From: Parcubacteria group bacterium Gr01-1014_30
GTDB lineage: Bacteria; Patescibacteriota; Minisyncoccia; Minisyncoccales; 2-12-FULL-40-12
DNA length: 64,000 bases
NCBI GenBank assembly: GCA_007376185.1
Contig: VMFS01000003.1
Coordinates: forward strand, 25,983 to 89,982
Direction: 5' to 3'
Below the pieces are notes generated by a model. The model was not told where the DNA came from. It did no database searches and was given only the letters and a program-made list of their open reading frames with translations. How positions within the stretch are numbered: position 1 is the first letter of the stretch; the number at the start of each line of letters is the position of its first letter. The translations under genes were made by a program, and so were the position numbers. Shown in pieces: positions 1-64,000 of this stretch.

Positions 1-2145
1 TATTTCCCATTTGTTTCGGGCAGGGTTTATCTTTTCAGATTATTGGTGGTTTTGGCTTTTTTCTTCTGGATATGGCATCTGACAAAAGTTACAAGTTACA
101 AGTTACAAGTTACAAGAAGTATACTGGTTGTCGCTTTGATTCTGTTCTTTCTGGCGCAGATTTTGGTTTCTTTTTTTGGGGTTGACCCTCTTTTTTCTTT
201 TTTCTCTTCCATATCAAGGTCTGACGGCGTTTTTCAGTATGGTTTTTGGATTTTATATCTTTTGATGCTGATTTTTGTGTTCAAAGAAGACAAGGACTGG
301 AAAATTCTTTTTTCCGTTTTTACAGTTGTCGCCTTTATTATGTCTCTTTTTGCCTGGCTGGGGTTTCCGCCAGAGCAAGAAATATACGGCAACCTTTTCG
401 GCAACCCAGCTTATTTTTCCGGATTTTTGATCTTTGCCATAGGTTTTTCTTTACTGACTTTCGAGAGGAAGTTTTTCAGTAACCCTCTTTTGAACAATTT
501 ATTTTTGGTCCTGTCTGTCTTTTTTGCCGTTACCTTGGTTTTTACTAAAATTAGGGGAGCTTTTATTGGTCTGGCCGGCGGAATTTTTCTTTTTTGCGCT
601 TTGTCAGCCGTATTTTTAAGAAGGGAGAGAGAAAACAGAAAATTAGCTCTTTTTTGCGGAATTGCTTTATTGGCAGGAGTTGTTTCCCTGCTACTTCTTT
701 TTTCTGCCAGAGAAACAGAGTTTGTTAAAAATAATGTTTATTTATCCCGCGTAGCAAGCATTGCCGAGTTTCGTGCCGCAGATTCTCCCATAGAGCGTTT
801 TTTGGTGTGGAACGTTGCGTTAAAGGCCTTTTTGGAAAAACCTCTGCTGGGCTGGGGTCCTGAAAACTTTGCTTCAGCTTTCAATAAATACTACGACCTG
901 CGAGTAGGCGAGCGAGAAACCTGGTTTGACAGGGCGCACAACGTTCCTCTAGACATTTTGGCAACAGGAGGAGTTTTCCTTTTTGCCTTTTACCTATTTT
1001 GGATTTTCGCCGTCCTTTTTTTGATTCTCAAGATAGCTTCAAAAGTAAAGATTCTGTCTTTTATTTTGGGTTCGGTATTTTTTGCCTATTTTCTGCAAGG
1101 GCTTTTCTTTTTTGACACTTTTGCCAACTCTCTGGGCCTTTTCCCGTTCTTGGCATATCTTGTGTACTTAAATCCGAAATCCGAAACTCTAAATCCTAAA
1201 CAAATTCAAAATTCAAAATTCAAAATTCAAAATTTTATTTTAGTTGTTGCGGCGGTTTTTTCTGCTTTTCTAATTTACGCAACAGTTATAATGCCTTGGA
1301 AAGCCAATGCCGCGGCGCTGAATTTTTACACTCACACCGAGGCAGAGCTCTATAAAGAATCTAAGCCCTTTTTGAAAAAGGCATTTGTCATAAAGTCGCC
1401 CTACACGTATTGGGAAGTGAGAAGAGAGTTGGCTTGGCAGTTCTTGAGAATTTTGGAAGATAGGGTCAAAGAGGGAATGCCGTCTGAAGACCTTCAGGCA
1501 ATAAAGGAAACTTATGATTTAATAACTCCGGAACTTGAAAGGTTTATTATAGCGAAACCACAGGAGCCCCAGATGTATTATGTTTTGGGGAGAATTTATC
1601 TGGCAGGTTTTGAAAAGTTACATAGAGATGACCTTGGCAAGGCAGAGACAATCCTTAAAAAGGCGCTTAACTATTCTGATTTAAGACAGGAATATTTTCA
1701 GGAACTAAAGCGGGCTTTAGTTTTGCAGGGCAAGTTTGACGAAGCCGAAATTTTATTACAAGGATATGTTCAAAGAGTGGATTTTTACGATTACTACCCT
1801 TTCTTGACTATGGGGCATTTTTACTTTGACGTTGAAAGATACCAGCAGGCACAGGAACAGTATGAGAAGGCAAGAGAAGTTGGCTACGATTTTTGCCGAG
1901 TTGGAGCCGAGTACAGTCGTTATATGTTTTCAGCGGAGCAGGCGGGAAATTACCAAAAAGTCGTTGAAATGGGGCAGGAATGTTTGCAAAAAAGGGGACC
2001 TGACGCAGCCACTTACTTTAACGTTGCCGTAGGTTTCTTTCATCTAGGAGAAAAAGAAAAAGCAAGGGAGTTTTTCTTGAAGGCATTTGAACTGGATCCC
2101 AAAGAGTACGAGCAGTATCGTGAAATCTTTGCCCCCACACCATAA
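1..2145 (+). CDS. O-antigen ligase/polymerase-like (Wzy_C-type) polytopic membrane protein with C-terminal TPR domain; 5' partial
   Basis: The frame is open from nt 1, so the TTG at 43 is not the true start. N-terminal YFPFVSGRVYLFRLL aligns to YFFPFVAPKTIFFRLI of the paralog at 48290-50461. Many TM helices. Ligase-type loop WGPENF...FDRAHNVPLDILATGG. C-terminal TPR-like repeats (GHFYFDVERYQQAQEQYEKA, AVGFFHLGEKEKAREFFLKAFELDP). Confidence 0.75.
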   Translation, partial: YFPFVSGRVYLFRLLVVLAFFFWIWHLTKVTSYKLQVTRSILVVALILFFLAQILVSFFGVDPLFSFFSSISRSDGVFQYGFWILYLLMLIFVFKEDKDWKILFSVFTVVAFIMSLFAWLGFPPEQEIYGNLFGNPAYFSGFLIFAIGFSLLTFERKFFSNPLLNNLFLVLSVFFAVTLVFTKIRGAFIGLAGGIFLFCALSAVFLRRERENRKLALFCGIALLAGVVSLLLLFSARETEFVKNNVYLSRVASIAEFRAADSPIERFLVWNVALKAFLEKPLLGWGPENFASAFNKYYDLRVGERETWFDRAHNVPLDILATGGVFLFAFYLFWIFAVLFLILKIASKVKILSFILGSVFFAYFLQGLFFFDTFANSLGLFPFLAYLVYLNPKSETLNPKQIQNSKFKIQNFILVVAAVFSAFLIYATVIMPWKANAAALNFYTHTEAELYKESKPFLKKAFVIKSPYTYWEVRRELAWQFLRILEDRVKEGMPSEDLQAIKETYDLITPELERFIIAKPQEPQMYYVLGRIYLAGFEKLHRDDLGKAETILKKALNYSDLRQEYFQELKRALVLQGKFDEAEILLQGYVQRVDFYDYYPFLTMGHFYFDVERYQQAQEQYEKAREVGYDFCRVGAEYSRYMFSAEQAGNYQKVVEMGQECLQKRGPDAATYFNVAVGFFHLGEKEKAREFFLKAFELDPKEYEQYREIFAPTP
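88..118 (+). repeat. Heptanucleotide tandem repeat (acaagtt x3 perfect plus partial units) inside a CDS
   Basis: Read directly: aaagtt acaagtt acaagtt acaagtt acaagaa. Encodes KVTSYKLQVTRS. Confidence 0.8.
1170..1232 (+). repeat. Array of nine 7-nt units (aaatccg x2, aaactct, aaatcct, aaacaaa, ttcaaaa x4) inside a CDS
   Basis: Read directly. 63 nt = 21 codons, encoding LNPKSETLNPKQIQNSKFKIQNF in a loop between TM helices. Confidence 0.8.
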
Positions 2146-2206
2146 CGAGCAGATACGCCACTAGGGTGGCGTAAACGGCAAAGCCGCTGCTCGTTTGGTG
2201 TGGGGG
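2132..2206 (+). repeat. Long nested hairpin (REP-like, possible terminator) overlapping the stop codon of the upstream gene
   Basis: Arms cccccacaccataacgagcag / ctgctcgtttggtgtggggg. Inner hairpin acgccac-tagg-gtggcgt. Followed by tttgttg. The TAA stop at 2143-2145 lies inside the left arm. Confidence 0.7.
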
Positions 2207-2245
2207 TTTGTTGAGTAGAAAAGCAGTTTGTTGTATATATAAATT

Positions 2246-3943
2246 ATGTTGGCCAAAACAGCCAAACTTGTATACTTTTTTGCAGTTTCAGCTTTTCTAT
2301 TGCTGCCGGTTTTTGGTTTTGCGCAAACGGTTTCTTTTAACGTTGACCCTGCCTACGATTTGTTGAGCAGGACGCAAATTGAAGCTGAACTCGTCAGGAC
2401 AACGCAAAATCTGTATTTCTACATTGAAAAGAGTTGGTGGAACAACCTCGCGTCTCAAGAACAGAATAACATAAGGATAGTTCTCTTTGAGTTGGGTGAA
2501 GAATTTACGGGGAGAATATATCCTGTTTTGACGACAACCTTTGGGCAAGAACCCAAGCCGGGAATTGACCGAGACGAGAAAATAACGATTTTAATACACC
2601 AAATGCGTCAAGACGCCGGCGGTTACTTTAATTCTGGCGATGCCTATTCGCGCCTTCAAGCGCCAAGGTCCAACGAAAGAGAAATGGTTTATTTGTCAGC
2701 CAACCGTGTTACCAGCCCCAACTTGAAAAGTTTTCTAGCTCACGAATTTGTCCATTTGATCACAATTAACCAAAAGGATTTGCTCCGCAGGGTAACTGAA
2801 GAAATATGGCTGAATGAAGCCAGAGCCGAGCTGGCTCCCACGTTGCTTGGTTATGACGAAATTTTCCAGGGGAGCAACCTTGAAGCAAGGATGATAGCTT
2901 TTTTGGAGAAACCTACTTTGTCTTTAACCGAATGGCTAAATTTAAAATATGACTACGGCGCCGTAAACTTATTTGCCCAGTACATAGTTGACCATTACGG
3001 CACCAAAATCTTGGTTGACTCTCTTCAATCTTCCAAAATCGGCATTGCTTCCTTGGAAGAGGCATTGTTGCGCCAGGGCGTATCAAAGACGTTTGCTCAA
3101 CTTTTTTCGGACTGGGCGATAACTCTCTTGCTTAACGATTGTTCTGTGGGTCAGAGATATTGTTATCTGAATCAGCATTTAAAAAACTTGAAAATTGTGC
3201 CAACCATTTATTTTCTCCCGAGGACGGAAACAACAATATCAACCGTTCACGGGAGCACCTTTTGGTCTTTGAACTGGCATAGGCTTGTGGGAGGGGAAGG
3301 TCAACTCTCTTTGGAATTTGAAGGCAACAGCGCAGTTTCATTTGAAGTTCCTTTGGCTCTCTGCGACAGACAAAACCTTTGTTCCATAACATTCTTGGCT
3401 TTGGACTCTCAAGAAAAGGGCCGGCTCCAGCTCGCTGACTTTAGCCAAAAATACAATTCTCTTACCATACTTCCTTTCGTTAAAAGCAAGACCGAAGGGT
3501 TTGACGGCGAGCAGAGAAGTTTTTCTTTTTCTTGGAAAACCAGCGTCGGGCAAGGAGCCCAGACAGAAGCAGAATTGAGAAACCAGCTTCTCTCGAGAGT
3601 CGCCCAACTCCGGGCGCAGCTTGCACAACTACAAGCTCAGTTATCGGCGCTCTTTAACGGCCAGCCCTTACCTGGCGCAGTTTCTTGTACTCAGCTTAAC
3701 AACAACTTATACTTTGGCGTAAGAAACAGCCAGGAAGTTCGTTGTCTTCAGGAATTCTTAAAAACTGAAGGCGTTTATCCGGAAGGCCTGGTTACGGGTA
3801 ACTTTCTTTCTTTGACGAGGACTGCTGTAATTCGCTTTCAAGAGAAATACGCTTCGGAAATTTTAACTCCGTTTGGTCTGCAACAGGGAACTGGATATGT
3901 AGGGCAGGCAACTAGAGCAAAGCTAAACCAGTTGCTTCAGTAA
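2246..3943 (+). CDS. Secreted HEXXH metallopeptidase-like protein with coiled coil and C-terminal peptidoglycan-binding-like domain
   Basis: Signal-peptide-like N-terminus (FFAVSAFLLLPVFGFAQT). LAHEFVHLI (HEXXH). AQLRAQLAQLQAQLSAL coiled coil. C-terminal VRCLQEFLKTEGVYPEGLVTGNFLSLTRTAVIRFQ resembles PG_binding_1. Confidence 0.55.
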   Translation: MLAKTAKLVYFFAVSAFLLLPVFGFAQTVSFNVDPAYDLLSRTQIEAELVRTTQNLYFYIEKSWWNNLASQEQNNIRIVLFELGEEFTGRIYPVLTTTFGQEPKPGIDRDEKITILIHQMRQDAGGYFNSGDAYSRLQAPRSNEREMVYLSANRVTSPNLKSFLAHEFVHLITINQKDLLRRVTEEIWLNEARAELAPTLLGYDEIFQGSNLEARMIAFLEKPTLSLTEWLNLKYDYGAVNLFAQYIVDHYGTKILVDSLQSSKIGIASLEEALLRQGVSKTFAQLFSDWAITLLLNDCSVGQRYCYLNQHLKNLKIVPTIYFLPRTETTISTVHGSTFWSLNWHRLVGGEGQLSLEFEGNSAVSFEVPLALCDRQNLCSITFLALDSQEKGRLQLADFSQKYNSLTILPFVKSKTEGFDGEQRSFSFSWKTSVGQGAQTEAELRNQLLSRVAQLRAQLAQLQAQLSALFNGQPLPGAVSCTQLNNNLYFGVRNSQEVRCLQEFLKTEGVYPEGLVTGNFLSLTRTAVIRFQEKYASEILTPFGLQQGTGYVGQATRAKLNQLLQ

Positions 3944-3948
3944 CCGTG

Positions 3949-4073
3949 AGGAATCTGGAATCTTGAATTTAGAGTCTTGAACGAGAATACAGCATAAAAG
4001 AATAAAGGATCTTCTTGTATTCTATATTCTAAATTCCAATTCTAGATTCAAGATTCTGTATTCTCCATTCTGG
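3949..4073. repeat. Imperfect palindrome built from 7-nt periodic units (NNNgaat... / attcNNN...)
   Basis: Left arm: gaggaat ctggaat cttgaat ttagagt cttgaac gagaata. Right arm: tattcta tattcta aattcca attctag attcaag attctgt attctcc attctgg. Lies downstream of the 2246-3943 stop, so it is a possible terminator. Confidence 0.7.
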
Positions 4074-4089
4074 CACTATTTGACCCCTC

Positions 4090-4118
4090 TTGACATCATC
4101 TGATGGTTGCTTTATTAT
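4090..4118 (+). promoter_or_regulatory. Sigma70-like promoter TTGACA-17-TATTAT
   Basis: TTGACA at 4090-4095, 17-nt spacer, TATTAT at 4113-4118. aaagg RBS-like and ATG at 4126 follow. Confidence 0.5.
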
Positions 4119-4125
4119 TAAAGGT

Positions 4126-4374
4126 ATGGATGGCATAAACCCAAAAGAGGTCTACACAACCAAAGAAACACAGGATTTTTTGAAGATAAGCTCCTCTACG
4201 ATGAAGAGGATGATAAAAAACGGGATTATCAAGGCCTACAGGGTAGGCGGGACTTATCGCATTTGGGGCTCTGAGATTTTAAAACTTATTTCTCCGGAAG
4301 TTGAAACAAAGGTCTACAGACGGTTTTACAAGCCCATAAAAGAAAAAGTAAGCAAAGTTATTGAAAAATGGTAG
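4126..4374 (+). CDS. Excisionase-family helix-turn-helix DNA-binding protein
   Basis: YTTKETQDFLKISSSTMKRMIKNGIIKAYRVGGTYRIWGSEI matches the HTH_17/excisionase pattern. The start was moved to the ATG at 4126 behind the promoter and RBS. Confidence 0.6.
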   Translation: MDGINPKEVYTTKETQDFLKISSSTMKRMIKNGIIKAYRVGGTYRIWGSEILKLISPEVETKVYRRFYKPIKEKVSKVIEKW

Positions 4375-4832
4375 GCAACAACAAACGCCAAAAGAAAATA
4401 GTTGTGGCGGTTTCTGGCGGTTTTGACCCGGTTCATGCCGGCCACATACAGCTGTTTGAAGAAGCAAAGAAGCTGGGTTCGGAGTTGGTCGTTATTCTAA
4501 ACAACGACAACTGGTTAAGGAAAAAGAAAGGGTACGTTTTTATAAACCAAGACGAGCGCAAAAAAATAGTTGAATCAGTAAAGTGGGTTGACAGAGTTGT
4601 GATTTCAGAGCACGCAGAGGGAGATGAAGACAAAAGCATAAACGGAGAACTTAAGAAAGTGCGTCCCGACATCTTTGCCAACGGCGGCGACAGAACCAAA
4701 GATAACATTCCGGAAGTGGCGGTTTGCAATGAAATAAATTGTAAGATGGTTTTCAACGTGGGCAGAGACGGGAAAGTGCAGTCAAGCTCGTGGCTGTTAA
4801 AAAAGTTTTTGGAAAATGTCAAAGAAGCCTAA
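4368..4832 (+). CDS. Cytidylyltransferase-fold nucleotidyltransferase (RfaE domain II / TagD-like)
   Basis: VAVSGGFDPVHAGHIQLFEEAKKLG carries the HxGH motif. Size is ~150 aa. Confidence 0.7.
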   Translation: MVGNNKRQKKIVVAVSGGFDPVHAGHIQLFEEAKKLGSELVVILNNDNWLRKKKGYVFINQDERKKIVESVKWVDRVVISEHAEGDEDKSINGELKKVRPDIFANGGDRTKDNIPEVAVCNEINCKMVFNVGRDGKVQSSSWLLKKFLENVKEA

Positions 4833-5559
4833 TAATAAAATTGGGATACTAGGTTATGGAGAAGTGGGGCGGGCGATTGCAAAGTTTTATAAAAATCCAA
4901 AAATCAAAGATCTAAATAGAAATGATGATTTGCAGGGAGTTGAGATTTTGCACATATGTATTCCCTGGAGCAAGAGGTTTGTTGAGATTGTTAAAAAAGA
5001 AATCAAAAAAATAAAGCCGCGCCTGACGATAATCCACTCCACGGTTGCGCCGGGGACCACTAAGAAAATCGGTGGCAGGATAGTTCACAGTCCGGTAAGA
5101 GGAGTGCACCCCAACTTATACGAGGGAATCAAGACATTCGTTAAATACATCGGAGCCGACAGCAAGAAAGCAGGTCTTGTGGCAAAGAAACACTTTGAAA
5201 GTTTGGGAATTAAAGCAAAAGTATTCTATCCTTCAGCAACAGCGGAACTTGGAAAGTTACTTGACACAACTTATTACGGCTTGGTTATTGCCTGGTATGG
5301 AGAAATGAAAAAATTGTGCGATAAATACGGCGTTAATTTTGACAACGCCGTAACAGATTTTAATAAAACCTACAACGAAGGGTATGCGAAATTGGGCAGA
5401 AAGAACGTGATAAGGCCAGTTCTTTTTCCGCCAAAAGGCGGAATAAAAGGACATTGTGTTGTGCAAAATACTGAGATCCTCAAAAAATATTTCAATAGCA
5501 AGGCATTAGATTTAATTTTAGAATACAGGCCCAACAAACAACATGGAACAAAAAACTGA
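4816..5559 (+). CDS. NAD(P)-binding Rossmann-fold protein, function unknown
   Basis: N-terminal IGILGYGEVGRAIAKFY (GxGxxG). No further family assignment is possible by eye. Confidence 0.35.
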   Translation: MSKKPNNKIGILGYGEVGRAIAKFYKNPKIKDLNRNDDLQGVEILHICIPWSKRFVEIVKKEIKKIKPRLTIIHSTVAPGTTKKIGGRIVHSPVRGVHPNLYEGIKTFVKYIGADSKKAGLVAKKHFESLGIKAKVFYPSATAELGKLLDTTYYGLVIAWYGEMKKLCDKYGVNFDNAVTDFNKTYNEGYAKLGRKNVIRPVLFPPKGGIKGHCVVQNTEILKKYFNSKALDLILEYRPNKQHGTKN

Positions 5560-6511
5560 AAAAATCCTAGTTACTGGTGCGGGGGGATTCATAGGGCATC
5601 ACCTTGTTCGCTATCTTAAGCGAAAAGGTTATTGGGTAAGAGGAGCGGACATTAAGTATCCCGAGTTTTCTCCGCGCGATGAAGCTGACGAATTTTTGCT
5701 TTTGGACTTGCGGGACTTTCGTAACTGTTTGGAAGCCGTAAAAGGAATGGACAAAGTTTATCAGTTGGCAGCCGACATGGGCGGTATAGGATTTATTACC
5801 AGGGTCAAAGCCGACGTGGTTAGAAACAATATTCTTATCAATACGAATATGGCTGAGGCCTCAATGTTCGCCGGCATCAAAAGGCTGTTTTTCAGCAGTT
5901 CAGCATGCATTTATCCGGCTTATAAGCAGAGAGACCCCAAGGTTGCTCCTTTGAAAGAAAGCGACGCTTATCCTGCCGAGTGCGAAGATGGTTATGGTTG
6001 GGAAAAACTGATTTCAGAAAGAATGTACACTAACTTTTACGAAGACCACGGTTTGGACGTTAGAATAGCTCGTTATCACAATATTTTTGGACCGGAAGGG
6101 ACTTATCAAGGCGGCAGGGAGAAAGCGCCCTCGGCCCTCTCCAGGAAAGTAGCTCAGGCCAAAAATCCCGGAGAAATTGAAATATGGGGAGACGGAAAAC
6201 AGACAAGGTCGTTTTTATATGTTGACGATTGCGTGGAAGGCAGCTGGAGATTAGTGGAATCTGATTTCAGAGAACCTTTAAACATTGGTTCAGACCGACT
6301 TGTGACGATTGACGAGCTCGCCGATATGATAATTAAAACTTCAGGGAAAGGGATTGTTAAAAGGTACAACCTTTCAGCTCCTCAAGGGGTAAGAGGCAGA
6401 AATTCCGATAACACTTTATGCAAGAAAATCCTTGGCTGGGAACCAAAGATTCCGTTGGAAGAGGGGATTGAGAAAACTTATAAATGGGTTGAAAAAGTAG
6501 CATGCCAATAA
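5543..6511 (+). CDS. SDR epimerase, GDP-mannose 3,5-epimerase-like
   Basis: GAGGFIGHHL. SSACIYPAYKQ...LKESDAYPAECEDGYGWEKL...ARYHNIFGPEGTYQGGREKAPSA closely parallels the GME signature SSACIYPEFKQ...AWPAEPQDAYGLEKL...FHNIYGPFGTWKGGREKAPAA. Confidence 0.7.
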   Translation: MEQKTEKILVTGAGGFIGHHLVRYLKRKGYWVRGADIKYPEFSPRDEADEFLLLDLRDFRNCLEAVKGMDKVYQLAADMGGIGFITRVKADVVRNNILINTNMAEASMFAGIKRLFFSSSACIYPAYKQRDPKVAPLKESDAYPAECEDGYGWEKLISERMYTNFYEDHGLDVRIARYHNIFGPEGTYQGGREKAPSALSRKVAQAKNPGEIEIWGDGKQTRSFLYVDDCVEGSWRLVESDFREPLNIGSDRLVTIDELADMIIKTSGKGIVKRYNLSAPQGVRGRNSDNTLCKKILGWEPKIPLEEGIEKTYKWVEKVACQ

Positions 6512-7977
6512 GCACCTTCAAAGATGTTAAATCGTTTTTGTTTGACAATCTAAGCACGAGACAAACGATCTTTAAAAACACTTTTTGGCTTGGCCTTGCC
6601 GAGGGCTTTGGCAAGCTCTCTAAACTGGTTTTACTTATTTATGTCGCCAAAATCTTGGGAGCGACTGAGTACGGAAAGTTCAGTTTTGCTTTGGCCTTTG
6701 TCGGTTTGTTCGGAGTTGTGGCGAGTTTGGGATTGTCAAGAATAGTTGTGAGAGAGTTGGCGAGCGGCCAAGAAAAGGAAAAAGAAATTTCCTCCCTACT
6801 GTTTTTAAGAATTCTTTTGAGTTTGGTGGCGCTGGCTTTAATTTTGTCTGGCTCTTTCTTTGTTACTCAAGAACCTTTAATTAGAAAAGTAATTTGGATT
6901 TTGGGCCTATACTTTTTACTGGACACCTTTGCTTCTTTCTTAAACTTTTTCTTTCAGGCGCGCCAGAAAATGGAGTACGAATCATGGACGAGGATACTGC
7001 GCGCGCTGGCGCTGACGGGTCTTGGACTTTTCGTGATTTTCAGCTTTCCTTCCTTGGTGAATTTGAGCTACGCTTATCTGGCTGCCAGCTTAATCGCCCT
7101 AATTTTGGTCTTGATTTTTTTTCACATTAAAGTTGCAGCTTTATCTTTAAGTTTTAATAAATCAATTTGGCGGGATTACTTGGCAATGTCTTGGCCCCTG
7201 GCTTTATCGGCATTTTTCGCGATGGTTTACGGCCAAATTGACTCCGTAATTATGGGGTACTTAAATCAACTGACCCAAACCGGCTGGTATAACGCGGCTT
7301 ACAGGGTTGTCGGAGGCGTTTTGATTCCAATAGGCTTGGTTTCCACCAGTTTTTACCCGGCTTTGAGCAGGGCTTTCAAAGAATCGCGGGAAAAATTGCA
7401 AAAGATTTGGAATTATCAGTCAGAACTTATGCTCTTTTTGGCTCTGCCTATGACGGTGGGCGGCATAATTTTGGCCCCAAAAATAATTGATTTTATTTAT
7501 GACCAAACGTACGTTTCTTCGGTTTTGGCGTTTCAAATTTTGATTGTTATGGCAGGCATTGCCTTTTTGCAAAGTCCTTTCAGCAGTATGCTGTTGATTT
7601 TTAACCAGCAAACAAAGTTTTTATGGTCGGGGTTGCTAGGGGCCGCAGTAAACATTGGGCTTAACCTGTTTTTGATTCCTCGTTACAGCTTATACGGAGC
7701 GGCTTTGGCGGCTGTAATTACCGCCGCGGTGGTATTATTTCTTTACGTCTGGTTGACTTTGCGTTTTACTTCGGCAAGAATTTTTAATTTAAGATTTTTG
7801 GGGACAGGACTTTTAGCCGCTCTCTCAACGCTGATAATGTATTTTGTCATTACAATTCCCGGAGTTTACAATCTTAACGTTGTTTTTTCAATAATCATCG
7901 GAGCCCTTATTTATTTTGCGGTATTTTTCGCCGCGAAGTTCACGCTGGGTTACACGAAACCGTTTTTTAGAATATGA
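6502..7977 (+). CDS. Wzx-type polysaccharide flippase (MOP superfamily)
   Basis: ~490 aa with ~12-14 TM helices. N-terminal FKNTFWLGLAEGFGKLSKLVLLIYVAKILG is typical of the polysaccharide biosynthesis protein family. Confidence 0.7.
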   Translation: MPISTFKDVKSFLFDNLSTRQTIFKNTFWLGLAEGFGKLSKLVLLIYVAKILGATEYGKFSFALAFVGLFGVVASLGLSRIVVRELASGQEKEKEISSLLFLRILLSLVALALILSGSFFVTQEPLIRKVIWILGLYFLLDTFASFLNFFFQARQKMEYESWTRILRALALTGLGLFVIFSFPSLVNLSYAYLAASLIALILVLIFFHIKVAALSLSFNKSIWRDYLAMSWPLALSAFFAMVYGQIDSVIMGYLNQLTQTGWYNAAYRVVGGVLIPIGLVSTSFYPALSRAFKESREKLQKIWNYQSELMLFLALPMTVGGIILAPKIIDFIYDQTYVSSVLAFQILIVMAGIAFLQSPFSSMLLIFNQQTKFLWSGLLGAAVNIGLNLFLIPRYSLYGAALAAVITAAVVLFLYVWLTLRFTSARIFNLRFLGTGLLAALSTLIMYFVITIPGVYNLNVVFSIIIGALIYFAVFFAAKFTLGYTKPFFRI

Positions 7978-8780
7978 GCCAAGCAAGTCAACAAAAAATT
8001 GGCGTAGCTGGAGTGGGTTATGTGGGAGGAGCGGTAAAGCATTGGTTTGAAACTCAAGGCCTGCCTTTGTTTTTATATGACAAAGGCAAGGGCGTTGGCT
8101 CTCTTGAGGAATTGAATAAAGCAGAAGTCGTGTTTTTGTGCCTGCCTACGCCTTTTGATGAAAAGAGCGGATTCAGCGACTCGGCTATTTGGGAAGTACT
8201 GAAAGGTCTTGAAGGAGAGAAGGTTGTAGTTGTTAAATCCACTGTTCTGCCCGGCTCCACCGATAAGTACCAGGCAAGCTTTCCCCAGCATAAAATTTTG
8301 TTCAACCCCGAGTTTTTGACCGAGAAAAACGCAAATCAGGACTTCATCAATCCCAAAAGACAACTGGTCGGCTACACAAAAGAGAGCACGCAAGAAGCTG
8401 AAAAAGTTATGGCCTTTTTGCCCAAAGCTCACTTTCAAAGAATTATGGAAGCAAAGGCGGCTGAAATGGTTAAGTATTTTGGGAACTTATTTTTGGCTAA
8501 CAGAGTTATTTTCGCTAACCAAATGTATGATGTATGCGAGAAATTAGGTATTGATTATGACGCGGTCAAAGAAGCAGCAGGCGAGGATTCAAGAGTTGGC
8601 AATAGCCATTTCGACGTGTTTTCAGACGGTTATCGCGGATACTCAAGATCATGCCTGCCAAAGGACACCAAGGCCTTTATACAATTAGCCGAAAGTTTGG
8701 GTTTGAATCCAAGATTGCTTAAAACAATTGACGAGGTTAACGAAAGATTTATTTTTGGCGACAAAAACTATGAATGGTAA
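7974..8780 (+). CDS. UDP-glucose/GDP-mannose dehydrogenase family protein (short form)
   Basis: IGVAGVGYVGGAV NAD motif. FNPEFLTEKNA central motif. No C-terminal UDP-binding domain. Confidence 0.55.
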   Translation: MSQASQQKIGVAGVGYVGGAVKHWFETQGLPLFLYDKGKGVGSLEELNKAEVVFLCLPTPFDEKSGFSDSAIWEVLKGLEGEKVVVVKSTVLPGSTDKYQASFPQHKILFNPEFLTEKNANQDFINPKRQLVGYTKESTQEAEKVMAFLPKAHFQRIMEAKAAEMVKYFGNLFLANRVIFANQMYDVCEKLGIDYDAVKEAAGEDSRVGNSHFDVFSDGYRGYSRSCLPKDTKAFIQLAESLGLNPRLLKTIDEVNERFIFGDKNYEW

Positions 8781-9759
8781 AAAAAATGTTATACTTGTTA
8801 CCGGCGGAGCGGGGTTCATTGGTTCACATTTGTGCGAACGTCTTTTGCAAGAGGGTTATTTTGTGATTTGTCTTGATAACTTCAATACTTTTTACGACCC
8901 GCGCTTGAAAGAAGACAATATTGGCGGGATTAAATCACACTCTCAATTCGTTTTGGTAAGGGGCGATATTTTGGATGCCAGAACTTTAGAAAGCATATTT
9001 GCCAATCACAAAATTGACGAAATTGTACATTTGGCCGCGTTACCAGGAGTTAGAACTTCTTTTTCAGGATCTGGCAGTTACATTAACGTTAATCTGCGAG
9101 GCACTTTGAATTTGCTTAATATGGCAAAAGAGCATAATGTTTCCCAATTCATTTTTTGCTCATCTTCTTCTGTATATGGGAAAGACAGTCAAGTACCTTT
9201 TGTTGAAACAGAAAATAATTTAGTGCCGATTTCACCTTACGGCGTGAGCAAGCTTTCTGCTGAAATTTTGTGCAAAAGTTATCACAAACTTTACGACATC
9301 CCCGTTACGATTTTGCGCATATTTTCAGCTTTCGGGCCGCGGCAAAGGCCTGAATTAGCACTTCACCAGTTTGTCAGGGCGATGAAAAAAGGCCAAGTGA
9401 TTTCAATGTTGGGGGACGGCAGTTCCTCGCGTGATTTCACTTTCGTTGACGACATCGTGGAAGGCATTGTTTTAGCGTTGCAAAAGCGATTCTCTTTTGA
9501 AATTTTCAATCTGGGCAATTCAAAGACCATTCAGTTAAAAGAGCTCATTGATTTGCTGGGAGAGAAACTTGGGATTGAGCCCAAAGTTAAGCAGCTTGCC
9601 GGACACATTGGGGATTTGGATATTACTTATGCCAGTATTGATAAAGCCAAAGAACTTTTAGGTTGGAGCCCTAAAGTTTCTTTTGAAGAAGGTCTTGACA
9701 AGTTTTTGGCGTGGCACAAGGAAAAAGAAGAATTTTTGATTACGTTAAAATATGATTAA
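8770..9759 (+). CDS. NAD-dependent sugar epimerase (UDP-glucuronate 4-epimerase-like)
   Basis: VILVTGGAGFIGSHL. YGVSKLSAE (YxxxK). FGPRQRP. The start was set at the ATG at 8770, overlapping the upstream stop. Confidence 0.7.
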   Translation: MNGKKNVILVTGGAGFIGSHLCERLLQEGYFVICLDNFNTFYDPRLKEDNIGGIKSHSQFVLVRGDILDARTLESIFANHKIDEIVHLAALPGVRTSFSGSGSYINVNLRGTLNLLNMAKEHNVSQFIFCSSSSVYGKDSQVPFVETENNLVPISPYGVSKLSAEILCKSYHKLYDIPVTILRIFSAFGPRQRPELALHQFVRAMKKGQVISMLGDGSSSRDFTFVDDIVEGIVLALQKRFSFEIFNLGNSKTIQLKELIDLLGEKLGIEPKVKQLAGHIGDLDITYASIDKAKELLGWSPKVSFEEGLDKFLAWHKEKEEFLITLKYD

Positions 9760-10657
9760 GCAAATTGCTAAAGAAACAGTTATAACTTGCCTTTTTGGCG
9801 ACCCTGTTGCTCAGAGCGTGTCTCCTTATATGTACGGATATTTTGCCAAAAGAACCGGCATTGAGTATTACAGCCATTTGAAAATTCGCGTGCCCAAAGA
9901 GAAAAAAGGTGAGCTTGGAGAAGCCATCTTGGCGGCAAAGACGTTGGGTTTTGCAGGAATCAACATTACCGTGCCTTACAAAATGGAGGTTATCAAAGAA
10001 CTTGATAAGGTGGATTCGAGAGCCAAAACCATCGGCGCGGTGAATGCCATTTTGGTTAAAGACGGAAAACTAACAGGATACAATACCGACGGCCTTGGAG
10101 CTTTGGCTGCCATGGAGAACAGGTTGCGCAAAATGACTCAAAAGGACAAGGTCGTTGTTTTTGGCGCAGGGGGAGCCTCGAGAGCAATTTTAGGCACGCT
10201 TTTGCCCATTACCAAAAATATTACGGTTCTGCAGAGAAAAGACGACTTTAACTTGGCACATTCTTTAAAAAAATCAATGAAAAAAGTGAATATTCTGCCC
10301 TTAAATTTTGAGAATATCAGCAAATCAGTTATAAGGGCAAACTTTGTGTTAAATGCAACCTCTGTAGGTATGATTCCCAATACAAGGGAGAGCGTTATTT
10401 TGGAAAAGTTGTTCTCGGAGATAAACCGGAAGGCTGCTCTGCGACAGAAATTTTTCTTTGATACTGTTTACAATCCCTATGAAACCAAGTTTTTGTCGCT
10501 TGCCAAAAAATACGGAGCCAAACTCTGCCAGGGGTTGTATATGATGGCGTATCAGGGAGCCGCTTCTTTTGAATTATGGACGGGAAAGAAGGTCGCAAAA
10601 AAAGATGTTGAAGTTGCCTTAAAAATCCTTAAACAAAAAATGGGAGTAAAAGGCTAA
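9752..10657 (+). CDS. Shikimate/quinate dehydrogenase family protein
   Basis: SVSPYMYGYF, GINITVPYK, GAVNAI, GYNTDG and VFGAGGASRAI follow the AroE family order. Confidence 0.75.
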   Translation: MIKQIAKETVITCLFGDPVAQSVSPYMYGYFAKRTGIEYYSHLKIRVPKEKKGELGEAILAAKTLGFAGINITVPYKMEVIKELDKVDSRAKTIGAVNAILVKDGKLTGYNTDGLGALAAMENRLRKMTQKDKVVVFGAGGASRAILGTLLPITKNITVLQRKDDFNLAHSLKKSMKKVNILPLNFENISKSVIRANFVLNATSVGMIPNTRESVILEKLFSEINRKAALRQKFFFDTVYNPYETKFLSLAKKYGAKLCQGLYMMAYQGAASFELWTGKKVAKKDVEVALKILKQKMGVKG

Positions 10658-10664
10658 AAATTGT

Positions 10665-11666
10665 ATGAACACAGAAAATAAAAAAGTAGGTTACGGGGTT
10701 GTGGGCTGCGGCAGAATTTTCCCAGCGCATTATGCGGCGATAAAAAAAGACAGAGATAGCCAACTTATTGCGGTATACGATATCAACTCAGACGCAGTAA
10801 GAGCTGTCAAGGAGAAATTCGGAGTAGAAGCAAAAAATAGTTTGCAAGAGCTGCTTTCTGATCCAAGAGTTGATGTGGTTACAGTATGCACTCCTCATCA
10901 CACACACAAAGATGTTATTTTGAAGGTTATTGAAACCGGGAAGTACTGTTTGTGTGAAAAGCCCATTTGTTTGACAACGAAAGAAGGCGAGGAAATTTTG
11001 ACAAGCCCTCACTACAAAGACAATGTGTTCGTATGCTACCAAAATAGGTTCAATCCGGCCGCGCAATTTTTAATGAAATTGCTTAAAAAAGGAATTTTAG
11101 GGCAAGTTAAGCTGTGTTCTGCGTCTTTAAGGTGGTGGAGAGATAACAGTTATTTTCAGGATTGGCATGGCGATGTGGAGAAAGTCGGTGGCATGGGCTT
11201 TAACCAGGGCGCGCATATTTTAGACATTATGAGACAGGTTTGTGGCATGCCTTTGAGAGTTGATAGGTTAGCTAAGCCAATGCGCGAGAATTCCAACGTG
11301 GACGACGTGCTTTTGGCAAATGTTGTTTTTGATTCAGGCTCGTACGGCAACATAGAGCTGACAACTTTCGCGCCCTACAAGGACTGGGAAGTGTCACTTT
11401 TGGTAGCTGGAGAAAAGGGCACGATAAAAATCGGCGGCGTGTCAGTGAATAAAGTTGAGTTTTTGGACGTCAAAGATGAAGAGTTGATGAAAACCTATCC
11501 CCAATATTCAGAAGAAATAGAAACCGGATACGGCAACAGCCACCCGAGAGTTATTTCAGCTTTAACTGAATTTGTCAAAACCGGCAAAAAGCATCCCAGT
11601 TTAGCTGACGCCAGAGATGGCGTTCAAACAACGGAATTCATTGAAAAAATTTATGAAAGACATTAA
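10665..11666 (+). CDS. Gfo/Idh/MocA family oxidoreductase
   Basis: [36 protein letters not shown] (EKP motif). Confidence 0.75.
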
Positions 11667-12579
11667 CCAACAAGATTTAGAAAAAAATATCCCCTTGGTA
11701 ACAAGGAAAGATTACCAAAGAGAGGTAAAAGCAGGACTCGTTGAGTTCGGAAAAGAAAAAATAGTGGTGATAGCCGGCCCCTGCACCATAGAAAGCAAGA
11801 CGCAAGTAATGGAAATTGCCAAAGCCGTGAAAGATGCGGGAGCTAAAATGCTGCGAGGCGGAGCTTTCAAGCCCTTAACTTTTCCTTATGGCGACCCTTT
11901 GGCTCAGCCAGATTCTAACAGCGGTCAGCCATCTGTTGACCGGCTGAAAGTGTTGACTAAAAAAGAGCAAATGGAGTCAGCCGAAAAAAGGTTGTCTTAT
12001 CTGGCTGAAGCCGGAGCAAAGTATGGGTTGCCAGTGGTGGCGGAAATCATTTACGCCGATTCTGTAGCGATGATGGAAAAGTACGTTGATATGTTTCAAG
12101 TAGGATACCGCCATATGTGGAATATGGATTTGATTGACGCTCTTTCAAAGACCAAAAAGCCATTGCTGCTGAAGCGTCATTACGGAGAAAGTTTGAGGTC
12201 GCTATTGGGCGTGGCAGAGCATTATGAGGCGAGAAACAAGCATAATTTTGCTTTTGTGGAAAGGGGCGTGGCGGTTCCTCACACGCACAATCCGCAATCA
12301 AGAGCAGTTATTGACATTCAGGCGATTCCTGCTTTGAAAGAATTCGCGCCTTCAGTTCCCGTGATTGTTGACCCGAGCCACTCAACTTTTAAGCGGATTT
12401 ATGTGAGTTCTGTGGCAAGGGCAGCCATTGCAGCCGGAGCTGACGGGCTTTTGATTGACATACATCCAGAACCCGAAAAGGCATGGGTTGACCCTTTGCA
12501 GGCGCTGGATTTTAAGGCCTTTGAAAAATTGATGACGGAAATTGAGGGGATAGCAAAAGTTTTGGGAAAGACAATATGA
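11653..12579 (+). CDS. Divergent class I-beta DAHP synthase / KDO8P synthase family aldolase
   Basis: [27 protein letters not shown] and [13 protein letters not shown] are conserved. Canonical KPRTSPY is KPLTFPY, and QIGARNMQN is QVGYRHMWN. There is an extra ~40-aa segment after [10 protein letters not shown]. Confidence 0.65.
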
Positions 12580-12590
12580 GTTTGATGGTA

Positions 12591-12778
12591 GCTCGGCGGT
12601 AAAGTTCCCGTTCGCCGTCCCTCAAAAATCGATCGTCAGCGAAGATGAAGAAGAGATTTATCTCTTCTGACTCCCAGCGAGATTTTGGGGTCTGCGCTCT
12701 CGCGCCGCCATTCCGCCCTCAAGCGGAAACCTTGCTGGCGGCGCTCCGAGAGCCGTCCGGAAACTTCACCGCCTCGCT
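12591..12778. mobile_element. MITE-like GC-rich element with ~20-nt imperfect terminal inverted repeats
   Basis: Ends are gctcggcggtaaagttcccg and ccggaaacttcaccgcctcgc (about 16/20 complementary). Central hairpin agaagaga-ttta-tctcttct. Fills the 12580-12784 intergenic gap. Confidence 0.55.
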
Positions 12779-12784
12779 TAAAAT

Positions 12785-13546
12785 ATGCCTAAAGTATCCA
12801 TCATAGTTAGAACAAAGAACGAAGAAAAGTGGATAGGCGAGTGTTTGAGAGCGGTTTTCGGCCAGAAGTTTAAGGGGTTCGCTGAAACTTCGTCTCCTTT
12901 CACTCCCGCAGGGGCGAGAAGAGAACGAAGTTCTCTGCGAGCGCCTCTCTCTGTTTCACAGAGTTCGGCTTTTGAAGTTGTTGTTGTTGATAACGGGAGC
13001 TTTGACAAAACGTTGGATATCGCGAAAAAATTTCCGGTGAAAATCGTTCATCACAAAGGTAAAGCTTGGTTTCCCGGAAGGTCAATTAACGCCGGAATCA
13101 GAAATTCGTCCGGAAAGTACATTGCTTTGCTTTCGGGACACTGCGTTCCTGTAAACAATAGTTGGCTTAGCGATTTAGTGAGGGAAGTAAAAGCTCCAAA
13201 AATTGCTGGAGTCTACGGCAGGCAACTCCCTTTGCCAGAAAGTTCACCCTTGGACAAGCAGGATTTATTGATGTTTTTCGGCAAAGACCCATTAATTCAA
13301 ACAAAAGGACACTTCTTTTATTTTGACAACGCAAATTGCGTTATCAAAAGGTCGGTTTGGGAGAAAATTCCCTTTGACGCAAAAATTAGGCACAAAGAAA
13401 ACATTATTTGGGGCAGAAAAGTTGTTCAAAGAGGATACAAAATTGTTTACACTCCCAAAGCAAAAGTTTATCACTGGCACGGAATAAATCACGCAGGAAA
13501 TATAAAAAGAGCCAAAGAAGTGGTTAAAGTGCTGGAAAAATTATGA
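12785..13546 (+). CDS. Family 2 glycosyltransferase carrying an in-frame palindromic insert
   Basis: VSIIVRTKNEEKWIGECLRAVFGQ...EVVVVDNGSFDKT is a GT2 N-terminus. A 30-aa foreign segment interrupts it. Confidence 0.75.
   Translation: MPKVSIIVRTKNEEKWIGECLRAVFGQKFKGFAETSSPFTPAGARRERSSLRAPLSVSQSSAFEVVVVDNGSFDKTLDIAKKFPVKIVHHKGKAWFPGRSINAGIRNSSGKYIALLSGHCVPVNNSWLSDLVREVKAPKIAGVYGRQLPLPESSPLDKQDLLMFFGKDPLIQTKGHFFYFDNANCVIKRSVWEKIPFDAKIRHKENIIWGRKVVQRGYKIVYTPKAKVYHWHGINHAGNIKRAKEVVKVLEKL
12881..12970 (+). repeat. In-frame GC-rich palindromic module (90 nt, 30 codons)
   Basis: Encodes AETSSPFTPAGARRERSSLRAPLSVSQSSA between KFKGF and EVVVVDNGS. Arms gaaacttcgtctc / gagaacgaagttctc. Hairpin ctctg-tttca-cagag. 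Confidence 0.7.
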
Positions 13547-14265
13547 ACAAAGAGAACCAAAAGGTGGTGGCAGTAATAATTGCAAGAGGCGGTTCAAAAG
13601 GCGTGCCAAGGAAAAATGTACGGCTTTTGGCAGGCAAACCTTTAATTGCTTACCCCATAATTGCGGCAAAAAATTGTGCTTTGATTAACAGGGTAATAGT
13701 TTCAACAGACAACGACGAGATTGCTTCAGTTGCCAAAGAATGGGGAGGGGAAGTTCCTTTTGTGAGACCTGCGGAATTGGCTGAAGATTTAACCGCGACA
13801 GAGCCGGTTTTGCAGCATGCCATAAAATGGCTTGATGAAAACGAAAAATATCATACGGACATTATGGTGTTTTTGACCGCCACATTTGTTCCGCGAAAGA
13901 AGGGAATTGTGGAAAAAGTCGTTAAACATTTAATTGAACATCCGGAACTGGATTCTGTATTTACAGCAACTCCTACGCACAAAAACTACTGGCGCTTCAA
14001 AGATGGGCAGTGGGTTAGATTGGCTTCAGATATCCCGCATTATGGTTCGCGGCAAACAAAAGAGCCCTTGTGGCGAGAAGATACTCCTTTGGTTTGCGCT
14101 ACAAGAGCTGACTGGATAAGACAGGGAAAAAGAATGGGAGAGAAAGTTTGGATTATTGAGAATGACGCCGAGTTTTCAGTTGACATTGACACTGAATTTG
14201 ATTTCTGGATGGCAGAGGAATACATCAAAAGAGTTAAAAATATTAAAGACTATGAAGGGTTCTAA
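13543..14265 (+). CDS. CMP-sugar (acylneuraminate/ulosonate) cytidylyltransferase family protein
   Basis: AVIIARGGSKGVPRKNVRLLAGKPLIAYPI is the NeuA/CTP_transf_3 N-terminal signature. Confidence 0.75.
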   Translation: MNKENQKVVAVIIARGGSKGVPRKNVRLLAGKPLIAYPIIAAKNCALINRVIVSTDNDEIASVAKEWGGEVPFVRPAELAEDLTATEPVLQHAIKWLDENEKYHTDIMVFLTATFVPRKKGIVEKVVKHLIEHPELDSVFTATPTHKNYWRFKDGQWVRLASDIPHYGSRQTKEPLWREDTPLVCATRADWIRQGKRMGEKVWIIENDAEFSVDIDTEFDFWMAEEYIKRVKNIKDYEGF

Positions 14266-14713
14266 CATTACAAATCAAAATACTTGTCCCGCTTGCGACA
14301 AGTTTCAGCATCCTGAAACGAGTCCGGGCGGAAGAATAAAAGATTACCAACACTGGTTTTTAGAGCATATACCAGAGCCAGTTCCGGTAAAAGGTTGGCT
14401 GGCGCTGAGATTAATAAGGCATGCTGAAGGACTTGTTGGCTTAGACAGCCAAGAAGCTAAAGAACTGGGAGAAATTTTGGAAAATCTGCCAAAGGTCTTA
14501 AAAGAAACAACCGGAGCCGCGCAAATTTATCTCTGTTGTTTTACAGAAGTTGTGCCGCATTTACATTTTCACTTTATTCCCAGATATCCGGAAGAAACCA
14601 AAAGAACCATTGAAGTTTTTGCTCTGCAAAATGAGGTGAAAGCAGGCAAACTGCCGGCGGGTGATCCAAAAGAAGCAGCAACTTTAGCGGAAAGCCTAAA
14701 AAAGAAATTATGA
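14252..14713 (+). CDS. HIT (histidine triad) family protein with N-terminal CxxC
   Basis: VPHLHFHFIPRY is the histidine triad. The start was set at the ATG at 14252, overlapping the upstream stop. Confidence 0.6.
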   Translation: MKGSNITNQNTCPACDKFQHPETSPGGRIKDYQHWFLEHIPEPVPVKGWLALRLIRHAEGLVGLDSQEAKELGEILENLPKVLKETTGAAQIYLCCFTEVVPHLHFHFIPRYPEETKRTIEVFALQNEVKAGKLPAGDPKEAATLAESLKKKL

Positions 14714-15537
14714 TCAACAAAAAGTATTGCCCAAATTGCGAATCGGGAAAGAGAAAACTTATTTTGGATGTGTCTGGAGAAAAGGACACCTATTTGGATT
14801 ATTTGAATTCCAAAGGGTATTTGGATATTGATTATAAAAATATTGTGAGGCAGTACTGGCAGTGCGAAGGTTGTGGTTTGGTTTATCGCAGCCCTGTTTT
14901 AGACAAAAACGAAAAGGAGATTTTGTATGAATATTTTAGGGACGTTGAGTTCAGGGGCGAAAACAGGCAAGAGTATTTCAATAGAATAACTTCTTACCCG
15001 CGACAAGAAAGCGAAAATTACGAAAAATGCAGGTTTTTGGAAAAGTATATTCCAGAGACGGGAACCTTGTTGGACGTTGGCTGCGGCGCAGGAGTGTTTA
15101 TTTATGCTTTCAAAAATTATTTTCAAAAATGGGAAGTGTTAGGTATTGAACCGACTGAAGGCTTTGCCGAGTTTGCCGAGAAAGAAGGCATAAAAGTTGA
15201 CTACGGCTACTTAACAGAAAATACGTATGATAAAACTTTCAACCTTATTAGCTTGATTCACGTTTTGGAGCACGTTGACAGCCCAAAGCCAATGCTGTCG
15301 CTTCTCAAAAAATATCTGGGCTCAAAAAGCTTGCTTTACATTGAAAGCCCTTCTGTGAAGGACATAGATTATTTACCGTCATCTCACGACAGATTTATGA
15401 GCCAGCACGACGTGATTTTTTCTGAAAGTTTTCTGCAAAATTGTTTGAGAGAGTCAGGTTACGAAATTGCGGCTTCTGAAGATTTTATTTCAGCCAGAAA
15501 AAGGAATAACGTCAGGATTTTAGCTAAACTTTTATGA
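14710..15537 (+). CDS. Class I SAM-dependent methyltransferase with N-terminal zinc ribbon
   Basis: CPNC...CEGC. LLDVGCGAGVF motif I. LIHVLEHV. Confidence 0.7.
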   Translation: MINKKYCPNCESGKRKLILDVSGEKDTYLDYLNSKGYLDIDYKNIVRQYWQCEGCGLVYRSPVLDKNEKEILYEYFRDVEFRGENRQEYFNRITSYPRQESENYEKCRFLEKYIPETGTLLDVGCGAGVFIYAFKNYFQKWEVLGIEPTEGFAEFAEKEGIKVDYGYLTENTYDKTFNLISLIHVLEHVDSPKPMLSLLKKYLGSKSLLYIESPSVKDIDYLPSSHDRFMSQHDVIFSESFLQNCLRESGYEIAASEDFISARKRNNVRILAKLL

Positions 15538-16505
15538 CAAAGAGAGTTCTTATAACAGGAGGAGCTGGGTTTATTGGTTCTTATCTAACTGAGCGGCTCT
15601 TAAATCTTGGCTATAATGTATGGGTTATTGATAATCTTTCAGCTGGTTCTGCCAAGAATATCCAGCATCTACTGAAAAGACGCAATTTCCGCTTCGTTAA
15701 AGGGGAAATTTCAAACAAGCAACTCATGAAAAATCTGATGAAGCATACTACGAGGATTTGGCATCTTGCCGCAACCATGGGAGTTAGGCGGATAATGGAG
15801 CAACCTTTGGAATCTTTTAAGAATAACATTGAGAGCACCCACACGATTCTATCTTTAGCTGCAAATAAAAAGATACCAGTATTGATTACTTCTTCCTCAG
15901 AGGTCTACGGGAAGAATCCATATCTTCCTTTTGAAGAAAGCGCAGACAGAATTTATGGAAATATACAAAGCGCGAGATGGGGATATGCTTTGGCAAAAGC
16001 AGTTAATGAATTTCTTGCTTTGGGTTATCTCTGGCAAAAAAAACTTCCATGTATTATAGTACGGCTTTTTAATGTCATTGGGCCGCGTCAAACATCGGCT
16101 TCTGGGATGGTTGTGCCAACTTTCGTGCAGCAAGCCCTGTCTAGAAAGCCCATCACGGTATACGGTGATGGAACACAAACAAGATGTTTTGTAGATGTTG
16201 AAGACATTGTGAGCTCTCTAATTACGCTCATGGAAACAAAGAAAGCTTTTGGTGAAACCTTCGATGTGGGGTCCGACGAAGAGATTAAAATGATAGAGCT
16301 AGCGAGATTAGTAAAAAAATTAACAAAAAGCAGTTCAGACATTCTTTTGATACCCTATAAGAAAGTTTATAATTCTCCTTTTGAGGATGTCATGCGCAGC
16401 AAACCTAGTCTTACTAAAATTAGAAAGTTCATCAACTTTAAACCAAATTTTACCCTTAAGGAAAGTTTAAAAAAAATTATTGATTATGCGAAAACAAATT
16501 TCTAG
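15534..16505 (+). CDS. SDR sugar epimerase/dehydratase (UDP-glucuronate decarboxylase-like)
   Basis: VLITGGAGFIGSYL. SSSEVYG. YALAKAVNE (YxxxK). Confidence 0.7.
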   Translation: MTKRVLITGGAGFIGSYLTERLLNLGYNVWVIDNLSAGSAKNIQHLLKRRNFRFVKGEISNKQLMKNLMKHTTRIWHLAATMGVRRIMEQPLESFKNNIESTHTILSLAANKKIPVLITSSSEVYGKNPYLPFEESADRIYGNIQSARWGYALAKAVNEFLALGYLWQKKLPCIIVRLFNVIGPRQTSASGMVVPTFVQQALSRKPITVYGDGTQTRCFVDVEDIVSSLITLMETKKAFGETFDVGSDEEIKMIELARLVKKLTKSSSDILLIPYKKVYNSPFEDVMRSKPSLTKIRKFINFKPNFTLKESLKKIIDYAKTNF

Positions 16506-17670
16506 AAAAAACTCCCCCTCATTTTTGTTCATAGATCACGTGTATCCGCCTGCTTTGGATTATTTCAACTTGAATGACGATACAAAGAGCAATTATGAAG
16601 CAACTAAAAGGAAAATCTCTCAGCAGATACTAAACAGAGGTTCTCTTCTTGCGGTGAATTTTCAAAAGCTCGGGTATAGGGCGGATTCGATTATATTAAG
16701 TTGCGAACCGCTCCAGAAAAAATGGGCCAGAGAGCACGGCATCGGAATAACCTCCCTTCCCGTTCCCCATATTGCCAGGAAATCGTATTTTGTAAGGTCT
16801 ATTTTTTCAAAATTCCCAAAAATGTACTATTTTCTTAAAGGGTTAGCTGAGAAAAAAAGTTTTAATTTCCAGATTCTGCTTGCCCAAATTCAGGATTTCA
16901 AACCCGCCGTTTTGTTCATTCTTGACTTTCACCAATTTACTCCAGACTTTTTGGAAACAGCAAGAAAATATGTTGGGAAAATAGCGGCTTTCGTCAACGC
17001 TCCAATATATGCGCCAGCTGAATTATTTAAAAGTTACGACATTCTTTTTTCGCCTTTTCCTCACTACGTGGAAATGTTTCAGAAAATGGGAATTTCGTCC
17101 GCTTATCTTCCATTTAGTTTTGAGCCGATTATTTTGGAGGAAATTGGCAAAAAAGAAAGAATTGAGGACTGCGTTTTCATTGGCGGATTAAGCAGGGGCA
17201 TGGATAAAATCTCCTTTCTTGAAGAGCTTTCCCGAAAAATCAATGTGAAGTTCTGGGGATATATGAATCCGACTCTTCCTTCTGATTCGCCAATCCTGTC
17301 AACTTATAAAGGTCAAGCTTGGGGAATTGACGTATTGAAGATTTTGGCAAAAAGCAAGATTGTCGTGAACCGCCACGTTCAGAAACATGAAAATTTCTCC
17401 AGTAAATACGCAGATAATGTTCGACTTTATGAGTCAACGGGCATGGGAGCACTATTAATTACCGACTGGAAAGAGAATCTGGGAGAGTTATTTGAAATTG
17501 GGAAAGAAGTGGAGACGTACCGCACGAGCGAAGAAGCCGCAGAGAAGGTTAAATATTACCTTTCTCACGAGCGAGAAAGAGAAAAAATCGCCAAAGCAGG
17601 GCAAGCGCGAACGCTGCAGGACCATACCTATGAACAGCGAGCGAAAAAGATAATGGAAATTTTATCATGA
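16486..17670 (+). CDS. CgeB-like glycosyltransferase (GT-B C-terminal domain)
   Basis: C-terminal YESTGMGALLITD...EVETYRTSEEAAEKVKYYLSHEREREKIAKAGQARTLQDHTYEQRAKKIMEIL matches the CgeB/Glyco_trans_1_2 pattern. First ATG at 16486. Confidence 0.55.
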   Translation: MRKQISRKNSPSFLFIDHVYPPALDYFNLNDDTKSNYEATKRKISQQILNRGSLLAVNFQKLGYRADSIILSCEPLQKKWAREHGIGITSLPVPHIARKSYFVRSIFSKFPKMYYFLKGLAEKKSFNFQILLAQIQDFKPAVLFILDFHQFTPDFLETARKYVGKIAAFVNAPIYAPAELFKSYDILFSPFPHYVEMFQKMGISSAYLPFSFEPIILEEIGKKERIEDCVFIGGLSRGMDKISFLEELSRKINVKFWGYMNPTLPSDSPILSTYKGQAWGIDVLKILAKSKIVVNRHVQKHENFSSKYADNVRLYESTGMGALLITDWKENLGELFEIGKEVETYRTSEEAAEKVKYYLSHEREREKIAKAGQARTLQDHTYEQRAKKIMEILS

Positions 17671-18341
17671 TAAACCTTTTTGATCATCCATTTACAATCA
17701 CTACCTACAATGCCTTTCGGCGAAGATTTTTAATTGGGAAGGCAAAACTGCAGCGTCGAAATTTTGACGATTATATTTTTGGTTTGTGGGCAAAGAACTT
17801 TGGTGTAGCCCTAGATATTAATTGTTTGAAAAGGTTGGATACTATCTTGCAAAAAATGAAACCACGATCGATTTTTGAATTTGGCTCATGAGTTTCCACG
17901 GCAGTGCTTGCAAAGTATGCAGAAAACAACGATTGCACTATTACCGTAGTCGAAGATAGTTCTACTTATTTGGAGATTATGAAAAAAAATATTTCAACAA
18001 AGTATAAAAGTGATCACTTCACTTTTGTTTATGCGCCGAATCACTACAAGGATTATCTGGAAGCGAGTATCAATCCAGGAACGATGGATTTGGTGGTTAT
18101 CGATGGTCCTGATGGAGAAGAACATCGGCTATACAATAAGTTTTTCTATGAAAAGATTATTGGACCTGAAACTACATGCATTATTGATGATACAGACTAT
18201 TCTGCGCTCGATAGACTTGCGGAGGAGATTGCGCGCAGAAATTCGCTAAAGAAAATTGATTTTCGGGATGCGTTTTATAGTAAAGCACATCAATACTCAA
18301 TTCTCTTCCCGCAAACAGCAAACACCAAAGAAATAATATGA
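17667..18341 (+). pseudogene. Class I methyltransferase-like gene interrupted by a single in-frame TGA (17889-17891)
   Basis: ORFs 17667-17891 and 17904-18341 share one frame. The continuous reading is ...RSIFEFGS-TGA-VSTAVLAKYAE...DLVVIDGPDG. The stop sits where a Gly of an E-x-G-x-G-type SAM motif is expected. Confidence 0.5.
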
Positions 18342-19564
18342 AGATCCTTTTCGTGGCCGGAACAAACTTTGAGTTGTATTACCTGAGTTCAGTTGTTTAT
18401 CTTCTGCGATCGTATGACAAGTCGCTTGAGTTTAAGCTGTTTTTGCGCCGCAATTTCGCCAACAATATTACGCCTGAAGTCAGAAGTTTGTATTCAGAAA
18501 TAGAGCTTTTTCAAATTCCTGCTTTAACTCCGCCTCTAACTTGGAATCCCGCAAAGATGCTTTACAATATTTTTGAAAACTTTTACGACTATTTGGTTTA
18601 CAGAAATCAAATGAAAGAAAATCTTTCCAAAGTTGAAATTGCTTGCATATGCGGCATAAAAGAGTTTTTCGCCAACGTGTTGGCAAAACACGCCCCAAAG
18701 AACTTGCGCATAGTTGCTTTAAGGCTCGCCAACCAGCGGCTTGAGGAGACAAAGGAGTTTCGCAAGCGTCCTTTTCTTTCATTTTTATTAAATATTAAAA
18801 ACAGAATTTTTGGATATTCGCCAGTTGAATATAAATGGAGCTTTAAAGGAGGATTAGATCCCTTAACTAAAAACTTCGTCAGCTACCCTTACCATCGCAC
18901 AATATCCATTACCGATCATAACATTGGCAGAGAAGATTCTTTCTTCAGACTGCCGCCGCCATTTGTCGCATTAAAAAAACTATACAAAGGGGGTAGTAGA
19001 AGTTCGGCCGGACTTCGTCCGACTGATTCGCATTCGGCGAATGCCGAACTTTCACTACCCCCCAAACTCCAAGATCAAACTCCTGCCATTTTGCTGGCTG
19101 GCGATAAAACCCCGTTTTATGAAGGATGGGCCGAAAAGGACGAAAAAACATACGAGAGCGTTCTTGATTTTTTGAGAGAAAATTTTCCCAAGCACAAACT
19201 TTACTTCAAACCTAAGATAGGCAGGACAGATCCTTCCAAATACAATTTAGCCGGTTTTGAGCTTTTGTCACCTGACATTTCTTTGGAAGAGATTTGCTTG
19301 AGATATAACATTCAAAAAGTAATTTCCATAAGGTCAACGAGTTCAAAAGTAGGATCTTATTTTGGTATTCCAAGTTATATGCTTTACCCTTTGTTTCCCA
19401 TTCCCGAGCGGTTCAAAGAAGGCATTGAAAATGAGCACTACGATATGCGGTCGGTCGTTAGAGTTTCAAAACTTGAAGATATACTCTTTAAATCCGATAC
19501 ATTCATACAACAATATAACCTTGAAAAATTAGCAGAGCTCTATTGGCAAGCAATAGTTGAGTAA
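18338..19564 (+). CDS. Hypothetical glycan-cluster protein carrying an in-frame palindromic insert
   Basis: Long ORF with ATGA coupling to both neighbours. No recognisable motif by eye. Confidence 0.4.
   Translation: MKILFVAGTNFELYYLSSVVYLLRSYDKSLEFKLFLRRNFANNITPEVRSLYSEIELFQIPALTPPLTWNPAKMLYNIFENFYDYLVYRNQMKENLSKVEIACICGIKEFFANVLAKHAPKNLRIVALRLANQRLEETKEFRKRPFLSFLLNIKNRIFGYSPVEYKWSFKGGLDPLTKNFVSYPYHRTISITDHNIGREDSFFRLPPPFVALKKLYKGGSRSSAGLRPTDSHSANAELSLPPKLQDQTPAILLAGDKTPFYEGWAEKDEKTYESVLDFLRENFPKHKLYFKPKIGRTDPSKYNLAGFELLSPDISLEEICLRYNIQKVISIRSTSSKVGSYFGIPSYMLYPLFPIPERFKEGIENEHYDMRSVVRVSKLEDILFKSDTFIQQYNLEKLAELYWQAIVE
18989..19063 (+). repeat. In-frame GC-rich palindromic module (75 nt, 25 codons)
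   Basis: Outer arms gggggtagtagaagttcggc / gccgaactttcactacccccc (18/20). Inner hairpins cgga-cttcg-tccg and attcgc...gcgaat. Encodes GGSRSSAGLRPTDSHSANAELSLPP. Confidence 0.75.
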
Positions 19565-19570
19565 ATAAAT

Positions 19571-20635
19571 ATGAAAATACTTTATGTTGCGATTAAATAT
19601 GATTACGGGAAGCCAGAAAAAGGTTACTCTTCCCATCATTATAATTTTTACAGCGCTTTGGCAAAAATGGGAGGCGGCGGAAACGATGTCATTTACTTTC
19701 CTTACGACGAAGTGATGCTGAAATTCGGAAGAGAAGAAATGAATAAGAATTTGCTGGATACGGTTTTTCAACAAAAGCCTGATTTAGTTTTCTGTTTAAT
19801 AGGTGATGATGCCATTAGAAAAGAAACAATGGGGGAAATCACCAAAGCTGGCATTACGACCATAAACTGGTGCGCCGACGACCACTGGAAGTTTTACAAC
19901 TACACCAAATACTGGCTGCCTTATTACACCTGGCAGGTGACAACAGACCCCGATATGCTGCCAGAATACGAAAAAGTCGGCTACAAAAACGTTATTTTGA
20001 GCCAGTGGGCTTGCGACCATTTTACTTACAAGCCGCAAAATTTGCCCAAAATTTATGACGTTACTTTTGTGGGAGCGGCTCACGGTACAAGAAAAAAAAT
20101 GGTGGAAAAACTGAAAAAGGCAGGCATTGAAGTTTTATGCTGGGGAGCCGGTTGGCCAAAAGGCAGGGTTTCGCAAGAAGATATGCTAAAGATTTGGGCA
20201 CAAAGCAAAATCAATCTTAACTTTGCCAAGAGTTCAGGAGTTTTGTGGAAAGAGCTTGCTTCAATATTTTTGCGCAGAAGATACGACGATAAAATTGTGC
20301 CTACTAATCCTAAATACTGGTCAGCTAACGCAAAAACCGCTTTTGCCTCCCTTACCAAAAACCAGATTAAAGGGAGAAACTTTGAGGTACCCGGCTGCAA
20401 AACTTTCTTTTTGACAGAATATGTCAGGCATTTAGAAGATTATTATGAGATTGGCAGAGAAATAGAATATTTTAGAAATATTCCAGAACTTATTGAAAAA
20501 ATAAAGTACTATTTGGTTAATGAAAAAGAAAGAGAATTTATCGCTCAGGCAGGTTATGAGAGGACAATAAAAGAGCATACTTTTGAAAAAAGATTTAATG
20601 AAATATTTAAAATTATGGGATTATCAAAACAATGA
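19571..20635 (+). CDS. CgeB-like glycosyltransferase
   Basis: C-terminal FEVPGCKTFFLTEY...IEYFRNIPELIEKIKYYLVNEKEREFIAQAGYERTIKEHTFEKRFNEIF is paralogous in style to 16486-17670. Confidence 0.55.
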   Translation: MKILYVAIKYDYGKPEKGYSSHHYNFYSALAKMGGGGNDVIYFPYDEVMLKFGREEMNKNLLDTVFQQKPDLVFCLIGDDAIRKETMGEITKAGITTINWCADDHWKFYNYTKYWLPYYTWQVTTDPDMLPEYEKVGYKNVILSQWACDHFTYKPQNLPKIYDVTFVGAAHGTRKKMVEKLKKAGIEVLCWGAGWPKGRVSQEDMLKIWAQSKINLNFAKSSGVLWKELASIFLRRRYDDKIVPTNPKYWSANAKTAFASLTKNQIKGRNFEVPGCKTFFLTEYVRHLEDYYEIGREIEYFRNIPELIEKIKYYLVNEKEREFIAQAGYERTIKEHTFEKRFNEIFKIMGLSKQ

Positions 20636-21396
20636 GTAGAAAATACCCGAAATTTATATATTTCCTATATAACTTCATAAACCCGATAATTAATCCTCAT
20701 CGGTTAGTAAAATTTATACCGGAATATCTTAATTTTTTTAAGAACTTGATTAAATATTTTAGAATGGGAGGGGCAGAAAAATTTAGTTTTTTTGATTTAA
20801 CCCCTTCTCTTTATGAGAGAACGCCAAGTTCGGGATTTGACCGCCATTATTTTTACCAAGACATCTGGGCTGCAAGAAGGATAATTAAAAGTCAGGTCAA
20901 ACGTCATATTGACGTTGGCTCTAGAGTGGATTTTGTGGGTTTTTTATCTGCGGTTTGCAAAGTAACTTTTGTTGACATTCGTCCTTTAGAAGTAAATTTA
21001 AAAAATTTTGAATCAGTGAAAGGCAATATTATATCTTTGCCTTTCAAAGATAATTCTATTCCATCACTTTCTTGCCTGCATGTAGCCGAACACATTGGAC
21101 TTGGCAGGTATGGAGACAAACTAGACCCCAAAGGGACAGAGAGGGCTTGCCGAGAACTTACCAGGGTTTTGGCGAAGGGAGGCAATTTATATTTTTCTTT
21201 GCCAGTTGGCAAACCAAAATTGTGTTTCAACGCGCACAGGATTCACTCGCCTGAACAAATTCTTCAGTATTTTAGCGGCTTAAAATTGGTTGAACTTTCA
21301 GGAGTTAATGACAAAGGCATATTCAGAGAAAAGATTGCCGTTGACCGGCTGAAAAATGAAAATTATGCCTGCGGCCTATTTTGGTTTAAAAAATGA
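20632..21396 (+). CDS. DUF268-like SAM-dependent methyltransferase
   Basis: LSCLHVAEHIGLGRYGDKLDPKGTERACRELTRVLAKGGNLYFSLPVG matches the DUF268 methyltransferase pattern. Confidence 0.55.
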   Translation: MSRKYPKFIYFLYNFINPIINPHRLVKFIPEYLNFFKNLIKYFRMGGAEKFSFFDLTPSLYERTPSSGFDRHYFYQDIWAARRIIKSQVKRHIDVGSRVDFVGFLSAVCKVTFVDIRPLEVNLKNFESVKGNIISLPFKDNSIPSLSCLHVAEHIGLGRYGDKLDPKGTERACRELTRVLAKGGNLYFSLPVGKPKLCFNAHRIHSPEQILQYFSGLKLVELSGVNDKGIFREKIAVDRLKNENYACGLFWFKK

Positions 21397-22883
21397 AGCA
21401 TCAGCTCAATGTTTTCAAAACGGAGTTAAGGGAAAGAGGTCTATTTTATGCTTTGAAAAAGGCAGTGCTTTATTTATTGCGGCCAATTACCGATTTAATG
21501 AAGACAAGCACATTTTTGGTAAACTTGCGGTATGGAGTTTTGCCTAATCTGTTATCAAAAATCACGTTTCATCAAGATAATCTGCTACTAAAACTCCCGC
21601 AAACCGATTTAGTTCGCGCCGTGCGGAACTTTTGGTATGGAAGTATTCTCGACAGGTTTGTTCTTGAAGGAGAGGAAATTAAAAAAGAAGAAATTTTTAC
21701 TTACGGAGGACCTAACCCCGAATTTAGTTGCCCAATTTGCCAAAAGGCAGAGTGGGTGTCAAGAATCAGACAAGAAAATTTATTTTTAGATCATTCTTGT
21801 CCAAGTTCTGAAAAATGCAGGAAATTGTGCGAAAAGCAAGGCAATGATTTATGGACTCACTTTCACCAGAATTTTGATTTTTCTTTGGGTTGCTCCGCTG
21901 ACTTGCCGGCTCCCAAAGGCGTTTACGTCCTTTTTGGGAAACTGGATATGTTTCACGCTCTTCGTTTGGAACCAATGGAGAGAATTTTTCATCGCCAATT
22001 TGCTTTTGCTTGTCAGCTTGATATAGCAGAAGGGCCTTTTGGCATTGACTGGAAAAAATATGATTTTATGTTTATGTATCTTCCGGGAGCCGTGCCCAAA
22101 TTTAAACGTCCACCAATTCCAGTAATTCTTTTCGCTCACGATTTTTGGCGAGAACCCAAAGCCAGTCAGTGGGTATTGGACTGGTTGGAGCCAGAGGTCT
22201 TTTTAACTACTTACCCAACTCAATTTAAAGAAAATTATCGTTTTCCAAAAAATACCAAAGTTGTATTTCACCCCATGTTTACGTCAAATTTCTTTACCAG
22301 ACCCAATCTTTCTCAAAAATCAATTGATTTGCTTTCAGTGGGGAACACCAAGGGGCCTCTTTATCAAGGAAGGAGAAACTTGAATATGCAATTGCAAAAA
22401 TTTAAAGAACAATACCCCTCATATAAACTTGAATTTTCGCACATTGTGGGCACTCTTAAGCCGAATGAGCAAGAGGGACTTGAATACACCGATTCTCAAG
22501 GCAACCAAATAAGATATTTAAATAAATGGTCAGAATACTTGGGAACTGCAAAATATGTTATTTTCGGCAAAATGAAATATCCTATTTTGGTCGGTAAATA
22601 TTACGAAACCTTGGGGTCTGGCGCCATACCCATTTTCCCTGAAGTGCCCGACTTGAAACTTTTGGGAGTAAAACCCTTTGAACACTATATTCCCTTAGCT
22701 GAAATTGAAGGAAATTCAGAAAGATTAAAATATTTTTTAGATAATTACGAAAAATTCAAGTATATTGGCAAAAATGCGGTAAAATGGTATAAAGATAATT
22801 CAGATAAGATGCTTTTTGCCGGTTTTGAGGGCTCAATTAGAGAAGTTACCAATTATAAATTTCCAAAAAGATTAGTTCGCTGA
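21393..22883 (+). CDS. Hypothetical protein with C-terminal GT-B-like (CgeB-type) region; its stop codon is supplied by a repeat module
   Basis: C-terminal KYYETLGSGAIPIFPEVPDL...FEHYIPL. The TGA at 22881-22883 lies inside gttcgctgaaacttcgtttcctctc. Confidence 0.4.
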   Translation: MKHQLNVFKTELRERGLFYALKKAVLYLLRPITDLMKTSTFLVNLRYGVLPNLLSKITFHQDNLLLKLPQTDLVRAVRNFWYGSILDRFVLEGEEIKKEEIFTYGGPNPEFSCPICQKAEWVSRIRQENLFLDHSCPSSEKCRKLCEKQGNDLWTHFHQNFDFSLGCSADLPAPKGVYVLFGKLDMFHALRLEPMERIFHRQFAFACQLDIAEGPFGIDWKKYDFMFMYLPGAVPKFKRPPIPVILFAHDFWREPKASQWVLDWLEPEVFLTTYPTQFKENYRFPKNTKVVFHPMFTSNFFTRPNLSQKSIDLLSVGNTKGPLYQGRRNLNMQLQKFKEQYPSYKLEFSHIVGTLKPNEQEGLEYTDSQGNQIRYLNKWSEYLGTAKYVIFGKMKYPILVGKYYETLGSGAIPIFPEVPDLKLLGVKPFEHYIPLAEIEGNSERLKYFLDNYEKFKYIGKNAVKWYKDNSDKMLFAGFEGSIREVTNYKFPKRLVR

Positions 22884-22921
22884 AACTTCGTTTCCTCTCA
22901 CGTTTAGTTTCGCTTAGCAAA
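22875..22921 (+). repeat. Copy of the GTTCGCTGAAACTTCGTYTCCT module at a gene end
   Basis: gttcgctgaaacttcgtttcctctc is nearly identical to 12877-12901, which is read through in frame there. Confidence 0.7.
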
Positions 22922-22930
22922 ACTCAACTT

Positions 22931-23860
22931 ATGAATACAAATAAAAAAATCCTTGTTACTGGGGTTTTGGGAACCATTGGCATGCCGCTTTGGGAAGAGC
23001 TTAGAAAAAGAGGATACCAGGTTTTTGGCTGTGACCTCCGTCATTATCATGACCCCGAGTATTTGAGATGCGATGTAAGTGAGTATCGGCAGCTGGACAG
23101 AATTTTCAGCGAGCATAAATTTGATTATGTTTACCATATGGCTGCTGAATTCGGCAGAAAAGGCGGTGAAGACTTTTATGAGTCCTTGTGGAAGACAAAT
23201 GCCGTTGGCACGAAAAACATACTAAGGGCGCAAGAGAAATACAAATTCAGGTTGATTTATCCGAGCAGTTCAGAGGTTTACGGCACCGCCTATTCAGGAG
23301 TTATGACCGAAGACGTGCCGCAAAAGGTTGCTGTTCGCTTGGGCAACGATTACGGCATGTCAAAGTGGGTCAATGAAATGCAGATTATGAATTCCATGGA
23401 AAAGTTTGGCACGGAAACAGTAAGAGTTCGCTTTTCCAATGTTTACGGACCCGGAGAATATTACAGCGATTACCGCAGCGTTATCTGTATTTTTATCTAC
23501 AGAACTCTGCACAATTTGCCTTATACCGTTTATAGTAACGACAAAAGGGCATTTCTTTACATAGATGACGCGGTGCGCACGTTCGCCAATATATGTGAAA
23601 GATTCAAATCAGGAGAAGTTTACAACATCAGCAACAGGGATTTGGTAGATATGAAGCAGGTTTCAGACATAATTATCAAAATACTTGGCAAAGATGACCG
23701 GCTTATTGAGTACAAAGAGATAGACGCTACGGCCACTTTGGTTAAAGACCTTGATAACTCAAAGGCCTTGCGCGATTTGGACCACAAAAAAACGATTTCT
23801 TTGGAAGAAGGATTGGACCAAACCATAGAATGGCAGAAAAAAGTTTATGGAATTAGTTGA
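22931..23860 (+). CDS. SDR sugar epimerase/dehydratase
   Basis: ILVTGVLGTIGMPL. SSSEVYG. YGMSKWVNE (YxxxK). Confidence 0.7.
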   Translation: MNTNKKILVTGVLGTIGMPLWEELRKRGYQVFGCDLRHYHDPEYLRCDVSEYRQLDRIFSEHKFDYVYHMAAEFGRKGGEDFYESLWKTNAVGTKNILRAQEKYKFRLIYPSSSEVYGTAYSGVMTEDVPQKVAVRLGNDYGMSKWVNEMQIMNSMEKFGTETVRVRFSNVYGPGEYYSDYRSVICIFIYRTLHNLPYTVYSNDKRAFLYIDDAVRTFANICERFKSGEVYNISNRDLVDMKQVSDIIIKILGKDDRLIEYKEIDATATLVKDLDNSKALRDLDHKKTISLEEGLDQTIEWQKKVYGIS

Positions 23861-25106
23861 ACTTTACAGCAATTTAGAAAAATACTTTAGGGAAAGTGAC
23901 CACAAAGAAAGGCATCCCGCAAAGTTCCGTGTTCCCATAGGCGGCAGTTTTTATGATGAAAAGGAAGTAAAGGCGGTTTTGGAATGCTATCTGAATGGAT
24001 GGCTATCAACGCAAATTAAAGTGGTTGAGTTTGAAAAAATCTTTTCCGATTATATTGGCGCTCGCCATGCCGTAGCAGTCAATTCAGGAACGTCGGCTAA
24101 TATTTTGGCGCTAAATGCGTTGATGGAAGCAGGGGACTTAAAAAAAGGAGATGAAGTCATTGTTCCTGCCACCACTTTTGTCACCGTTGTCAGCCCTGTG
24201 GTTCAACTTGGTATGGTTCCTGTATATGTGGACGTTGAAAAAAATAGCTTGAACATTGACCCAAAAGAAGTTGAAAGAGCGATTAATCGTGAAAAGACCA
24301 AAGCCATAATGGTGGTTCATACTTTGGGCAGGCCGGCCCAAATGGATAAAATTATGGAGATTGCCAAAAAATACAATCTTAAAGTTATTGAGGATTGTTG
24401 CGAAGCTCACGGCGCTGCTTTCAAAGATAAAAAGGTCGGCACATTTGGAGACTTGGCAACTTTCAGTTTTTATGTCGCCCACAACATAACTACAGGCGAG
24501 GGGGGCACTTTGCTTACAAATTCAGACAAATACCATCAAATTGCCGCAGAGTTAAGAGAGTTTGGTCGCTTTAAGTCCTACCAAGGAGAACGGTTCGGTT
24601 ATTCTGACGAAAAGCTCAAAGATTACGATGAAAGATATGTCTTTCACAGAATAGGTTATAACTTCCGCATGGCTGACGCGCCTGCTGCCTTTGGGATTGA
24701 ACAGGTAAAAAAATTGGATATGCTTAACGAAAAAAGAATCCAGAATGCCAAATTTTACACAGACAATTTTGACGACGAACTTAAAAAAGTTTTCCAATTT
24801 CCATCTCTTGATGACTCTGATTTTTTTCAGGTATTTTACGCTTTCCCTATTGTTATTAAGTCAGATGCGCAAATATCAAGGACAAAGGCAGTTAGATATC
24901 TTGAATCAAAAGGTATAGAAACCAGAGCTTTATTTTGCAGCAGCTTGCCAGACCAGCCATGTTTTAAAAATGCTCCTGGCAGAACAGCAGGTTTATTGCC
25001 AGTAAGTCGTTTCTTAAGAGACAACGCTTTTTTTATTGGCTGTCACCCAGGCATAAATGAAAATGATTTGTCTTATGTTATTGAAACGTTAAAAAAGAGC
25101 ATTTAG
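23847..25106 (+). CDS. RfbH/DdhC/ColD-like PLP/PMP-dependent NDP-4-keto-6-deoxyhexose 3-dehydratase
   Basis: DegT-family fold (AVNSGTSANILAL, IEDCCEAHGA). SFYVAHNITTGEGG has His where aminotransferases carry the Schiff-base Lys, as in FYPAHHITxGEGG of RfbH. Confidence 0.7.
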   Translation: MELVELYSNLEKYFRESDHKERHPAKFRVPIGGSFYDEKEVKAVLECYLNGWLSTQIKVVEFEKIFSDYIGARHAVAVNSGTSANILALNALMEAGDLKKGDEVIVPATTFVTVVSPVVQLGMVPVYVDVEKNSLNIDPKEVERAINREKTKAIMVVHTLGRPAQMDKIMEIAKKYNLKVIEDCCEAHGAAFKDKKVGTFGDLATFSFYVAHNITTGEGGTLLTNSDKYHQIAAELREFGRFKSYQGERFGYSDEKLKDYDERYVFHRIGYNFRMADAPAAFGIEQVKKLDMLNEKRIQNAKFYTDNFDDELKKVFQFPSLDDSDFFQVFYAFPIVIKSDAQISRTKAVRYLESKGIETRALFCSSLPDQPCFKNAPGRTAGLLPVSRFLRDNAFFIGCHPGINENDLSYVIETLKKSI

Positions 25107-25153
25107 CTTCGAAATAGTCAGAAGAGATAAATCTCTTCCTTATTTTCGCTAAC
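25106..25153 (-). repeat. Copy of the AGCGAAGATAAGGAAGAGATTTATCTCTTC hairpin core (reverse orientation)
   Basis: gcttcgaaatagtcagaagagataaatctcttccttattttcgctaac is the reverse complement of the cores at 12635-12681 and 44851-44900. Confidence 0.7.
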
Positions 25154-25162
25154 ACTTGATAA

Positions 25163-26284
25163 ATGAAATTCAAAAAAAAGAAAATTGCAATTGTCGCAGG
25201 CGCGAGACCAAACTTTGTGAAAATAGCGCAGCTAGTGTCTATTTTGCGAAAGCATAGGTTTTTTGACTATAAGCTTTTCCATACCGGCCAGCACTTTGAT
25301 TTTGAGATGTCGCAGGTTTTTTTTCAGGACTTAAAGATTCCAAAGCCGCATTTTAATCTTAATATTCGCTCAGGCAAGCATCCTTTTACCACGCAGATTG
25401 CCCTCATAAAGAAAAGACTCCAGGAGCATTTTAACAAAGAGCAGCCAGACCTTTGTTTAGTTTTTGGTGATGCAAACTCAGCAATCGGCGGAGCTCTGGC
25501 GGCTCATACTCTCGATATACCTGTTGGGCACATTGAAGCAGGTTTAAGGAGTTTTGACCGCACCATGTCAGAAGAATCAAATCGTTTAGTTACCGACCTT
25601 TTATCAAGATTTCTTTTTACGCATTCTGAAAGCGCCAACAAGAATCTTTCAAAAGAAGGACACTCAACTTCAAAAATGTTTTTTGTCGGCAATACTATGA
25701 TTGACGCTTTGGTGCGCCATAAAAAGGAAATTGCTAAGAGAAAGGTTGCTCAAAAGTTGGGATTTAAGCCAAAAGAATATGGAGTTCTTACCTTGCACCG
25801 CTATAACAACACAGATATCAAACCTGTATTAGATGATATTTTACAAGCAATCTTGATGATGCAAACAGAATTGCCTCTGGTATTCCCAATTCACCCTTCA
25901 ACCAAAGAAAGAATTTCTTTTTTCTCGCCTCACTTTTTTAAACAGTTAAAGTTTGCCAGAAATCTTCATATTTCAGAGCCCGTTGGGTATCTTGACTCCA
26001 TCTCGCTCTTAAAAGATGCAAAAATTGTCTTAACCGACTCTGGCGGCGTTCAAGAAGAAACAACTTTTCTTGGAGTTCCTTGTGTAACCCTGAGGCAAAA
26101 CACAGAGAGACCCATTACCGTGACAGCTGGCACCAACGTTATTGGAGGAATTACCAAAGACCAGATTCTTTCTGAATTCGGCGAGATGATGCAAAAGCCA
26201 AAAAAGAGGAAAAAAATTCCTCCTTTATGGGACGGTAAAGCTTCTCTAAGAATTGTAAGAGTTTTAGAGAAGAAGTTGTTATGA
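25163..26284 (+). CDS. wecB: UDP-N-acetylglucosamine 2-epimerase (non-hydrolysing)
   Basis: IVAGARPNFVKIA, GDANSAIGGALAA, HIEAGLRSFDRTMSEESNR, DSGGVQEE. Confidence 0.8.
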   Translation: MKFKKKKIAIVAGARPNFVKIAQLVSILRKHRFFDYKLFHTGQHFDFEMSQVFFQDLKIPKPHFNLNIRSGKHPFTTQIALIKKRLQEHFNKEQPDLCLVFGDANSAIGGALAAHTLDIPVGHIEAGLRSFDRTMSEESNRLVTDLLSRFLFTHSESANKNLSKEGHSTSKMFFVGNTMIDALVRHKKEIAKRKVAQKLGFKPKEYGVLTLHRYNNTDIKPVLDDILQAILMMQTELPLVFPIHPSTKERISFFSPHFFKQLKFARNLHISEPVGYLDSISLLKDAKIVLTDSGGVQEETTFLGVPCVTLRQNTERPITVTAGTNVIGGITKDQILSEFGEMMQKPKKRKKIPPLWDGKASLRIVRVLEKKLL

Positions 26285-27528
26285 AGAGGGTCTTAATCAT
26301 TTCTTATCATTTCCCTCCGGTGAACAATGTAAACGCGCGAAGATTTGGAGAGATGGCGCACCTTATGAGAGATTTTGGCTGGGAACCTTTTGTGGTTACT
26401 ACAAACAGCAAGGGGACTTTACCGCTGAAAATTTCAGAAAAGAATGTTATTAGAGTTGGCAAGAACTATTATAGCGAAGATGAATTAGTCGCAAAAGAAG
26501 GTTACAAAGGTGTTCCTTTATTTTTAAAGCTCCCATATTTTTTATACAGGGTTTTAAGAATGGAAATTTGGAGCTTAGATAGATTTATTTTTAGCTGGGG
26601 TAAAGAAGTTCGCAAGAAAAATGAGTTTATAAAGTTGCAAAGCCCAGATTTAATAATCGGAACTGGTTATCCTCCTGTTGGCATCTGGCTGGCAAAATTT
26701 TTTTCCAAAGAACTGAAAAAACCTTGGATCGCAGATCTTCATGATCCGCTTTCTCTTTGGAACAACTCCAAATTCTTACTTTGGCAACTTATTGATAGAA
26801 TAATTGACAAGAATCTTTTACAAAGCGCATCAGCGATAACAACACTTGGCAGAAAGTTAGCCAATCAAATGGGAAAACTTTACAAAAGAGATGTGAAGGT
26901 TATATATAACGGCTTCGAGGAAATAGATCAGGAAGATGAAGCGATAGAGGAAAATCCAAGGAAAGAAAAAATTTTATACTATGCCGGCCGTTTTCATGAA
27001 CACCGCATGAAAGCTGCTCGTTTGTTTATTGGATGGTTGTCGCAAAATAAGGAAGAGAATGTAAAGTTTACGTTAAGGTCGCTTGGGCCAAAAGAAGCAA
27101 ATGAGGAATTGCTTGAGTATGCTAAAGAAAAAAAGGTTTTAGACAAGATTGAGCTTTTACCTCCGGCTGACTTGAAAACCGTTTCACAAGAGGAAAGAAA
27201 AGCCGACGTCCTTTTGCTCTTTGAAGATTTAAAAAAAACTAGAAGGAATTTTGAAAGTACGCTACCTGCTAAACTTATGGAATATCTTGCCAAAGAAGCG
27301 CAAATTGTGGCCATTGCCAGGGGAGATTCTGAAATAGGCGAGATTTTAGCTGAGACAAAAAGGGGGTATCTTGTTTCAGATTTTTCACAACTTGGAGCGG
27401 TATTAAAAAAAATCTTTTCTGGAAACTTTCACCCTTTTCAAAAAAATCTTGTTGAAAAATATTCAAGGCGGAAGCAGTGCGAAATTTTATGTAAAATCTT
27501 TGATGATGTTTATGCAAGACACCATTGA
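26281..27528 (+). CDS. GT-B glycosyltransferase (GT4-like)
   Basis: N-terminal VLIISYHFPPVNNVNARRFGEMAHLM is typical of Glyco_trans_4-type N domains. ~415 aa. Confidence 0.55.
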   Translation: MKRVLIISYHFPPVNNVNARRFGEMAHLMRDFGWEPFVVTTNSKGTLPLKISEKNVIRVGKNYYSEDELVAKEGYKGVPLFLKLPYFLYRVLRMEIWSLDRFIFSWGKEVRKKNEFIKLQSPDLIIGTGYPPVGIWLAKFFSKELKKPWIADLHDPLSLWNNSKFLLWQLIDRIIDKNLLQSASAITTLGRKLANQMGKLYKRDVKVIYNGFEEIDQEDEAIEENPRKEKILYYAGRFHEHRMKAARLFIGWLSQNKEENVKFTLRSLGPKEANEELLEYAKEKKVLDKIELLPPADLKTVSQEERKADVLLLFEDLKKTRRNFESTLPAKLMEYLAKEAQIVAIARGDSEIGEILAETKRGYLVSDFSQLGAVLKKIFSGNFHPFQKNLVEKYSRRKQCEILCKIFDDVYARHH

Positions 27529-28333
27529 AAAAGTTAAAGAGTACTGGAACTCAAGGCCCTGCAATATAAAACATTCGCCAAGTCCCATTGGGACTAAGCA
27601 GTATTTTGACGAGGTGGAAGCCAGAAAATATTTTGTGGAGCCTCATATTCCCATTTTTACCGATTTTTCCAGGTGGCGAGGCAAAAAAGTTTTAGAAATC
27701 GGATGCGGTATAGGAACAGACACCATTAGCTTTGCTCGTGAGGGCGCTGAAGTTACCGCTGTTGAACTTTCTGAAAAATCTTTGGCTTTGGCTAAAACAA
27801 GAGCCAAAGTTTACAATTTAGAAAGCAAAATAAAATTTTATTTGGGCAATGCCGAACAACTATCCAAGTTTGTTCCGGTTGAGCCTTACGACTTGATTTA
27901 TTCTTTTGGAGTAATACATCATACTCCGAATCCGGAAAAGATTATGGAAGAAATAAAAAAATACGCTAAAGCAGGCACAGTCGTTAAAATAATGGTATAT
28001 CATAAGTACTCTTTTAAGGTTCTTTGGATTTTGTTTAGTTTTGGCAAAGGAGCTTTTTGGAAAATAAACGGATTGGTGGTTCGCTATTCAGAAGCAAAAG
28101 AACACAGCCCGGTTACTTACACCTACTCCAAAAAAGAGGCAAAAGAATTGATGAAAGGTTTCAAAATAACAGATATGTCTGTAGAACACATCTTCCCTTA
28201 TAAAATTTCAGACTATATTAAATATAAATACACAAAGGTCTGGTATTTTCGTTTTCTCCCAAAAAGTTTTTTCCGCCAGCTGGAAAGACATTTCGGCTGG
28301 CATCTTTTAATAACGGCAGTCGGAAGAGAATAG
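27503..28333 (+). CDS. Class I SAM-dependent methyltransferase
   Basis: VLEIGCGIGTD motif I. The start is uncertain: ATGs at 27503, 27506 and 27512 all overlap the upstream gene end. Confidence 0.65.
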   Translation: MMFMQDTIEKVKEYWNSRPCNIKHSPSPIGTKQYFDEVEARKYFVEPHIPIFTDFSRWRGKKVLEIGCGIGTDTISFAREGAEVTAVELSEKSLALAKTRAKVYNLESKIKFYLGNAEQLSKFVPVEPYDLIYSFGVIHHTPNPEKIMEEIKKYAKAGTVVKIMVYHKYSFKVLWILFSFGKGAFWKINGLVVRYSEAKEHSPVTYTYSKKEAKELMKGFKITDMSVEHIFPYKISDYIKYKYTKVWYFRFLPKSFFRQLERHFGWHLLITAVGRE

Positions 28334-28377
28334 AATTCTCTTCCTCGCCTTCGCTTCCATAGCTGGAAGTTTGGTAA

Positions 28378-29265
28378 ATGTTGACCATTTTTACAACAAC
28401 AAAGCCATCAATAGGAGAAATTGGCTTCATTCAGAGAAATGCGATTAATAGCTGGCGGTTGTTGAGGCCCAAGCCACAGATACTTTTATTTGACAACGAA
28501 AAGGGCGCAAAAAAACTGGCAAAAGACCTTAAAATAACTCACGTTCCGGAGGTTCGAAAAAACGAATACGGCACGCCGCTGGTTAGAGATATTTTTGAGA
28601 AGGCTCAAAGTTTGGCCAAGAACAGGATTTTGGCGTATGTTAACGCCGACATTATTTTAATGCAGGATTTTATGGAGGCGATTTCAAGGATAAAGTTTGA
28701 TAAATTTGTTCTTGTCGGCCAGAGAAGGGACATTGACATCAAAAAGAATATAAGATTTCAGAAAGGCTGGCGGGAAAAGTTACGCAAGATTGTTGCCAAA
28801 GAAAGCAAGCTTCACGGGCCTTCAGGCATAGATTATTTTGTTTTCCCAAAAGGTTTTTTTTCAAACATACCTAATTTTGCTTTGGGGAGAACTCTTTGGG
28901 ACAACTGGTTTTTGTACAAAGCTTGGATTTCGGGCGCTACTTTGATAGACGCGACCGAAGTTATAACGGCCATTCACCAAAATCACAAAGTTCACCTGCC
29001 CCGAGGGCATAAAAAAAACGTCTGGAAGGGACCTGAAGCTAAAATGAATCAAACGTTAGCCGGCGGGCTATCTCGCGCTTTCACAATCAGGGACTGCTCC
29101 AAACTTTTGACAAAAGAAGGTTTAGAAAATCCCAAGGTCGATTTTTACAGAATCTTTTCCGCGCCTTTCCGTTACTACGACAAGCTGCCAGCTTTAAAGC
29201 CGTTTTTGTTCTTTGGCTGGCTAGTTTTCTTAATATGGCGAAAAATAAAGATAATCAAAACTTAA
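28378..29265 (+). CDS. Hypothetical, possible GT-A-like glycosyltransferase with C-terminal TM helix
   Basis: TIFTTTKPSIGEIGFIQRNAINSW...AYVNADIIL pattern. C-terminal hydrophobic LFFGWLVFLIW. Confidence 0.35.
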   Translation: MLTIFTTTKPSIGEIGFIQRNAINSWRLLRPKPQILLFDNEKGAKKLAKDLKITHVPEVRKNEYGTPLVRDIFEKAQSLAKNRILAYVNADIILMQDFMEAISRIKFDKFVLVGQRRDIDIKKNIRFQKGWREKLRKIVAKESKLHGPSGIDYFVFPKGFFSNIPNFALGRTLWDNWFLYKAWISGATLIDATEVITAIHQNHKVHLPRGHKKNVWKGPEAKMNQTLAGGLSRAFTIRDCSKLLTKEGLENPKVDFYRIFSAPFRYYDKLPALKPFLFFGWLVFLIWRKIKIIKT

Positions 29266-30926
29266 TCAGGATAGGTTTGGCTCAAATAAACTGCACTGTC
29301 GGCGACTTGGAAGGAAATTTCCAAAAAATTAAAGCGTGGATAAAAAAAGCCGAGGATCTTAACCTTGACGTTATCGCTTTTCCTGAGCTTGCAATAACCG
29401 GTTACCCGCCAGAAGACCTTTTGCTCAAACCCAGATTTATCCAAGACAACTTGAAAAAAATAAGAGAGCTAGCACCTTTTGTTAAAAAAACAGCGGCCAT
29501 TGTGGGATTTGTTGATAAAGAAGGAAGTCACATATATAACTCCGCCGCCTTAATCAAAGGAGGAAAAATAGTTGGAGTTTATCGTAAAATGTGTTTGCCA
29601 AACTACGGCGTATTTGACGAAAAGCGTTATTTTCTGCCGGGGCAGAAGCTTTTGGTTTTCAAAATAGGGAAAATTACAGCTGGAATAAATATCTGTGAGG
29701 ACATCTGGGAAGAATCTGGCCCCACAAGGGCGCTGGGCAAAAGGGGGACAAAAATAGTGTTTACCATCAATGGGTCCCCATACCACCAAGGTAAAATTAG
29801 ACAAAGAGAAGAAATAGTTAAAGATCAAGCTAAAGCAAACAAAATTGCAGTAGTTTACATCAATTTGGTAGGTGGCCAAGATGAGTTGGTTTTTGACGGT
29901 CAGAGCATGGTAGTGGATAGTAAGGGTTTAGTGGTCTCGAGAGCCAAAGCGTTTGTGGAAGAGTTGCTGGTGGTGGAAATAGATGCAACGGGTTCTAAAT
30001 TAAAATTTAAAAGTTCAAAATTGGAATCTCTTTTTTTGGAAGAAGAAGTATATAAAGCGTTATTGCTCGGCTTGGGAGATTATGTGAGGAAAAACGGTTT
30101 CAAAAAAGTGGTAGTTGGGCTTTCTGGCGGGATTGATTCATCTTTGGTAGCAACTTTGGCTGTTGACGCTTTGGGCAAAGATAACGTCACTGGAGTAGTT
30201 ATGCCTTCAAGGTTTTCTTCTCTTTTATCAAAAGAAGACGCAGAAAGTTTAGCTAAAAATTTGAGAATTAAATTAATGATAGTTTCTATTGAACCAATTT
30301 TCAAAGCTTACTTGGAAACCTTAAATCCACAAATTCAAGATTTGGAGCAGGATATAGCTATGGAGAACATTCAAGCTAGGATCCGCGGCAACATTTTAAT
30401 GGCTTTTTCCAATAAATTTAACTGGCTGGTTTTGACCACCGGGAACAAATCAGAGATGAGTGTGGGTTATGCCACCCTTTATGGAGATATGGCTGGAGGT
30501 TTCGCGCCCATCAAAGATATTCCCAAAACTTTGGTCTACAAGCTTGCAAGATACAGAAACTCGCTTGCCGAGCCCGTGACGGCGAGGCGGGAGAGGTTAG
30601 CAGAACATTCAGCGACCTCAAGAGTCATACCGGAAAGTGTGCTAGTAAAGGAACCATCGGCCGAGCTGAGGTTAAACCAAAAAGACAGAGATTCTCTGCC
30701 GCCTTACGAAATCTTAGACCCTATCTTGAAGTTATACGTTGAACAGGATTTAGGCGTTGATCGGATTTTGAAGTTGGGTTTTGAGAAAGAGGTTGTTTCA
30801 AAGGTTGCAGGAATGGTTGACAAATCAGAATATAAGAGAAGGCAGTCGCCTCCTGGCATCAAAATCACTCCCAAGGCTTTTGGCAAAGACCGAAGAGTGC
30901 CAATTACCAACAAGTATGGAAAATAA
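29235..30926 (+). CDS. nadE: Glutamine-dependent NAD+ synthetase carrying an in-frame insert
   Basis: N-terminal CN-hydrolase domain (IGLAQINCTVGD, FPELAITGYPPEDL). PP-loop VVGLSGGIDSS. KEPSAEL. Confidence 0.85.
   Translation: MAKNKDNQNLIRIGLAQINCTVGDLEGNFQKIKAWIKKAEDLNLDVIAFPELAITGYPPEDLLLKPRFIQDNLKKIRELAPFVKKTAAIVGFVDKEGSHIYNSAALIKGGKIVGVYRKMCLPNYGVFDEKRYFLPGQKLLVFKIGKITAGINICEDIWEESGPTRALGKRGTKIVFTINGSPYHQGKIRQREEIVKDQAKANKIAVVYINLVGGQDELVFDGQSMVVDSKGLVVSRAKAFVEELLVVEIDATGSKLKFKSSKLESLFLEEEVYKALLLGLGDYVRKNGFKKVVVGLSGGIDSSLVATLAVDALGKDNVTGVVMPSRFSSLLSKEDAESLAKNLRIKLMIVSIEPIFKAYLETLNPQIQDLEQDIAMENIQARIRGNILMAFSNKFNWLVLTTGNKSEMSVGYATLYGDMAGGFAPIKDIPKTLVYKLARYRNSLAEPVTARRERLAEHSATSRVIPESVLVKEPSAELRLNQKDRDSLPPYEILDPILKLYVEQDLGVDRILKLGFEKEVVSKVAGMVDKSEYKRRQSPPGIKITPKAFGKDRRVPITNKYGK
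30561..30620 (+). repeat. In-frame GC-rich palindromic module (~60 nt)
   Basis: Encodes SLAEPVTARRERLAEHSATS between LARYRN and RVIPESV. Stem cgcttgccg / cggcgaggcg. Boundaries are approximate. Confidence 0.5.
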
Positions 30927-32232
30927 ACCTAAACTTTCAATTCTCGGTCTGGGAAAACTAGGAGCACCCATGGTGGCCGCTTTTGCGGCGCGTGGTTTTA
31001 GAGTTATTGGAGTTGACGTAAATGCCGATTTTGTAAGGTTGATAAATGAGGGCAGGTCGTCTGTTTTTGAGCCGCACCTGGAAGATTATTTAAGAGCCAA
31101 TAAATCAATGATATCAGCCACTCAAAATTACGAAGAAGCTGTTTTAAATTCGGATATTACTTTTATTATTGTGCCAACGCCGAGCGACAATAACAATGAT
31201 TTTTCAATGAAGTATGTGGTTGAAGTCGGCAAAAAAATAGGCGAGGCAATTAAGAAAAAGAAAACTTTTCATTTGGTTGTTTTAACAAGTACGGTAACGC
31301 CTTCTTCTACTCAAAGAGAACTTCTACCGGTTTTGGCGAGGAGCTCTCAAAAGCAGTTGGGTCGGGACTTTGGCTTGTGTTACAATCCTGAGTTCATTGC
31401 TTTGGGCGAGGTAATTGAGGACATACTAAACCCAGATTTTGTTTTGATAGGAGAATCCGATAAAAGAAGCGGCGACATTTTGGAAGAATTTTACAAAAAT
31501 GTTTGCCAAAACAACCCTCCGATTAAAAAAATGAGCATTATCAATGCCGAAATCACCAAAATAGCCTTAAACACATACGTGACCACCAAAATTTCTTATG
31601 CCAATATGCTGGCTGAATTGTGCGAAGCAATTCCAGGGGGCAATGTCGACGTTGTCACAGATGCTTTGGGATGCGACACCAGAATCGGGCAAAAGTATTT
31701 AAAAGGCGCCCTTGGCTATATGGGCCCGTGCTTTCCGAGAGACGGACGAGCGTTTATGTATACGGCAAAGAAGTTCGGTATTTCACTTCCCATTACCCAA
31801 GCCACGGATGAGATTAACAGACGGCAGGTGCCGCGGCTGCAAGAAAAAGTTTTAAGGTTGGTGCCAAAAAAAGGAAAAATCGCAGTTTTGGGCGTTGCTT
31901 ACAAGCCCAATACAAACATTATTGAAGAGTCGCAAGGTTTGGAGTTTGCCAAAGTTTTTTCTGAAAAGGAATTCCAAGTTAAAGTTTACGACCCCAAAGC
32001 TATGGCAGAAGCAAAAAAAAGCTTGAATAATGCCTTATTTTCAGCTTCCCTTAAAGAAGCTGTTGGAGAGGCCGACCTTATATTTATTGCCACTCCCTGG
32101 GAAGAATTTAAAAATATGAAGCCAGCCTGGCTAAAACACGGAGTAGTTTTATTCGACTGCTGGCGGATTTTAGACCCCAGAAAGTATGAAGGTATAGCCA
32201 AGTATATTCCTTTGGGCGTTAATGTTCGTTGA
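30916..32232 (+). CDS. UDP-glucose/GDP-mannose (nucleotide-sugar) 6-dehydrogenase family protein
   Basis: LSILGLGKLGAPMV. YNPEFIALGE. CFPRD. C-terminal UDP-binding domain VAVLGVAYKPNT. The start was set at the ATG at 30916. Confidence 0.75.
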   Translation: MENKPKLSILGLGKLGAPMVAAFAARGFRVIGVDVNADFVRLINEGRSSVFEPHLEDYLRANKSMISATQNYEEAVLNSDITFIIVPTPSDNNNDFSMKYVVEVGKKIGEAIKKKKTFHLVVLTSTVTPSSTQRELLPVLARSSQKQLGRDFGLCYNPEFIALGEVIEDILNPDFVLIGESDKRSGDILEEFYKNVCQNNPPIKKMSIINAEITKIALNTYVTTKISYANMLAELCEAIPGGNVDVVTDALGCDTRIGQKYLKGALGYMGPCFPRDGRAFMYTAKKFGISLPITQATDEINRRQVPRLQEKVLRLVPKKGKIAVLGVAYKPNTNIIEESQGLEFAKVFSEKEFQVKVYDPKAMAEAKKSLNNALFSASLKEAVGEADLIFIATPWEEFKNMKPAWLKHGVVLFDCWRILDPRKYEGIAKYIPLGVNVR

Positions 32233-32268
32233 GCTGCGCTCGTTTCGCATCTCGGCTAAGGCTAAATC

Positions 32269-33363
32269 ATGAAGACGGCCATTGTTACCACCACCATAAA
32301 TATACCCGAAGCTCTGGCAGGTTATGCAGAGTCGGCAAAGCAATACGGCCACCGCGACGTGGCTTTCATTATAATTGGCGACTTAAAAACCCCTCAAGGC
32401 GCAAAAGATTTTTGCGAGAAACTGGCAAAAGAAAGCTCTCTTGAGGTTTTGTTTCTTGACGTTGAAAGCCAGAAAAGTTATCTGAAAAAGTATCCGGAAC
32501 TTTTGGATTTCCTGCCTTATAACTCCGACAAGAGGAGAAACATTGGTTTTTTACTAGCTTACGAGCAAGGGGCTGAGAAAATAATCACAATTGACGACGA
32601 CAATTTTTGTTTGGAAGGCGATTTCATTGGTCAGCACGGTATAGTCGGCGAGATAAAGAGCTTCGACTCTATTTACTCAGAAAGCGGGTGGTTTAACGTT
32701 TGCTCTTTTTTGAAAGAGGCAAGGGGGCAGGCATTTTTTCACCGCGGCTATCCGGTACAGAAAAGAGTCAAAGAACACAAAATTGAGCAGTCAATCGCGC
32801 AGGGAAAAGTGGCGGCAAACGCCGGCCTCTGGTTGGGCGATCCAGACGTTGACGCAGTTACCAGAATAGCTATTAGTCCGGAGGCAGTGGGATATAAAAG
32901 GCAGGATAACTTCTTTTTGGCCAAGGGAACTTGGTCGCCTTTTGACTCGCAAAACGTGGCGTTTGCCAGAGAGGTTATTCCAGCCTATTTTCTGAGCCAC
33001 CATATTGGCAGAGATTCCGACATCTGGGCAAGCTACATTGTGCGCAAAATTACAGATCATATGGGGGAATTAGTAAGCTACGGCAGACCGTTGGTGAAGC
33101 AGTTGCGTAACGAGCACGATTTAGTCAGCGATTTGGAACAAGAACTAGATAGCATGCGCTTAATAGACAGGTTCTGCGAGCATTTGAGAAACATAAACCT
33201 GAAAGGGCAAAGCTACAAAGAATGTTTTACCGTTTTGGTTGGCAAACTGGGAGAATCCTTCAGGCAGGATGAAAGTTTTTCAGAAAGGGATGCGGTTTTG
33301 CTGAACAATTTCTGCCAAGGCCTTAGAGTATGGGCGGAAACAATAGACAAAGTCGGCTCTTAA
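32269..33363 (+). CDS. Hypothetical, possibly GT75/STELLO (DUF288)-like glycosyltransferase
   Basis: AIVTTTINIPEAL...VAFIIIGDLKTP...ITIDDDNF resembles the DUF288/RGP arrangement. Weak, by eye. Confidence 0.3.
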   Translation: MKTAIVTTTINIPEALAGYAESAKQYGHRDVAFIIIGDLKTPQGAKDFCEKLAKESSLEVLFLDVESQKSYLKKYPELLDFLPYNSDKRRNIGFLLAYEQGAEKIITIDDDNFCLEGDFIGQHGIVGEIKSFDSIYSESGWFNVCSFLKEARGQAFFHRGYPVQKRVKEHKIEQSIAQGKVAANAGLWLGDPDVDAVTRIAISPEAVGYKRQDNFFLAKGTWSPFDSQNVAFAREVIPAYFLSHHIGRDSDIWASYIVRKITDHMGELVSYGRPLVKQLRNEHDLVSDLEQELDSMRLIDRFCEHLRNINLKGQSYKECFTVLVGKLGESFRQDESFSERDAVLLNNFCQGLRVWAETIDKVGS

Positions 33364-34305
33364 ATGGCTAGTATCTTACCCAAGTTAAGAGAACTGCAAA
33401 GAGCGAAAGGCGTCTTGCCCAAAAAACCCGCGAAAAAAGACAGGGTTGGTTTCGTTTTCAGCACCAAAGAGAGAACGGACTTCACCAAGAGGACGCTCGC
33501 ATCTTTGGACAGGGACAAAGGATACGATATTTTATGGATGGATGGCAGTGATACGGAAACAGCCAGACGTTTGCCCAAAATATACCGTTTTAAGAACGTC
33601 AAACTCAAAGAATATCATTTAGATATCAGGGGAGGGCCGGATAAAACTATACAGTTCGGCTTGGAAAGATTGCTGGAGTTAGGCTACGACTGGTGCGGTC
33701 TTATTGAAAACGACATTTTGTTCAAAAAGGGCTGGTTTGCGAAATTGATGAACTTGTTCCGACTTTCCGCCAAAGAAGGAATCGCGGCGGGAGCCGGTAC
33801 GGTCAGAAATTTGGAGAGCAGGGTTTTGGAATACAGAAAGGGTTACACCGTAAACTGGAACATCGGAGCAGGCATGATTCTTTTCACCAGAGAAGCCGCG
33901 CAGCTATTGGTTAAAAATTATCCTCCAATAGCCACGGCTTTTGGTTTATACAAGTTTTGGGCAGAGCATTTTGGTTTGGATTTGAGTCAAGCTAAGGAGC
34001 TTTGGTTTGGAAAGCCCAATAGAGCGCTTTCTTCTGACTTCAACTACGAAACCGTGCTTTATTCCAATGGTTTCTCGGCGATAGGGTCAATGCCGGCTTT
34101 TGTGGCTGGAGAGTTGGAGCAGGGAGTCAATCCGCAAGAGAGAGGCACAAAGTACGTTTCTGGCAAAAAACAAGGGCTTTTATACCCCACCATTACTTCC
34201 AAAAAATTGTTGCGGATTCGTTTGGTCTCGCCGTTTTTAACCTTCATGTTGATACTTTTCAGGAATGCGCCTTGGCTTAAAAGATTGGTACGCCGCTTTC
34301 TATGA
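33364..34305 (+). CDS. Hypothetical glycan-cluster protein (possible GT-A fold)
   Basis: Tight spacing with neighbours. VGFVFSTKERTDFTKRTLASL resembles a GT-A N-terminus. Confidence 0.3.
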   Translation: MASILPKLRELQRAKGVLPKKPAKKDRVGFVFSTKERTDFTKRTLASLDRDKGYDILWMDGSDTETARRLPKIYRFKNVKLKEYHLDIRGGPDKTIQFGLERLLELGYDWCGLIENDILFKKGWFAKLMNLFRLSAKEGIAAGAGTVRNLESRVLEYRKGYTVNWNIGAGMILFTREAAQLLVKNYPPIATAFGLYKFWAEHFGLDLSQAKELWFGKPNRALSSDFNYETVLYSNGFSAIGSMPAFVAGELEQGVNPQERGTKYVSGKKQGLLYPTITSKKLLRIRLVSPFLTFMLILFRNAPWLKRLVRRFL

Positions 34306-35189
34306 GAAAGGAAAAAGGATTTTATGCCGCAAAAATATATCAAGCTTTTCGCAGAAACTTGTTGAGAGGGCGGTATTTGGGAAACAGTTCCTTGCCGGTA
34401 AAAATTTTTGCAGAACCTTTAATCAAGTTGCTTTCTTGGCGAAAACGGATGAAAGTTTTTCCGGCAGATCCCTGGGGCACCAGAATGCGGTTTCTTCTAG
34501 GGTGGTGGGAGCCAGAGACGGTTAAAGTATGCGAGGAAATTATTAAACCCGGGATGACAATAGTTGACGTTGGAGCCCACGTTGGATACTACACAAGGAT
34601 TTTTTCAGAGCTAGTTGGTAAAAAGGGCAAGGTGCTAGCATTTGAGCCGCATCCTGCTACTTTTAATTTTCTTTCTTTTAATATTCCTCCCTTTTCATAT
34701 CCTAATGTCAAGCTCTTCCCTTTAGCCCTATCTGATAGAAAAGAAACACTTGCACTCTTTGAAGTTAAGGGGTCAGGCAAACATAGTTTTTACGACGTTT
34801 CATCTTTAGCTGAAAGAGACCCTCAGGCATATGAATTTAAGAAAAAATGGAAAGTCAAAGCAGAGATTTTAGACGAAATTTTAGATGAACACGAAATTCA
34901 GAATGTGGACTTTATGAAAGTAGATGTTGAGGGAGCTGAACTCAGAGTTTTAAAAGGAGCTGAAAAAACAATCAGACAGTCAGCCAACATACAGCTTATT
35001 GTAGAGTTCAACATTGGAACGCTATCTTTGGCAGGGGTTTTGCCAGAGGAATTTATAAAACAGCTTAAAAATCTGGGCTTTAGAAAAATTTTGGGGGTGG
35101 ACGATGTTGAACGAAAGTTGCGACCAGTTAAAGAGCTTTGGGAGCGTGCCCAAGCAGGTTACATTGATCTTTTATGCAGCAAGAGTTAA
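34302..35189 (+). CDS. FkbM-family methyltransferase
   Basis: IVDVGAHVGYYT. FMKVDVEGAELRVLKGA. Confidence 0.7.
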   Translation: MRKEKGFYAAKIYQAFRRNLLRGRYLGNSSLPVKIFAEPLIKLLSWRKRMKVFPADPWGTRMRFLLGWWEPETVKVCEEIIKPGMTIVDVGAHVGYYTRIFSELVGKKGKVLAFEPHPATFNFLSFNIPPFSYPNVKLFPLALSDRKETLALFEVKGSGKHSFYDVSSLAERDPQAYEFKKKWKVKAEILDEILDEHEIQNVDFMKVDVEGAELRVLKGAEKTIRQSANIQLIVEFNIGTLSLAGVLPEEFIKQLKNLGFRKILGVDDVERKLRPVKELWERAQAGYIDLLCSKS

Positions 35190-36190
35190 AGAAAATTCTT
35201 ATTTCAACATACAAACCGACTAAAGGCAGAGGGGGCTTTACCTATGCAACAACGCTTAAAGAGGCCCTATCTCAGCATTTTCAGGTAGACAGCTTAAATT
35301 TATCTCCCGAGAATAAATTACCCCTGTATTTCAAAATCCCGAAAATACTGACGAATCTTTGGGAATCGAGCAGCGTAAAATCCTACGATATCGTGATTCG
35401 AGATTTAGATTCTTGCCTACTTTTAAATAAAAAACCTACAAAGACTATCGCCATTATTCATCACATTGATTATTCTTTTGCCTCGCTATTGGTGAAGTTT
35501 GTATTCTTCTTTTTGACTCCTCTGATTTTGCGAAATTTAAGAGAAGTTGATGCTATCGTTGTAGTTTCTAAATACTGGCAGCGGTATTTTGAAAAAAGAG
35601 GTTATCGCAATGTCCACCTTATTTATAACGGCTTTGAGCCGTCGTTTTATAATTTGGATTTAGATGAAATTGAGCAGTTTAAGAAAAATTATGGACTCCT
35701 GGGAAAACCAATTGTCTACTTGGGGGATTGCCAAAAAGCAAAGGGCGTGACGAAGAGCTATGAGGCCTTAAAGGGCATTGATGTGTATCTGGTTACCTCG
35801 GGAAAGCAGGGGGTGAAAATCCCTGCGAAAAATTTAGAATTAGGTTACGAAGATTACCTAAAGCTTTTGTCAGCTTCTTTCTTGGTGGTTACTATGTCTC
35901 AATTTCCGGAAGGGTGGTGCCGCACTACCCATGAGGCAATGCTTTTGAAAAAACCTGTTGTGGGTTCAGGCAGAGGCGGCATGAGAGAGCTCTTGGAAGG
36001 AGGGCATCAAATAATTTGCGATGACTTTAATTCTTTAAAAGAAAAGGTTAAATACTTGTTAGACCATCCGCAAGAGCAAAAAAGAGTGGGCGAAGCTGGT
36101 TTTAATTTTGCCAAAAACTTTACCGCTGAAAAATTTAAAAATGACTGGCTGAAACTCTTATTTAGAGTTTGCGGAAATAAAATAGAGTAA
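35174..36190 (+). CDS. GT-B glycosyltransferase (GT1/GT4 family)
   Basis: EGWCRTTHEAMLLKKPVVGSGRGGMRELLEGG is an E-x7-E-type C-terminal motif region. Confidence 0.65.
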   Translation: MQQELKKILISTYKPTKGRGGFTYATTLKEALSQHFQVDSLNLSPENKLPLYFKIPKILTNLWESSSVKSYDIVIRDLDSCLLLNKKPTKTIAIIHHIDYSFASLLVKFVFFFLTPLILRNLREVDAIVVVSKYWQRYFEKRGYRNVHLIYNGFEPSFYNLDLDEIEQFKKNYGLLGKPIVYLGDCQKAKGVTKSYEALKGIDVYLVTSGKQGVKIPAKNLELGYEDYLKLLSASFLVVTMSQFPEGWCRTTHEAMLLKKPVVGSGRGGMRELLEGGHQIICDDFNSLKEKVKYLLDHPQEQKRVGEAGFNFAKNFTAEKFKNDWLKLLFRVCGNKIE

Positions 36191-37424
36191 GGCAGCTGAT
36201 AAAAATTTGGCTGATAAGAAGTGATGCTGTTACGCCCCAGATTCCAAAAAAAGGTATAAGGGCAAAAAAAAGCGCTATTTTCAAAAAAGGGGAGGCTGTG
36301 TTGATAACATATAAATCCTTTTGGCGCATGTCAGCTATCAAGGCAGCATTGAGAAAGGAAAAGGGTGCTAAAGCAATCATTAGAGAGAGTGCCTGGAAAT
36401 AGATAACTGATTCTAAGTATTGTGGAAGCAAAATTTTATATATGAGTGGAGCGGCTAAAGCCAAAAGTAAAGCCAAAGGCAAGAAAACAAAGAACAATTT
36501 ATAGAATTTTTTCATAATATCCGGTTTTTTTTCTTTGATATTCTGTTTTCCCAATTTTGGAAGAGCCAAAGATGTGATGGGAATTGCGGTAACTATTCTA
36601 TGAATAGGCAGTTGAGCAAAGGCATAAATAGCAACTTCAGCCGCTCCCAGGAATTTCCACAGCAATAATTTGTCTATGTGGGTTGCCGCCACAGAAAGAA
36701 CTCCCATAACGGTTAAGTGCTTTCCAAAAGATATTGCCCGTTGGTCTTGCTCATCATTGGCGACGTGCTTTAGAGTTTTTCTGTAAAGCAGCCAGTCAAC
36801 GAAAGTGTGGCTCAACAAAAAGGCAGAGACAATTATCAGCAGGTCGTTGCTTATATAAAGCGCAATCAAAAGAGCCAGGGCCACCATTGCCGCAGAAAAC
36901 ACTTCGTACTTTGTTTGCACGTCAAATCTTTTCCTACCGTTCCAAAAGTAAAGGTAAATCTGAAACGACTCAAGAAGGGGTAAAAAGAAGGCACCCAGCA
37001 AGAAAACAGCACCCAAAGCTTGGTTGCCTCTTAAAGAGTACCAAATAGCAAGTAGGAGCGCAAAAAAAGAACCAAGCAAGCCCCATTTTAATTTCTCTCG
37101 CATGGCCAAGCTCATAGTTCCTTCTTTTCCTTGAGCTATGCTTTTTACCATGGATGTGTGAATGCCGGGTAGGGTGAATATTGAAAGAACCGAGATTATG
37201 GCTATTAAGTACTGATATTTGCCGTAGGTTTCCCGGGGAAGCAAGTTGGCAAAACCGACCATCAAGACAAAAGAAATCAAAAGCAGGGCGATTTTGCCTG
37301 CTATCAACCAAAATCCTCCGCCCACCACATAGCTCATATTTGTGCCGGTGTATTTTTCAGACCAGACAATGAGTTCCTGAAATTTATGCTTGAGTTTATG
37401 CATATATTCATCTATTATAAGCAA
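36162..37424 (-). CDS. Second Wzx/MOP-type flippase, the only minus-strand gene of the first 43 kb
   Basis: 420 aa and polytopic. N-terminal GGGFWLIAGKIALLLISFVLMVGFANLLPRETYGKYQYL resembles the polysaccharide biosynthesis protein family. Confidence 0.6.
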   Translation of the reverse strand: MLIIDEYMHKLKHKFQELIVWSEKYTGTNMSYVVGGGFWLIAGKIALLLISFVLMVGFANLLPRETYGKYQYLIAIISVLSIFTLPGIHTSMVKSIAQGKEGTMSLAMREKLKWGLLGSFFALLLAIWYSLRGNQALGAVFLLGAFFLPLLESFQIYLYFWNGRKRFDVQTKYEVFSAAMVALALLIALYISNDLLIIVSAFLLSHTFVDWLLYRKTLKHVANDEQDQRAISFGKHLTVMGVLSVAATHIDKLLLWKFLGAAEVAIYAFAQLPIHRIVTAIPITSLALPKLGKQNIKEKKPDIMKKFYKLFFVFLPLALLLALAAPLIYKILLPQYLESVIYFQALSLMIALAPFSFLNAALIADMRQKDLYVINTASPFLKIALFFALIPFFGIWGVTASLLISQIFISCLTLFYFRKL

Positions 37425-37441
37425 TTCAGAGGAAATTTAAA

Positions 37442-38782
37442 ATGGCGGACTTGAAAAAGATAATTTCACCAACTGCTTTATTAATTATTTTGGCGCTTAG
37501 CATAGGGCTGACTCCCAGTATTCCAGTTGGCACTCTGGAAGGCTTGGAACGGACAATTGACATTCGGGGAGAAGACATTTGGATTCTTGTCTTGTTTTTT
37601 TTCTGGCTGTCTGTTTTTCTCAAATCAAGGCAAGAGCAAATTGAAAAACCTCCTCTTTTTTTACCAATACTTTTCTGGTTAGGCGCAGGCCTGGTGAGTT
37701 TGTTAATTAACTTGTTTTTGGGGAATATTAATGTGCCGCGAGGAGTTTTTTACTTTGCCAAAGAGCTGCAGTTCTTTTTCGTTTACTTTTTCACTTTTTT
37801 CCATGTCAGAAGTTTAACCACCACGAATAAGCTTTTTCGCATTTGGCTTTTTGTGGCGTTGTTAAACATCGTTTGGGTGTTTTGGCAGATTTTCTTCATT
37901 GGCAGAAGGGGCGAATACGGCACTGCTGCTCTCAATGAATGGGGAGTTTTTCCAACCGGAGCTTTCTTTTTGATTTTGTTTATCTTCATCTTCAACTGGT
38001 GGCTACATGTTTACTGGAAGGCAGGTTTTCCGTTCAAGAAAAAGTACTTGTATCTTGGAGCGATTTTAATAATTATTGTGGGGATTCTTGGCGCTCTTTC
38101 CAAAACGGTTTTTATTGCTTTTTGGGTTGCTCTTTTGATAAGTATGATTTTGTACGTATTAAAGACGAAAACATTAAAAGATGCGTGGGCCTCTTTTTTG
38201 CTTTTTTTGACCGTGGGATTGTTTACCTTCGCCGCTTATCTTTCAGTAATACTGCCAAATCTCCCTGCCGCTGAGCGTTTAATGAAGATTTTTTCTTCTT
38301 CGGATTTGGCCGGGGACGTTCAACGAACACGTTTTGACGTTTCAGCGTTACAGCTTCAAGAAGCGCTTGAGCGGCCTTTAGAAATTTTGGGGCCTAAAGA
38401 AAGCATAGGGCCACTGGCAAACTTTTTGTTGGAAGTTTCAAAGTACGCTTTTGGCCGGGGCAAAGGAGCAATTTTGTTGGGTCCTGAGAGTCACAATCAC
38501 TATTTGCGAAATTTCATAGAAACCGGCATTATGGGGAGTTTGCTTTTTTTGACGCTCATGGTAGCTGTTCTGTATTTTGCGTGGAAAGGATTTAAAGACG
38601 CAAAAAACGCAGTTTCTGTCGGGCTTGCAGCTGGGCTCCTTGTAGCTACTCTGACAGTGCTTTTTATGTCAATCGTGGTTGACGCTTTCATAGTTGTTAA
38701 ACCCAACATGACCTATTGGTTTTTTGCGGGTTTGACAATGGCAACATTATACTATGGAAGAGCGCAAACAAAAGGAAATTGA
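37442..38782 (+). CDS. O-antigen polymerase/ligase-like (Wzy-type) membrane protein
   Basis: About 10 or more TM helices with a large late loop (GPESHNHYLRNFIETGIMG, ligase-type H..Y/N motif). Confidence 0.55.
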   Translation: MADLKKIISPTALLIILALSIGLTPSIPVGTLEGLERTIDIRGEDIWILVLFFFWLSVFLKSRQEQIEKPPLFLPILFWLGAGLVSLLINLFLGNINVPRGVFYFAKELQFFFVYFFTFFHVRSLTTTNKLFRIWLFVALLNIVWVFWQIFFIGRRGEYGTAALNEWGVFPTGAFFLILFIFIFNWWLHVYWKAGFPFKKKYLYLGAILIIIVGILGALSKTVFIAFWVALLISMILYVLKTKTLKDAWASFLLFLTVGLFTFAAYLSVILPNLPAAERLMKIFSSSDLAGDVQRTRFDVSALQLQEALERPLEILGPKESIGPLANFLLEVSKYAFGRGKGAILLGPESHNHYLRNFIETGIMGSLLFLTLMVAVLYFAWKGFKDAKNAVSVGLAAGLLVATLTVLFMSIVVDAFIVVKPNMTYWFFAGLTMATLYYGRAQTKGN

Positions 38783-39509
38783 ATACTATGACAAGAAAGT
38801 TGGCGACTTTCAAAGGTTTAAGCCTTCTTTTTTAAGCAGTTATAAATTTCTTTATCAGCTGCTGAAAAACAGGTGCAGAGATAAAGTTGTTTTAGATTTT
38901 GGCTGCGGCGCAGGATTGCACAGCGTACAATTAGCGAAAATGGGAGCAAAAAAAGTTATAGGCATTGATTTGTCGGAGGCTTCTTTGAAGGCGGCAAGAC
39001 TAAGACATGAAATGCAAGATACGAAACACAATATACAATTTATCAACATGGATTGCGAGAACCTGGATTTTGCGGATAGTTATTTTGATGTTATCTTTGA
39101 TGGCGGAACTTTTTCCTCAATTGATTTGGAAACAACTTGGCCGGAACTGATCAGGGTTTTAAAACCGGATGGAGTTTTAATAGGCATTGAAACGTTTGGG
39201 CATAATCCCTTGACCAACTTGAAGCGGAAATTTAACAAACTGACCGGCAATAGAACTGCGTGGGCGGCAAAGCATATTTTTAGAATGCCAGATTTGGCCA
39301 AAGCCAAAGTATATTTCGGCAGCACTGAAGCTTATTACTTTCACTTAGTTTCCTGGCTGGCATTTCCTTTTTTGCGTCTTCCCGGAGGAAAGTTACTGTT
39401 AAAGATACTTGAACTTACTGATAGAATACTCTTGGAGCTGCCTTTTTTGAGAAAATACTCGTTTAAGGTTGTGTTCATTTTTAGCGAACCGAAAAAGAGC
39501 AATAAATGA
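38754..39509 (+). CDS. Class I SAM-dependent methyltransferase (type 11)
   Basis: VLDFGCGAGLHS. VIFDGGTFSS. LKPDGVLIGIE. Confidence 0.7.
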   Translation: MEERKQKEIEYYDKKVGDFQRFKPSFLSSYKFLYQLLKNRCRDKVVLDFGCGAGLHSVQLAKMGAKKVIGIDLSEASLKAARLRHEMQDTKHNIQFINMDCENLDFADSYFDVIFDGGTFSSIDLETTWPELIRVLKPDGVLIGIETFGHNPLTNLKRKFNKLTGNRTAWAAKHIFRMPDLAKAKVYFGSTEAYYFHLVSWLAFPFLRLPGGKLLLKILELTDRILLELPFLRKYSFKVVFIFSEPKKSNK

Positions 39510-39543
39510 TTAAGCCTTTTGTTTCAGTAATAATTCCTTGTAG

Positions 39544-39605
39544 GCTCGCTGAGACTTCGTCTCCTCTCGCACACTGCGCTCGCTTGCGTGAGCGAAGATA
39601 AGAAC
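39544..39605 (+). repeat. 62-nt palindromic module flanked by a ~43-47-bp duplication of the GT2 gene start
   Basis: gctcgctgagacttcgtctcctctcgcacactgcgctcgcttgcgtgagcgaagataagaac. Flanks 39515-39543 and 39624-39652 are a 29-nt direct repeat with 1 mismatch. Confidence 0.75.
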
Positions 39606-39614
39606 AATAAATAA

Positions 39615-40598
39615 ATGACGACCCCTTTTGTTTCAATAATAATTCCTTGTAGAAACGAGGAGAGATATATAAGTAAGTGTTTGGAAACGATTTTGGCTCA
39701 GGATTACCCCAAAGACAAAATGGAAATTTTAGTTGTTGACGGTATGTCTGAAGATAAAACCAGAGAGATAATTAAAAATTGGAAATTAAAAATTGGAAAT
39801 TTAAGATTATTGGATAATCCCAAAAAAATTGCGCCTTCAGCTCTCAATATAGGCGTAAAAAACAGCACAGGGGAAATAATAATGAGAATGGACGCTCATG
39901 CCCGCTACGAACGAGATTATCTTTCAAAATGCGTGAAGTACTTGAAAGAATACGGCGCTGACAATATCGGAGGAACGATGAAAACCCTGCCCCAAAAAAG
40001 TACCATTGTCGCCAAAGCAATCGCGCTGTCTTTGTCTCACATATTCGGAGCCGCTTCCCGATTTAGAATAGGGGAAAGTCAACCGGTCGCTGAACTTCGT
40101 TCATCTCCTACCCTTCGCTCCGCTCGGGTCAAAGAGGTAGACACTGTTTTTGGCGGATGCTACAAAAGAGAGGTTTTTGACAGAATAGGGTTTTTTAACG
40201 AAAACTTAATTCGTTCCCAGGATTTGGAGTTTAATTTGCGCTTGAAAAGAGCCGGCGGCAAAATAATCTTACATCCTGATATTGTCAGCTATTATTATCC
40301 CAAGCCGACTCTGGGCGAATTTTTCTGGCACAACTTTCAAGACGGCATTTGGTCAATCCTGCCATTGAAGTTTGTCAAAGTTCCTTTTAAGTTAAGGCAT
40401 TATATTCCCTTGATTTTTGTTTTGACTCTGCCCTTGAGCTTTTGGCCGTATATTTTGCTTTCTCTGTTTTTTTCTCTGCAGATTGCCGCTCGAGAGAAAG
40501 ATTTAAGGTTGTTTTTCGCAATGCCCTTGGCTTTTGCGACAAGACATTTTGGTTACGGTTTGGGTTCAATTTGGGGATTAGTTAAGTTAATTTTATGA
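39615..40598 (+). CDS. Family 2 glycosyltransferase carrying an in-frame insert and a 14-nt tandem duplication
   Basis: VSIIIPCRNEERYISKCLETILAQDYP...ILVVDGMSEDKT...RMDAHA. C-terminal TM helices. Confidence 0.75.
   Translation: MTTPFVSIIIPCRNEERYISKCLETILAQDYPKDKMEILVVDGMSEDKTREIIKNWKLKIGNLRLLDNPKKIAPSALNIGVKNSTGEIIMRMDAHARYERDYLSKCVKYLKEYGADNIGGTMKTLPQKSTIVAKAIALSLSHIFGAASRFRIGESQPVAELRSSPTLRSARVKEVDTVFGGCYKREVFDRIGFFNENLIRSQDLEFNLRLKRAGGKIILHPDIVSYYYPKPTLGEFFWHNFQDGIWSILPLKFVKVPFKLRHYIPLIFVLTLPLSFWPYILLSLFFSLQIAAREKDLRLFFAMPLAFATRHFGYGLGSIWGLVKLIL
39770..39806 (+). repeat. 14-nt (2 x 7) tandem repeat aaattaaaaattgg x ~2.5 inside a CDS
   Basis: Read directly. Encodes IIKNWKLKIGNLRLL. Confidence 0.7.
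40083..40130 (+). repeat. In-frame GC-rich module (~48 nt) related to the GCTGAAACTTCG family
   Basis: Encodes PVAELRSSPTLRSARV between RIGESQ and KEVDTVFGGCY. The gctgaacttcgttcatctcct core resembles gctgaaacttcgtctcct. Confidence 0.55.
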
Positions 40599-41236
40599 AA
40601 CGATTTTTTGACTTTACAGCAGCTTTGTTTGGGCTGGTTTTGCTTTCGCCCTTGCTCTTACTTTGCGCAATTTTAATTAAAAGAGAATCGCCGGGACCCG
40701 CTTTTTACAGAGGAATCAGAATCGGCAAAGAGGGCAAACCTTTTAGGATTTTTAAGTTCAGGACAATGGTGCCAGATGCAGAAAATCTGGGCGGCCCTTC
40801 AACAGCGGGCGACGACCCGCGGCTTTTGAAAATCGGCAATTTTCTCAAAAAATACCAACTGGACGAGCTGCCGCAACTGATTAACGTTTTGAAAGGCGGT
40901 ATGAGTTTGGTGGGTCCCAGGCCAGACGTGATAGGAATGGTTGAGCTACTAATAGCGGAGGAAAAAAAAATGATTTTGAGTCAGATACCAGGGATGGTTG
41001 ATTTGTCATCCCTTTGGAATTTTAATGAAGGAGAAAGATTGGCTGGTAAAATAGATCCTCATAAAGTATACTTAGAAGAAATATGGCCAACTAAAAAAAG
41101 GTTACAAATATATTATATCCAAAATCGAAGTACTTGGCTTGATATTAGAATTATTTTTAGAGCAGTATTTAAAATATTTGGTCTTAACTGGTTTGCAATA
41201 AAAATTCATGTTGGAGAAGAAGTGTTTAATTTGTAA
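40595..41236 (+). CDS. Initiating polyprenyl-phosphate sugar phosphotransferase (WbaP/PglC bacterial sugar transferase family)
   Basis: RFFDFTAALFGLVLLSPLLLL...ESPGPAFYRGIRIGKEGKPFRIFKFRTM...DELPQLINVLKGGMSLVGPRP. Confidence 0.8.
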   Translation: MKRFFDFTAALFGLVLLSPLLLLCAILIKRESPGPAFYRGIRIGKEGKPFRIFKFRTMVPDAENLGGPSTAGDDPRLLKIGNFLKKYQLDELPQLINVLKGGMSLVGPRPDVIGMVELLIAEEKKMILSQIPGMVDLSSLWNFNEGERLAGKIDPHKVYLEEIWPTKKRLQIYYIQNRSTWLDIRIIFRAVFKIFGLNWFAIKIHVGEEVFNL

Positions 41237-41633
41237 AAAACAATTTTTGGTGAAACCATATCGGTATATAATTGGAAAGTTTTGTTCGCGCGTGTGTTAC
41301 GGTGCTTTTTTAAAGAGTTATATGAAGGGGCTCCGAAATCCATGGTGGAAAGGCGGTAAGAATAAGAGTACGTGGAGATTAAGAGTGTTAGAAAGAGATA
41401 ACTATACCTGCCAAGGATGTGGAATAAATGATTCTAGGGTTCTTACAGTAGACCATATTAGGAATAAGTCATTGCATAAAGATGTGATATATGAAATTAG
41501 TAATGGTGTCACTTTATGCGCTAATTGCCACTTGATCAAAACTAAAGAAGATAAAGAGCTTAGTGCAGTATTCAGTAAAACTTCAAGTAAAACTGTGCGT
41601 AAAACGCTTTTAGGAAGATATGCCAAACTATAA
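41208..41633 (+). CDS. Free-standing HNH endonuclease with N-terminal zinc ribbon
   Basis: RVLERDNYTCQGCG...LTVDHIRNKS...NGVTLCANCH. N-terminal CLICKK...FCSRVC. The region is AT-rich. Confidence 0.7.
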   Translation: MLEKKCLICKKQFLVKPYRYIIGKFCSRVCYGAFLKSYMKGLRNPWWKGGKNKSTWRLRVLERDNYTCQGCGINDSRVLTVDHIRNKSLHKDVIYEISNGVTLCANCHLIKTKEDKELSAVFSKTSSKTVRKTLLGRYAKL

Positions 41634-41910
41634 AGAAACAGCGAAAGATGCAAGGAAAACAGTCCTCCGCTTAATTTACAACGCCCAGACAAGCCACATA
41701 GGTTCAAATTTTTCGGTAGTGGATATTTTGACAGTTCTTTTTGATAAGGCGGATTTAGACAGAGACAAAATAATCTTGAGCAAGGGATGGGCCGCGGCTG
41801 CTCTTTATTACTTTTTGTGGCGCAAAGGCAGAATTACGGAAAAAGAGCTGAACAGTTATTGTCAACATGTAATGTGCGATGAATGTAAAGGGACGGGCAA
41901 AAAGGCTTAA
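41620..41910 (+). CDS. Transketolase N-terminal (TPP-binding) subunit, 5' fragment, with a foreign CxxCxGxG tail
   Basis: TSHIGSNFSVVDILTVLF...DKIILSKGWAAAALYYFLWRKGRITEKEL is the transketolase N-terminal pattern. Ends with HVMCDECKGTGKKA-stop. Confidence 0.7.
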   Translation: MPNYKETAKDARKTVLRLIYNAQTSHIGSNFSVVDILTVLFDKADLDRDKIILSKGWAAAALYYFLWRKGRITEKELNSYCQHVMCDECKGTGKKA

Positions 41911-41941
41911 CTTTTGCAACTGGATTTGCTATAGTTAATAT

Positions 41942-42757
41942 GTGCCAACAGGAGTTTATAAAAGAACAAAATCAGCTTGGAATAAGGGCCATAAAACGGT
42001 TCACTCTTTTATTTGCCAAACATGTAATCAAGAATTCTTTTCTGAAAGGACAAAAGCAAAATTTTGCAAACGCTCTTGTATAAGAACAGATACACAATTT
42101 AAAAAAGGGCAAAAACCTTTGTATGCATTCTCCAAGGGCATCATTCCATGGAATAAAGGCAAGCGAGAACTTGTTAGAAGGATTTGCCCAACCTGCAAGA
42201 AAGAGTTTTCTTTCGTATTAACAGGTAAGGGAAGCAAAAAAAGAGGTCAGAAATTTTGTTCTGTGGCGTGTAACAGAAGTGATACACAATTTAAAAAAGG
42301 GCATACTTTGAAGCTAAGAATCCTTCATTCTGAAGTAACGAAGAAAAAGTTAAGCGAACTCGTTAAAGAAAGAACTGCTGCAGGAAAACATAATTTTGTT
42401 AAAGGCCATCAATTTGGATTTAAAAAAGGATCTGTCCCTTGGAATAAAGATAAAGATTTCGGCAGCACAGAATATCTTGCAAAAAGAATTTCGTGGTTAA
42501 CACTATATCGTGAATGGCGCCTATCAGTTAAAGAGAAAGATGGATTTAAATGTACAAACTGTGGGGGTAAAAATAATTTAAACGTTGATCATTATCCAGT
42601 TTCTTTAGCAGAGCTTATACGGAAATATAAAATTAAGAATCCACAGGAAACAAAAAAGCGTAGAGAATTTTGGGATATTAAGAATGGTAGAATGCTTTGC
42701 GTTTCGTGTCATAAACAGACACCAACATATGGGAAAAACTTTGTGCGAAAAGTGTAA
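41942..42757 (+). CDS. HNH-type homing endonuclease-like protein (GTG start) inserted within the transketolase gene
   Basis: Repeated zinc-ribbon/NUMOD-like units (FCKRSCIRTDTQFKKGQKP, FCSVACNRSDTQFKKGHT, PWNKGK). C-terminal KCTNCGG...NLNVDHYPVS...MLCVSCH. Confidence 0.6.
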   Translation: MPTGVYKRTKSAWNKGHKTVHSFICQTCNQEFFSERTKAKFCKRSCIRTDTQFKKGQKPLYAFSKGIIPWNKGKRELVRRICPTCKKEFSFVLTGKGSKKRGQKFCSVACNRSDTQFKKGHTLKLRILHSEVTKKKLSELVKERTAAGKHNFVKGHQFGFKKGSVPWNKDKDFGSTEYLAKRISWLTLYREWRLSVKEKDGFKCTNCGGKNNLNVDHYPVSLAELIRKYKIKNPQETKKRREFWDIKNGRMLCVSCHKQTPTYGKNFVRKV

Positions 42758-43289
42758 AGGTAGTGGGAAAATATGGAGTAAATGGATTGGCCTTATAGAA
42801 CCTGTCCACCCCGATCTTGTATTTGCAACAGGGTCTATGGGCGGCGGGCTTCCAGCCGGAGTAGGTTTTGCTTTGGCAAAAAAATTAAAGAAAGAAAAAG
42901 GGACTATTTATGTAGTCGAGTCAGACGGAGGAATGCAAGTAGGTACAACGTGGGAAGCAATCCAAATCGCGGCGCAGTACAAGCTCAACAATTTGGTTTT
43001 GATAGTTGATGACAACTCTTTACAGGCAATGGGCGAGACGAAAAAAATCTTAAACATACATCCTTTGGATAGAAAATTAAAGTCATTTGGCTGGGACGTT
43101 CGAAAAATAAACGGACATAATTTTGCGCAAATTGAAAGGACGATTTCCTTCAGAACAAAAAAGCCTTTGGCCATAATCGCCAAAACAATAAAGGGTTATC
43201 CGATTTCCTTTATGCGTGGAAATAACATTTTTCACTACAAGAACTTGAGCAAACAAGAGTATCTAAAGGCCCTAAAGGAGCTAAATTAA
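42729..43289 (+). CDS. Transketolase N-terminal subunit, 3' fragment, with a foreign CxxCxGxG head
   Basis: Starts MGKTLCEKCKGSGKIWSKW, then ATGSMGGGLPAGVGFALA...VVESDGGMQVGTTWEAIQIAAQYKLNNLVLIVDDNSLQ (TPP-binding motif region). Confidence 0.7.
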   Translation: MGKTLCEKCKGSGKIWSKWIGLIEPVHPDLVFATGSMGGGLPAGVGFALAKKLKKEKGTIYVVESDGGMQVGTTWEAIQIAAQYKLNNLVLIVDDNSLQAMGETKKILNIHPLDRKLKSFGWDVRKINGHNFAQIERTISFRTKKPLAIIAKTIKGYPISFMRGNNIFHYKNLSKQEYLKALKELN

Positions 43290-43331
43290 GGACTTGCGAT
43301 GTCGATAAGATTAAAGTCGATAGATTAAAAA

Positions 43332-43832
43332 ATGGGGAAAATAATAAAAAAACAGGATTCAAGAAGGGTTTTTGTGGAAACGTTGGATAAACTTGCGAGA
43401 AAAAACAAAAAAATAATAGTCGTAATTTGCGATGTGGGCTTTAACTATTTGGATAATCCGAAGTTGAAATTTAAAGTCATAAATTTCGGGGTTACCGAGC
43501 CCACCGCGGCAATAATTTCGGCAGCCCTTGCCTTGGAAGGTTACTCCGTCTGGTTTTATTCAATGCTTAACTTCGTAACTTTCAGGGTTCACGAGCAAAT
43601 AAGGAACGCAATCTGTATGCACAAAGCTCCGGTGAAAATTATTGGAGTGAAGGGTTCAGAGAAATACAAATTTTTGGGTTTTTCGCATAACCTGCTATGG
43701 GAAACAGAAGAAATAGAATGGCTCAAAAAACTTCCCGGAATGAAAACTTATTTGCCAAAAAACAACAAAGCCGTTAAAAAAGCGGTTTTGGAAGCCTACA
43801 AATCAAAAAATCCCTGTTACATAAGGTTGTAG
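43332..43832 (+). CDS. Transketolase C-terminal subunit homolog, short (pyrimidine-binding domain only)
   Basis: RRVFVETLDKLARKNKKIIVVICDVG...INFGVTEPTAAIISAALALEG. Only 166 aa. Confidence 0.6.
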   Translation: MGKIIKKQDSRRVFVETLDKLARKNKKIIVVICDVGFNYLDNPKLKFKVINFGVTEPTAAIISAALALEGYSVWFYSMLNFVTFRVHEQIRNAICMHKAPVKIIGVKGSEKYKFLGFSHNLLWETEEIEWLKKLPGMKTYLPKNNKAVKKAVLEAYKSKNPCYIRL

Positions 43833-43842
43833 AAATAATAAA

Positions 43843-43874
43843 CCCCGGCAGGTCAAAAGACTAGCCGGGGTTTT
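43843..43874. terminator. Bidirectional intrinsic terminator
   Basis: aaa-ccccggc-aggtcaaaagacta-gccgggg-tttt lies between convergent genes 43332-43832 (+) and 44007-44666 (-). Confidence 0.7.
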
Positions 43875-44006
43875 CTCTAATATAGGCCGACTCAAATCGG
43901 CTTCTTCTCAATGTCGTACAGTTCAAGATAATCTTGGTAAGATGAGAGGGCCGGCCCCGCGGAAACGCTTTCCACACCTTCCACCAAAGGAAGACGCTTG
44001 GCTTCG

Positions 44007-44666
44007 TCAAAGCCGTAAGCTAGGAAAAACTTCTGGCAGAACCCTGTCGTTCCCGAAAGCGGTCTTGGTGCCGCTTTCTATCATCTCGTCAAGAGAGGTG
44101 ATGAGAGTAATGGACTCGTTGGAAAGGTTGCCGTAATTCGTCTGCAAACGATGCAACGTTGCCCAGCGATTTTTATCAAGGGGCATGCACCAATAAGCGG
44201 AAAGAAAGATGAACCCCTCCCGTTTGTTGTCGGGATCGGCCGCGTCAAGGGCGGCCTTGCTAACCGTGTTCAAGAACGTGCCAAAGGGAACGCAGTTTGC
44301 GCAAATGATGCGTTTAATCTCTTTAAGCATCACCCGGTGTCTATGAGATACGGGTCGGTTCAAAGCCGGCGTCATGGAAAAGATTTCCTGGGGCGCGTGT
44401 CCCAAAGCCGCAAGTTCCGCAGTTGAGACCGCGGTCTTCTCCAACGAAAGCTCTTCTTGAAGCTCTCGGCGGAAGGTGTTAAGGGGTCCGCTGTCGGTTC
44501 TGGCCGACTCCCCAATCCAGTTTCCTCCAATAAAGTTGAGTTGATGTCTGAATAACTTGATGGGGAAATCACCAGTTTTGCGTTCAAGGAAGATGCGATT
44601 AGGGTTAATTCTGGGATAAATGATTCCAACACTGCCAATGTGCGAAATCCGAGGTCTTTTTTCCAT
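44007..44666 (-). CDS. Hypothetical protein, possible divergent Nudix fold
   Basis: GGNWIGE...FRRELQEEL loosely resembles an expanded Nudix box. Weak. Confidence 0.3.
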   Translation of the reverse strand: MEKRPRISHIGSVGIIYPRINPNRIFLERKTGDFPIKLFRHQLNFIGGNWIGESARTDSGPLNTFRRELQEELSLEKTAVSTAELAALGHAPQEIFSMTPALNRPVSHRHRVMLKEIKRIICANCVPFGTFLNTVSKAALDAADPDNKREGFIFLSAYWCMPLDKNRWATLHRLQTNYGNLSNESITLITSLDEMIESGTKTAFGNDRVLPEVFPSLRL

Positions 44667-44719
44667 TTCTCCTCCTTCCGTTTCTGGAATTCCTGAATAT
44701 TCACCTAATAAGAGCTTTA

Positions 44720-45091
44720 GGGGACAGGACTCAAACTAGAGTCACCTTGAGAAGCGAAAAAAATGAGATGATTTCAAGGCGCAACGACGCAGGCGCACTA
44801 GCGAAAGCGGATGCGTCAAGGAGGAGCAACGCAGAAATCAGCCATCGAGCGTTAGCGAAGATAAGGAAGAGATTTATCTCTTCCGACATTTTTTCGCTTC
44901 CCCCAAGGGCGGGCAAATTAGGACAATCTTCTTCGTTGTTCCGATTCCTTCGGAATCGAGAATCCTCGACAGCTTCGCTGTCGGGACTCGTCGTTAGCGT
45001 ATCTCGTTCCGCAGATACGCTCAGCTCCTCGCGCCTATAATCTTGCCCTAATTCGCTCCGCTCAAGTGATTCTATCTTGAGTCCTATCCCC
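44720..45091. mobile_element. 372-bp non-coding MITE-like element with ~31-nt terminal inverted repeats
   Basis: Left end ggggacaggactcaaactagagtcaccttgag. Right end ctcaagtgattctatcttgagtcctatcccc. The interior is a chain of short hairpins (gattccttcggaatc, cgacagcttcgctgtcg, agcgtatctcgttccgcagatacgct) plus the gaagagatttatctcttc core. Confidence 0.6.
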
Positions 45092-45138
45092 TTGGGATAT
45101 TACTTGATTTTTGGACTAAGTCAAGATATGCTTTATAT

Positions 45139-46344
45139 ATGGAATACCGCATAAATTTTATAAACAACAGCTACCGCCGGTTTGCAAAGGCGCACAAAGA
45201 AGAGCTGATTTCGGCTTTTTGGGACTGTTTAGAAAGAGGGGCTTTGACCTTAAGAGAGGAGGTTTCTAAGTTTGAAGACAACTTGGCAAACTTTGTGGGC
45301 ACCAAATACGCAATAGGCGTTAACTCGGGCACAGACGCCTTGTTTTTATCTTGCAAGGCATTGGGAATAAAAGGAAACTGGAATTATCTCTTGGAAAGAG
45401 TGTATGCCGGAGAAATCACAATAGATGAGGCCAACAAATTGTTTGAGGGTGACGAACTAATTACGGTATCACACACTTTCATTGCCTCAATACAATGCAT
45501 TGTTAACTGTGGCGCCAAACCGGTGTTGGTTGATGTTGGCGAGAACGAATTGATGAATCCTGAACTCATTGAGCCGGCAATAACCGAGCGGACAAAAGCC
45601 ATTTTGCCAGTGCACTTTCACGGAAAGGTGTGCGATATGGACGCCATTTTGGACATAGCCGCTAAACATAATTTACACATTATTGAGGACGCGGCCCAGG
45701 CACTGGGTTCCTCTTATAAAGGTAAAATGGCAGGCAGTTTTGGAGACGCGGGGTGTTTCAGTTTTAACACGGCAAAGCTTTTGGGCGGTTTTGGCGATGG
45801 AGGAGGTATCGTTACAAACAGTAGAGATTTGTGCGAAAAACTTTATCTTTTGAGAAACCACTGGAATATGGCGCAAACGTCCGTAAGAATGTCCGATTTC
45901 CCCACGCCTGAAATTGTGCAGTGGGCGTGGAAGTCGCGGCTGGATAACGTGCAGGCCGCTTTGCTCAACGTCAAGTTCAAATACTACAGAGACCTTCTGG
46001 TCAGGCGCAAGCAGATTGCGGATATGTATTGCGAAGGATTGAAGGGCTTGCCTTTGAAACTGCCAAAGTATGGGGAAGGCGACGTGATTCAGGAATTTAT
46101 CGTGCGTATAGGAAATGAGGAGGAGCGGGAAAAGTTCAAGAAATTTATGGATGAAAAAGGCATTGAGGTTTTGATTCGCGAAACAACGCCAAATCACAAG
46201 GTGAAAAATTTGTACTTGGACCATTTTTCTTTGCCCGTGACCGAAAGCATTTCCAAGGACGCGGTAAGATTACCTACTTACCCTGAGCTTGAAGACAGCG
46301 AAGTGGATGAGATTATAGGGGCTATTAGAGAGTTCTATAAATAA
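45139..46344 (+). CDS. DegT/DnrJ/EryC1/StrS-family sugar aminotransferase
   Basis: GVNSGTDALFL. IIEDAAQALGS. SFNTAKLLGGFGDGGG (the Lys is present). Carries a ~35-aa insert (GNWNYLLERVYAGEITIDEANKLFEGDE). Confidence 0.8.
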   Translation: MEYRINFINNSYRRFAKAHKEELISAFWDCLERGALTLREEVSKFEDNLANFVGTKYAIGVNSGTDALFLSCKALGIKGNWNYLLERVYAGEITIDEANKLFEGDELITVSHTFIASIQCIVNCGAKPVLVDVGENELMNPELIEPAITERTKAILPVHFHGKVCDMDAILDIAAKHNLHIIEDAAQALGSSYKGKMAGSFGDAGCFSFNTAKLLGGFGDGGGIVTNSRDLCEKLYLLRNHWNMAQTSVRMSDFPTPEIVQWAWKSRLDNVQAALLNVKFKYYRDLLVRRKQIADMYCEGLKGLPLKLPKYGEGDVIQEFIVRIGNEEEREKFKKFMDEKGIEVLIRETTPNHKVKNLYLDHFSLPVTESISKDAVRLPTYPELEDSEVDEIIGAIREFYK

Positions 46345-46417
46345 ACCCCGTAATACAACTTCCAGCACGCTTCGCGTGCAAAATCGCTGAAAGCGACTGG
46401 AAGATGATATACGGGGT
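46345..46417 (+). repeat. Y-shaped structured repeat, copy 1 (candidate ncRNA / REP-like element)
   Basis: accccgta-atacaa-cttccag-[cacgc ttc gcgtg]-caaaa-[tcgct gaa agcga]-ctggaag-atgata-tacggggt. Confidence 0.7.
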
Positions 46418-46425
46418 AAATAAAC

Positions 46426-48309
46426 TTGTTTTCCGTTTCTAAAAAAATTTTCTTTGAAAATAGACCTTTAACAAAGTTGGCGTTTTTTACTTTGGCCGAC
46501 GCGGTCCTACTTGCTTTTTCGGTTCTCTTGGCTTTTTTGGTTAGATTTGAAGGCCAGATTCCACAAAGATATTATTTGAACATTTTGGGCATAATGCTTT
46601 TTGGCTGGGTTATTACTTTGCCTGTTTTTTATTTTTTTCGACTTTACCGTTTTACTTGGCGGTACGTCTCAACCCAGGAGCTGGTTCAGCTCGTTAAGGG
46701 CACAGCTCTCAGCTTTTTGTTGCTGACCGGAGTTTTTTTCGTTTTAAGAGACCTGACAATTTTTTCGGGATTTCCCAGATCAGCCCTTTTTATCACTTAC
46801 TTTTTTGTCTTCGTTTTGACGGGCGGCCTACGTTTTGCCAAGCGGCTTTGGCTGCAGCTTTCTCCTCTTGCTAAAATGGGATCTAAAGAGAGAATCTTGA
46901 TTGCGGGAGCTGGCGACGCAGGAGAGCTGATTTTGAGAAATATTTTAAACACAAAAAATCCCTACCAGGTTATCGGTTTTGTAGACGACTCGCATGCAAG
47001 ACAGGGAGTGTCTATACACGGCGTTGAGGTTTTTGGCAAAATCGCGGATATTCCGCGGATTGTAGTGAAAAAGAATATTGAAGGCTTGATTGTGGCTATG
47101 CCATCGGCCGACTCTAGAGCCATTCAAGAAGCCGTTCAAAAAGCAAGGGAAGCGGGGCTAAAAAAAATTAAGATAATTCCGCCGATTGAAGACGTATTTG
47201 CCGGCAAAGTTACTCTGGCGCAGCTGAGAGAAGTTCAAATGGAAGATTTGCTTTCCAGAGACGTTGTTTTGACCGACAGAAGGCCTATTGCAGAGTTCCT
47301 GAAAAACAAAGTTGTTCTGGTCACGGGAGCTGCCGGTTCCATAGGATCTGAACTATGTCGCCAGATAGCCCTTTTTGTTCCTTCTGCGTTAATTATGTTG
47401 GACCAGGACGAGACGGGTATTTTTAATATCGCAGAGGAACTAAAAGACCGTTTCCCCGACCTGAAAAGAGTCCCGCGGATTTGCGACATTGGCGATGAGG
47501 CAAAAATTGAAAGTATATTCTTGGAGTTTCGCCCTGCCGTTTTGTTTCACGCGGCGGCTTACAAGCACGTTCCTTTAATGGAGGAAAACTCAGACGAAGC
47601 CGTGAAAAACAACGTTTTTGGCACAAGAGTTGTGGCAGAGGCGGCTTTGAGAAACGGCGTGGACACCTTTGTGTACATAAGCACCGACAAAGCCGTAAAT
47701 CCGACGTCGGTGATGGGTGCGACAAAAAGGGTTGGCGAGATGATTTGTCAATCGTTGCAGGGACAAGGTAAAACAAAGTTTGCCTCGGTCAGATTCGGCA
47801 ACGTTTTGGACAGTCGGGGGAGCGTTATACCTGTTTTCCGTGAGAAAATCAAAAAGAGAGAACCGATCCAAGTAACCCATCCTGAAATGAAGCGTTATTT
47901 TATGATGACGTCGGAGGCATGCTTGCTGGTTTTGCAGGCAGGCGCCATGGGCAAAGGGGGTGAGGTTTTCGTTCTGGACATGGGTAATCCCATAAAAATT
48001 TTGGAACTGGCAAAAGAAATGATTAAATTGTCGGGCTTGGAACCCGACCGCGACATACCCATTGTTTTCACTGAGCCAAGACCCGGAGAAAAACTTTTTG
48101 AAGAGATAATGTCGGCTGAAGAGGGGACAATAGCTACTCAAAACCAAAAGATTTTCATAGCAAAACTGTCAGAAATTAACGGAAGTCAGTTAGAGCAAGG
48201 ACTGGAAAATTTAAAAAAAGAGGTATATAATGGCAAAAAAGAAGAGATAATCCAGGTTTTAAAAGAAGTTGTTCATAGTTACAAACCAAATGCCGTTTTC
48301 GCCGACTAA
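46426..48309 (+). CDS. Membrane-anchored nucleotide-sugar 4,6-dehydratase (CapD/PglF/WbpM family)
   Basis: Four N-terminal TM helices. VLVTGAAGSIGSELCRQI. YISTDKAVNPTSVMGATKR. Confidence 0.8.
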   Translation: MFSVSKKIFFENRPLTKLAFFTLADAVLLAFSVLLAFLVRFEGQIPQRYYLNILGIMLFGWVITLPVFYFFRLYRFTWRYVSTQELVQLVKGTALSFLLLTGVFFVLRDLTIFSGFPRSALFITYFFVFVLTGGLRFAKRLWLQLSPLAKMGSKERILIAGAGDAGELILRNILNTKNPYQVIGFVDDSHARQGVSIHGVEVFGKIADIPRIVVKKNIEGLIVAMPSADSRAIQEAVQKAREAGLKKIKIIPPIEDVFAGKVTLAQLREVQMEDLLSRDVVLTDRRPIAEFLKNKVVLVTGAAGSIGSELCRQIALFVPSALIMLDQDETGIFNIAEELKDRFPDLKRVPRICDIGDEAKIESIFLEFRPAVLFHAAAYKHVPLMEENSDEAVKNNVFGTRVVAEAALRNGVDTFVYISTDKAVNPTSVMGATKRVGEMICQSLQGQGKTKFASVRFGNVLDSRGSVIPVFREKIKKREPIQVTHPEMKRYFMMTSEACLLVLQAGAMGKGGEVFVLDMGNPIKILELAKEMIKLSGLEPDRDIPIVFTEPRPGEKLFEEIMSAEEGTIATQNQKIFIAKLSEINGSQLEQGLENLKKEVYNGKKEEIIQVLKEVVHSYKPNAVFAD

Positions 48310-50461
48310 AGAAAAATTAGAGAGAATATGTCTTACCATTATTGAGTGGGGTGTTTATTTGGCCTTGTTTTCGCCTTTGATTTTTATCAGGAATTATTTT
48401 TTCCCTTTTGTTGCCCCCAAGACGATTTTTTTCCGTCTCATTATTGACGTTGTTTTCATTGCCTACCTGATATTGGCGGTTTCAATTCCAAAATATCGCC
48501 CTAAAATAACTCCCTTGTCTTTGGCAATCGCCGCCTTTTTAGCGATATTCTTTTTAACCGCAATTTTCGGAGTGAGCTTTCAGAGGAGTTTTTGGAGCGT
48601 TTTTGAAAGAATGACCGGACTTTTAACCTTCTTGCACCTTTTCGCTTTTTACGTTGTTTTGACGGCAGTTTTTACAGAAAGAAAGCAGTGGGAAAAGATT
48701 TTATTTGTTTCAATCGTAGCAGCCCTTGTTATTTGTTTTTACGCTTTGCTCGCAAAAGACCCTTTGACTCGCGGCGGAGGGACTTTGGGCAACTCGTCTT
48801 TTCTTTCCTCTTACCTTCTTTTTAACATCTTCTTTGCCGCAATTTTGATGGTGTCAAAAGCCGGCCTCTGGAGAGTTGTTTCAGGGGTGGCTCTGGCTAT
48901 TTTCTTGTTTGTTTTGTTCTTTAACCCGGTTACCGTTACCAAGGGAGTTGTTTCTGCCCTTCTCATAGGAGCGGTTTTGCTTGGAACAGGATATATGTTT
49001 TTTTCGCAAAACAGACTTCTGAAAAAACTGGCTGCACCCTTTTTTATTTTGATGGTTGTCGCGGGAGTACTTATCGTCAAGAGTTACCATTTTCAAGACA
49101 GACCTTTTAATTTATTGCAAATTCCCGACAGGTCACGGCAAATTGTCTGGAGTGTTGGTTGGCAGGCCTGGCAGGAAAGGTTTTGGTTTGGCTGGGGTTG
49201 GGAAAACTTCAACGTTCCCTTCGCCAAACACTACGACCCCGAACTTCCCCGGACCGCCGACATCTGGTACGACCGAGTTCACAACGTTGTCTTGGACATG
49301 GGTGTAAGTTCTGGAGTTGTTGGACTGTTAAGTTATTTATCAATCTTTTTCTTTGCTGCTTTAGGGTTGTTAAGACGCGCCAAAGCTGATGCCAGAGGCA
49401 ACTTTGTTCCGTTGGCTCTGGTTGCCTTACTTATTGCTTATTTTCTGCAAAACCTTTGGGTTTTTGACATGATTTCAAGCTACCTAATGTTTTTCTTAGC
49501 GCTGGCTTTCATAGGTTTTATGATTTCTTCTCAGGAAACAGACCAAACCAAGCTCAAAACTGTTCCGCTGTCGCCGTTTGTCGCGGCTGTTCTAATAATT
49601 TTGACTGTATTTGTTTTTTTTATCGGGAATATTCAGCCAGCCAGAGCTTCAAAAGCAATTCTAAGGGGGCTTGCCTTGCCTTTGGAGCAGTCCCTGCCCG
49701 CTTTTCAGAGCGCGTTTAAATTATCTCCGATGGTGAAGTTTGAAGGGCCCGAACAACTATCTTTTAGAATTACTGGCTTACTTTCTCAAGACAATCTAAA
49801 TAAAGAGCTGCTTCGCCAAGGGCTCCAGCTGGCAGAGCAAGAATTTAAAAAAGCTATTGAAAGGAACCCTTCAGACTTCAGAATGTATTTATTTTTGGGC
49901 AGGCATTACAATTATTTTTACTCTTTTGACAACGACCAAAAAAAGTTGGACAAAGCCGATGAATCTTTGATGAGAGCTATGGAGTTGAGCCCCGCAAACC
50001 AGCAGGTCTATCTTAACTTCGCGCAATTGCGGTTTTTGCAGGGCAGGGATGAGGAAGCCCTTGATTTTTTGAAAAAAGCAAGGGATTTAGAACCCCTATT
50101 TTTCGGAGTCAGATGGCACTTGCTTCGCGGTTACAAACTGGCCGGAAAATACGACTTGGCCTTAGCCGAGTTAAAAGAATTAGAGTTAGCTGGCCTTGAT
50201 TGGTGGGAGATCTTGGAAACTTTGAGAGAAGGCATAGAAATTCTTGAAAAAACTGGAGAGGAGCTTTCAGTTTTGGTTCCGCTTTACGAAAAAGGCGTCC
50301 AACTGAACCCTCAAGACATCGCTTTGTGGGAGAAGTTGGTTAATGGCTATATTGGTCTGGGCGAAGTAGAAAAGGCGAAAACAGCTGCGGAAAAATTGCG
50401 CGAGATAAGACCGGAATTTGCGCCTCAAGTTGAACAGCTCTTGAAACAGATGGGGTTTTAG
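48290..50461 (+). CDS. O-antigen ligase/polymerase-like membrane protein with C-terminal TPR domain (paralog of 1-2145)
   Basis: WGWENFNVPFAKHYDP...YDRVHNVVLDMGVSSG. TPR-like C-terminus (FLGRHYNYFYSFDNDQKKLDKADESLMRAMELSP etc.). ATG at 48290. Confidence 0.75.
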   Translation: MPFSPTKEKLERICLTIIEWGVYLALFSPLIFIRNYFFPFVAPKTIFFRLIIDVVFIAYLILAVSIPKYRPKITPLSLAIAAFLAIFFLTAIFGVSFQRSFWSVFERMTGLLTFLHLFAFYVVLTAVFTERKQWEKILFVSIVAALVICFYALLAKDPLTRGGGTLGNSSFLSSYLLFNIFFAAILMVSKAGLWRVVSGVALAIFLFVLFFNPVTVTKGVVSALLIGAVLLGTGYMFFSQNRLLKKLAAPFFILMVVAGVLIVKSYHFQDRPFNLLQIPDRSRQIVWSVGWQAWQERFWFGWGWENFNVPFAKHYDPELPRTADIWYDRVHNVVLDMGVSSGVVGLLSYLSIFFFAALGLLRRAKADARGNFVPLALVALLIAYFLQNLWVFDMISSYLMFFLALAFIGFMISSQETDQTKLKTVPLSPFVAAVLIILTVFVFFIGNIQPARASKAILRGLALPLEQSLPAFQSAFKLSPMVKFEGPEQLSFRITGLLSQDNLNKELLRQGLQLAEQEFKKAIERNPSDFRMYLFLGRHYNYFYSFDNDQKKLDKADESLMRAMELSPANQQVYLNFAQLRFLQGRDEEALDFLKKARDLEPLFFGVRWHLLRGYKLAGKYDLALAELKELELAGLDWWEILETLREGIEILEKTGEELSVLVPLYEKGVQLNPQDIALWEKLVNGYIGLGEVEKAKTAAEKLREIRPEFAPQVEQLLKQMGF

Positions 50462-50471
50462 AAAATACTTG

Positions 50472-50779
50472 ACCCCGCCCTTGAAAAGCTCCTCTTCTTT
50501 CTGTATGCACTACGTCTATGTTTTGAGAATGAACAACAAAAGAGCATATATTGGTTTCACCACTGACCTTAGAAAAAGAGTTCAAGAACATAAAACAGGC
50601 AAAGTATTTACAACTAGCAAATATCTCCCAGTTCGTCTTGTCTACTACGAATGCTACCTATCTAGGGATGATGCAGAAAGAAGAGAAAGAATGCTCAAAC
50701 GATATGGCAGCACGTGGTCTCATTTGATGCGGAGAATAACAAAAAGTTTCAGAGTATAAGAGCTTTTCAAGGGCGGGGT
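50472..50779. mobile_element. GIY-YIG gene cassette bracketed by a perfect 20-bp inverted repeat
   Basis: accccgcccttgaaaagctc at 50472-50491. Its exact reverse complement gagcttttcaagggcggggt is at 50760-50779. Confidence 0.65.
50505..50759 (+). CDS. Small GIY-YIG nuclease family protein (COG2827/UPF0213-like)
   Basis: MHYVYVLRMNNKRAYIGFTTDLRKRVQEHKTGK...LVYYECYLSRDDAERRERMLK. Confidence 0.75.
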   Translation: MHYVYVLRMNNKRAYIGFTTDLRKRVQEHKTGKVFTTSKYLPVRLVYYECYLSRDDAERRERMLKRYGSTWSHLMRRITKSFRV

Positions 50780-50807
50780 TGACAAATTCATTTCTTTTTG
50801 CTAAGCT
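50779..50807 (+). promoter_or_regulatory. Sigma70-like promoter TTGACA-17-TAAGCT
   Basis: TTGACA at 50779-50784 overlaps the outer edge of the right inverted repeat. TAAGCT at 50802-50807. Confidence 0.35.
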
Positions 50808-50813
50808 ACTATA

Positions 50814-50971
50814 GTGAGTGCCCCCGTCCTCTAGGCTGTTTATTATCTTTTTTAGACAATCAGTCACTCAGAAACAAGAATGATTTATGAGGACATTATA
50901 TACGGCATAGAGGGCGGGGAACTTCGCTAAGTCGACGACAGGCTTTCCTCGAGCAAAGCCTGTCGTTTTTT
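50814..50971 (+). ncRNA. Candidate ~160-nt non-coding transcript (promoter to intrinsic terminator, no real ORF)
   Basis: Long-range stem ccccgtcctcta (50822-50833) with tagagggcgggg (50908-50919), with one G-U pair. Ends in terminator cgacaggcttt-cctcgagc-aaagcctgtcg-tttttt (50935-50971). The only ORF is a 16-codon micro-ORF. Confidence 0.35.
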
Positions 50972-51105
50972 ATTGAGATATGAGGACTTCATATTTTGAG
51001 AGGCAAAATGAGTATATTTACATCCCTGATTTAAGAACCTATGCCAACGCATAAACTCACCCCACTCTGCTACTCACTATATTTATACCCACTGCCCACT
51101 GGCTA

Positions 51106-51185
51106 TTGACAGCTTATGAGGGTTTGCTATACTGACAATGTGATGACACTCTGGAGTATCCGCAAGGATAGCTCCAGATTTTTTA
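51106..51185 (+). promoter_or_regulatory. Near-consensus promoter (TTGACA-16-TATACT) followed within ~20 nt by a terminator hairpin
   Basis: TTGACA at 51106-51111. TATACT at 51128-51133. Hairpin ctggagtatcc-gcaa-ggatagctccag at 51151-51177, then tttttt. Confidence 0.4.
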
Positions 51186-51219
51186 TTTCTGGCTTATTTC
51201 AGCTTTGAGCTTGCGTAAA

Positions 51220-51654
51220 TCAATGAATTTGGCTCATAATCCGCTTGCCTGCTTTCTTTATTCGGTCAATCGGCACAGCAAAATCACTGTCTCCTGACGA
51301 AAGTACTGCTGTATCATATTTCTCTTTTGTGTCATCCATTTCAAAAGCAAGCTCCATATCCAAATTACCTTTCCACTCCTCTTTGCCGCTTTTTCGGTCT
51401 TTAATCCTTTTTACTACTTTTGTCCTCAAGATATAGCCGTTTATCTCAAGCATATCTAAAAATTTCCTCTGTCCCGTATTGAATTCGTCCACGCCTTTGT
51501 AGATAAAACACTTCGTCTCATCGCCACACTCTTTTTTAAGGTAGCTCATCAGTTTTTGATACGATATTTTCCAACCCAAAGTTCGCTGGGAATAAAATAC
51601 ATTTTCGGCGTCTATAAAAACATAAACCCTGTCTTTCACAAATTGGTGTAGCAT
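51220..51654 (-). CDS. NYN/LabA-like (PIN-related) domain protein
   Basis: VYVFIDAENVFYS...KGNLDMELAFEM...AVLSSGDSDFAVPIDRIKKAGKR. Confidence 0.7.
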   Translation of the reverse strand: MLHQFVKDRVYVFIDAENVFYSQRTLGWKISYQKLMSYLKKECGDETKCFIYKGVDEFNTGQRKFLDMLEINGYILRTKVVKRIKDRKSGKEEWKGNLDMELAFEMDDTKEKYDTAVLSSGDSDFAVPIDRIKKAGKRIMSQIH

Positions 51655-51690
51655 AGAACTATTTTTTACTTTATCAGATTTTCGTAATTT

Positions 51691-51948
51691 TTGTCACCTA
51701 TTTTCTTGCAAGACAGATTAAAGTTATCAATCCACCCCGACAAAATCTTCATTAAAACTTTAGCTTCCGGCGTTGACTTCTTGGGCTGGGTTCATTTCCC
51801 GGACCACAGAGTTTTAAGAACAACGACAAAGAGGAGGATGTTCAGAAGAATACAGAAATCACCAGCTCAAGAAACTATAAACTCATACCTTGGCTTAATT
51901 AGATGGGGTAATGCTTGCAAGCTGCGAAATAGAATCTTAGCCGATTAA
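51691..51948 (+). pseudogene. C-terminal remnant of a reverse transcriptase (DGR/retron/group II-like thumb region)
   Basis: FLQDRLKLSIHPDKIFIKTLASGVDFLGWVHF...RRMFRRI...INSYLGLIRWGNACKLRNRIL. No palm (YxDD) region is encoded upstream. Confidence 0.55.
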
Positions 51949-52039
51949 ACCCATTTATTTTTCCCAAGTTTCTGATATAGTATGGTTGGGCGACAGGCAG
52001 CACTCACTAAAGACTTAGTATTGGAGTTAACTCTGTCGC

Positions 52040-52205
52040 CCATTTGTGGTAATACAACTTTCAGAAGACGAAGCCAACTTTCGTCTCCGGAAGTGGTACA
52101 ACCACGTTCCTTGTAAAGATTGGTGCGGGGCAAGCGGGGAAACCTGTGGGTTTCTAGGTCGGGAGTTTCCGCTCCGCGGAAAACTCTCGCGACCCGACCG
52201 ACCCC
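52040..52205 (+). repeat. Cluster of degenerate palindromic modules in the murB leader
   Basis: ggtaatacaactttcag...ccggaagtggtacaacc resembles the Y-repeat. Also gaaacc-tgtg-ggtttc. Nested hairpin ggtcggg-[agtttccgc tcc gcggaaaact]-ctcgcga-cccgacc. Confidence 0.45.
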
Positions 52206-52213
52206 CTTCCGAT

Positions 52214-53173
52214 ATGGCGCTTTTGTTCAAAAAGAAAGTTTTACTAAAAAACCACACCACTTTTCGCATCGGCGGGCCGGCCAAGTGTTTTTACGAAGCG
52301 AAAACGGCAAAACATTTGATTGCCGCCTTGAGAAAAGCCAGAGAGTTGAAGTTGCCTTTTTTTGTTTTGGGTGAAGGCAGCAACCTTTTGGTTTCCGACA
52401 AGGGCTTTAACGGTTTGGTTGTTAAGATTCAAGATTCAAGATTCAAGATTCAAGATTCTTATCTTTGGGCGGCATCGGGCGTTTCTCTTTCAACTTTGGT
52501 GAGAGAAACCGGAAAACGAGGCCTTTCCGGCCTTGAGTGGGCTGGCGGTTTGCCAGGAACCTTTGGCGGAGCTGTTTTTGGGAACGCCGGCGCTTTTGGC
52601 GGAGAAACCAAAGACAATATTATTTGGGTTGAGGCCTTGGACCCCCACACCAATTTTGGTATGGGGGCGAGCAAAAACCTTAAAGTGAAGCGGTTTACTA
52701 AAGCGCAGTGCAAGTTTGGGTACAGAACTTCAATTTTTAAGGAGCGGGGATGGCTTGTGCTGTCTGCGTTGCTTTCGCTCAAAAGAGGAGACAAAAAGGC
52801 AATTCAAGGCGTAGCTTTAGCTCACATAAAACAGCGGAAAGAAAGGGGCCCTCTGGAATATCCCAACGCAGGCAGTATTTTTAAGAACTGCAAGGTGACT
52901 GGCGTGCCAAAAAAAGTTGCGGGAATGTTTAAAGGAGTTATAAAAGAAGACCCGTTTCCGGTTATTCCAACGGCCGCCATTATAGCCAAAACTCCGGGCC
53001 TAATGGGAATTAAAATAGGCGGAGCCCAAGTTTCCAAGAAGCATCCAAATTTCATCATAAACACTGGCGGAGCTAAAGCGATTGACGTGTTGTCGCTGAT
53101 AAACTTGGTGAAAAGAAAAGTGAAAAAAAGTTTCGGGGTGGACATAGCAGAAGAAATACGCTATATTGAGTAA
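52214..53173 (+). CDS. murB: UDP-N-acetylenolpyruvoylglucosamine reductase
   Basis: LLKNHTTFRIGGPAKCFYEAKT...LPFFVLGEGSNLLVSDKGFNG...FGYRTSIF...GSIFKN. The start was set at the ATG at 52214; the upstream extension is non-coding repeat DNA. Confidence 0.85.
   Translation: MALLFKKKVLLKNHTTFRIGGPAKCFYEAKTAKHLIAALRKARELKLPFFVLGEGSNLLVSDKGFNGLVVKIQDSRFKIQDSYLWAASGVSLSTLVRETGKRGLSGLEWAGGLPGTFGGAVFGNAGAFGGETKDNIIWVEALDPHTNFGMGASKNLKVKRFTKAQCKFGYRTSIFKERGWLVLSALLSLKRGDKKAIQGVALAHIKQRKERGPLEYPNAGSIFKNCKVTGVPKKVAGMFKGVIKEDPFPVIPTAAIIAKTPGLMGIKIGGAQVSKKHPNFIINTGGAKAIDVLSLINLVKRKVKKSFGVDIAEEIRYIE
52424..52458 (+). repeat. Perfect heptanucleotide tandem repeat (aagattc x5) inside murB
   Basis: Read directly. 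Encodes KIQDSRFKIQDS. Confidence 0.85.
52642..52667 (+). repeat. 26-nt palindrome inside murB sharing the cccccacacca arm with the 2132-2206 hairpin
   Basis: cccccacacc-aatttt-ggtatggggg. Encodes DPHTNFGMGA. Confidence 0.55.
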
Positions 53174-53176
53174 TCA

Positions 53177-53668
53177 ATGAAGGAAGGAAAAAGAAAGCCG
53201 AAAAAATCTAAGAAACGCGCCGCCAAACCGGCAGGGGCGCTTGAAAAGCGCGCCCAAAAAGCTGTTGCGCAAAAGGCGGCCAAATACTTTCAGGCGTTGG
53301 GACGCAGGAAAACATCTGTGGCAAGGGTGCGGCTTTGGACTCGAGGAGATGGGAAGTTTCTTATCAACGGGAAGCCGCTTGAAGCTTATTTTCCGTTAAG
53401 CGAGTTAAGGCAACAGGTTTTAGCGCCTTTGACAGAGATGGGTTCCGAGGACAAATTTACGATTTCCGCGCTGGTCAAAGGGGGTGGTTTTAGAGGGCAG
53501 GCAGAGGCCTTGCGCCATGGCTTGGCCAGAGCTCTTGTTTTTTTCAACGCCGATTTCAGAAAACGTTTGAAAAAGGCAGGATTTTTGACTCGCGACCCAA
53601 GGATGCGCGAAAGGAAAAAGTTCGGATTGAAAAGGGCAAGGAGGGCCCCGCAGTGGGCAAAACGTTAA
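53177..53668 (+). CDS. rpsI: 30S ribosomal protein S9 with a Lys/Ala-rich N-terminal extension
   Basis: GRRKTSVARVRL...GGGFRGQAEALRHGLARAL...LTRDPRMRERKKFGLKRARRAPQWAKR. Confidence 0.9.
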   Translation: MKEGKRKPKKSKKRAAKPAGALEKRAQKAVAQKAAKYFQALGRRKTSVARVRLWTRGDGKFLINGKPLEAYFPLSELRQQVLAPLTEMGSEDKFTISALVKGGGFRGQAEALRHGLARALVFFNADFRKRLKKAGFLTRDPRMRERKKFGLKRARRAPQWAKR

Positions 53669-53677
53669 ATTGCGTTC

Positions 53678-53738
53678 GGCAACGAACCCCGCCCTCTAAG
53701 CAGCGAAAATATAAAGCATAGAGGGCGGGGTTGTTGCC
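53678..53738. repeat. Long GC-rich hairpin of the CCCCGCCCT family (no T-tract)
   Basis: ggcaacgaaccccgccctcta-[20-nt loop]-tagagggcggggttgttgcc. Confidence 0.7.
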
Positions 53739-53753
53739 TCACTTAAACTTAAC

Positions 53754-54443
53754 ATGTTGAAGGAACTCATAGACAAATTTTATTTGGACAGGCAAAAGGA
53801 TAGAGAACAGAAGCATTTTTACATTACCGACGCCGGAAAGTGCGGCCGGGCCGTGTTTTTCAAGTTCAAAAACGCGCCGCGCAGAGAACTTGACGCCAAC
53901 ATTCTGCGTCTTTTTGACCACGGCGACCATATACATCAGCTCATTATGAAGCCGCTTTTGAGTACGAGGGACATTCACGTGGTGGCTTCAGAAGTCAACA
54001 TTCCTCCTCAAGAACTGATATCTGGAAGAGCGGACGCCATCTTGTCAGACGGCTCCGACTTGTACGTGCTGGATATTAAAAGCATGAACAGCATGGTTTT
54101 CAGAAACCTGCAAACTCCCAAGGAAGAAAACGTTGACCAGATCCAACTTTACCTGCACTACTTCAAAATACCCAAAGGCATTTTGCTTTATGTTAACAAA
54201 GACAATCAGGACTTAAAAGAGTTCTTGGTGAACTATGACAAAGCCCGGGCGTTAAAGTTGCTGAACGCTCTGGCCGAACTCAAGAAAAAAATTGACTCAA
54301 ACCTGATTCCCGACCGCCTTGAAGACTACCCCAATAACTGGCAGTGTCAGTACTGCCCTTTTAGGACTGTCTGCGACCAAGCCGGTCCCGGGGAGGTTTC
54401 TTGGGAAGAGTTTAAAGCAAAAGTTCAGGGCTCAGGGGATTAG
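53754..54443 (+). CDS. Stand-alone Cas4/RecB-like PD-(D/E)XK nuclease with Fe-S cysteine set
   Basis: N-terminal DAGKCGR. GRADAIL...LYVLDIKS (D...DxK). QIQLYLHY (QxxxY). C-terminal WQCQYCPFRTVC. Confidence 0.65.
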   Translation: MLKELIDKFYLDRQKDREQKHFYITDAGKCGRAVFFKFKNAPRRELDANILRLFDHGDHIHQLIMKPLLSTRDIHVVASEVNIPPQELISGRADAILSDGSDLYVLDIKSMNSMVFRNLQTPKEENVDQIQLYLHYFKIPKGILLYVNKDNQDLKEFLVNYDKARALKLLNALAELKKKIDSNLIPDRLEDYPNNWQCQYCPFRTVCDQAGPGEVSWEEFKAKVQGSGD

Positions 54444-55307
54444 GGCCGAGGATGCGTATAGGTTTCCTTCACTCAGGACGTAGAGACGTTTGTTTTCGTG
54501 GCTGAAGAATATTTTTGGCTCTGCGAACTCGGCCAAGTCAACGATGTTTAGCCCTTCACGGTCGTCAATTTCGGCGACTTTTATTTTTTCTCCGACCGAA
54601 AAAACCAAATAGTAATCGTCCATCCAAAAAACGTCAGAGACCTTTTGGGCAAAACGAGCCACAAGTACTTTATCTCCAGGGTACCTGCGCGGTTGTCCCA
54701 GTTCTTCTTTCAGGAACAGCACCCATATTTCAGAGTTTGAAAAGTAGAGCAGTTTTTTGGCATCTGGAGAGAGTTTAGCGCCTTTTGCTTCTTCAAATAA
54801 ATTTTCAAAGGAGCCGGCGGCCTCATCAAATAAGTACAGAACTTGCGTTTCTTCGTCAATGTAATAATCTATTTTGACCGAGTTTTCGGACGATGTTACT
54901 GCCGAAGGCGGCATTTTTGCAGCGTTTTGGGCCAGTTCCTCAAAAGCTGGATTTTTAGGCAGTAAAATGACGTTTTTGGCGTCGGTTACCTGTTTTTGGA
55001 CAACCTGTAAAGTTTTTTTCCAGGAGTGATAGTCATCTTTGCGGATTTCCACGTCGTAGTTTTTGGGAATTAAGTTGTAAATGTAGGCGGCTCCGAAAAA
55101 AGGGTCGGTTCTTTTAACAAGCTTGCCGTCCAAAAAAATCTGCGCGTTTCTTGGCCAACCTTTAAAGTAAAAACCGCCGGTTTGGGTTATTTTTTTGTTT
55201 TCAAGATCAATGCGGTATCCCAAAGAGTAGCCAATGACCAGGGGAGTTATTACTGTGAAAATAATTGCGAGGGACATTATTAAGATTACGCGAGTTTTTT
55301 TGGCCAT
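54432..55307 (-). CDS. Membrane-anchored PEGA-domain protein
   Basis: N-terminal TM helix. PRNAQIFLDGKLV...YDVEIRKDDYHSWKKTLQV is PEGA-like. Confidence 0.5.
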   Translation of the reverse strand: MAKKTRVILIMSLAIIFTVITPLVIGYSLGYRIDLENKKITQTGGFYFKGWPRNAQIFLDGKLVKRTDPFFGAAYIYNLIPKNYDVEIRKDDYHSWKKTLQVVQKQVTDAKNVILLPKNPAFEELAQNAAKMPPSAVTSSENSVKIDYYIDEETQVLYLFDEAAGSFENLFEEAKGAKLSPDAKKLLYFSNSEIWVLFLKEELGQPRRYPGDKVLVARFAQKVSDVFWMDDYYLVFSVGEKIKVAEIDDREGLNIVDLAEFAEPKIFFSHENKRLYVLSEGNLYASSALIP

Positions 55308-55439
55308 AACAATGTGATTTTACCCCGTTAGAAAGGTATTTTTCAAGTCCGCAGTGATAATTCGTTTTATGGCGAAGCCGACTTGCGTCTCTGAAAGAGG
55401 CATTACCACTTTGTTGAAAAGGAAAGGTGCGGTGTATTG

Positions 55440-55511
55440 ACCCCGTAATACAACTTTCGGCGCGCTAAAGCGCAAAATCGCCGAAGGCGACCGAAAGATG
55501 ATATACGAGGT
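55440..55511 (+). repeat. Y-shaped structured repeat, copy 2
   Basis: accccgta-atacaa-ctttcgg-[gcgc...gcgc]-aaaa-[tcgcc gaa ggcga]-ccgaaag-atgata-tacgaggt. Confidence 0.7.
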
Positions 55512-55527
55512 ATTGACTTAAATTTTG

Positions 55528-55536
55528 TGGTATAAT
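55528..55536 (+). promoter_or_regulatory. Extended -10 promoter element TGgTATAAT
   Basis: tggtataat lies ~40 nt upstream of the DUF378 gene start. Confidence 0.4.
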
Positions 55537-55574
55537 AAGACAAAGGTCGAGTTTTTAAACCGGAATAAACTAAG

Positions 55575-55811
55575 ATGAACGCTTTACACATAGTTGCTTT
55601 TACCCTTTTAGTGGTTGGCGGTTTGAACTGGCTGCTGGTTGGGTTGGTTGGTTGGGATGTGGGCGCGTTATTTGGCGGCCAAGGGGCAGCAGTTTCAAGA
55701 GTCATTTACATATTAGTGGGACTTGCAGCCATCTTTGAGGCCGCAACTCATGGTTCAACGTGCAAGGCCTGTTCAGGTATGATGAAAGGGCAAAGTCAGC
55801 CCATGGCTTGA
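55575..55811 (+). CDS. DUF378-family small membrane protein
   Basis: IVAFTLLVVGGLNWLLVGLVGWDVGALFGG...RVIYILVGLAAI. Confidence 0.6.
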   Translation: MNALHIVAFTLLVVGGLNWLLVGLVGWDVGALFGGQGAAVSRVIYILVGLAAIFEAATHGSTCKACSGMMKGQSQPMA

Positions 55812-55837
55812 GTTTGTTGATAAGCAAGTGAATGATG

Positions 55838-55868
55838 GCCCCGTATACCGTTTATACGGGGCTTTGAT
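55838..55868 (+). terminator. Hairpin with a weak T-tract; shares its stem with the outer stem of the Y-repeat
   Basis: g-ccccgtata-ccgtt-tatacgggg-c then tttgatt. Confidence 0.5.
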
Positions 55869-55886
55869 TAAAGGTATACAAAAGAT

Positions 55887-57125
55887 ATGAAAAAGTATTT
55901 TTTACTTTTGTTGATTTTAGCCATATTTTTGGTTCTTTATTTTTGGCCTTTTCCTGGAGTTCAAAAGCCAGCAGAGCCAGCCTTGGAGACGGAAGTTACG
56001 GACCAAATAACCGTTGATGAAGTTGAAGAACCAGATGAAGGTGAAGAGTCGGAAGGTCTTGAGGTGGTCGCCCGAGAACTGCAAATTCCTTGGGAAATAG
56101 CTTTCCTGCCTGCGCCTGACCGCCTGTCTGCGCAGGCAGGCGCAGGCAGGCAGGAAGGTTTGCCTGATGGCACTTTACTGGCAACCGAAAGGCCGGGAAA
56201 CTTGGCAGTTATTCGTGACGGAAAGGTCGTTAGTCGCATTGCGGTTTCCGGCGTTTACCACAGCGGCGAAGGGGGCTTGCTAGGCATGGCTTTGCATCCA
56301 GATTTCAGGGAGAACAAATTTTTGTATCTCTATTTCACATACAGGGAAGGCAGCCAAACCAAAAACAAAGTGGAGAGATATATTTTTGACGGCGACATTT
56401 TGTCAGACAGAAAAATTATTATTGACAACATTCCGGGAGCTGCAAATCACAACGGCGGCAGAATCGCTTTCGGGCCAGACAGCTACTTATATATAACTAC
56501 TGGAGACGCGCAGGCGCCTAATTTGGCGCAGAACATCAATTCGCTTGCCGGAAAGGTTTTGCGTTTAAGAGACGATGGTTCCATTCCCGAGGACAACCCC
56601 TTTGCTTCGGCCGGCTCAGCACAAGCTGACGCGGTTTGGTCTTTTGGCTATCGCAATCCGCAAGGCCTGGCGTGGGACCAAGCAGGGAGGTTATGGAGCA
56701 CAGAGCACGGCCCTTCTTCTTTGGTGTTGCCGAATTGCTGCCAGGACGAGGTTAATTTGATTGAGAAAGGAGCTAACTACGGCTGGCCAGATAGTGTTGG
56801 AGGTAAAGTAAAAGCAGGAACTATGGCGTCAAAACTGCATTCAGGCGGCGACACTTGGGCGCCATCTGGCGCGGCATACTATAACGGCTCTTTGTTTTTT
56901 GGCGGCCTAAGAGGCCAGAGTTTATATGAGGTGGTTTTACAGGGAGAGGAAGTTGTTGAATTAAAGAGACACTTTAAAGGAGAGTTCGGGCGGATCCGGG
57001 GGGTTTCTCTGGAGCCTGACGGTTTTTTGTACATTATCACTTCCAACAAAGACGGCAGAGGCGTTCCCCAAGCCGACGACGACAAGATAATTCGACTGAA
57101 CCCCAAACTCATCTTTAGTTATTAA
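55887..57125 (+). CDS. PQQ-dependent soluble sugar (glucose/sorbosone) dehydrogenase-like beta-propeller, membrane anchored, with an in-frame insert
   Basis: LGMALHPDF...YLYFTY, NHNGGRIAFGPDSYLYITTGD, GYRNPQGLAWD, GANYGWP. N-terminal TM helix plus an acidic linker. Confidence 0.75.
   Translation: MKKYFLLLLILAIFLVLYFWPFPGVQKPAEPALETEVTDQITVDEVEEPDEGEESEGLEVVARELQIPWEIAFLPAPDRLSAQAGAGRQEGLPDGTLLATERPGNLAVIRDGKVVSRIAVSGVYHSGEGGLLGMALHPDFRENKFLYLYFTYREGSQTKNKVERYIFDGDILSDRKIIIDNIPGAANHNGGRIAFGPDSYLYITTGDAQAPNLAQNINSLAGKVLRLRDDGSIPEDNPFASAGSAQADAVWSFGYRNPQGLAWDQAGRLWSTEHGPSSLVLPNCCQDEVNLIEKGANYGWPDSVGGKVKAGTMASKLHSGGDTWAPSGAAYYNGSLFFGGLRGQSLYEVVLQGEEVVELKRHFKGEFGRIRGVSLEPDGFLYIITSNKDGRGVPQADDDKIIRLNPKLIFSY
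56109..56162 (+). repeat. In-frame GC-rich palindromic module (54 nt, 18 codons)
   Basis: Encodes PAPDRLSAQAGAGRQEGL between IAFL and PDGTLLATER. Arms cctgcctgcgc / gcgcaggcagg. Confidence 0.75.
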
Positions 57126-57196
57126 ACAACCTTAAACAGCACTTTCAACAACTGTACAGTTTTAATTTTGGTCAAATTTGGTAGAATGATAAAATT

Positions 57197-57565
57197 ATGT
57201 CAATTTGGATGGTGACAATCATTTTACTCGCAGCCGCGCTTTCGGGCTGGCTGCTTTTGAAAAGAAACCCTGACCGTTATATTCACGAGAAAACATCGCC
57301 AATGAACATTTTCTTCAAGTGGGGTCACGCTTGGCACCATATTTTTAAGGTCGCGATAATCATTTTGGTTATGATTGTCGTTTTTTCTCTTTACAAGTAT
57401 CTTTTGGCGGCTTCTAGGGTTTTTGCGTTAACAGTAGCGGTCTTGGCCGGAGTTATTCTTTCTGGCGGAAAGGAATTGCTGGATAAATATATTACCTTGG
57501 ACGATGTCATCTCCTCTGCCTTAGCTATAATTGCGGGCTTTTTGTTGCTGTTTTTTCTTTTTTAA
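57197..57565 (+). CDS. Small membrane protein, unknown function
   Basis: Four predicted hydrophobic helices. No motif. Confidence 0.35.
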   Translation: MSIWMVTIILLAAALSGWLLLKRNPDRYIHEKTSPMNIFFKWGHAWHHIFKVAIIILVMIVVFSLYKYLLAASRVFALTVAVLAGVILSGGKELLDKYITLDDVISSALAIIAGFLLLFFLF

Positions 57566-57592
57566 TAGCGTGTTATATAAAAAGTATAGCTT

Positions 57593-58177
57593 ATGGTTTT
57601 AACCGAGTCGGTTCAAAAATTAAAGAAGGGAGACAAGGCGCCGGATTTTTCTTTGAAAGGCGTTGACGACAAAATATACTCTTTGAAGGACTTTGAAGGC
57701 CTGCCTGCCCCCCTGCGCGGTCAGGCGCAGGCAGGCAAACAAGGCCTTTTGGTTATATTTATGTGTAACCACTGCCCTTACGTGAGAGCGAAACTGCCGG
57801 TCATTGCCGAGCTTTACAAAAAGTGGGGTACTAGGATTTCTTTTTGCGGCATCAACAGCAATGACTCTGGATACGAAGGCGAAGGCATGGACAATATGAA
57901 GGTTTTTGCCAAAGAGAGAGCAATTGCTTTTCCTTACTTGTTTGACACACTTCAAGATGTTGCCAAGGCCTATGGAGCAACTTGTACTCCCGACCCGTTT
58001 TTATTCAATAAAAATTCTGAACTGGTTTTCCACGGACGAATTGACGACGCCACGGGCCCGGGCGAGACGGCCAAAGAGAAGACCATGGACGAGAATATCT
58101 CAAAAATGCTTTCAGGCCAAGAAATTTCTGACGAGTTCAAACCGTCAATGGGATGCTCCATTAAGTGGACCCCGTAA
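57593..58177 (+). CDS. Thioredoxin-fold (redoxin-like) protein with an in-frame insert; its stop codon lies inside a repeat
   Basis: KAPDFSLKGVDDKIYSLKDFEG...LLVIFMCNHCPYV (CxxC). The TAA at 58175-58177 lies within ccccgTAAtac of Y-repeat copy 3. Confidence 0.65.
   Translation: MVLTESVQKLKKGDKAPDFSLKGVDDKIYSLKDFEGLPAPLRGQAQAGKQGLLVIFMCNHCPYVRAKLPVIAELYKKWGTRISFCGINSNDSGYEGEGMDNMKVFAKERAIAFPYLFDTLQDVAKAYGATCTPDPFLFNKNSELVFHGRIDDATGPGETAKEKTMDENISKMLSGQEISDEFKPSMGCSIKWTP
57701..57745 (-). repeat. In-frame palindromic module (45 nt, 15 codons), same family as 56109-56162 but in opposite orientation
   Basis: The reverse complement tgcctgcctgcgcctgaccgcgcag matches tcctgcctgcgcctgaccgcctgtctgcgcag of the other copy. 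Encodes LPAPLRGQAQAGKQG. Confidence 0.7.
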
Positions 58178-58248
58178 TACAACTTTCGGTGTGTTCTTGA
58201 AAAGAACACAATTATCGCCGCAGGCGACCGAAAGATGATATACGGGGT
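58169..58248 (+). repeat. Y-shaped structured repeat, copy 3
   Basis: accccgta-atacaa-ctttcgg-[tgtgttctt gaaa agaacaca]-attat-[tcgcc gca ggcga]-ccgaaag-atgata-tacggggt. It exactly fills the gap between two convergent genes. Confidence 0.7.
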
Positions 58249-58251
58249 GGA

Positions 58252-59373
58252 TTACCCGAAAGTAAAAGCGTAAAAACGCGCGCCTCCGCTTTTAATGCGC
58301 AATTCCAAAAAGTGTTCGCCGGTTTTCTCGTTGTTTATTATTTTGTAAAGGCGGCTTTCTTGAATAATCATTTTGCCCTCTAAGTCAACGTCGGCTCCCT
58401 TTGAGCTGTCGGCAAGAGGTTTGCCGTCCTGCCATATTTCGACTTCGACTGGTCCTTGAGCGTCAGCAACTATAAAAACCTCTTTGGCAGAGTAGATATA
58501 ACCGATTTTAGTGTCGCCTGAAAGGGCTTTTGCTGCTTCCGGCGAGATTTCCCACTGGCCTTGAAGGTAGAGAGTGTTTCTAGAGAAGGTTTCCGGAAAC
58601 TCAAGCTGGTAAGTTCCTGCTTTTCCTTTTATGTTTTGCGCTGTTCGCTCGTTGCGTAAAGACCCGAAATAAGTTTCGGGGCTAAGGGCGAAATTTTTTC
58701 CCCTTTCTATTTCCTCTGACGAAAGTGAACTTTCGATGGCGATTTTTTCGCTAACTCTTTCCGCTCTTTCTTGCAGCAGTTTTTGGATTAGCTTTTCAGT
58801 TTCCTCGTAAGCGTCTTCTCCTATGTGGTCGTAGACGATAAAGCCGTCAATGTCTATTAAGTATTTTCTCGGCCAGTAGCGGTTTTGGTAAGCTGACCAG
58901 GTGCCGTAATCATTGTCTAAAACCACGGGATATTTAATGCCCGATCTTATCACAGCTTCAAGGACATTTTCATAGTCCTTTTCAAACGTGAACTCGGGCG
59001 TGTGAATGCCCACTATCAAAAGGCCGTCTTTTGCGTATCTTTCGTACCAGGCGTTCAGATATGGCTGGGTCCGCTGGCAGTTGATGCAGCTGTAGGTCCA
59101 AAAGTCAATAAGAATAACCTTCTTGCCGATGTTTTCAGCAATGGTTATGGACTCGCCTTCGGTATTAATGAAGCCAGCAGGATTCACAATTTCCCGCGCT
59201 CTGGGGTAAATCTTTTCCTTTTGCGTACTGGTCGGAGTTTCCTCACTAATCCTAATTTCGGCTTCTTCGGAAAGACCGGTTCTGCCCCCGGCCCCCAAGA
59301 AATAAATTGCGCTTACAATGATAGCGGTGGCAATGAGCAAAAGAGAAGCTCGCTTTAGCATAGGTTTATTCAT
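58252..59373 (-). CDS. Membrane-anchored thioredoxin-like protein with a DipZ-type C-terminal domain
   Basis: VILIDFWTYSCINCQRTQPYLNAWYERY (CxxC redoxin) plus a ~170-aa C-terminal beta-rich domain, as in the DipZ C-terminus. Confidence 0.65.
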   Translation of the reverse strand: MNKPMLKRASLLLIATAIIVSAIYFLGAGGRTGLSEEAEIRISEETPTSTQKEKIYPRAREIVNPAGFINTEGESITIAENIGKKVILIDFWTYSCINCQRTQPYLNAWYERYAKDGLLIVGIHTPEFTFEKDYENVLEAVIRSGIKYPVVLDNDYGTWSAYQNRYWPRKYLIDIDGFIVYDHIGEDAYEETEKLIQKLLQERAERVSEKIAIESSLSSEEIERGKNFALSPETYFGSLRNERTAQNIKGKAGTYQLEFPETFSRNTLYLQGQWEISPEAAKALSGDTKIGYIYSAKEVFIVADAQGPVEVEIWQDGKPLADSSKGADVDLEGKMIIQESRLYKIINNEKTGEHFLELRIKSGGARFYAFTFG

Positions 59374-60098
59374 TGACCGAGCAGTTTCTCCAGCAGCCCA
59401 AAGTTGGCAAGGACTGCAAGTTTTTGCGTGAAAACAAGCACTCCAAGGATAATAAGGATTACGCCAAAGACAACCGTAATGTACTTGGCCGCCCGATTAA
59501 ACTTAGCAAGGTATTTTTGCACTTGTGCGGTAAAAGCTCCAATTACTAAAAAAGGTACGCCCAAACCGAGAGAGTAGCTCAACAGAAGCCAGAAAGCAGC
59601 GGAGGGTGCAGAGGCCGCCAGCCCCAGTATTGCTCCCAGAGCCGCCCCAACACAAGGAGTCCAGCCCGCCGCGAAAGCGGCTCCGAATAAAAGAGAAGTT
59701 ACATTGCGCCCGAATTGGCCCTTGAGGCGCGATGATAACTTCTCGCTGACACCAAACGTGTGCGCTCTTTCCAAATACGGAATGCTAAAGAGTCGGGTTA
59801 AATACAAGCCGAAAAAAATGATAATAGTGCCCCCGATTCTTGCCAGCCAGATTTGGGCGTCATAAGCTACCCTGGAAAGCAGTGTGTTCAAAAGAACTCC
59901 CAGCGCCGCGAAAACCAACGTGAAGCCGAGCACGAACAACAAGGCGGCGCCAAAGACTCTGCCGCGACTTTTTTCGCCAGTAGTCACGCCGCCTGAAAGA
60001 TAAGCCAAAAAACCCGGAATTATTGGCAGGACGCAAGGCGAGATGAAAGACACAAGGCCTGCAATGAAAGCTATGCCGATTGATATTTGCGTTGCCAT
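59370..60098 (-). CDS. ccdA: Cytochrome c biogenesis-type thiol:disulfide electron transporter CcdA (DsbD core)
   Basis: FIAGLVSFISPCVLPIIPGFLAYL and AAGWTPCVGAALGAIL are the two conserved Cys-containing helices. Six TM helices. Confidence 0.8.
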   Translation of the reverse strand: MATQISIGIAFIAGLVSFISPCVLPIIPGFLAYLSGGVTTGEKSRGRVFGAALLFVLGFTLVFAALGVLLNTLLSRVAYDAQIWLARIGGTIIIFFGLYLTRLFSIPYLERAHTFGVSEKLSSRLKGQFGRNVTSLLFGAAFAAGWTPCVGAALGAILGLAASAPSAAFWLLLSYSLGLGVPFLVIGAFTAQVQKYLAKFNRAAKYITVVFGVILIILGVLVFTQKLAVLANFGLLEKLLGQ

Positions 60099-60100
60099 AA

Positions 60101-60643
60101 CTATTGAGATAGCCGCGTCATCTCTGCAAGGTAACGTTCCTTTTCCCAGGTTTCGAGCGACTTTAACGCTTGTTGACCGTTTTTAATGAACACCTTGGTG
60201 TGCTGATAAGCTATGCCAAACTGTCTGGCCAAAGCCACCTCCTGTTCGTCCGTGTCACTGTCTTGGTAGTTGACTCTAAAACCGATAACAGTGTCTTTTG
60301 GGAATTCGTTGAATGAGGCCTGCATTTTCGGAAATTCAGCTCTGCAAATCGGACACCAGTTGGCGTAAAAGTAAAGCACAACCAGTTTGTCAGAAGCCAA
60401 AGCCGTTTCATAGTCGGCTTGATTGAACTCCAAAAGAAGCGAACTTGAACCTGCCAGAACCTGGCCCTCTTTTTCCGTCATTACGCCGTCGTCTTGGCGC
60501 ATCATTGCATCTTCTTCCATCATTTTTTCTTCGCCTGAACGTTGAGTGAAGTACCATGTTCCTCCCAAAACCGCCAAAATCGCCACAGTTACAAGCAGAA
60601 CTACAACGCCAAACCCGTTTTTAGTTTTTTGCATGGATACCAT
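60101..60643 (-). CDS. Membrane-anchored thioredoxin-like protein (TlpA/ResA-like)
   Basis: N-terminal TM helix. VVLYFYANWCPICRAEFP (WCxxC). Confidence 0.65.
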   Translation of the reverse strand: MVSMQKTKNGFGVVVLLVTVAILAVLGGTWYFTQRSGEEKMMEEDAMMRQDDGVMTEKEGQVLAGSSSLLLEFNQADYETALASDKLVVLYFYANWCPICRAEFPKMQASFNEFPKDTVIGFRVNYQDSDTDEQEVALARQFGIAYQHTKVFIKNGQQALKSLETWEKERYLAEMTRLSQ

Positions 60644-60778
60644 TAGTGATTAATTCCTATTTTCATAATATATTCCTGGTCGACCGTTGCTAACACCATT
60701 TTAAACTTTGCGCAAGGATATTGCAAGAAGATTTATGTTAAGTCCTTTGCCTCCCCGTTTTAATTTTGGTAAAGTAAG

Positions 60779-61992
60779 ATGATGGCGAAAAAGTCGCCAA
60801 ATATTTCAAAAATAATTCTTGCCGTAGTCGCCGCCGGCTTGATTGGTTGGCTTGTTTTTTATTATTCGGCCAGAAAGGACGCTGGAAACTTGGATGACCC
60901 GATTCAAAATCTTGGGAGTTATCGTCTATCGGAATTGCTTGAAAACTTGGAAAATGCTTGCGGAAGAGAAATCGGGTGTCTACTTGACGGACTGCAAGGA
61001 ATCACCGAAAAATACGGCCCGGAGGCGACCTTGGTTCTGCTGGAGAACCTCCAGCTAAGCGGCTATATTCCCCCGCGGTTGACGACCACCAGGTCGCTCA
61101 CGGAGCGGGTAGGCAAACGGCAAAAGTTTTCGGCATTAACATGGAGGCCTTCCTGTTGTGCCCGCTGGAGGCCTACAACGGTGGCTGTCAGCACGGATAT
61201 TTTGAATACGTCTTGGGCAGGACGGGCTCTGAGACGGAAGCTGCTGACCTTATATGCAGTTCTCTTGATGAGTCATTTTCTTCAAAGTTCAGGTTTTACT
61301 GCTATCACGGAGTAGGGCATGGGGTGATGATGGCCCAGGCCTACGATCTGGAAGGTTCTTTGTCCGTGTGCGACTCTTTTTCCGAAAAATACCGCATAGA
61401 GGGATGCTGGCAGGGCGTTTTTATGGAAAACGTTAACGCGGCAATGAGAGGCCAAGCGAGGGCTGGCATATTTTCCGAGGAAAATCCCTTAAAGCCGTGC
61501 GACAAGACGGAAGACAAATACCGCTATCAGTGTTTTATAAATCACGCAGGTTGGTTGATGAAAGTTTTTAAAAATGATATAGGAAAAGCTTCTTTGTCGT
61601 GCCTTGCTGCCCCAGCGGCCTACGTTAATTCCTGCCTTCAAAGCTTAGGTCTTATGGTTTCAAATCCGAGCTGGCAAGGCCAGATTCTAAAAAGACCCTT
61701 GGACAAGGGCACAAACGAACTGGCCGCGGAAATATGTCTAAAGTTTCCCCCAGCTTATGTTGACCAGTGCGTGATCGGAGCTGTTGACAACATTATGAAT
61801 TTCAACGAACTTTACGCACAAGAAGCGGCTGGCTTCTGCACCCTTGTTGATGAAAAGTACCGGCATTTGTGCTATGAAAAGATCGGTTCTAATCTGCGTA
61901 ATCAAACCAACGATAGTTTGTTGGTGGCGAGAGAATGCGATATTTTGGGAAAACCAGGAAAGGATTTTTGTTTGAAGGGCGCAGGATTATGA
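60779..61992 (+). pseudogene. Cys-pair repeat secreted protein, paralog 1, needing a -1 frameshift at a C5 run (61070-61074)
   Basis: ORFs 60779-61315 and 61141-61992 overlap. The second frame stays open back to ~61021 and reads DDHQVAHGAGRQTAKVFG, homologous to CHDQAHKAGRITYELGG of paralog 2. Confidence 0.5.
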
Positions 61993-63464
61993 AAGTTATG
62001 TCTGATAAAATCAAAAAATCAGTCAAAATTTCGGCAGTGCTTTTTTGTCTGTTTTTCGTGTTGGTTTGGGTTAATGCTCATGAAGTCGCGGTAATACGGA
62101 TGGATGACAACGCTTACTATTCAAAGAGCGTAGAAATTCATGAAGGCGATACGGTTTCGTTTAAGAATACCGGAAAAAACGACAAATGGCCGGCTTCCAA
62201 CATCCACCCGACCCATGAAATATATACGGAGTTTGACGCCGGAAAACCGGTCACACCTAACCAAAGCTGGAGTTTTGTTTTCGGCAAACCAGGGGTATGG
62301 CAGTATCACGACCACCTCTACCCCAAAATTACGGGAACGATAACGGTGCTTGCCAGCGGTGAAAATGAGTTACAAGACGCTTCTCAAACTAATTTTTTCA
62401 AAAATCTGGCGCAAAAACTAAAAGCGTTTTTTAAGAAACTGTTAGCGATGTTCGACAGAAAGGCAGAAAGCAGAAATCCTAAAGTAGAATTTATAAGCCG
62501 AGATTCCACGGAAATATTTACAGATACAACAGCTCTGAAGTTTTACATTCAAAACTATGGCGCCGCTGCAACGGTTCAGCAGTTAAACGCTTTGAGTAGC
62601 AGTTTCGGAAGCTGTCATGACCAGGCCCACAAGGCGGGCAGAATAACTTATGAGCTTGGAGGCGACAGGGCGTTTCGGGAATGCGGCGCCGAGTGCCACT
62701 CGGGCTGTTACCACGGAGCCACAGAGGCCTACTTTAGAGAAAAAGGAACCGCGAATCTTGCCGCCGGCTTAAAAACTCTTTGTAGCTCTGAGCTTAACCC
62801 GTTTTTCAGCCACCAGTGCATACACGGGATAGGCCACGGCTTAATGGCTTGGGCCAATTACGAAATTTTTGACGCTCTTTTAGCCTGCGATCTTTTGCCG
62901 GAACGCCAAGATTCATGCTGGACCGGCGTTTTTATGGAAAATATCGTGGGCGGTCTGGGAAAAGAGAGCGGCCACTACACGAGTTATTTGTCCGACGACC
63001 CACATCACCCTTGCGATATTGTTGACGAAAAGTACAAAGGGTCTTGTTACTTTTTGCAAACCTCGCGAATGGTTCAGCTGTTTAACGGCGATTTTAAGAA
63101 AGTCGCCACTTCCTGTTTGGAGGCTCCCGTCCGATATCAGCGCGATTGTTTTCAGAGCATGGGACGGGACGTCGGCGGCTCTGCAAGAAAAAATCCGTCT
63201 AGGGCCATAGAACTTTGTCGCTTAGCGCCCAAGGGAAGCCTAAGGAATGACTGTCTTGGGGGGGCAGTTCAGGATTCTTTCTGGGACCCGACAGGCCAGG
63301 ACGACGCTCTTTCCTTCTGCCGACTTTTGACGGAAAAGGATGAAAAGGATTTGTGTTACGGAGTCATATTCCAGCGGGCGCCAGAAGTCTTAACGTCAAA
63401 AGAAGAATTGGAAAAGTTCTGCTCAAAGGCGGAAAGCGACTATCAAACCCTGTGCCTTCAGTAA
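61989..63464 (+). CDS. Secreted fusion of a cupredoxin-like domain and the Cys-pair repeat domain (paralog 2)
   Basis: Signal anchor. VEIHEGDTVSFKNTGKNDKWPASNIHPTH...GVWQYHDHLYPKITGTITV is cupredoxin-like without the Cys ligand. About 8 C-x(9-13)-C units follow (CHSGCYHG, QCIHGIGHG, SCWTGVFMEN...). Confidence 0.55.
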   Translation: MKVMSDKIKKSVKISAVLFCLFFVLVWVNAHEVAVIRMDDNAYYSKSVEIHEGDTVSFKNTGKNDKWPASNIHPTHEIYTEFDAGKPVTPNQSWSFVFGKPGVWQYHDHLYPKITGTITVLASGENELQDASQTNFFKNLAQKLKAFFKKLLAMFDRKAESRNPKVEFISRDSTEIFTDTTALKFYIQNYGAAATVQQLNALSSSFGSCHDQAHKAGRITYELGGDRAFRECGAECHSGCYHGATEAYFREKGTANLAAGLKTLCSSELNPFFSHQCIHGIGHGLMAWANYEIFDALLACDLLPERQDSCWTGVFMENIVGGLGKESGHYTSYLSDDPHHPCDIVDEKYKGSCYFLQTSRMVQLFNGDFKKVATSCLEAPVRYQRDCFQSMGRDVGGSARKNPSRAIELCRLAPKGSLRNDCLGGAVQDSFWDPTGQDDALSFCRLLTEKDEKDLCYGVIFQRAPEVLTSKEELEKFCSKAESDYQTLCLQ

Positions 63465-63480
63465 TTTTTGCCGAAGATAA

Positions 63481-64000
63481 ATGAAGGACTTTTGGCAATT
63501 AACAATACCTACACTGTTTCTTGTTGCTTTAGCATCTTTCTTTTTTGCAAAAGAGAGTTTTTTAGACGCACGCCTCCACAATATGATTGGTGTTGGGGTA
63601 CGTACTAACACCGACACCGAGATTGCTCTGGAGGCTCAAGGCGACCAACCGCTGAAAGAAACAGTTTCTATTAGCGCTGAAGAACTTAAGATTTGTTTGG
63701 CAAGACCAGGTAGCGAGATAAACAATTGTCTGGATTCGCTTTTTCGCAAGTATCTTGAAAAGAAAACTCCAGTTGAGGCCTTGGCTCTTGTTGAGGAGCT
63801 TGGAAACTACGACTCGAAAATTCGTTTTTCCTGCCATCCAATAGTCCACGCCATTGGCCGAGAAACGTTCAAAAAAGAAGGGACAATACCTGACTCTTTT
63901 GCGGCTTGCGACCAAACTTGCCACTCTGGCTGTTATCATGGCGCCATTGAAAGATTTTTACGCGGCGAGGAACAGAACTCAGACGGCGTAGGGCACTTGA
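63481..64000 (+). CDS. Cys-pair repeat secreted protein, paralog 3; 3' partial (runs off the window)
   Basis: ATG at 63481 and no stop to nt 64000. Signal anchor TIPTLFLVALASFFFA. SCHPIVHAIGRETFKKEG...CDQTCHSGCYHGAIERFL is homologous to paralogs 1 and 2. Absent from the ORF track. Confidence 0.6.
   Translation, partial: MKDFWQLTIPTLFLVALASFFFAKESFLDARLHNMIGVGVRTNTDTEIALEAQGDQPLKETVSISAEELKICLARPGSEINNCLDSLFRKYLEKKTPVEALALVEELGNYDSKIRFSCHPIVHAIGRETFKKEGTIPDSFAACDQTCHSGCYHGAIERFLRGEEQNSDGVGHL

Follow-up and report, generated by a model that had tools for sequence, protein, structure and literature searches.

A five-unit heptanucleotide array held at one site of murB in Parcubacteria

Non-triplet microsatellites are generally seen as short-lived. 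They are also commonly taken to be avoided in essential coding sequence except as switches. Intragenic tetranucleotide contingency tracts occur in the lic and mod genes of Haemophilus influenzae. Repeats of 7 bp control hmw1A (PMC8262952). A general survey of coding simple sequence repeats (SSRs) in prokaryotes treats frameshifting SSRs chiefly in the context of phase variation and of positions close to protein termini (PMC3315296). SSR contingency loci share three features with the murB array described here: a non-triplet unit within an ORF, a peptide repeat read in three frames and a null allele produced by a one-unit change.

Tandem heptamers are also found in heterocystous cyanobacteria, as the STRR1-3 units CCCCAGT, TTGGTCA and CAACAGT, which are mostly non-coding. 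Vioque reportedly described in 1997 that the cyanobacterial gene for RNase P RNA, itself essential, contains STRR heptamers. The present arrays resemble STRRs in forming a genome-wide excess of 7-nt tandems, in being tolerated in a dispensable part of an essential gene and in differing between lineages. They differ from STRRs in phylum and unit sequence, and the murB array is translated and constrained in length and frame. Concertedly evolving tandem repeats, such as rDNA and minisatellite-encoded protein repeats, also have copies that are closer within a lineage than orthologous copies are between lineages. The units of these classic repeats are multiples of three or non-coding and their copy number varies by unequal exchange, whereas the murB array keeps to 35 nt and changes reading frame from copy to copy. 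Rickettsia palindromic elements are selfish short in-frame sequences in housekeeping genes and were the model implied by the first-pass annotation of this DNA. The murB array differs from them in being non-palindromic and in adding, by alignment, no residues. The literature searched gave no account of heptamer repeats in Patescibacteria/CPR, nor of non-triplet microsatellites conserved within the coding sequence of essential genes.

The window, meaning the whole 64-kb stretch of DNA that was analyzed, contains a murB gene (Table 1). Both marks of MurB identity were present in the ORF, namely the Pfam domains FAD_binding_4 and MurB_C (68.5 and 89.4 bits) and similarity to solved MurB structures (best PDB match 4pyt, E 4.5e-43). 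A longer ORF with a GTG start at 52046 is probably not translated because homologues begin near MxxFKK. The gene is presumed to be essential from general knowledge of murB. No second murB was found within the 64-kb window, and an Rfam scan of 50400-52400 gave no match.

Five perfect head-to-tail AAGATTC units, 35 nt in all, were read within murB as the first-pass annotation had reported. TRF gave period 7, 5.0 copies, 100% matches and a score of 70. The flanking heptads, ggttgtt and ttatctt, do not prolong the array. With head-to-tail units within the 1-9 nt range and an above-chance occurrence, the array is a simple sequence repeat. It opens at the first base of codon K71 (numbered from the ATG at 52214) and reads AAG ATT CAA GAT TCA AGA TTC AAG ATT CAA GAT TC|t. 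The encoded peptide is KIQDSRFKIQDS, and the earlier translation K I Q D S R F K I Q D S was correct from that codon. A 21-nt probe of three units, (AAGATTC)x3, was searched against the window with up to 3 mismatches. It gave 6 hits compared to 0.01 expected from shuffles, and these comprised the murB array and three related arrays. The window's own allele, queried as the 5' flank plus two units, had 0 exact matches in metagenome contigs.

Table 1. Positions of murB, its repeat array and related features in the window.
Feature	Position	Strand	Description and evidence
(AAGATTC)x5	52424..52458	+	In-frame; murB codons K71-S82; sequence, TRF, probe search, slot comparison
murB, UDP-N-acetylenolpyruvoylglucosamine reductase, 319 aa	52214..53173	+	ATG 52214; Pfam, PDB match, homologue alignment
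Beta-meander of FAD-binding domain, codons 65-87	52406..52474	+	AlphaFold model, homologue conservation
26-nt palindrome in murB, DNA of extra aa 144-153	52642-52667	.	Alignment and sequence
(AAGTTAC)x4.4, perfect	86..116	+	Encodes KVTSYKLQVTRS, with a hydrophobic segment on either side; Wzy_C/TPR-like gene 43-2145
Degenerate TAAATCC-type units, then (AAATTCA)x4.7	1169..1234	+	Encodes LNPKSETLNPKQIQNSKFKIQN, a variable linker in the Wzy_C/TPR-like membrane protein (gene 43-2145)
Two inverted degenerate heptamer arrays (GAATNNN / NNNATTC), intergenic	3951..4063	.	Long imperfect hairpin

The array had been suspected to represent extra residues acquired by invasion of murB. Alignment gave a different result. 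In HMMER alignments the query segment vvkiqdsrfkiqdsylwaasg paired with VIKLGAGLDHMEIDGEQVTVGGG in PDB MurBs, and gaps at the array amounted to at most 2 positions, all of them in the query. A MAFFT alignment of 20 homologues (55-77% identical in that alignment) placed the array without a gap in typical sequences. Anchor-to-anchor length was identical in 88 of the 105 homologues that could be parsed. Residues absent from orthologues, the mark of an in-frame mini-insertion of the Rickettsia type, were thus not found at the array. By these alignments the array encodes a beta-hairpin of normal length. The truly extra residues of this MurB were located outside the array only, at aa 144-153 (PHTNFGMGAS), which are missing from 20/20 homologues and were modelled at pLDDT <50. 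They derive from the murB palindrome in Table 1, which does fit a model like that of the Rickettsia palindromic elements. The array was rejected as their source.

An AlphaFold model of MurB had an overall pLDDT of 86.6 and a pTM of 0.81. Strands were modelled at residues 65-72, 77-80 and 83-87, with a pLDDT of 94-95 for this block. In the model, strand 1 ends inside the array-encoded segment, which goes on through a turn and strand 2 to another turn. K71 was nearly invariant in the 20-homologue alignment and none of residues 72-85 was invariant. Positions I/L72, F/Y77 and I/L79 were hydrophobic and conserved in the homologue alignments, and we take these residues to face inward.

The same site was examined in 80 murB loci from a scan of GTDB species representatives. 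The close GTDB loci were all from Patescibacteria/Parcubacteria MAGs, the nearest being a Wildermuthbacteria MAG at 61%. The nearest relative overall was 75% identical. Site DNA was defined as the homologue of query aa 69-84, and a sliding 35-nt period-7 autocorrelation was run along each whole gene. Eleven of the 80 genes scored at least 0.68, each peaking at query aa 69-75, while all others scored 0.61 or less. Further loci were added as DNA of closer relatives found via the protein database, together with L091 from a metagenome scan. The protein-seeded metagenome scan comprised 10 loci.

In the slot comparison, K71 was the first codon of every array, L-V-[V/I] came just before it, and five slots were occupied. 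About 25 array-bearing lineages had five slots. Site, phase and slot number were shared down to 41% MurB identity (range 41-75%). The units themselves differed between lineages. Compared to (AAGATTC)5 in the window, the array was a perfect (AAAATTC)5 in L084, L085 and L086, which came from three samples, and AAAATTC x5 with one mismatch in L083. L073 had AAAATGC followed by (AAAATAC)4, L062 had (AAGATAC)4 followed by AGGGTAC, and L003 had (AAACTAC)4. L091 combined AAAATTC with (GAAATTC)4. The five slots read AAAATAC TAAATAC TAAATAC CAAATAC TAAATAC in L102, AAAATTG AAAATTG TAAATTA AAAATTG AAAATTT in L101 and AAGCTAA AAGCTAA AAGCTAT AAGCTAA AAGCTAA in L074. Degenerate versions were found in L081, L088, L087, L082, L090, L002, L008 and L104. 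Orthologue peptides at the site included KIQNSKFKIQNS, KIQNTKYKIQN and KIQDTRYKIQG.

GANTC-type methylation was considered as an explanation, GATTC occurring five times at a 7-bp spacing in the window array. It was rejected, as the AAAATTC, AAAATAC, AAACTAC and similar arrays are without GATTC.

These orthologues bear directly on the first-pass reading, by which a mobile or self-propagating heptamer array of an invasive family was recently inserted into murB. That reading was to fall if MurB orthologues shared the peptide repeat, and the repeat is present in other Parcubacteria lineages at 41-75% identity. Related AAAWTNC-unit arrays do lie at many unrelated places, including murB-adjacent spacers and two other sites in the window, and L077 carries an array that its nearest relatives outside the hairpin are without. 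However, the site has zero extra residues. Neither terminal repeats nor target duplications are present, and ordinary conserved codons lie on both sides of the array. Lineages down to 41% identity have the site, the phase and the number of slots in common, and the AAGATTC word is not dispersed above chance. For murB the recent-invasion reading is largely refuted and is now regarded as highly improbable.

The tract had also been described as frameshift-prone. This is true in principle. Simulated arrays of 3, 4, 6 and 7 copies truncated MurB at aa 94-110 (4 or 6 copies at aa 94 or 110), and 2 and 8 copies remained in frame. A phase-variation switch would use this property, with one-unit slipped-strand changes toggling murB to give wall-less or dormant subpopulations. 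The unit is not a multiple of 3, it lies in an ORF and a one-unit change shifts the frame, as in contingency loci. A perfect array is moreover the most slippage-prone state. Against this, the murB tract has only five copies, and the phase switches known from H. influenzae and Neisseria have longer repeat tracts. Contingency loci vary in length and include out-of-frame alleles, whereas in the initial set of 91 murB loci a single continuous tblastn segment crossed the site every time and no frameshift was found there. Five slots were constant in the array-bearing lineages. Many lineages carry degenerate arrays that are not slippery and show no sign of compensation.

Identical arrays were found across assemblies. 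Three independent P0016 assemblies had the same perfect (AAAATTC)5, and ten P0105 assemblies had one identical degenerate array. The length variants that were seen were all in frame. L103 had eight slots, a gain of 21 nt (three units). In several lineages slot 4 was followed by an in-frame GC-rich insertion. Of 4 such insertions checked, 2 had inverted repeats, perfect in L004 (CCCCGCACC/GGTGCGGGG) and 77% complementary in L027. None was found in the insertions of L090 and L043. Position and gene also set murB apart from contingency loci, which have long 5' tracts at the N-terminus of dispensable surface, restriction-modification or host-interaction genes. Here the tract lies mid-gene, in a strand of the folded core of a housekeeping enzyme, and no second copy was seen in the window. 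A switch function is very unlikely on this evidence, and the earlier statement that the array is not a dedicated phase-variation switch was borne out.

Units within an array were more alike than expected. The within-array difference was 1.41 per 7 nt compared to 2.74 ± 0.06 under a slot-wise permutation null, in which slots were shuffled among lineages with the slot index kept; 0 of 5000 permutations reached the observed value, phylogenetic non-independence being ignored. The sister loci L062 and L074 had a Kimura distance of 0.21 outside the hairpin, and their flanks differed only sporadically. Wherever a slot kept the unit, however, the two differed at its positions 4 and 7. Successive units are read in different frames, so that three units (21 nt) form a 7-residue period, K-I-Q-D-S-R-F. 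Selection on the peptide therefore cannot make the units identical.

Slots in which the unit would bring in a stop codon or remove K71 were the ones that departed from it. In L074 the unit AAGCTAA would place TAA at codon 7, and the sole mismatch changes this codon to TAT. In L101 the unit AAAATTG would yield TGA at codon 5, where the actual codon is TGT. A whole subgroup of homologues reads KIENCKLKIEN. L102 has T at the start of slots 2, 3 and 5, with A in slot 1 and C in slot 4, the sole slots where T would start TAA. In L091 slot 1 keeps K71 through AAAATTC, and slots 2-5 are GAAATTC. Unit positions 2 (A) and 5 (T) were invariant among the observed units. In the I/L codons 72 and 79 the T of position 5 falls on the second base, and in the F/Y codon 77 it comes first. 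The L102 pattern argues for a spread of variants from one slot to the next. Had the whole array collapsed and expanded again, the lethal T would have been copied too.

Convergence at the protein level was weighed against the same data. The hairpin might require a sequence of the K-I-x-N-S-K-F-K-I-x-N type, and AT-biased codons might then mimic repetition. Conservation of K71 and of the hydrophobic residues I/L72, F/Y77 and I/L79 would agree with this. However, with each unit read in another frame, peptide selection could not produce identical units. A single unit change alters three residues at once and is seen in every slot, and units containing stop codons are present in all slots but the lethal ones. 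For 70 of 118 homologues, one repeated heptamer was enough to account for 8 or more of the 11 codons at the site; the same was true of only 2 of 1080 control windows taken from these proteins. Distant MurBs, including the solved structures, the 'VLKPEINF...' type and those of Acidiferrales, have an unrelated aperiodic sequence of equal length at the site. Convergence of this kind is improbable in the extreme.

To place the arrays phylogenetically, a neighbor-joining (NJ) tree of the murB loci was constructed with the hairpin masked and with 50 bootstraps. One clade contained the window, L081-L090, L001-L004, L008 and L013 along with a few array-less members (L005, L007 and L014). L073 grouped with L043, and L062 with L074. 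L077 was placed among the array-less 'KPEINF' sequences and fell inside the main clade in 0 of 50 bootstraps. The array-bearing MurBs were spread over a minimum of three or four NJ clades, with array-less sequences in between. A single old origin, followed by repeated erosion or loss of the array, may explain this. Alternatively, the murB site may have been converted repeatedly, giving several origins at one site.

Heptamer arrays were also found beyond murB. TRF was run on 464 kb, made up of 100 Parcubacteria loci and the window, with second-order Markov shuffles as the null. Thirty-nine period-7 arrays were observed compared to 0.2 expected, an excess of about 200-fold, and approximately half of the 39 were at the murB site owing to the sampling of loci. 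Period-14 arrays numbered 30 compared to 4.7 expected, and no other period exceeded about 14 arrays. No period-7 or period-14 arrays were found in 64 kb of Acidiferrales loci. Tandem heptanucleotides were thus over-represented, as STRRs are. The units (AAGATTC, AAAATTC and others) are not those of STRR1-3, and the relatives are Parcubacteria/Patescibacteria MAGs rather than heterocystous cyanobacteria. Spacers adjacent to murB carried arrays in L081 (67-142 and 1057-1083), L087 (3923-3951), L009 (2923-2998), L006, L012, L032 and L073.

Within the window, (AAATTCA)4.7 at 1202-1234 is a rotation of AAAATTC, one base off AAGATTC, and encodes QIQNSKFKIQN; the close relation to units in this gene (then given as gene 1-2145) had been noticed before. 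The reverse complement GAATCTT, which had been assigned to a palindrome at 3949-4073, was found at 3958-3964, and AAGATTC at 4050-4056. Both lie inside the intergenic inverted repeat of Table 1, whose predicted fold had an energy of -38.8 kcal/mol (z -4.5). A dispersed family of the AAGATTC word was rejected, 17 copies being present in the window outside the murB array compared to 15.7 expected by chance. The first-pass annotation had proposed that these heptamer arrays form an invasive family and are not switches. A wider class of arrays and the absence of a switch function were both upheld, but the murB array was not invasive. The arrays are inferred to reflect a heptamer-biased, repeat-generating tendency general to these genomes.

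Such a tendency could have an active source. A heptamer-specific writing process, involving synthesis or repair linked to a polymerase, primase or reverse transcriptase, may act genome-wide in Parcubacteria and may have repeatedly overwritten the 35 nt of murB. The size of the excess and its specificity for period 7 and the double period of 14 would fit this explanation, as would the similar A-rich unit family at unrelated loci, the possible independent origins at the one murB site and a homogenization that is fast relative to flank divergence. However, no enzyme or motif is tied to the arrays, and ordinary misalignment mutagenesis could suffice. A reverse-transcriptase-like fragment at 51691-51948 is without a Pfam match or a demonstrated link to the arrays. 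The writing process is considered unlikely. If true, it would mean that a segment of a folded protein is dictated by repeat dynamics, with selection merely vetting the product by patching stops and keeping K71 and the hydrophobic residues.

The explanation preferred here, and held to be probable, is a resident, vertically inherited coding microsatellite that is homogenized at the DNA level, with selection acting on frame, length and hairpin and with no switch function. The array fills a fixed five-slot (35-nt) site, and the beta-hairpin that it encodes within the MurB FAD-binding domain is a tolerant one. The similarity of the slots in any one lineage would come from a DNA-level process. The frame, the slot number, K71 and the inward hydrophobic residues (I/L72, F/Y77 and I/L79) would be held by purifying selection, which would bar unit variants only at slots where a stop codon would arise. 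The homogenizing step favored here, judging from its end products, would begin when the nascent strand is transiently misaligned by one unit in the course of replication or repair. A short patch would then be copied or corrected on the misaligned template before realignment, leaving the length unchanged. Such a step would be dislocation-type templated mutagenesis, which is established from Kunkel-type studies. Rare in-frame three-unit slippage would add to the homogenization. The load of one-unit frameshifts at five copies would be too small to purge the array.

What persists in murB across a large part of Parcubacteria is a non-triplet microsatellite of frozen length whose copies evolve in concert, always at the same place in an essential enzyme. 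The site is a natural system for reading mutation-driven homogenization against codon-by-codon selection, and the patched stop codons mark exactly where selection beats the repeat process. The strong period-7 repeat bias of Parcubacteria genomes parallels the STRRs of cyanobacteria and may point to a common property of replication or repair. For annotation, heptamer arrays inside patescibacterial genes should not be taken by default as insertions, pseudogene scars or phase switches.

A hairpin motif of about 57 nt was found directly 5' of murB in the window and in at least 15 other lineages. The inner ~30 nt are near-invariant (AGCACUCACUAAAGACUUAGUAUUGGAGU). The outer stem shows covariation, with 8 of the 19 pairs predicted by RNAalifold carrying compensatory double changes. 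No match was obtained in Rfam at E ≤ 0.01. The motif is a candidate for an undescribed leader or small RNA. In the window a GC-rich stretch of ~170 nt separates the motif from the murB ATG. This stretch looks like inserted material, because in relatives the ATG lies only ~10-60 nt past the motif. By eye, the stretch seems palindrome-rich. The short ORF upstream of the leader had no match in Pfam. By eye, its product looks like the C-terminal portion of a reverse transcriptase of the group II intron or retron type (..GVDFLGW..).

Features in the window and at murB loci of relatives (L, murB locus; P, MurB homologue protein)
Feature	Position	Strand	Context
Perfect array (AAGTTAC)4.4	window 86-116		gene 43-2145 (Wzy_C/TPR-like membrane protein)
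Perfect array (AAATTCA)4.7	within window 1169-1234		gene 43-2145
Inverted pair of degenerate heptamer arrays, GAATNNN... / ...NNNATTC	window 3951-4063		intergenic, 3' of ORF 2246-3943
NYN-domain gene	window 51220-51654	-	adjoins 85-aa ORF, opposite strand
85-aa ORF	window 51691-51948	+	just 5' of murB leader
Hairpin motif	window 51989-52042	+	conserved; directly 5' of murB in relatives
Hairpin motif, loci sharing it	L004, L013, L043, L081-L091, L094, L096, L103		5' of murB
GC-rich stretch	window 52043-52213		between motif and murB ATG
Near-perfect palindrome	window 52642-52667		in DNA of 10-aa insertion
In-frame 10-aa insertion PHTNFGMGAS	window 52643-52672		MurB aa 144-153
Insertions after slot 4	L004 2226-2254; L027 2214-2255; L090 (P0008)		murB
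Insertions after slot 4, known from proteins	P0037, P0046, P0064, P0070, P0083, P0110		MurB
Arrays abutting murB	L081 67-142, 1057-1083; L089 ~175-260; L087 3923-3951; L009 2923-2998		immediately adjoining gene

Heptamer arrays also occur elsewhere in the window. Of the two in the membrane protein gene, (AAGTTAC)4.4 encodes KVTSYKLQVTRS in a loop and (AAATTCA)4.7 encodes QIQNSKFKIQN in a linker that exceeds its counterpart in paralogues and orthologues by ~4 aa. The intergenic inverted pair has 52-nt arms with 71% complementarity. Its predicted RNA fold has an energy of -38.8 kcal/mol (z -4.5), and none of 200 shuffles was equally stable. The pair might function as a terminator or as a regulatory hairpin, made of heptamer repeats.

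In relatives, heptamer arrays immediately adjoin murB. Approximately 10 AAATTCC/AAATTCA units run across the annotated start and are read in the gene calls as N-terminal extensions. At locus L087 the first base of (AAATTAC)4 lies at the murB stop codon. ORFs have probably been over-extended by gene callers across such arrays.

Comparison with 20 homologues identified the insertion PHTNFGMGAS in the window MurB; it is lineage-specific, being found in none of the 20. The DNA of the insertion contains a 26-nt near-perfect palindrome, CCCCCACACCAA tt TTGGTATGGGGG, with no second copy in the 64-kb window when up to 3 mismatches were allowed. In the predicted MurB structure pLDDT was below 50 over the insertion. 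It looks like a palindromic mini-insertion, of the type of the Rickettsia palindromic elements, into an essential gene (murB).

The MurB of several lineages has GC-rich in-frame insertions of +6 to +18 aa directly 3' of slot 4, the fourth of the five 7-nt slots of the heptamer site. The L004 insertion contains a perfect inverted repeat (CCCCGCACC/GGTGCGGGG) and that of L027 contains one with 13-nt arms, 77% complementary. No inverted repeat was found in the L090 insertion. A second type of element, besides the heptamer array, appears to have a hotspot at the tip of the MurB hairpin.

Follow-up and report, generated by a model that had tools for sequence, protein, structure and literature searches.

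In-frame hairpin insertions in two neighboring genes of a Parcubacteria bacterium share their termini with GIY-YIG nuclease cassettes of other genomes

Ssn nucleases are small GIY-YIG enzymes that cut single-stranded DNA next to the hairpin repeats flanking their own genes, in a layout designated SRM-ssn-SRM and exemplified by NTS-ssnA-NTS of Neisseria, and Ssn/SRM systems are widespread in Gram-negative phyla (Chenal et al. 2025, PMC11893778). The GTAG/CGTC REPs are palindromes of 20 to 40 bp that are mainly intergenic, with a minority located fully inside open reading frames (ORFs) and translated; some are nested within another palindrome, and the CGTC class is without a known transposase (Di Nocera et al. 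2013, PMC3733652). The Rickettsia palindromic elements (RPEs; Ogata et al. 2000, summarized in PMC10969869) are selfish palindromes found in frame within unrelated housekeeping genes, where the insertion can be accommodated by the protein fold, and the short element encodes no transposase. Here, we analyzed a stretch of 64,000 nucleotides of contig VMFS01000003.1 from Parcubacteria group bacterium Gr01-1014_30, referred to as the window, in which two short hairpin elements share features with all three systems.

The two host genes are located on the plus strand and encode a soluble glucose/sorbosone (GSDH, PQQ-type) dehydrogenase of 412 aa (55887-57125; Pfam PF07995, E = 2.8e-83) and an AhpC-TSA/Redoxin thioredoxin-fold protein of 194 aa (57593-58177). 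An initial annotation had claimed that the same palindromic module is present in opposite orientations in both genes. The analysis confirmed this, since the exact 19-mer CCTGCCTGCGCCTGACCGC occurs at 56105-56123 (+) and 57717-57735 (-), once per strand of the window and both times within an ORF, as compared with 0.01 matches expected in shuffled sequence. The peptides named in that annotation agree with the ORF translations, and the module is indeed open in either orientation, with its inverted termini being read as LPA...QAG both ways. The inserts were found where it had placed them (56109-56162 and 57701-57745), with slightly different limits. Insert A, an in-frame hairpin element within the GSDH gene, spans positions 56105-56158 (+; 54 bp, 18 aa; APDRLSAQAGAGRQEGLP or an equivalent register), whereas insert B, an in-frame hairpin element of the opposite orientation within the thioredoxin-fold gene, spans 57700-57735 (-; 36 bp, 12 aa), with a junction that is ambiguous by 4 nt (AGG/C).

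The insert regions form the two sharpest local GC spikes, with 78% and 80% GC as compared to 42% for the window, and neither insert contains a stop codon in any frame. Both are strong predicted DNA hairpins (z = -3.4 to -4.8). They have a 36-bp core in common, bounded by the 9-bp inverted termini CCTGCCTGC...GCAGGCAGG, which in insert A corresponds to 56105-56140. Insert A consists of this core plus an extra 18 bp, including a 10-bp tandem duplication, GCGCAGGCAG, and carries the bulge-bearing arm CCTGCCTG-CG-CC on the plus strand. The copies are separated by 1.6 kb and have an inner sequence that is private to the pair, which, along with their opposite orientation, suggests a single local duplication event. 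The opposite orientation within one replichore also indicates that insertion is not strictly strand-specific.

To what extent the inserts are foreign to their host proteins was apparent from the homologues. Insert A was absent from all other 119 sequences in the set of 120 dehydrogenase homologues, and about 115 of 120 thioredoxin-fold homologues had an empty site at the position of insert B; distant homologues sharing the inserts, which the initial annotation had named as an observation that would contradict it, were thus not found. The solved structure 2ISM aligns across the gap of insert A (PWALAFLP/DGGMLIAERPG), and the alignment of 3U5R with the thioredoxin-fold protein shows a 12-residue gap at insert B. 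Inserts A and B are true insertions. They are located in turns: insert A in the turn that joins the strands at residues 68-73 and 97-101 of the dehydrogenase, and insert B in the turn directly ahead of strand 51-57, which leads to the CxxC motif (C58, C61). The AlphaFold models of the two hosts have mean pLDDT values of 91 and 89, with pLDDT below 50 at residues 83-86 of the dehydrogenase (block 81-90 averages 49) and at residues 38-45 of the thioredoxin-fold protein. The inserts are therefore predicted by these models to form disordered loops between confident beta-strands. A related 30-bp copy was found in P0007, from another CPR organism, where it is located 9 bp away in the orthologous loop. 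Protein P0064 contains an LPAQAG insert.

The short direct repeats reported in the initial annotation are present (TGCCTG at 56107-56112 and 56161-56166; AAGGCCT at 57696-57702 and 57741-57747), but their interpretation as possible target duplications is not supported. In the closest dehydrogenase homologue, the site is empty and reads GCT TTT TTG CCA GAC, and an assumed ancestor GCT TT/T TTG CCT GAT (the slash marks the insertion point) requires no duplication for a 54-bp insert. With this ancestor, insert A begins exactly at the terminus CCTGCCTG, and TGCCTG is an element end that resembles Leu-Pro codons. The second copy of AAGGCCT is located 5 nt past insert B, in native codons for K-Q-G-L (compare P0003). 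The proposal that the inserts behave as a dispersed or mobile repeat is supported.

The hairpin family to which the inserts belong is defined by an outer stem of 8 to 9 bp, CCTGCCTG(C)/(G)CAGGCAGG, followed by a CG bulge of 2 nt, a CCG ... CGG continuation, and a variable inner stem and loop. This family matched at least 120 genome loci in many phyla, the genome of the window being absent among the matches listed. It was also detected in 42 viral contigs, as compared to 1 and 10 contigs for two composition-matched scrambled palindromic controls. Conservation extends beyond the search pattern, with C at position 12 in 100, G at position 13 in 90, and C at position -11 in 100 of 115 copies, and one identical 30-mer was present in several phyla. 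The inner stem covaries, as illustrated by 21 double changes versus 11 ± 2.3 expected, a number reached in none of 500 shuffles. Lengths were multiples of 3 in 109 of 123 distinct variants (p = 3e-37), and copies in other phyla were found in frame in genes for TsaD, a Mur ligase, a sulfatase, HsdR, an SNF2/PLD helicase, FemAB, and DnaG. The copies in low-GC genomes are mostly intergenic, with 8 located within long ORFs versus 19 expected. Flanking duplications were absent from 101 of 115 copies, and there was no target-site duplication of fixed length. Hairpin-rich complete chromosomes include those of Latescibacterota (OZ240239 and OZ241917), and several family matches were located at contig ends. 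The inner sequence of the window copies, CCTGACCGC, is almost private to them: of 94 metagenome matches to CCTGCCTGCGCCTGACCGC, hairpins accounted for only 2 (L211 and L191), whereas the remaining 92 corresponded to non-hairpin, high-GC DNA or a conserved gut-bacterial gene. No Rfam family was assigned at the hairpin positions, and neither this hairpin nor an in-frame GIY-YIG cassette was found to be described earlier in literature searches by literal sequence and by keyword. Sequence or architecture led us to drop several other candidates, namely group II intron domain V, integron attC sites, CRISPR repeats, DGR hairpins, and sequencing adapters.

In other genomes, arms of this family enclose a GIY-YIG nuclease of about 85 aa, and these cassettes are in frame in type I restriction genes and in the MsrB gene. 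The unit at locus L091 comprises 291 bp (CCTGCCTGCGCCGCG...GIY-YIG...CGCGGCAGGCAGG) and is in frame in HsdR, with the nuclease matching PF01541 (E = 3e-16). Nearly all of 28 homologues had the arrangement host-DLPAPRP-GIY-YIG-...RQAG-host, the hosts being HsdS, HsdM, HsdR, and MsrB. The DNA termini were confirmed in loci L275 to L277, and a mini-hairpin directly adjoins one of the cassettes. The short hairpin and the long form have identical termini of 13 to 15 nt. The orientation of the ORF with respect to the asymmetric arms varies, since L091 and L276 have the bulge on the left, and L277 has it on the right. In P0419 and P0291, Methylase_S and GIY-YIG were the only domains identified by Pfam searches, and L091 had no domains other than those of HsdR and GIY-YIG; no Hint/intein domain was found in these three. 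A further locus, L235, has 22-nt inverted arms with 91% complementarity that bracket a GIY-YIG gene.

The window contains a GIY-YIG gene of its own at 50505-50759 (+), 5.4 kb upstream of the inserts, that is absent from the public gene annotation. It is a stand-alone gene encoding 84 aa from ATG (in the ORF list, it starts with TTG at 50469; PF01541, E = 1.5e-12), Pfam and NCBIfam assign its product to the generic GIY-YIG family only, and its best matches among solved structures are single-domain UPF0213 proteins. A tblastn search revealed 40% identity over 96% of the protein to genes of Sinorhizobium and Shinella, which have CGTCATCCTCGGGCTTGACCCGAGGATCCA hairpins, matching the SRM motif, on both sides. 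The L091 nuclease is homologous both to the window protein and to these SRM-flanked rhizobial genes, with pairwise E-values of 3e-7 and 2e-11 backing the homology to SRM-flanked nuclease genes. The gene of the window is bracketed by inverted-repeat arms of 27 nt, at 50472-50498 (+; ACCCCGCCCTTGAAAAGCTC...) and 50753-50779 (-), which are 89% complementary, 254 nt apart, and of a family unlike that of the arms of A and B. An intergenic mini-hairpin at 53685-53732 (z = -8.3) is a possible miniature relative of the resident cassette; its arms and the GIY-YIG arms have the 11-nt core [A/C]CCCCGCCCT in common. The CCCCGCCCT arm motif occurs 5 times in the 73.5 kb of contig read, versus 0.5 expected, and its occurrences include the two GIY-YIG arms, one mini-hairpin, and one half-site. 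Directly downstream of the cassette, a longer hairpin (50815-50924; z = -5.7) has diverged CCCCG(C/T)CCT arms. No GIY-YIG gene with CCTGCCTG arms was seen in the 73.5 kb read, and the next 9.5 kb of the contig downstream of the window contained neither hairpin copies nor GIY-YIG genes. The arms of the resident gene are unrelated to those of A and B, so that no cognate enzyme for the inserts was identified in these 73.5 kb.

Judged from sequence, the layout of hairpins and nuclease is in agreement with the published Ssn design, with a different repeat motif. The similarities to the Ssn/SRM systems comprise a small single-domain GIY-YIG gene (about 100 aa in Ssn, 84 aa in the window) between inverted repeats, hairpin-forming repeats of 20 to 50 nt that also occur as dispersed solo copies, and the CCTGCCTG arms around the nucleases of L091, L276, and L277. 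However, the SRM consensus HGTCWYN(0-2)YYVSBRHN(0-5)WNVSBRGN(0-2)RNCYNB was matched by none of 167 family copies and by no sequence of the window, and the family hairpins lack the HGTC/CGTC tag. Furthermore, their arms lie so close to the ORF that arms and ORF together form an in-frame part of host proteins, and the short hairpins are biased toward multiples of 3 and colonize coding sequence; the description of the Ssn systems mentions neither CPR hosts nor intragenic copies (PMC11893778). REP families are species- or order-specific and associated with RAYT, whereas the present family has a near-identical stem over many phyla and is associated with GIY-YIG. Like the RPEs, inserts A and B and other family copies are in frame in unrelated ORFs at structurally tolerant sites. 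They are set apart from them by size and hosts, since RPEs measure about 100 to 150 bp and are confined to Rickettsia with its relatives, as compared to 30 to 54 bp and a cross-phylum distribution here; in addition, a nuclease-bearing long form was identified for the hairpin family. As in MITEs, terminal inverted repeats are common to a short non-coding form and a longer coding form, the short one being far more common. In contrast to MITEs, the family lacks a consistent target-site duplication, its long form encodes a GIY-YIG nuclease of 85 aa instead of a DDE transposase, and the element has a tenth of the length of a typical MITE. The ribosome skips yeast byp elements, whereas it would simply translate inserts A and B, and we know of no nuclease-bearing form with the same ends for byp elements or GC clusters. 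Mitochondrial GC clusters and coding palindromes (Nematomorpha, PMC6649704) are likewise short GC-rich hairpins in AT-rich coding sequence, but they are organellar.

These data lead us to favor, with somewhat better than even confidence, the reading that A and B are short non-coding hairpin repeats of the REP/SRM kind and that the long form of their family carries an Ssn-related GIY-YIG nuclease as the putative mobilizer. The short hairpin would correspond to the two termini of the nuclease-bearing unit joined together, and hence descend from the long form in the way that MITEs descend from their parents. When DNA becomes single stranded during replication, repair, or uptake, the hairpin would extrude and the cognate nuclease would nick next to it, after which the unit would enter a new site by copying or pasting, a step that may be assisted when target and element end agree in a few bases. 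Selection would then retain within genes only those copies that are in frame and in loops. The inserts may persist because they are located in surface turns, in frame and stop-free, and add a harmless loop rich in Pro, Ala, Gly, and Gln. Several findings count against this reading. Only 2 copies of the CCTGCCTG type were found in the 73.5 kb of the contig read, which is far below the hundreds usual in Ssn- or REP-rich genomes, and the only GIY-YIG gene seen there has unrelated arms. GIY-YIG genes were not recurrent near the hairpin loci, no family copy fits the SRM consensus, the inner sequence of A and B is nearly private, and their opposite orientation is at odds with strictly strand-specific insertion. 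To our knowledge, transposition by an Ssn-type nuclease has not been demonstrated experimentally, the published systems included.

We regard it as unlikely that the hairpins spread by other means and that the GIY-YIG gene is a passenger or parasite, be it a secondary invader homing into loops or a gene that is merely flanked by hairpins as a regulatory or targeting device. Such a role would fit with the variable orientation of the ORF relative to the asymmetric arms and with the fact that most hairpin loci have no GIY-YIG gene nearby; GIY-YIG was not recurrent near about 165 hairpin loci, with 5 matches in total. The published Ssn work also concerns the modulation of transformation and not transposition (PMC11893778). 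However, the cassette termini are exactly the hairpin ends in several independent host genes, and the arms-nuclease-arms layout was observed in three unrelated arm families. This recurrent pairing argues for a functional link between enzyme and repeat and is hard to explain otherwise. We consider it improbable that the hairpins are classical REPs or REPINs moved by a RAYT or an IS200-IS605-type HUH tyrosine transposase whose gene lies elsewhere in the genome. Their size, the palindrome with a bulge, and, in low-GC genomes, the predominance of intergenic copies are all REP-like, and intragenic REPs are on record (PMC3733652), but GTAG did not occur within 8 nt of any of 155 copies and CGTC/GACG was at background level. 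Moreover, the annotated genes at 46-64 kb of the window did not include an HUH transposase, the HUH family was not recurrent near hairpin loci, and the arms bracket GIY-YIG genes instead. All-against-all clustering of 5305 ORFs near hairpins revealed as recurrent only ABC-transporter ATPases and a set from related phages, which were attributed to chance or shared ancestry.

An origin without mobility, by local slippage or template switching at CCTG-like runs followed by gene conversion between neighboring sites, appears very improbable. The 10-bp tandem duplication and the repeated CAGG units of copy A, the resemblance of its target (TTGCCTG) to the element end, and the distance of only 1.6 kb between the copies point in this direction, but the same termini, bulge, and CCG/CGG continuation are present in more than 160 copies of unrelated genomes and phages, and each insert is a complete unit at a clean empty site. 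Even less credible is that the inserts are selected functional loops or that bypass or splicing eliminates them from the RNA or the protein. Both are close to functional regions, insert A to the first propeller blade and insert B to the strand that precedes CxxC, and the potential take-off and landing codons are identical (CCT...CCT and GGC...GGC), so that a bypass would restore the native protein. However, the same DNA is present in unrelated proteins and its loops are predicted to be disordered; bypass is not needed for inserts that are open and in frame, and no Hint/intein domain was detected in the cassette-bearing HsdS protein. Finally, the chance that the inserts result from misassembly or a chimera is practically negligible, even though the sequence derives from a metagenome-assembled genome and assemblers can be misled by GC-rich palindromes. 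A 5810-bp contig obtained with a second assembler (Logan, run SRR8863434, locus L178) was 100% identical across both inserts, which speaks against the artefact considered in the initial annotation. In addition, the reading frames are kept, and family members are present in long-read complete chromosomes and cultured isolates.

A further, tentative possibility, to which we give distinctly less than even odds, is that the CCTGCCTG hairpins and the GIY-YIG cassettes represent an undescribed class of bacterial mobile element adapted to coding sequence. In this case, a unit of about 290 bp without its own start and stop would be expressed by read-through as an internal domain of a host protein, often a type I restriction subunit, and its arms would be recognized by its Ssn-like single-stranded DNA nuclease. 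The unit would shed miniatures of 30 to 54 bp, with lengths that are multiples of 3, which would spread over phyla and phages and reside in surface loops of essential proteins. If this is correct, it would also point to the class of enzymes, missing for a long time, that mobilizes RPE-like in-frame palindromes. In-frame palindromic selfish DNA has been known since the Rickettsia RPEs, and we know of no enzyme identified as moving it. The present locus joins in-frame palindromes of this type with an Ssn-like nuclease and thus provides a concrete candidate pair of enzyme and substrate.

Proteins from metagenome-assembled genomes also repeatedly acquire loop insertions and "low-complexity" peptides from short GC-rich hairpins, which probably break contigs as well. 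Small nuclease genes such as that at 50505-50759 escape annotation. That the cassettes are frequently located in genes of type I restriction-modification is a hint that they may interact with defense systems.

Two short inserts in neighboring genes of the CPR bacterium Parcubacteria group bacterium Gr01-1014_30, termed A and B, are best interpreted as a pair of in-frame copies of a REP/SRM-like hairpin repeat. The 19-mer CCTGCCTGCGCCTGACCGC occurs in the window once on the plus strand (56105-56123) and once on the minus strand (57717-57735), as compared to a chance expectation of 0.01 matches, and both sites are within ORFs, which bears out the initial annotation of one palindromic module in opposite orientations in two adjacent genes. 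Nowhere else in the window (GC content of 42%) does GC content peak locally as sharply as at these two sites (78% and 80%). Insert A (56105-56158, plus strand, 54 bp) is located in the gene for a glucose/sorbosone (PQQ-type) dehydrogenase (55887-57125; PF07995, E=2.8e-83), and insert B (57700-57735, minus strand, 36 bp) lies between GAA GG and C AAA CAA of the gene for an AhpC-TSA/Redoxin thioredoxin-fold protein (57593-58177). Both have a common 36-bp core with 9-bp inverted termini, CCTGCCTGC...GCAGGCAGG, beyond which copy A contains another 18 bases, including a 10-bp tandem duplication. As single strands, they form hairpins whose stability greatly exceeds that of shuffled controls (z = -3.4 to -4.8). 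The neighborhood at 57593-60643 is a thiol-redox cluster of three thioredoxin-fold proteins and a DsbD/CcdA-type membrane protein, adjoining DUF378 and the PQQ-type dehydrogenase.

Judged by comparison with homologous sequences, A and B are true insertions. Insert A is absent from all 119 further dehydrogenase homologues, and the empty site KDFE-GKQ-GLL is present in approximately 115 of 120 thioredoxin-fold homologues; the possibility, raised in the initial annotation, that distant homologues carry the inserts was thus not borne out. The same applies to an assembly artefact, since a different assembler used on SRR8863434 returned both inserts unchanged, with 100% identity over 5.8 kb. At the codon level, the thioredoxin-fold homologue P0003 reads GAG GGT AAA CAA GGT at empty site B, whereas the closest dehydrogenase homologue reads GCT TTT TTG CCA GAC GGC at site A; with a presumed ancestral GCT TT/T TTG CCT GAT (slashes mark junctions), insert A would begin exactly at the terminus CCTGCCTG. 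In alignments with solved structures, the PWALAFLP/DGGMLIAERPG stretch of 2ISM lies opposite 18 extra dehydrogenase residues, and 3U5R has a 12-residue gap opposite insert B. AlphaFold models of the two host proteins (mean pLDDT of 91 and 89) were confident except within the inserts, namely, at residues 38-45 of the thioredoxin-fold protein and 83-86 of the dehydrogenase (mean of 49 for the 81-90 block), and each insert is placed between two well-formed strands.

The flanking target duplications initially proposed were not supported. TGCCTG is the element's own end, which resembles the Leu-Pro codons of the target, and the second copy of AAGGCCT is in native codons 5 nt past insert B; what is left at insert B is a 4-nt ambiguity of the junction (AGG/C). 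In all, 101 of 115 unique copies of the family described below have no flanking duplication.

When one genome per species was scanned with the pattern CCTGCCTGCGC-N(5-35)-GGCAGGCAGG, at least 120 loci were retrieved. Among the matches listed, these belong to Latescibacterota (several per chromosome), Omnitrophota, Verrucomicrobiota, Planctomycetota, Bacteroidota, Desulfobacterota, Methylomirabilota, Acidobacteriota, Chloroflexota, and Spirochaetota, as well as at least 10 CPR lineages and a small number of cultured isolates. The pattern was also observed in 42 contigs of the viral collection, as opposed to 1 and 10 for two composition-matched scrambled palindromes. Conservation extends beyond the search pattern (C at position 12 in 100/115 copies, G at 13 in 90/115, C at -11 in 100/115, and C or T at the following base in 98/115), which defines an architecture of CCTGCCTG, a CG bulge, CCG, a variable part, CGG, and CAGGCAGG; identical units such as CCTGCCTGCGCCGAGGCTTCGGCAGGCAGG occur in unrelated phyla. 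The unconstrained inner stem covaries, with 21 compensatory double changes versus 11 ± 2.3 in shuffled data (none of the 500 shuffles reached this count), and pairing was observed in 93% of its cells, as compared to 30-55% with partners slid. Rfam contained no family matching the hairpins. In AT-rich genomes of Bacteroidota and others (L023, L028, L067, and L090), the hairpins are often found within short tandem repeats of 6-8 nt (for example, aacaagaaacaagaaa and caaatcaacaaa), which in L023 are translated, so that the hairpin peptide is surrounded by a Lys/Glu/Gln-rich extension. Contigs end within a few bases of many matches (L009, L018, L024, L062, L074, and others), which suggests that the repeats break short-read assemblies.

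Of 123 distinct variants, 109 have lengths divisible by three (p = 3e-37), a bias outside what hairpin geometry predicts. Copies in low-GC loci are mostly intergenic, with 8 in ORFs of at least 200 aa versus 19 expected at random positions, and in-frame copies in real genes are a clear minority. They include copies in TsaD (with an insert of 26 residues that interrupts the PDB alignment), a Mur ligase of Saccharibacteria, a sulfatase, HsdR of WOR-3, an SNF2/PLD helicase of Omnitrophota, FemAB of Spechtbacterales, and DnaG of Bacteroidales. Most are read in the phase LPA...QAG, as are A and B.

The family also has a long form, in which a GIY-YIG nuclease ORF lies between the hairpin arms. The WOR-3 HsdR gene (L091) contains, in frame, a 291-bp unit, CCTGCCTGCGCCGCG...GIY-YIG domain (PF01541, E=3e-16)...CGCGGCAGGCAGG, and a database search with this unit retrieved 28 proteins, nearly all organized as host-DLPAPRP-GIY-YIG-...RQAG-host or, in another phase, with ACLPRR... 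to ...RRRQV. Hosts include HsdS (P0257, P0258, and P0419), HsdM (at C-termini), HsdR, and MsrB; P0419, a complete HsdS of 538 aa, reads ...LVAQAPND/LPAPRP...TRQAG/EPASILL.... The termini were confirmed in the DNA of three loci (L275-L277), in which one cassette is directly followed by a 39-nt mini-hairpin and either ORF orientation occurs relative to the bulged arm; the common 33-nt hairpins accordingly look like both termini of a cassette with a few bases between them. Cassettes with CCTGCCTG arms (L275-L277, P0247-P0268) reside mostly in type I restriction-modification genes (hsdR, hsdM, and hsdS), and also near DUF1156 or Fic genes; the host hsdS of L275 looks frameshifted downstream of the cassette. 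The HsdR gene of L091 (WOR-3 MAG JAFGIG010000050.1, reverse strand) harbors at least three family members, namely, a 39-nt hairpin (nt 578-616), the 291-bp cassette with an extra preceding CAGGCAGG half-site (nt 915-1213), and the minimal 18-bp palindrome CCTGCCTGnnCAGGCAGG (nt 2786-2803).

A six-frame search of the window revealed a GIY-YIG ORF of 84 aa (50505-50759; PF01541, E=1.5e-12) that public gene calls skip, 5.4 kb upstream of insert A and flanked by a Wzy_C/TPR gene and an NYN-domain gene. An inverted repeat with arms of 27 nt (50472-50498 and 50753-50779; 89% complementary) encloses it, and the core of this repeat, CCCCGCCCT, occurs 5 times in the window versus 0.5 expected. These occurrences include a second hairpin family that has the core [A/C]CCCCGCCCT in common with the GIY-YIG arms, namely, a strong intergenic mini-hairpin (53685-53732; z = -8.3), between rpsI and a PD-(D/E)XK/Cas4-like nuclease gene, and a longer hairpin just downstream of the cassette (50815-50924). 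The arms of this ORF are unrelated to CCTGCCTG, and a cognate nuclease of A and B, with CCTGCCTG arms, was thus not found in the 73.5 kb examined; the additional 9.5 kb of contig contained neither a hairpin copy nor a GIY-YIG, and the remaining annotated genes at 46-64 kb of the window include no transposase.

It is already known that hairpin repeats can accompany a small GIY-YIG nuclease and that genes can tolerate palindromic repeats within them. Small single-domain GIY-YIG proteins (Ssn family) act as site-specific ssDNA nucleases; their genes are flanked by SRM hairpin repeats (for instance, the Neisseria NTS), which also exist in hundreds of copies, and NTS-ssnA-NTS was likened to an insertion sequence (Chenal et al. 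2025, PMC11893778). The window nuclease is ~40% identical to rhizobial genes with canonical SRM hairpins on both sides, and the nuclease of L091 shows homology to both of them; however, the SRM motif matches none of the 167 hairpins nor any sequence in the window, and that article is silent on intragenic copies, RPEs, and CPR. REPs that lie within genes and belong to the GTAG and CGTC superfamilies, among them Rickettsia RPE-4 and RPE-6, have been described (Di Nocera et al. 2013, PMC3733652), whereas the present hairpins have neither tag. RPEs, the classic in-frame palindromic elements as summarized in PMC10969869, differ according to that summary in being 100-150 bp long and lineage-restricted. 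New are the untagged stem found in different phyla and in phages, the bias toward lengths of 3n, the fact that nuclease cassettes, too, are read in frame as part of host proteins, their frequency in type I restriction genes, and the presence of CPR bacteria among the carriers. From the architecture and the published biochemistry of relatives, we infer that the GIY-YIG nuclease would mobilize the hairpins and that this would proceed through single-stranded DNA.

Some further insertions and repeats were noted. The thioredoxin-fold homologues P0007 and P0079 contain GLPAEASAKA 9 bp downstream of site B, and in the DNA of P0007, 26 of 30 positions agree with the common 30-mer when the latter is reverse-complemented. 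In P0006, an insert of 33 aa (VFAERSSSHDRAKHRARDEQSSATASAEASA) coincides exactly with site B, and in P0098 the CxxC-bearing strand is tandemly duplicated internally. The propeller turn AFLP/DG (equivalent to 56100-56170 of the window) carries varied short Pro/Ala/Ser/Gly-rich inserts, such as LPASPNASQGGP and LPARSASGTADAGGP, in other CPR GSDH homologues (P0130, P0142, P0150, P0208, P0144, P0127, P0162, P0133, and P0151); as these inserts differ, the loop appears to be a hotspot for independent small insertions. In a GT2-like glycosyltransferase ORF (12785-13546), a GC-rich stretch (12865-12975) encodes ...GFAETSSPFTPAGARRERSSLRAPLSVSQSSA... right before the conserved FEVVVVDNGS and contains imperfect inverted repeats (12910-12926 and 12930-12946); this stretch is a possible further example of an in-frame palindromic insert, belonging to a different family. 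A GC-rich intergenic inverted repeat (12696-12753) is located upstream of this ORF.
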